15,019 nt of DNA from Histomonas meleagridis 2922-C6/04-290x (GCA_020184695.1 JAANOX010000175.1:1-15019); one strand, 5' to 3'. Shown: positions 1 to 15,019, numbered from the stretch's first letter. The notes: generated by a model not told the origin, from the sequence alone. A program made the numbers and translations.

Positions 1-828
1 TGTGTAAAAATACATTTATAAAGAAATGGAACGAGAATCTCAAGGACAAATCGTCGTTTACGATTGCTTAGTTGACGCTGGCTGAATGAAATAAATAATG
101 TTTACAGAAAGAACAGGAAGAGAGAAAAAGATTAATTGAGTATTTGTCGATTCCTCATTCAAACAGAGATGTTATAAGTTATCTTCATGAATTTGTTCAT
201 GAATGTGTCAATAAGAATTATACAGAATTGTTAGATGAGTATTATGACATGTATAACAACATCGATAAAACACATTTTATAAGTTACAGTCACGTTAAAA
301 AACAAGTGCAAAATAAATTTCCAAATGTTAGTGAAGAGAAAATTAGAAAAGTAATCCCAAAAATTTAAAAAATAAATTTTTTGAAACAAAATATATAAAA
401 CCTTATATGATAATGATATTTTCATCTATATCGAATTGTGTGTATCATGATTAATAAGATAATGCAAAAAATAAAACTTTATAATATTTGCATGTATAAA
501 TGCGCACAAATAATAGATATGTTTATTGTTTATTGTTGATGTCAAAATCAGCTTCGTCAGTTCATGAAACACATAAAGAATTGTTTAATTCATTGTCAAA
601 TTTCATCCTGTAAAATTAAATTCAGATGAAGAACCAGCATTTATTGAAAAGAATAATTTAAAACTTTTTTTTTAAAAATAAAGTTGCCGTACATACGATA
701 TAAGATAAAAATCATTCGTCTTCAGGCATTATTGAATACTTCAATCAAAAATCAGAACATCAATCACATGATGAAAAATATACGTTCATTACTATAGAGA
801 GAATAAAAGAGTTTCTGTATATTTATAT

Positions 829-965
829 ACCATTTTCACAACATGTTGGCCATTTTGCGTTTCAATATGGTCAGTTGTTTTCTATCGTATATATTAAAAT
901 TCAAGATTTAAAAAACCGAATTTTTTTTTGAGTTAAGCATCTCTTAAATTATATGTTGTAAAATG
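829..965 (+). repeat. Left terminal inverted repeat of the MITE
   Basis: ACCATTTTCACAACATGTTGGC..CAGTTGTTTTCTATCGT..ATTAAAATTCAAGATTTAAAAAACCG..GAGTTAAGCATC matches the reverse complement of 1257-1373, apart from a few substitutions and a 21-nt extra segment at 851-871. Confidence 0.92.
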
Positions 966-1256
966 TCGTATTCCAAAAAATATCGATATTTTTTATACGT
1001 ACATTTCAATTTTTTTAATATAAAATAATATAAATAATTAAATAGAGTATATATTCAATTATGATTGGTATCATTAGAAATATCATCGGATAAAATTTGT
1101 ATGTATAATTCAAATAATTTTGTACATTTTCCTATGTAACATTTCGAATTGCATCATTTATTGCTTCTTCGAGAACCTGAAACCGAACAACTTTTTTTTT
1201 CCCAAAAAAAAAATTGATTGTGCCTATAATTATTTGATTTTTTTCTAGTAAATACA

Positions 1257-1373
1257 TTATTTTATAACATAGAATTTAAAAGATGCTTAACTCAAAAAAA
1301 AATCCGGTTTTTTAAATCTTGAATTTTAATATTCACGATAGAAAACAACTGGCCAACATGTTGTGAAAATGGT
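1257..1373 (-). repeat. Right terminal inverted repeat of the MITE
   Basis: GATGCTTAACTC..CGGTTTTTTAAATCTTGAATTTTAAT..ACGATAGAAAACAACTGGCCAACATGTTGTGAAAATGGT is the reverse complement of the left TIR. Confidence 0.92.
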
Positions 1374-1534
1374 CTAATAATACTCACAATTCAGCTATCG
1401 GTTGTTCTTAAAAAAAAATGTTTGATAATTAAGATTTAGTAAAAGAATATATCTATAAATGTTTAGAACCTCCAGATAAACAGAAAAAAATAATATATTT
1501 CATTCTTCCGTGAATGTTATAATATTGATTTTGT

Positions 1535-1729
1535 ATGATATGTGGTAAGGTCTCGCCAATAATCAGTCTAGGAATTGAATTTGGCAAAAAGATACCAAAA
1601 ATAATTGATACAGTAAGAAAGCGTAAAAATAATATGACATATAAAATAGATAAGATATTTGATGCAGTTCATGACGGTAAAGTTAAAGACAAAATCAAAC
1701 GAGCGGTAGAAACAAAGGCAAAAAAGTAG
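1535..1729 (+). other. Small Lys-rich ORF; possibly the frameshifted C-terminal tail of the integrase
   Basis: 64-aa ORF from the track, directly downstream of and co-oriented with the integrase remnant. No domain recognised. Confidence 0.25.
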
Positions 1730-3248
1730 CCGAACGTGTTTTAAATACAGCATCACAAAAAAAGTCGAAAAAAATTCAAAGTAAATTAGTTGTTCAATCA
1801 ATAACATTTGGTTGTTGATTTCGTGGTGTAAACATTTTATGTTGATAAAAAAATCAAAACATGAGTTAGAATCTATATTTTCAGACGTTATTGTATTTAT
1901 TAACAAATAAATTTTTCTATTAGAAATAGTCCTTAAATCATTATTAAATTAAAGTAGTAAATTATATGCTAATTTACTATTATTTGTTCTCGTGAATCCA
2001 GCATATTTATTGTGATTTTCTGCTGAAAATCGATTGAATCTTTCATCTCCGATTGCATTAATTAATTAAAGCATCAATATTATATTCAAGTTGTATTCTT
2101 TGATTATTTTGATTTACGACTTGTTGTGCAATATCTGCTTGTAATTGATTTGTTATTGCTAATTTTCTTGTCGGTGATAGATTACCGCTAAACATTTGTT
2201 GTTGTATTTCAATTTGTGCTTGAATTTCTTCATCAACTGTTTTTCGTTGTTGTTCAATTTCTTATTGTTTCAATTTTTCGAATCTTGCTTTTGCTCTTAA
2301 TCCAGGTTTTTTTGTTTTTTTCTTCAATAAATTGTTGTTGATACAAACCATTAATGCTTGTCATGTACTGACTATCTAACGCCTGGTATTGCTCTGAAGT
2401 GAGTGACGTCATTCTTTTAATTTTTTTTTGTCCAAATTTTATTTTAGCTTCATTTTGCACTTTTAATAATTCATTTTCATTACGTGCTTTTTCTAATACA
2501 AATTGTATTTGTACTCGCTTTTCATTTGCATTCTTATAATCTTCTGATTTCAGAACGTTCTGTAATATTTCATTTTCATTTCTCACTTATACCAACTCAC
2601 ATTGCAAGCTACTTCTTGATACGCATATGTTCATTAGCTTATATATCATGTTGGCGTTCAATAGTAAGCATTTTAGGTTTAGATTATTGAGCTTGAATTG
2701 TTGCGTTTTGATCTTTATATAAATATATATCACCTTCATACAGAGTTTTTTTTTGTTATGTCAAAGCTTTTGCGTAACGTTCAGTTTCTTGTTGAGCTTT
2801 GTTTGCTGATGTTCAATCTCTCTTTCTGCCATTTCACGTTTTTGCTTTTCTTCATTATACTTTGCTTCAGCAGCTTTTGTCGCTTTTATCATATTTCTTT
2901 CTTGTTCATCCAAATTTTGCTAATTCATCTTGTTTCTCTCTCAGCGTATCATTGATTTGATTTGTTGTTGACGAACATCGTTTTGATCTCTCATATTATG
3001 TATTGCGTCGAGATTTACGTTTTGTGGTGTTTGTGATAAGACGACTAGAAGAAATGGATTTTGTAAATTTGCCATCATTTGTGACCTAGCAGAATCGGAA
3101 TTTTAATTATCCGGTAAGTGAAGAATATTTGCTCTGACCGAAGCGTTAAAATTTAATGTTGGAGCTTGAGTAATTAGTCGATGCCTTAATTCGCGTTTGA
3201 CATTTTTCTTTGTTTTTCTAATTCTTCGTTAAATGCCTTTTTTGCCAT
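1730..3248 (-). pseudogene. Gln/Glu-rich coiled-coil hypothetical protein (~500 codons), decayed
   Basis: Manual translation links ATG 3248 (MAKKAFNEELEKQRKMSNA), HRLITQAPTLNFNASVRAN, TKAAEAKYNEEKQKREMAER, track ORF 2254-2586, EIEQQRKTVDEEIQAQIEIQQQMFSG and the frame of track ORF 1568-1906. It carries several frameshifts and at least 8 internal stops. The 3' end is approximate. Confidence 0.6.
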
Positions 3249-3272
3249 TTAATTAAAAATAAAAATATTAAT

Positions 3273-4210
3273 TCATAAGTATCGAACTCTTGCTCTCCAT
3301 CCGCGTTGTACCGGCACATTATGAACTTGTTCGTGATGTTCTGGTTCTTGATGTTCCGGAATAATTTCTTTTTTTTGTTCTTCATTATTTGTTTCCTCAA
3401 CTGTTGGAATTTTTTATGAGGCAATATGAATATCATGTTTTGAACTTCTGGATGTCTTCTTAAGCTTTTTATGTCTACCTGTTAATTTATCTAATCGTGA
3501 ATTTAATCCAATTATATATATATGTCCCATCAATAATTGGTCATTTGATAAATAAACTTTAATGTCGTTGTTGTTTTTAATCAATTTATGACATACCGTT
3601 TAAGTTTTCGATCTATTTGCTATTAATATTAATAGCCGGCTCAATAAAAATATTATTGATTATTTTGATGTATTATTTTCGGAATAAGCACTTATAAAAT
3701 TCGAGGGTTAAAGTTGACCTAAAAGTTAACCTTTCAGTAACTCGAGCAAACATGTTCGTATGCAATATTTGCGTAGAATCATTTCAAGAAATGCTCATTT
3801 CTTCCGTTTCGTTGAGGGTTCACTTTTTGGTTATTCTCAATTTTGATATAATAAATGGTATAAATTAACATATAACGTCAAAATTATTTGGTAATTCATC
3901 CGCTTAACAGGCCATTTGCAATCAAATCCTTTCCTTCAGCGACTGTAATTTCACAATTACCTGGATTCAACATTAAAATAAATTTTCCTCTTGCTGTATT
4001 TGATATTCGTAAATCTTAACATTAATGTTGTCATAAACCGCTATATTATCATTTCCAACATCTTCACTTAATGATATAATTTTATTATCGATTTCTTAAC
4101 GTTTTCCTACTAATTCATCTGTGATTCGTTTGATTATATCATTTTTGGCTCTCATAAATCTATTTATTAATCTCGCAGAAGCAATATTTACAAGTTTCTC
4201 TTCATTTGTT
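3273..4210 (-). pseudogene. Hypothetical protein (~310 codons), decayed
   Basis: Protein-like segments across frameshifts: EKLVNIASARLINRFMRAKNDIIKRITDELVGKR..KIYFNVES..GNCEITVAEGKDLIANGLLS..GRHKKLKKTSRSSKH..EHQEPEHHEQVHNVPVQRGWRARVRYL*, with the stop at 3273-3275. The start is approximate and no domain is recognised. Confidence 0.5.
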
Positions 4211-4690
4211 TATTGAATATATCAATTCTGATTTTAAGATAACAAATGAGGAAATAGGAAGATTATTTATGAAATATAATTTGAATAACTCAAAAAAGAA
4301 ATTGAAATACATTTCTGAGTAGTTAGCGAAATATCAATGTAAAACTTAGTTGCATAGATGCTAATCATCCGTTACTGCAGTAAAGAAACGGAGATGTCAA
4401 GATGATTGAAAAAGCTCAGACACTTTATAATTGACGTTATCATTTCTGTGCAAACAACAAAGAGTATACCAAAATATATAAAAAGAACTTTGTCTGATAT
4501 TGTATCGTTCAATGGAATTCCAAAAAATGATTTTTACGATTTAAAAAAAGAATATCCTGCATCAATATTTGATGTTAATAATATATATGGTCTGTTTATT
4601 CTAAACTTCAAAGTCCACACGCGACGTTTAGCATACATATTAAAGCACGAAGAGTAATAATTGCCGATAAAGCTAAAATAAAAAAATGAA
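4201..4690 (+). pseudogene. Possible decayed hypothetical gene (includes track ORF 4406-4657)
   Basis: Coding-like fragments in several frames (LFIEYINSDFKITNEEIGRLFMKY; the 83-aa track ORF). The true frame is unresolved and no domain is recognised. Confidence 0.25.
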
Positions 4691-5521
4691 ATCCAAATTA
4701 TTTTCGATTTCGAATAACACCTACAAATATATCTTCATCATGCCTTGAACAGAAATCGTTATATACATTGGATTTAGTGAATGTACTCCATAAATATGTA
4801 ATAAATCATTAGAATTTATTTCAATATCAAAATATAATAAAAAATGCATATATAATTGAAATGTTCATGATATTTATGGAGGCTTAAATTTATACTAACG
4901 ATTCGTAAAAATCAATATAGATAATAATAATGTTTCAATTACAAATTTAATTATTTATACCATCAATGGTCATTCAACAGATGAATTTGCATCAAAAATC
5001 ACACACATGAAATTATTAATAATGATTTAGCTATTAATTATAGTATTGTTGCAAATTTCATTAACGAATATATTATATAATAAATCATATATTTCAAACA
5101 GTATTGGCGGAGGTTCTAATTCAACAGTTAATATTTCATCAATCGCGACGATTAAATCAAAGGGTGTAATGTAAATTGGACAGTATATTGACTTTCATGA
5201 TAATAATGATTTTAATTGTAATCATTCTCGGAATATAAAATAACTGCCGGTAATGTAATGTGTTTCGGTAAACTTGATAATAATGATGGTGTTATTAGTT
5301 TCAATGGAAATGATGGTAATATAAATGGTATTTTCATAAACCATCATTTCATACTTATTAATCTTCTGATATTGTTCTTTATCAAAATTCTGTATTAAGA
5401 TATAGATCGGGGTTTGAGTTCAAATATAATGAATAGTTCTAACAAGGAGTAATTCTTGTTGAAGTGGTTCACTAAAATTAAAATCAATTTCGTTATCTTT
5501 TTTCTCGCAAATCTGAGGGGT
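4690..5521 (-). pseudogene. Decayed coding-like spacer downstream of retroelement copy 1
   Basis: One frame reads RKRLERFPIMQKHLQRC..QQELLLVRTIHYI*TQTPIYILIQ..SIYCPIYITPFDLIVAIDEILTVELEPPPILFEIYDLL with scattered stops. The left limit is approximate. Confidence 0.3.
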
Positions 5522-5751
5522 TTCAGCAGATGCAGAACATCGTTGTAAGTGTTTCTGCATAATAGGGAATCGTTCAAGTCGTTTACGCATATCCGAAACG
5601 TTGACGATTTACTGATTTAAATAGCGATTCGCCAACAATAGTATCAATAGATGCCCTGGGGGAGTTATTCCCGAAAATCGGGTTCTCTGACGCAAAAAAT
5701 CAATATATATTAAAAATCAAAATAATCTCCTCCCGTGTGGTTTTATTCATT
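5522..5751. repeat. Conserved ~230-bp block, copy A
   Basis: About 80-85% identical to 10998-11231 by manual alignment, in the same orientation. Confidence 0.92.
5726..5738 (-). other. Invariant 13-mer ACACGGGAGGAGA after the ORF of copy 1
   Basis: TCTCCTCCCGTGT on the + strand; identical at 8714-8726 and 11205-11217. Confidence 0.9.
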
Positions 5752-6870
5752 CATAAATGTAAAGGAAGCTAAGCCTGATTGTAAATCATTAGCATTAACG
5801 TTCACCTCAGTAATTTCTGAAATAACGATATCCTCATTCGAGTGACTTGATATAGAGTCCGATTCATCGTATTCCGTGCTTTCTTGAGAATTAATAGTAT
5901 TATCCATCACATCAGTGTTTTCGTTAGCAGCGTTAGGATCAATGTTTTCATTATTATTGTTATTATATACTAAGTATTTAGACTCTTTTAATACCGCTAA
6001 AACGATCCTTTTAGCGTATTTCTTAAAGTTGTATTTAGAACCAGCCAGTAATTTTGATAAGTTTAATGATTTCTTCTGCCTTGCTCCTAATGAAGAGATG
6101 ACTATTACATAGAGTTTAACTTCTCTTTATGTTTGGTTCTTTATTTTTTTACATAAGTTTCTATATTTATCTAGTTCATCCCTATATCTGGTATCTAAGG
6201 AGTCTTCATAATCTTCATTGAATTTCCCTAATCACCGCGTCATGTCTTTTCTTAAATTGATGAATAATGATTTTACAGTATGTAATTATATTTATAATTA
6301 TATGTCTATGTTAGTCAGGTCGATTACATAATGGACATAAACCTTGTATGTTATTTTTGGCTGATATTTTATGTTGGTTAGTGAAGAAACTGTTAGTTCT
6401 AGATTAGATCGTGAATTCAATTAAATTATTCTCTATTTCGCTAGAGAATTGATTTAAAAAATAATTGGAGATTTTATTGTTCATGAGAGTTTTGAATGTA
6501 TGAACTCTAAATAAGAGTTTAAATAATTCATCGAAATGGATATCATTATTCTAAAAAATAGTATTATTTTCATCATTAAATTCATTAATCATTATTGCAT
6601 GTTCTGTAGTACCATTAGAAGTTTGCATTAAACCTTTTTGAGATCTAGCTATAAAGCGATTATTATTGTTAACATTTTGTAATGCTCTAGTGATCAATAC
6701 CATCCAAATACGATAAAAAGTAGGTGTAATAGAGATAGGTCTCCAAGAATGAGGATTTTGAGCATCACCTTTTTTGTATAACATAATTGTTTTACTTAAT
6801 TTAAATAATTCAGGACATTGTTTGATTGACATAGTAATTTTAGTAGTAATTTTAATAGTAGAAAAAGAAT
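5726..6870 (-). mobile_element. RLE-type (R2-group) non-LTR retrotransposon, copy 1, heavily deleted pseudogene
   Basis: RT N-terminal motifs (TIMLYKKGD, WRPISI, SQKG..TEHAIMINE; ORF 6551-6832) join almost directly to post-thumb sequence (HFDELFKLLFRVHTFKTL, SRTNSFFT, knuckle CPLCNRPD*HRH..C, KKRHDAVIREI). That in turn joins to the late RLE (LDKYRNLC, VIVISSLGA, KKYAKRIVLAVLKES) and an acidic tail, with stop TAA at 5743-5745. Several internal stops. Confidence 0.9.
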
Positions 6871-6882
6871 AATTGATGTTAT

Positions 6883-8733
6883 TCAGTTAATTTTTGAAAT
6901 AATTATATTTCCAATTCGAATTGTCTGAGAAATTGATATGTCGAGAAATGAATTATTTAATAAAGTATATAATAATAATTGAGGTAATACGATGAAATTG
7001 CCTAATATCAAATAGAATAATGATTTACTAAATCTACAATTATCTGAAGGCTTAAGGGGTTTTTTGTTTCTTCTATAAGTAATATGTAGAATTAATGAGA
7101 ACCAAATATTCCTTTTAATTTTAAACAATTTCATATTTTTTGAATTAATTATTATTAAATATTTCGAATTCAACATATGATTAAAAGCTTGAATTGAGTT
7201 ATCAATAATATTATTAGTTAATAGATCTGGATCAAGATCGAATATATAGATAAAGACATCCAGATTATTAACTAATATAAACTTCTTATTTAATATTACT
7301 CTAGCCACGCCGTCATCAGTAAATAAGGAGCAATAACTCTCTGGGTGTTGATAATGATAAGTTAATGAATTGAGTAAGTTAAAAGTGAATAATATATTAT
7401 GAAATTTGACGTTTCGGAAATTCATGATAATATTGAAACATTTTAACATATCGATAATTTTTTTAATATTTGTAATTTCATTGTCGTTATCATTATTATC
7501 ATCAATATTATTTATCATATGATTCTCATCAGAATTTTCATTAACTTTCATTTCTTGATTTTCTTTAATCTCTGTTTGATTAGAATTTAGATCTTTATGC
7601 TCATCATTGTCCTTAATATCTAAAGAACTATTGAACTGCGACCTTACTGTCAAGTAGCATTGTAAATATAAAGAAATTAAGAATAATATTGATCCATTAA
7701 ATGTAAAAGACCCAAGAACATCTCTTTCATATAAAAATGATGAATAAGTTTTTCAAATTGTTTTTCATTAATCATCTTGATTAAAGTAAGATTCTTTTGT
7801 TTAATATTTGCATGTTTGTAATTAAAAATATCTTTGATCTCCTCATCAATATTCTTTAATAAATTTAATGTATTGGCAAATATTTCTCGGAAAGACTCAA
7901 TATTCATGTTTGAACTAATTGTATATTTGATCGAATCATGTGTATCAAATAAATATTTTAAGTTATATTTCGAACCATATACATAATCAATCAAAACATT
8001 GAAACATTTATGATTTTATAAATAAAATCATAATCTTTACATAAATCGATAATAATATTTGAATAAGTAATATAAAATTTAGCAATGCTTCTATAATATT
8101 TCGTTTTATGATTAAAAATGTTAACAGGTTGAATATTCTTATAATATAATAAATTTTGGTTAAAGAGAAGATTAAGATTTATAACATTATTATCAATTAC
8201 ATATTGTGTAAGTTCAAATGGTTCTAAACTAACATCTAATCTAAGACATTCATTTTGATCAATAATCAATGACCTCTCTGAAGAATTAAGCAATCTAGAT
8301 TTGAAATATAAACAGGTAAATGTACACTAATATTCGGGTCAGCACTAATTATAATTGATGAAGGTAATGGTTTGTTATCAACATTAAATGGGGAACATCT
8401 GTCAGAACGATAATGTGAACCTTTTAAAAGTAGGATTTCGTATTGACAAGGACGGCCATGGTCGATGGACAGAAAAGGGTAAAATCTTTGTTCTTCTATC
8501 TCGACTCCTGAGGGTAATCCTGAGACATTAAGCATATGATTAATGAGTAATAGCTGAGTAGAGTGTGGCAAAGGGGTAGACTTAATGAATTGTGGTAAAT
8601 AATTAGGTATGCATTTCGAAGAATTTGCTATGTGTTGATCAAAAAGTATATTATCTTGTTGTGTAGATGGTATTGAATCATATTTTCGATTTTCAGTGTG
8701 TAAAAAAATGCATTCTCCTCCCGTGTAATTTAC
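6883..8733 (-). pseudogene. ~615-codon unknown ORF broken by at least 3 frameshifts (spacer between copies 2 and 1)
   Basis: Track ORFs 8266-8571, 7991-8293, 7677-7994 and 6883-7653 overlap or abut end to start. The first frame is open up to 8733 and the last up to ~7770, and a single-base change in the T4 run at 7993-7996 joins two of them. Confidence 0.5.
8714..8726 (-). other. Invariant 13-mer ACACGGGAGGAGA after the ORF of copy 2
   Basis: Identical to 5726-5738 and 11205-11217; lies 55 nt after the RLE stop. Confidence 0.9.
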
Positions 8734-8781
8734 TCACTTATAATTATCTCTATAAGAAATTAAGATTAAGTTCAAATTAAG

Positions 8782-10520
8782 TTATTCATCATCTGGTGAT
8801 GACGTATGCTCTGAGTTGCCATTCTCTAAGTGAGAACCATCCGAAGTAGAATGATCTCTTGAGTTTAGAATCACCAAATTTGCATAAAGCTCATTTAGTT
8901 CATCTGTTTGAACTTCATCACCTGAACCTTCGGATATAAGAGACTGGTCCGTGTTCGCTATGCTCTCGGATTCGGATTCTTCTTCTTCTGATTGTGATTC
9001 AATAATTCCATTATTATTATCCAAATTATTATAAATTAGTCGTTGTGATTCCCTTAAAGTTGCTACAGTTATTCTCTTCGCAAATCTCTTAAACAAATCT
9101 TTAGAACCTGCAAGAGTTCTCAATTCATCTAATGATTTGTTTAACCAAGCGCCTAATGATGAAATGACTATAACATAATAGTTGACTTCTAGACCGGATT
9201 GTTCTTTGATATCCTTACATAAACTTGTATATTTATCTTTCTTCTGATCGTATCTTTCATTTAAAGAATTAATGTCATTCTCATCAACATCTCCATAAGG
9301 AATTGTTACCTCGATTAAAGTGTAACCCTGATTATTACAGTACCAGATATCAGGTTTACATCTTCTGTTCTCACCTTCAAATGAATTATTATTATTTTGA
9401 ACATTTTTAATAGTTGAGTCAAGGTGAATAATTGGTTTGTTACCAGGTTTTGCTTTTAACATTTCACATAATTCTTTAATAACTGCATCATGTCTTTTCT
9501 TATATGTATTAATAACTGTTTTTACAATCATTTTAATCTATGTCTTAAGGAATTTATTTGACCACAATAAGGACATAAACCTATGTTCTCATCATGGTTA
9601 GCAAGTCTTTGATGTTGCCCAGTATAGAAGCTATTAGTTCTAGCTTGTATACTAAATTTAATTATATTATCTTTAATTTTACATTTATAGTCATTCATGA
9701 AATAATTAGATAATTTAGATTTATAAAGGGTTTTAAAGGTATGACCTCTAAGAGGTAATTTAATCAAATTTGCATAATGGAAGTTTTTGTGATAATTGTT
9801 CATAATGTTTAGGAATTCATTTTGATCGAATGAATAAACTTCGTTCACATCTAGAAATTTTAATGTAATATATTCTTCAGGATTGTCTGGTTCAATTTCA
9901 TTTCCATTGAATTCGAAAGGATCTATATCTGAGTCATCTGGGTTTAATAAATTATCTGTGGGTAGATAGTTCAAGTTTAAGATTAAATTGTTATCTTCAA
10001 GTGCATGAATTACCCGGCTAAAAAGGTTTGAAGTTCCAGGTGTATTTTTTCTCATGTCCTTGTTGAAAACATTTAAGAAAATATCGTTATCATTTGTGTT
10101 TTCTTCGACATTATTATATCTAAACGATTTTTCTTCCCAACATAGAGTTCGAAATAAATCTCTTAGAAACATATCTTTCGAAAACCATAACTTTAGAAAA
10201 CTTGAAATAATCAAATCATTATTCCTTTCATTTAAATCTTTCAGTCCTGCTCCACCATCTTCCCATGAAGTATAATAAAATTCCTTAGGTAAAGCGGAAG
10301 TTTTTAAATTAGCATTTAATAACGCTCTTATCCTTTTATTTAAAAAATTCCTCTCCGTTTTGTTGGTGGTACCATTAGAGAATACATAATCCAATGAAGG
10401 AATTATGAATCTTTTAATGGCATCCAACATTTGGTTCCATTTCAAGGGTGAGGAGCAAATATTACCTATGTCTTCTAATGCTTTAGATATCTTGTAATTT
10501 GCTGATTTGATTCTCGTTTG
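8782..10520 (-). pseudogene. Thumb/linker-CCHC knuckle-restriction-like endonuclease of copy 2, one frameshift
   Basis: Track ORFs 9528-10610 and 8782-9531. Removing one base from the run at 9531-9534 gives CPYCGQINSLRHRLNDC (9524-9575), then KKRHD, KPDIWY, LIEVTIPY, KKDKY and VISSLG. Confidence 0.9.
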
Positions 10521-11070
10521 GTGTAACTGAATTGATTGGAGATTCACTATAATTAACTTGATTAAGTTGATTAAATTGATTTCTCGGCATACCTGTGAAT
10601 TGTAACTCATTATGTATCATGTTGTGGTTATTTCGATTAATTGATCTTAAATCGATCTGACCAATGTTATAGAAATGACATGTCGCCCATATATTTTGTG
10701 TGTTGTTATTAACTATTTCAACATTTAAATTAATAGCTTTCTGGATAAGATACTTATTTGCAACATTAAATATATTTTGAACTTTTGGATTATCACTATT
10801 TAACCGAAATGGTAATTCTCTAGGTCTGGTTGGTCCTACGAAAGTTCTTAAATCAAACACACCTTTCTCAATTTCGTCGGACGATGTGAGTCTTGGTGGA
10901 AAATTAAGGTTGATTAACAGGTTTCCTTCTTGAATAATACATTGATTTCGGCATAAAACTAACCCTCTTTCTTCGTTGATAAATATCGGTAGTAAACTTC
11001 AGCAGGTGAAGGACATCGTCGTAGGTGCTTCTGTATAATAGGAGATCGTTCAAGTCGTTTACGAATTTCC
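10483..11070 (-). pseudogene. Coding-like spacer between copies 3 and 2 (includes track ORF 10483-10860)
   Basis: Frames read RKFVNDLNDLLLYRSTYDDVLHLLKF.. and GNLLINLNFPPRL..GVFDLRTFVGPTRPRELPFRL..NQFNQLNQVNYSESPINS. No domain recognised. Confidence 0.3.
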
Positions 11071-11231
11071 GAATCGTCGATATAATTTATTGATCGAAAT
11101 TTCGATTCGCCAAAAAGGGTATCATTAGAGTGCCCTGGGAGAGTTATTTCCTAAAATCGGGTTCTCGGACGCAAAAAATCAATATTCATGAAAAATCAAA
11201 AAAATCTCCTCCCGTGTGGTTTTTATTCATT
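10998..11231. repeat. Conserved ~230-bp block, copy B
   Basis: About 80-85% identical to 5522-5751 by manual alignment, e.g. ATCGTTCAAGTCGTTTACG, TGCCCTGGG, AAAATCGGGTTCTC, GACGCAAAAAATCAATAT. Confidence 0.92.
11205..11217 (-). other. Invariant 13-mer ACACGGGAGGAGA after the ORF of copy 3
   Basis: Identical to 5726-5738 and 8714-8726; lies ~100 nt after the RLE stop. Confidence 0.9.
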
Positions 11232-11320
11232 GATTTAAAGCAATAAATTAGTTATTAATTAAAGATTAAAGTTAATCACTCGATGTGCTTTGACTTGTTA
11301 AGTTTGCAATATTAGGAACA

Positions 11321-13846
11321 CTAATTAGATTCGGGAACCGTTTCTTCACTGGAAGAAGAAATACACTCTAGTGTCATTTCTTCTGAAGTCAAAGCTTCTA
11401 TATCTTCGGTTTCTGAATAACTATCGTTATCCAAAGACTCTGTGTTCTCACTTAAGTCGCTGGAAGATATCATTTCTTCTATCTCTTCATTATTATTTAC
11501 TAAATTCTTGTAATTCTTAAACATTAAATTCCTGGATTCTCTGAGCGTACTGATTAAAATTCTTTTAGCAAAACGTTTAAAATTATTCTCTGAACCTGCG
11601 AGAGATTTTAACTCATTTAAAGATTTTTGATACCATGCACCTAAAGATGAGATAACAATAATAAATAGTTTAGTTTCTTTTCCTAATTGATTTTTAATTT
11701 CTTCACATAATAGTTTATATTTATCAATCTTTTGTGTATATCTAATTTCTAAAGAATTAATATCTTCTTCATTGAAGTCTCCATAAGGTATAGTAATCTC
11801 AATTAAATAAAAACAATCTTGTTCAGTGTACCAAATATCTGGTCTTAAATTGCTAATGTTACCTTGTAAAGTATGATTATTTTCATCTTTAATACTTGAA
11901 TCTAAATGAATTATTGGTTTTCTTCCTGGTTTTGCTTTAATCATTTCTATAATTTCTCTAATAACTGAATCATGTCTTATTTTAAATGTATGTATAACTT
12001 TTTTACAATCATTTAATTTGTGTCTTAAAGAATCTTGTTGACCACAGAAAGGACATAAATTATTATTATCATCATTTGCTAATCTTCTATGTTGACCTGT
12101 GAAATAACTATTGGTTCTAGCTTCTATTGTAAATTTAATTAAATCGTCTTCCATTTTACTAGAATATTGATTCATAAAATAATTAGATAATTTACAATTC
12201 TCTAATGTTTTAAATGTATGACCTCTTAAAGGTAATAAAGTTAAGTTCTTAAAATGTTTAGAAGTATGAAATCCATTCATCCATTTAAGGAAATCATTAG
12301 GAGTAATAACTAGTTTCGTTTCGATATCAGGAAAAGTAATTGTAATTTGATCTAAATTTCCTTCTTCTTGATTAGATTGTTCAAATTGTTCTTCTTCTTC
12401 ATCTTTATAAAATAAGTCAATCTTAATGTTAGATCTTTTTAAAACAGAAATAACCCGGCTAAAAAGGTTTGAAGTTCCAGGTGTATTTCTTTTAAGATTT
12501 ATATTGAAGATATCTTTAAATAAATCATTTTCTTTGATTTGTTTTTGATCGACATTTTTATACCTAAATTTCTTTTCTTCCCAACAAAGTGAACGAAATA
12601 TATCTCTAAGTAAAATATCTTTAGAGAACCATAATCTAAGAAAACATGAAATAATTAAATCATCATATCTATCATTAAGATCCTTTAAACCTGCACCTCC
12701 ATCTTTCCATGCAGTGTAATAAAATTCTTTAGGTAATGAACTAACTTTTAAGTTTGAATTTAAAGCTGATCTAATTCTTTTATTTAAAAATTGGATTTCA
12801 TTTCTTGAAGCTGAACCATTAATAAATACGTAATCTAAACTGGGTGTAATGAATCTTTTAATAGCATCAACCATTTGATTCCATTTCAAGGAAGAAGAAC
12901 AGATGTTTTCAATATCTTCTAAAGCTTGATTTATTTTATATTTGGAGGATCTAAATTTCATATTTTTAGTTAATGCAGTTATTATACCTAAATAAGTATT
13001 TCCATTATTTAAATCTATCATAGGAATAAGATTGTTATTAATTTTGAAATTAGTAATAGCAGAAAAACGTTTATCATCATGATTAATATAATTATAAGTT
13101 CTACATTTTTCTGGTTGAATTTTCATATTTACATATTTACAAAATTCTTCTACTATTTTAATTAAATTATTCATACCAATTTCTGTATCAGATATCAGGA
13201 TTAAATCATCTGCATAAGCTTGTGCACTAATTGTTTGTTTATTATAATGAAAACCATCTAAAACTTTTTCATTTAATTTTCTTAATAAAGGATCTAAACA
13301 TAAATTGAAGGCTAAAGGTGAAAAAGGACAACCTTGTTTAACTCCACAATTAATAATAATTTCTTCTGAAGAACCTTTATTAGGGATTTGAATTTTAGTT
13401 GATGAATTATTATAAGTTGCTTTAATTAAATGAATTATTTTATTATCATAACCTAATTGATCTAAAACTTTAAAAATTTGATCATGAGGGATTGAACCAA
13501 AAGCATCTGAAAAGTCAATAGTAGTTAAATATATTGAACCTTCTTTTCTAGAAACATGTTGAATTAATTCGTTTATTAAATTAATATGTTCAGTAGTACC
13601 ATTAGGATGTTGCATAAAACATTTTTGATTTCTTGAAATGTAAGGATGAATATTATTTAATCTATGAAAAGCTTTAGATAAAATAACCATCCAAATTCTA
13701 TAAATACTTGGAGCTATTGTTATGGGTCTCCATAAATGTGGAACATTTGGATCACCTTTTTTATAAAGCATAATAGTTTTACCTAATTTTAACATTTCAG
13801 GACATTTATGAGATTTAATAACTATATCTGAAGTAATTTTCAACAT
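11321..13846 (-). CDS. Reverse transcriptase + CCHC zinc knuckle + restriction-like endonuclease (841-aa open portion of a longer ORF)
   Basis: RT motifs LYKKGD/WRPITI, QKCF, IDFSDAFGSIPH, GVKQGCPFSP, YADD (13205-13216), KIQPEKC and YLG. Knuckle CPFCGQQDSLRHKLNDC (12005-12055), RHD (11969-11977), RPDIW (PD 11837-11842), LIEITIPY, KIDKY and ISSLG. The ATG at 13846 is internal; the frame continues upstream through SAHGPD. Confidence 0.93.
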   Translation of the reverse strand: MLKITSDIVIKSHKCPEMLKLGKTIMLYKKGDPNVPHLWRPITIAPSIYRIWMVILSKAFHRLNNIHPYISRNQKCFMQHPNGTTEHINLINELIQHVSRKEGSIYLTTIDFSDAFGSIPHDQIFKVLDQLGYDNKIIHLIKATYNNSSTKIQIPNKGSSEEIIINCGVKQGCPFSPLAFNLCLDPLLRKLNEKVLDGFHYNKQTISAQAYADDLILISDTEIGMNNLIKIVEEFCKYVNMKIQPEKCRTYNYINHDDKRFSAITNFKINNNLIPMIDLNNGNTYLGIITALTKNMKFRSSKYKINQALEDIENICSSSLKWNQMVDAIKRFITPSLDYVFINGSASRNEIQFLNKRIRSALNSNLKVSSLPKEFYYTAWKDGGAGLKDLNDRYDDLIISCFLRLWFSKDILLRDIFRSLCWEEKKFRYKNVDQKQIKENDLFKDIFNINLKRNTPGTSNLFSRVISVLKRSNIKIDLFYKDEEEEQFEQSNQEEGNLDQITITFPDIETKLVITPNDFLKWMNGFHTSKHFKNLTLLPLRGHTFKTLENCKLSNYFMNQYSSKMEDDLIKFTIEARTNSYFTGQHRRLANDDNNNLCPFCGQQDSLRHKLNDCKKVIHTFKIRHDSVIREIIEMIKAKPGRKPIIHLDSSIKDENNHTLQGNISNLRPDIWYTEQDCFYLIEITIPYGDFNEEDINSLEIRYTQKIDKYKLLCEEIKNQLGKETKLFIIVISSLGAWYQKSLNELKSLAGSENNFKRFAKRILISTLRESRNLMFKNYKNLVNNNEEIEEMISSSDLSENTESLDNDSYSETEDIEALTSEEMTLECISSSSEETVPESN

Positions 13847-15019
13847 TTTAACAGTATAATCATTACCAAGTTTCCATATAGAATTTGATATTTCATCTGG
13901 TCCATGAGCAGATAAATTAGATCTTGATTTAATAGCTTCTTTGATAAGATTTTCATCAAATAATTCATTAATTAAAAATTCATTATCTTTGTTAGTTAAA
14001 ATTTTAGAAATATTAAATTCATCTGAATTATTTAAAACTTTTTTATGATTTCAATTTTTACCATATTCATTAATAAATTCTTCCGGTTCAAGGTTACATT
14101 CATATGAAGTTTTATTAGTAATATACCATTTAAAACATCTATTTGGATCTTCATAATAAGTGGATTGAATTATCCTTATATTTATTATTTTTATTATTTC
14201 CTATAATATTTTGATGTTCTCGAATTTTAGCATTATTTAAATAACTAAAATTCAAATCTTCAATCTTATTAGAATCTATAGGAAATACAATTTTGTTAAA
14301 ATCAATATTAATATTTTCATTATTATTTTCATTCATATTCTTGTCATTTTCGTTTAATAAATTTTCCAATTGTAAATTACGATTTAAAATGTTTCTCATG
14401 TTATTCTCACGACTTAATCTTTGTTGTCTTGTTAATATTTGTTTATCAGTTAAATCTATTGGATTTTCTTTAATGGATAAACTTTCATTTTCTTTAAATG
14501 TTTTATTAAGAATAATTTTATCTTCATAATTTTTAATATCTTGATTAATTTTATTTAATAAATCTTCATCAAATTCAGTCCTTAAAATAGGATAACATTT
14601 CAATTTTTAGAATAAGGTAATTCTGCACCTTCTAAACTGTATAAAGCATGTTGTTTTTTAACATGATTACAAATACCTTTGAGATCTGAACCCCAGCAAA
14701 TATTACATTGTTTACAAATAAAACCTTCTCTTTTAGTTAAAATATTGCTTACTGAAGGAATTTCATCATATTTCTTAACATATTTTATTATAATAGCCCA
14801 TAACCAACCAATAGTATTTCTTTCTTTATCTAAATCTTGATGATTATGTGTAATATGAGATAGTAAAGATTAAAATTATTGGTAAAATATTTACATTCAG
14901 AAATCGGACAAGAAATTATATTATTTCTATAATAATTTTGATCATTATTATCATATTTTAATAACCAAATTAAATCTCTATTAATTAAATTTCGAAAACA
15001 ACCATATAAATGATAGGTG
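13847..15019 (-). pseudogene. N-terminal part of the copy 3 ORF with two C2H2 zinc fingers and RT0 region; 3 frameshifts + 1 TGA
   Basis: CPISECKYFTNNFxSLLSHITHNH (14840-14910), CKQCNICWGSDLKGICNHVKKQH (14648-14716), track ORF 14151-14603, YYEDPNRCFKWY, EYGKN* (TGA 14051-14053) and SAHGPD (13895-13912) in frame with the RT. Confidence 0.8.

What the first reader, a model, noticed from the sequence alone, without database searches (positions are those of the whole stretch)
4690..15019. Polarised head-to-tail array of three diverged RLE retrotransposons with an age gradient
Seen: three non-identical copies, all on the minus strand. Copies 2 and 1 begin abruptly inside the ORF (~10520, end of RT; ~6870, start of RT). 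Decay rises from right (open RT-RLE) to middle (one frameshift) to left (stops and deletions), and the array abuts a broken gene cluster at ~4690. Known: HeT-A/TART in Drosophila and GilM/GilT in Giardia form co-oriented head-to-tail arrays at chromosome ends. Inference: either sequential terminal addition growing rightward (a candidate telomere-type retroelement system) or a family that targets its own kind. Caveat: I see no poly(A) tail or telomeric repeat at any junction.
Basis: partly seen in the sequence, partly recalled or inferred. Interest (0 to 1): 0.75.

Follow-up and report, generated by a model that had tools for sequence, protein, structure and literature searches.

The report
tRNA-Asn-targeted retrotransposon stack, not telomere
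The head-to-tail array is a pile of decayed R2-like jumping genes that each inserted into the same asparagine tRNA gene of the poultry parasite Histomonas meleagridis, rebuilding the tRNA each time; it is a new member of a known kind and not a telomere system.

Summary
Each unit ends in ...AATGAATAAA followed by CCACACGGGAGGAGA. That 15-mer is the last 14 bases of tRNA-Asn(GTT) plus one flanking base. It lies at 11205-11219, 8714-8728 (two mismatches) and 5726-5740.

Elsewhere in the genome, intact tRNA-Asn genes sit directly 5' of full-length elements on the same strand. Ten of 11 assessable genes are occupied. C87 is an empty site between an actin gene and a dehydrogenase gene.

The elements are R2-like: C2H2 zinc fingers, RT, CCHC and a restriction-like endonuclease. 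Each insertion leaves a 15-bp duplication that rebuilds the tRNA, so later insertions stack beside it and the newest lies nearest the tRNA. In this window that is beyond the right end.

The window holds at least five or six units. Their "abrupt starts" are internal deletion junctions, not 5' truncations. Arrays are flanked by host genes, and no TTAGGG arrays were found.

Metagenomic relatives with intact 2,300-2,400-aa ORFs show the same junction between neighbours only 46% identical.

tRNA-specific RLE elements are already known (NeSL-1_TV, LIN15, LIN25). This scan reached the same reading on another contig of this genome (s1-356766).

The parts
11220..15019 (-). Copy 3 (A-type R2-like element). 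Its 5' end is cut off by the contig end, leaving about 3.8 of about 6.5 kb. Parts: C2H2 zinc-finger pieces at 15018-14603 in shifted frames; in-frame TGA at 14053-14051; open RT-CCHC-RLE frame at 14050-11324; stop codon at 11323-11321; 3' UTR at 11320-11220, ending ...AATGAATAAAAA.
   Evidence: One search gives the frames. One search finds RVT_1 at E=1.9e-33. One search finds R2 proteins at E=1e-55, with a second stretch aligned over the CCHC and RLE region. One search gives the 3' end.
11205..11219 (-). Orphan tRNA-Asn(GTT) 3' fragment CCACACGGGAGGAGA. It is the target-site duplication between copy 3 and copy 2.
   Evidence: One search gives an exact match. Searches show identity to the 3' end of the intact tRNA-Asn genes.
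8729..11204 (-). Copy 2 (B-type). Parts: its own 5' end with the start of the ORF (11204-10998); a 185-bp deletion at 10997; N-terminal coding block Y (10996-10507); a 3.8-kb internal deletion joined at 10507-10518 through a CGAGAA microhomology; RT-thumb, CCHC and RLE (10518-8785, frameshift near 9531); stop codon at 8784-8782; 3' UTR running to 8729.
   Evidence: 98.9% identity to C20:1-1799, and Y is 97-98% identical to C20 and C181; the full-length C20 frame; the junction sequences; a PF15518 PD-(D/E)xK nuclease hit on 8782-9531.
8714..8728 (-). Orphan tRNA-Asn 3' fragment with two mismatches (TTACACGGGAGGAGA).
6869..8713 (-). The 5' 1.85 kb of a non-autonomous 'X' element. Complete X is about 2.67 kb. 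It starts with ATG right after the tRNA end and finishes ...AATGAATAAA. It has no RT.
   Evidence: copies at 89-97% identity in C174 (two), C181 and C183. X lies directly after intact tRNA-Asn in C181 and C174; frames are open across the element; its first 535 nt encode a relative of the P0001 N-terminus (E=7e-9); no Pfam domain.
6577..6856 (-). RT-start remnant of a C-type element, joined to X at 6856-6869 with no tRNA fragment between them.
   Evidence: 95-96% identity to C49 and to seven tRNA-adjacent copies; the junction sequence.
5741..6549 (-). Thumb/RLE remnant and 3' end of a different subfamily (C42-like). The stop codon lies inside the terminal AATGAATAAA motif.
   Evidence: 86-87% identity to C42 but only 73% to C49..
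5726..5740 (-). Orphan tRNA-Asn 3' fragment, exact.
5400..5725 (-). The 5' remnant (N-terminal codons) of a further, oldest unit, cut off at about 5400.
   Evidence: 84-87% identity to the 5' ends at 11204-10998 and in C181, C20 and C156; the alignment.
4035..5398 (.). Unrelated dispersed repeat family that bounds the array on the left. It is not part of the retroelement system.
   Evidence: at least 90 genomic matches at 72-87% identity; no match to any element locus.

Best explanation
The window is the downstream, older part of a stack of site-specific R2-like non-LTR retrotransposons in the Histomonas meleagridis attenuated-strain assembly. The elements carry C2H2 zinc fingers, RT, CCHC and a restriction-like endonuclease.

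Shown:
- Every element 3' end (...AATGAATAAA) is joined to CCACACGGGAGGAGA, the last 14 nt of tRNA-Asn(GTT) plus one flanking nt.
- Every full element 5' end starts 0-1 nt after an intact or fragmentary copy of that same 15-mer, on the tRNA's strand.
- A run of at least six T lies within 7 nt of the tRNA end.
- The giant ORF starts 1-25 nt after the tRNA end.

Inferred mechanism:
1. The endonuclease nicks the bottom strand at the T-loop/T-stem boundary and primes reverse transcription there.
2. The top strand is cut about 15 bp downstream, at the end of the tRNA gene.
3. A 15-bp target-site duplication results. The upstream copy completes the tRNA gene and the downstream copy is left as an orphan.
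4. Because the target survives, later insertions land in the same gene and push older units downstream. This builds a head-to-tail array with the youngest unit next to the tRNA, which here lies beyond 15019.
5. Older units lose sequence by microhomology-mediated deletions that can fuse neighbours.
For: - The protein class is R2-like RT + CCHC + RLE. Three C2H2 fingers are read directly from the sequence.
- The 15-mer occurs three times in the window against 0 expected.
- There are 24 exact CACACGGGAGGAGA in the genome against 0 for the reversed control. Twelve lie in whole tRNA-Asn genes. The other 12 are orphans; every orphan inside a locus I fetched follows an element 3' end.
- ARAGORN finds intact tRNA-Asn(GTT) directly 5' of elements, on the same strand, on 10 contigs.
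- C87 is an empty site between an actin gene and a 2-hydroxyacid dehydrogenase gene.
- At C30:3092 an orphan fragment is followed by T-rich non-element DNA and then host genes.
- Neighbouring units belong to subfamilies only 65-72% identical, so they are separate insertions.
- Metagenomic relatives at 31-67% aa identity carry the same fragment + T-run + ATG between head-to-tail ORFs (L045, L046, L047, L052). In L047, two intact neighbouring ORFs of 2,344 and 2,317 aa are only 46% identical.
- Units next to the tRNA are full length or run to the contig end. Distal units are 0.3-3 kb remnants.
Against: - No cleavage site was measured. A 15-bp duplication cannot be told by sequence from an element RNA that carries the 15 nt at its own 5' end.
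- The T-run could belong to the native flank (C87 has T7GT8), so the 5' boundary is uncertain by up to about 8 nt for the B and C types. A-type and X start with ATG directly after the tRNA end.
- No full-length copy read in this genome had an uninterrupted ORF. The assembly is ONT-based, so frameshift counts are a poor clock, and the age gradient rests mainly on deletions.
- The intact tRNA for this particular array is not on the contig.
- Many contigs break at or near junctions, so the order of units in C175 is unverified.
Confidence: 0.85

Rival explanations
1. Telomere-type terminal addition, as for HeT-A/TART or GilM/GilT. Elements attach by their 3' ends to an eroding chromosome end and the array grows outward.
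For: Units are co-oriented with the 5' end towards the contig end at 15019. Decay rises inward. Most genomic copies lie at contig ends.
Against: - Junctions carry a fixed 15-nt tRNA fragment and complete 5' ends, not variable truncations.
- The 'truncations' are internal deletions relative to C20.
- Eleven arrays face a contig end with their 3' side and six with their 5' side.
- Arrays are bounded by intact tRNA genes and host genes.
- There is no (TTAGGG)4 in the assembly and no terminal repeat in the window.
- Contig ends coincide with repeat boundaries, as expected of assembly breaks.
Confidence: 0.03
2. The arrays arose mainly by unequal crossing-over or segmental duplication of an ancestral tRNA + element unit, rather than by repeated insertion into a rebuilt target.
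For: The same junction (B-type 5' end after the fragment) recurs at 97-98% identity in C175, C20, C181 and C156. Two X units lie in tandem in C174. L046 repeats an identical 8,401-bp unit.
Against: - Neighbours in this window, and in L047 and L048, belong to lineages only 65-72% (DNA) or 32-62% (protein) identical. Duplication cannot produce that.
- C-type copies 96-97% identical to one another sit next to intact tRNAs at seven loci with unrelated upstream flanks.
- Recombination probably reshapes the arrays, but it does not found them.
Confidence: 0.08
3. Contig C175 is an assembly chimera, and the order and deletions of its units are artefacts.
For: C175 is a 15-kb all-repeat contig from an ONT + Illumina assembly. 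Many contigs start or stop inside the tRNA fragment or at one shared RT position. C20 is exactly one B-type unit bounded by fragments.
Against: The junction architecture is reproduced on more than 12 independent junctions in this genome and in contigs from other organisms. The copy-2 deletion junction has a microhomology typical of real deletions. A chimera would change the order of units, but not what the units and their target are.
Confidence: 0.05

Closest known systems
NeSL-1_TV of Trichomonas vaginalis (tRNA-Pro-specific), and LIN15_SM (tRNA-Arg) and LIN25_SM (tRNA-Glu) of planaria. Source: Kojima & Jurka 2015, PMC4640811.
   Same: These are RLE-bearing non-LTR retrotransposons that insert sequence-specifically inside tRNA genes. 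One of them is from another parabasalid.
   Different: The target here is tRNA-Asn(GTT), in Histomonas. The paper gives only a sentence and a figure. The part of that supplement covering NeSL-1_TV was illegible, so I could not compare its insertion position, its duplication or any stacking. Kinship of the RTs could not be tested because no Repbase sequences were available.
R2 (28S rDNA-specific; structures 8gh6, 9dou, 9nl2, 9nl3)
   Same: R2 proteins are the best solved-structure matches (E=1e-55). The alignment covers RT, thumb, CCHC and RLE. Both have N-terminal C2H2 fingers, a single ORF and no poly(A) tail.
   Different: The target is a tRNA gene and no rRNA is present. There is a 15-bp duplication, whereas R2 of Bombyx leaves a small deletion (from my own knowledge). 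The ORF is about 2,100-2,400 aa with a long N-terminal region that has no Pfam domain.
Utopia (U2 snRNA gene-specific RLE elements; PMC4640811)
   Same: Utopia targets a small multicopy RNA gene. It has precise 3' junctions. The reptile families make 20-bp duplications. It is sometimes inserted in tandem, and it forms arrays with U2 genes in Phytophthora.
   Different: The target gene and the lineage differ.
GilM/GilT of Giardia and HeT-A/TART of Drosophila
   Same: All form co-oriented head-to-tail arrays of non-LTR elements. GilM/GilT come from another metamonad.
   Different: Those arrays lie at chromosome ends. That they abut telomeric repeats or poly(A) junctions is from my own knowledge. 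Here the junctions are tRNA fragments and the arrays sit between host genes.
Dada DNA transposons and Dictyostelium TRE elements
   Same: Both use tRNA genes as a safe haven. For Dada see PMC3706591 and PMC8869645. TRE is from my own knowledge.
   Different: Dada is a DNA transposon. TRE elements carry an AP-type endonuclease and insert near tRNA genes, not inside them.

Membership tests
RLE-bearing non-LTR retrotransposons (R2 group in the Repbase sense) | Reverse transcriptase of the non-LTR type | tested here: met
   RVT_1 at E=1.9e-33. R2 proteins at E=1e-55, against L1 ORF2p at 1e-24.
RLE-bearing non-LTR retrotransposons (R2 group in the Repbase sense) | C-terminal CCHC motif plus a PD-(D/E)xK restriction-like endonuclease, and no AP endonuclease | tested here: met
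   Query residues 598-829 align to R2 residues 923-1142, covering the CCHC and PD...E...K motifs. Copy 2 hits the PF15518 nuclease family. No PF03372 hit was found in copies or close relatives.
RLE-bearing non-LTR retrotransposons (R2 group in the Repbase sense) | N-terminal C2H2 zinc fingers and a single ORF | tested here: met
   Three C2H2 motifs are read in C20 and two in copy 3; Pfam support is weak. Relatives have single uninterrupted ORFs of 2,101-2,395 aa.
tRNA gene-specific RLE elements (NeSL-1_TV, LIN15_SM, LIN25_SM) | Sequence-specific insertion inside a tRNA gene | tested here: met
   precise 3' junctions 14 nt from the tRNA-Asn 3' end; 10 of 11 assessable genes occupied; one empty site.
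tRNA gene-specific RLE elements (NeSL-1_TV, LIN15_SM, LIN25_SM) | RT phylogeny groups it with NeSL-1_TV or the NeSL/R5/LIN lineage | not testable with these tools
   No Repbase reference sequences were available, and no named parabasalid hit came up.
R2 clade in the strict sense | Insertion in 28S rDNA | tested here: not met
   No Rfam match in the window. The junctions are tRNA-Asn.
Telomere-specific retrotransposons (HeT-A/TART, GilM/GilT) | Arrays at chromosome termini, next to or in place of telomeric repeats | tested here: not met
   No (TTAGGG)4 in the assembly. Arrays are bounded by tRNA and host genes. Arrays face contig ends in both orientations. Other possible telomere motifs were not searched.
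Telomere-specific retrotransposons (HeT-A/TART, GilM/GilT) | Junctions formed on eroded, variably 5'-truncated ends | tested here: not met
   Units keep a fixed 5' end after a fixed 15-nt fragment. The apparent truncations are internal deletions.

The most novel reading that the evidence does not exclude
The element depends on the tRNA gene it rebuilds and also serves it. Its first bases supply the Pol III terminator for almost every tRNA-Asn gene of the parasite. The element RNA's 5' end may be made by RNase Z cutting a tRNA-element co-transcript, so that only the unit next to the intact tRNA is expressed. Buried units would then be silent and decay, which would explain both the exact 5' boundary and the age gradient.
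Probability: 0.15. Interest if true: 0.6.

Novelty: new member of a known kind. Interest (0 to 1): 0.38.

Why it matters
- It replaces a telomere hypothesis with a testable target-site mechanism.
- It adds a well-anatomised tRNA-Asn-specific family to the few tRNA-specific RLE elements that have so far been only briefly reported.
- It shows that a family of this kind can occupy nearly every copy of one tRNA gene family without destroying it.
- It explains why this assembly breaks at these loci.
- The published genome annotation lists only 23 retroelements covering 2.6 kb (PMC8529796). This family alone spans tens of kilobases.
- Site-specific R2-like proteins are of interest for targeted gene insertion. 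The intact metagenomic relatives offer natural proteins aimed at a tRNA gene.

Tried and rejected
- I first read 11204-10998 and 5725-5400 as a conserved 3' UTR. The alignment showed that it follows a tRNA fragment, and searches showed it is the N-terminal coding start of the next element.
- rRNA, ribozyme or another known RNA: an Rfam scan of the window at E<=0.1 found nothing.
- Telomere repeats: (TTAGGG)4 is absent from the genome, and there are no terminal tandem repeats in the window. Other motifs were not tried.
- X as a gene: no Pfam domain. Only its first 170 codons resemble the element's N-terminus.
As a result, the other downstream array ends and the 29-40%-identical RT families found were not examined.
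- One literature search on GilM/GilT returned irrelevant hits because of prefix matching.
- The part of the Utopia paper's supplement that covers NeSL-1_TV was illegible.
- No RT tree against reference clades was built, for lack of reference sequences.


Full report
**Source of the window.** The window is the whole of contig C175 (15,019 bp) of a 43,133,364-bp, 281-contig assembly. Those figures equal the attenuated-strain Histomonas meleagridis assembly, which was built from ONT and Illumina data (PMC8529796, Table 1). GC content is 20-33%.

**What the elements are.**
- Copy 3 has a 909-codon open frame on the minus strand (14050-11324).
- It hits RVT_1 at E=1.9e-33.
- Its best solved-structure matches are R2 retrotransposon proteins at E=1e-55. 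A second aligned stretch covers the CCHC motif and the PD...E...K restriction-like endonuclease. L1 ORF2p scores only 1e-24.
- Upstream pieces carry C2H2 fingers.

**The key observation.**
- Aligning the conserved "junction block" from 11 places showed that in C156 and C268 it is preceded by a whole tRNA.
- ARAGORN calls intact 76-nt tRNA-Asn(GTT) genes directly 5' of the elements, on the elements' strand. Together with the flanks printed, this holds on ten contigs: C268, C236, C156, C271, C235, C181, C174, C58, C54 and C6.
- The "invariant 13-mer" noted by another first-stage note is part of CCACACGGGAGGAGA. That 15-mer is the 3' strand of the T-stem, the 3' strand of the acceptor stem and the discriminator base, plus one flanking A.
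- In the window it occurs at 11205-11219, 8714-8728 (two mismatches) and 5726-5740. None were found in 200 shuffles.
- Genome-wide there are 24 exact CACACGGGAGGAGA and none for the reversed control. Twelve lie in whole tRNA-Asn genes. The other 12 are orphan fragments; each one inside a locus I fetched follows an element 3' end...AATGAAT(A)AAA.

**Empty and terminal sites.**
- C87 holds a tRNA-Asn whose downstream flank is not element sequence (T7GT8, then a 399-aa dehydrogenase-type gene). An actin gene lies upstream.
- At C30:3092 an orphan fragment is followed by T-rich non-element DNA and then host genes.
- The four states are therefore all seen: empty site, intact tRNA + element, element + fragment + element, and element + fragment + host flank.
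- Together they fit a 15-bp target-site duplication that leaves the tRNA gene whole.
- Ten of 11 assessable tRNA-Asn(GTT) genes are occupied. A twelfth (C38) and three partial copies sit at contig ends.

**Element anatomy.**
- Contig C20 (6,464 bp) is one full B-type unit bounded by fragments. It has a 1,461-codon open stretch running from the zinc fingers through RT into the RLE region, and more coding sequence upstream in other frames.
- The block I first took for a 3' UTR is the start of the ORF: ATG AAT ATT GAT TTT TTG CGT CCG ..., 15 nt after the tRNA end. In A-type and X the ATG follows the tRNA end directly.
- Relatives from metagenomes (31-67% aa identity) have single uninterrupted ORFs of 2,101-2,395 aa. 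Pfam recognises only RT and weak zinc-finger hits in them.
- Complete autonomous units here measure about 6.1-6.5 kb.

**Re-reading the window, minus strand, 5' to 3'.**
1. Copy 3 (A-type, 15019-11220) lacks its 5' end because the contig stops. It has an in-frame TGA at 14053-14051 and three frame changes upstream of it.
2. tRNA fragment.
3. Copy 2 (B-type, 11204-8729) keeps its own 5' end. Relative to C20 (98.9% identical) it has lost 185 bp at 10997 and 3.8 kb at 10507-10518, the latter across a CGAGAA microhomology.
4. tRNA fragment.
5. X (8713-6869) is the 5' 1.85 kb of a 2.67-kb non-autonomous element. X is also found right after intact tRNA-Asn in C181 and C174.
6. A junction at 6856-6869 with no tRNA fragment.
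7. A C-type RT-start remnant (6856-6577), 95-96% identical to C49 and to seven tRNA-adjacent copies.
8. A thumb/RLE remnant of another subfamily (6549-5741), 86-87% identical to C42 but only 73% to C49.
9. tRNA fragment.
10. A 326-bp 5' remnant of yet another unit (5725-5400).

From about 5398 leftwards lies an unrelated dispersed repeat. The array therefore holds at least five or six insertions. The "abrupt starts" are deletion junctions, not 5' truncations.

**Polarity.**
- If only the intact gene is a target, the newest unit is always next to it.
- C-type copies 96-97% identical to one another lie next to intact tRNAs at seven loci with unrelated upstream flanks.
- The D-type unit next to the tRNA in C235 is full length (6.16 kb).
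- Distal units are remnants of 0.3-3 kb.
- In the window the retained fraction falls from right to left.
- The support is qualitative. No copy read had an uninterrupted full ORF, and ONT homopolymer errors in poorly polished repeats may add frameshifts.

**Independent insertions, not duplication.**
- Neighbours in the window are 65-72% identical.
- In metagenomic contig L047, two intact ORFs (2,344 and 2,317 aa) separated by ...AATAAACGATTACAG-CCACACGGGAGGAGA-T9 are only 46% identical.
- In L048 the neighbours are 32-62% identical.
- L045, L046 and L052 show the same tRNA-Asn-type fragment. L046 also carries a 1.18-kb short element between two fragments.
- L048, L049 and L051 end instead in other short GC-rich blocks followed by a T-run. 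This may mean other tRNA targets, but I did not identify them.

**Telomere reading.**
- (TTAGGG)4 is absent from the assembly, and the window ends carry no repeats.
- Copies do cluster at contig ends, but in both orientations.
- Many contigs stop inside the tRNA or its fragment, or at one shared RT position. That looks like assembler breaks at repeat boundaries.
- With host genes bounding the arrays, the telomere model is not supported.

**What is known.**
- Kojima & Jurka 2015 (PMC4640811) state that NeSL-1_TV of Trichomonas vaginalis is tRNA-Pro-specific, and that planarian LIN15_SM and LIN25_SM target tRNA-Arg and tRNA-Glu.
- They also report 20-bp duplications and tandem insertions for Utopia.
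- So both the kind and the stacking are known. The tRNA-Asn family of Histomonas was not found in the literature searched.
- The genome paper counts only 2.6 kb of retroelements.
- Another agent of this scan reached the same reading on another contig (s1-356766). My analysis was done before I saw that note, and it agrees.

**Not shown.**
- The cleavage sites.
- Whether the 15 nt are duplicated target sequence or are carried on the RNA.
- The promoter.
- Whether rebuilt tRNAs are expressed.
- The clade.
- The contiguity of C175.

No sequence was judged human. No spliced model was used.

Noticed in passing
window 4035-5398: A dispersed repeat family with at least 90 genomic matches at 72-87% identity. 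In several contigs (C253, C243, C258, C273, C87, C47, C4) the matches are often spaced about 2.7 kb apart. It cuts off the oldest retroelement remnant at about 5400. Its nature is unknown.
   Followed up: partly
window 868-1016 and 1207-1355: An inverted repeat of about 150 bp at 83.6% identity, with arms about 190 bp apart. A second short arm pair lies at 820-852 and 1350-1382. It could be a small foldback or MITE-like element.
   Followed up: no
G000 contigs C54, C268, C236, C58 and C167 (starts); C6 and C174 (ends): Seven contigs end at the same element position, the start of the RT (about window 6697). Others end inside or within 15 nt of the tRNA or its fragment: C20 at both ends, C38, C178, C114, C11, C124 and C42. 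These are probably assembler breaks at shared repeat boundaries.
   Followed up: partly
G000: C153:275285-277036, C11:479618-481372, C56:2156-3976, C227:114897-116723, C29, C269 and about 20 more places: Further RT/RLE-like families at 29-40% aa identity to copy 3. Some have open frames of 877-1,070 aa. They lie singly inside large contigs, and their targets were not examined. The published annotation reports only 23 retroelements.
   Followed up: no
L048 6905-6950, L049 3' end, L051 5699-5760: Metagenomic relatives end in other short GC-rich blocks followed by a T-run: CAGCAGCGCGGA, CCCGCCGGTGGCTA and CCCAGCGAGACCA. This could mean target switching to other tRNAs. The blocks were not identified.
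   Followed up: partly
window 11204-10998 and 5725-5522; L011, L012, L029, L019: The first 110-230 nt of the element (N-terminal codons MNIDFLRPRTRFSE...) are 84-98% identical between subfamilies that are only 65-72% identical elsewhere. A run of at least six T lies within 7 nt of the tRNA end in every subfamily and relative, even where it falls inside codons.
   Followed up: partly
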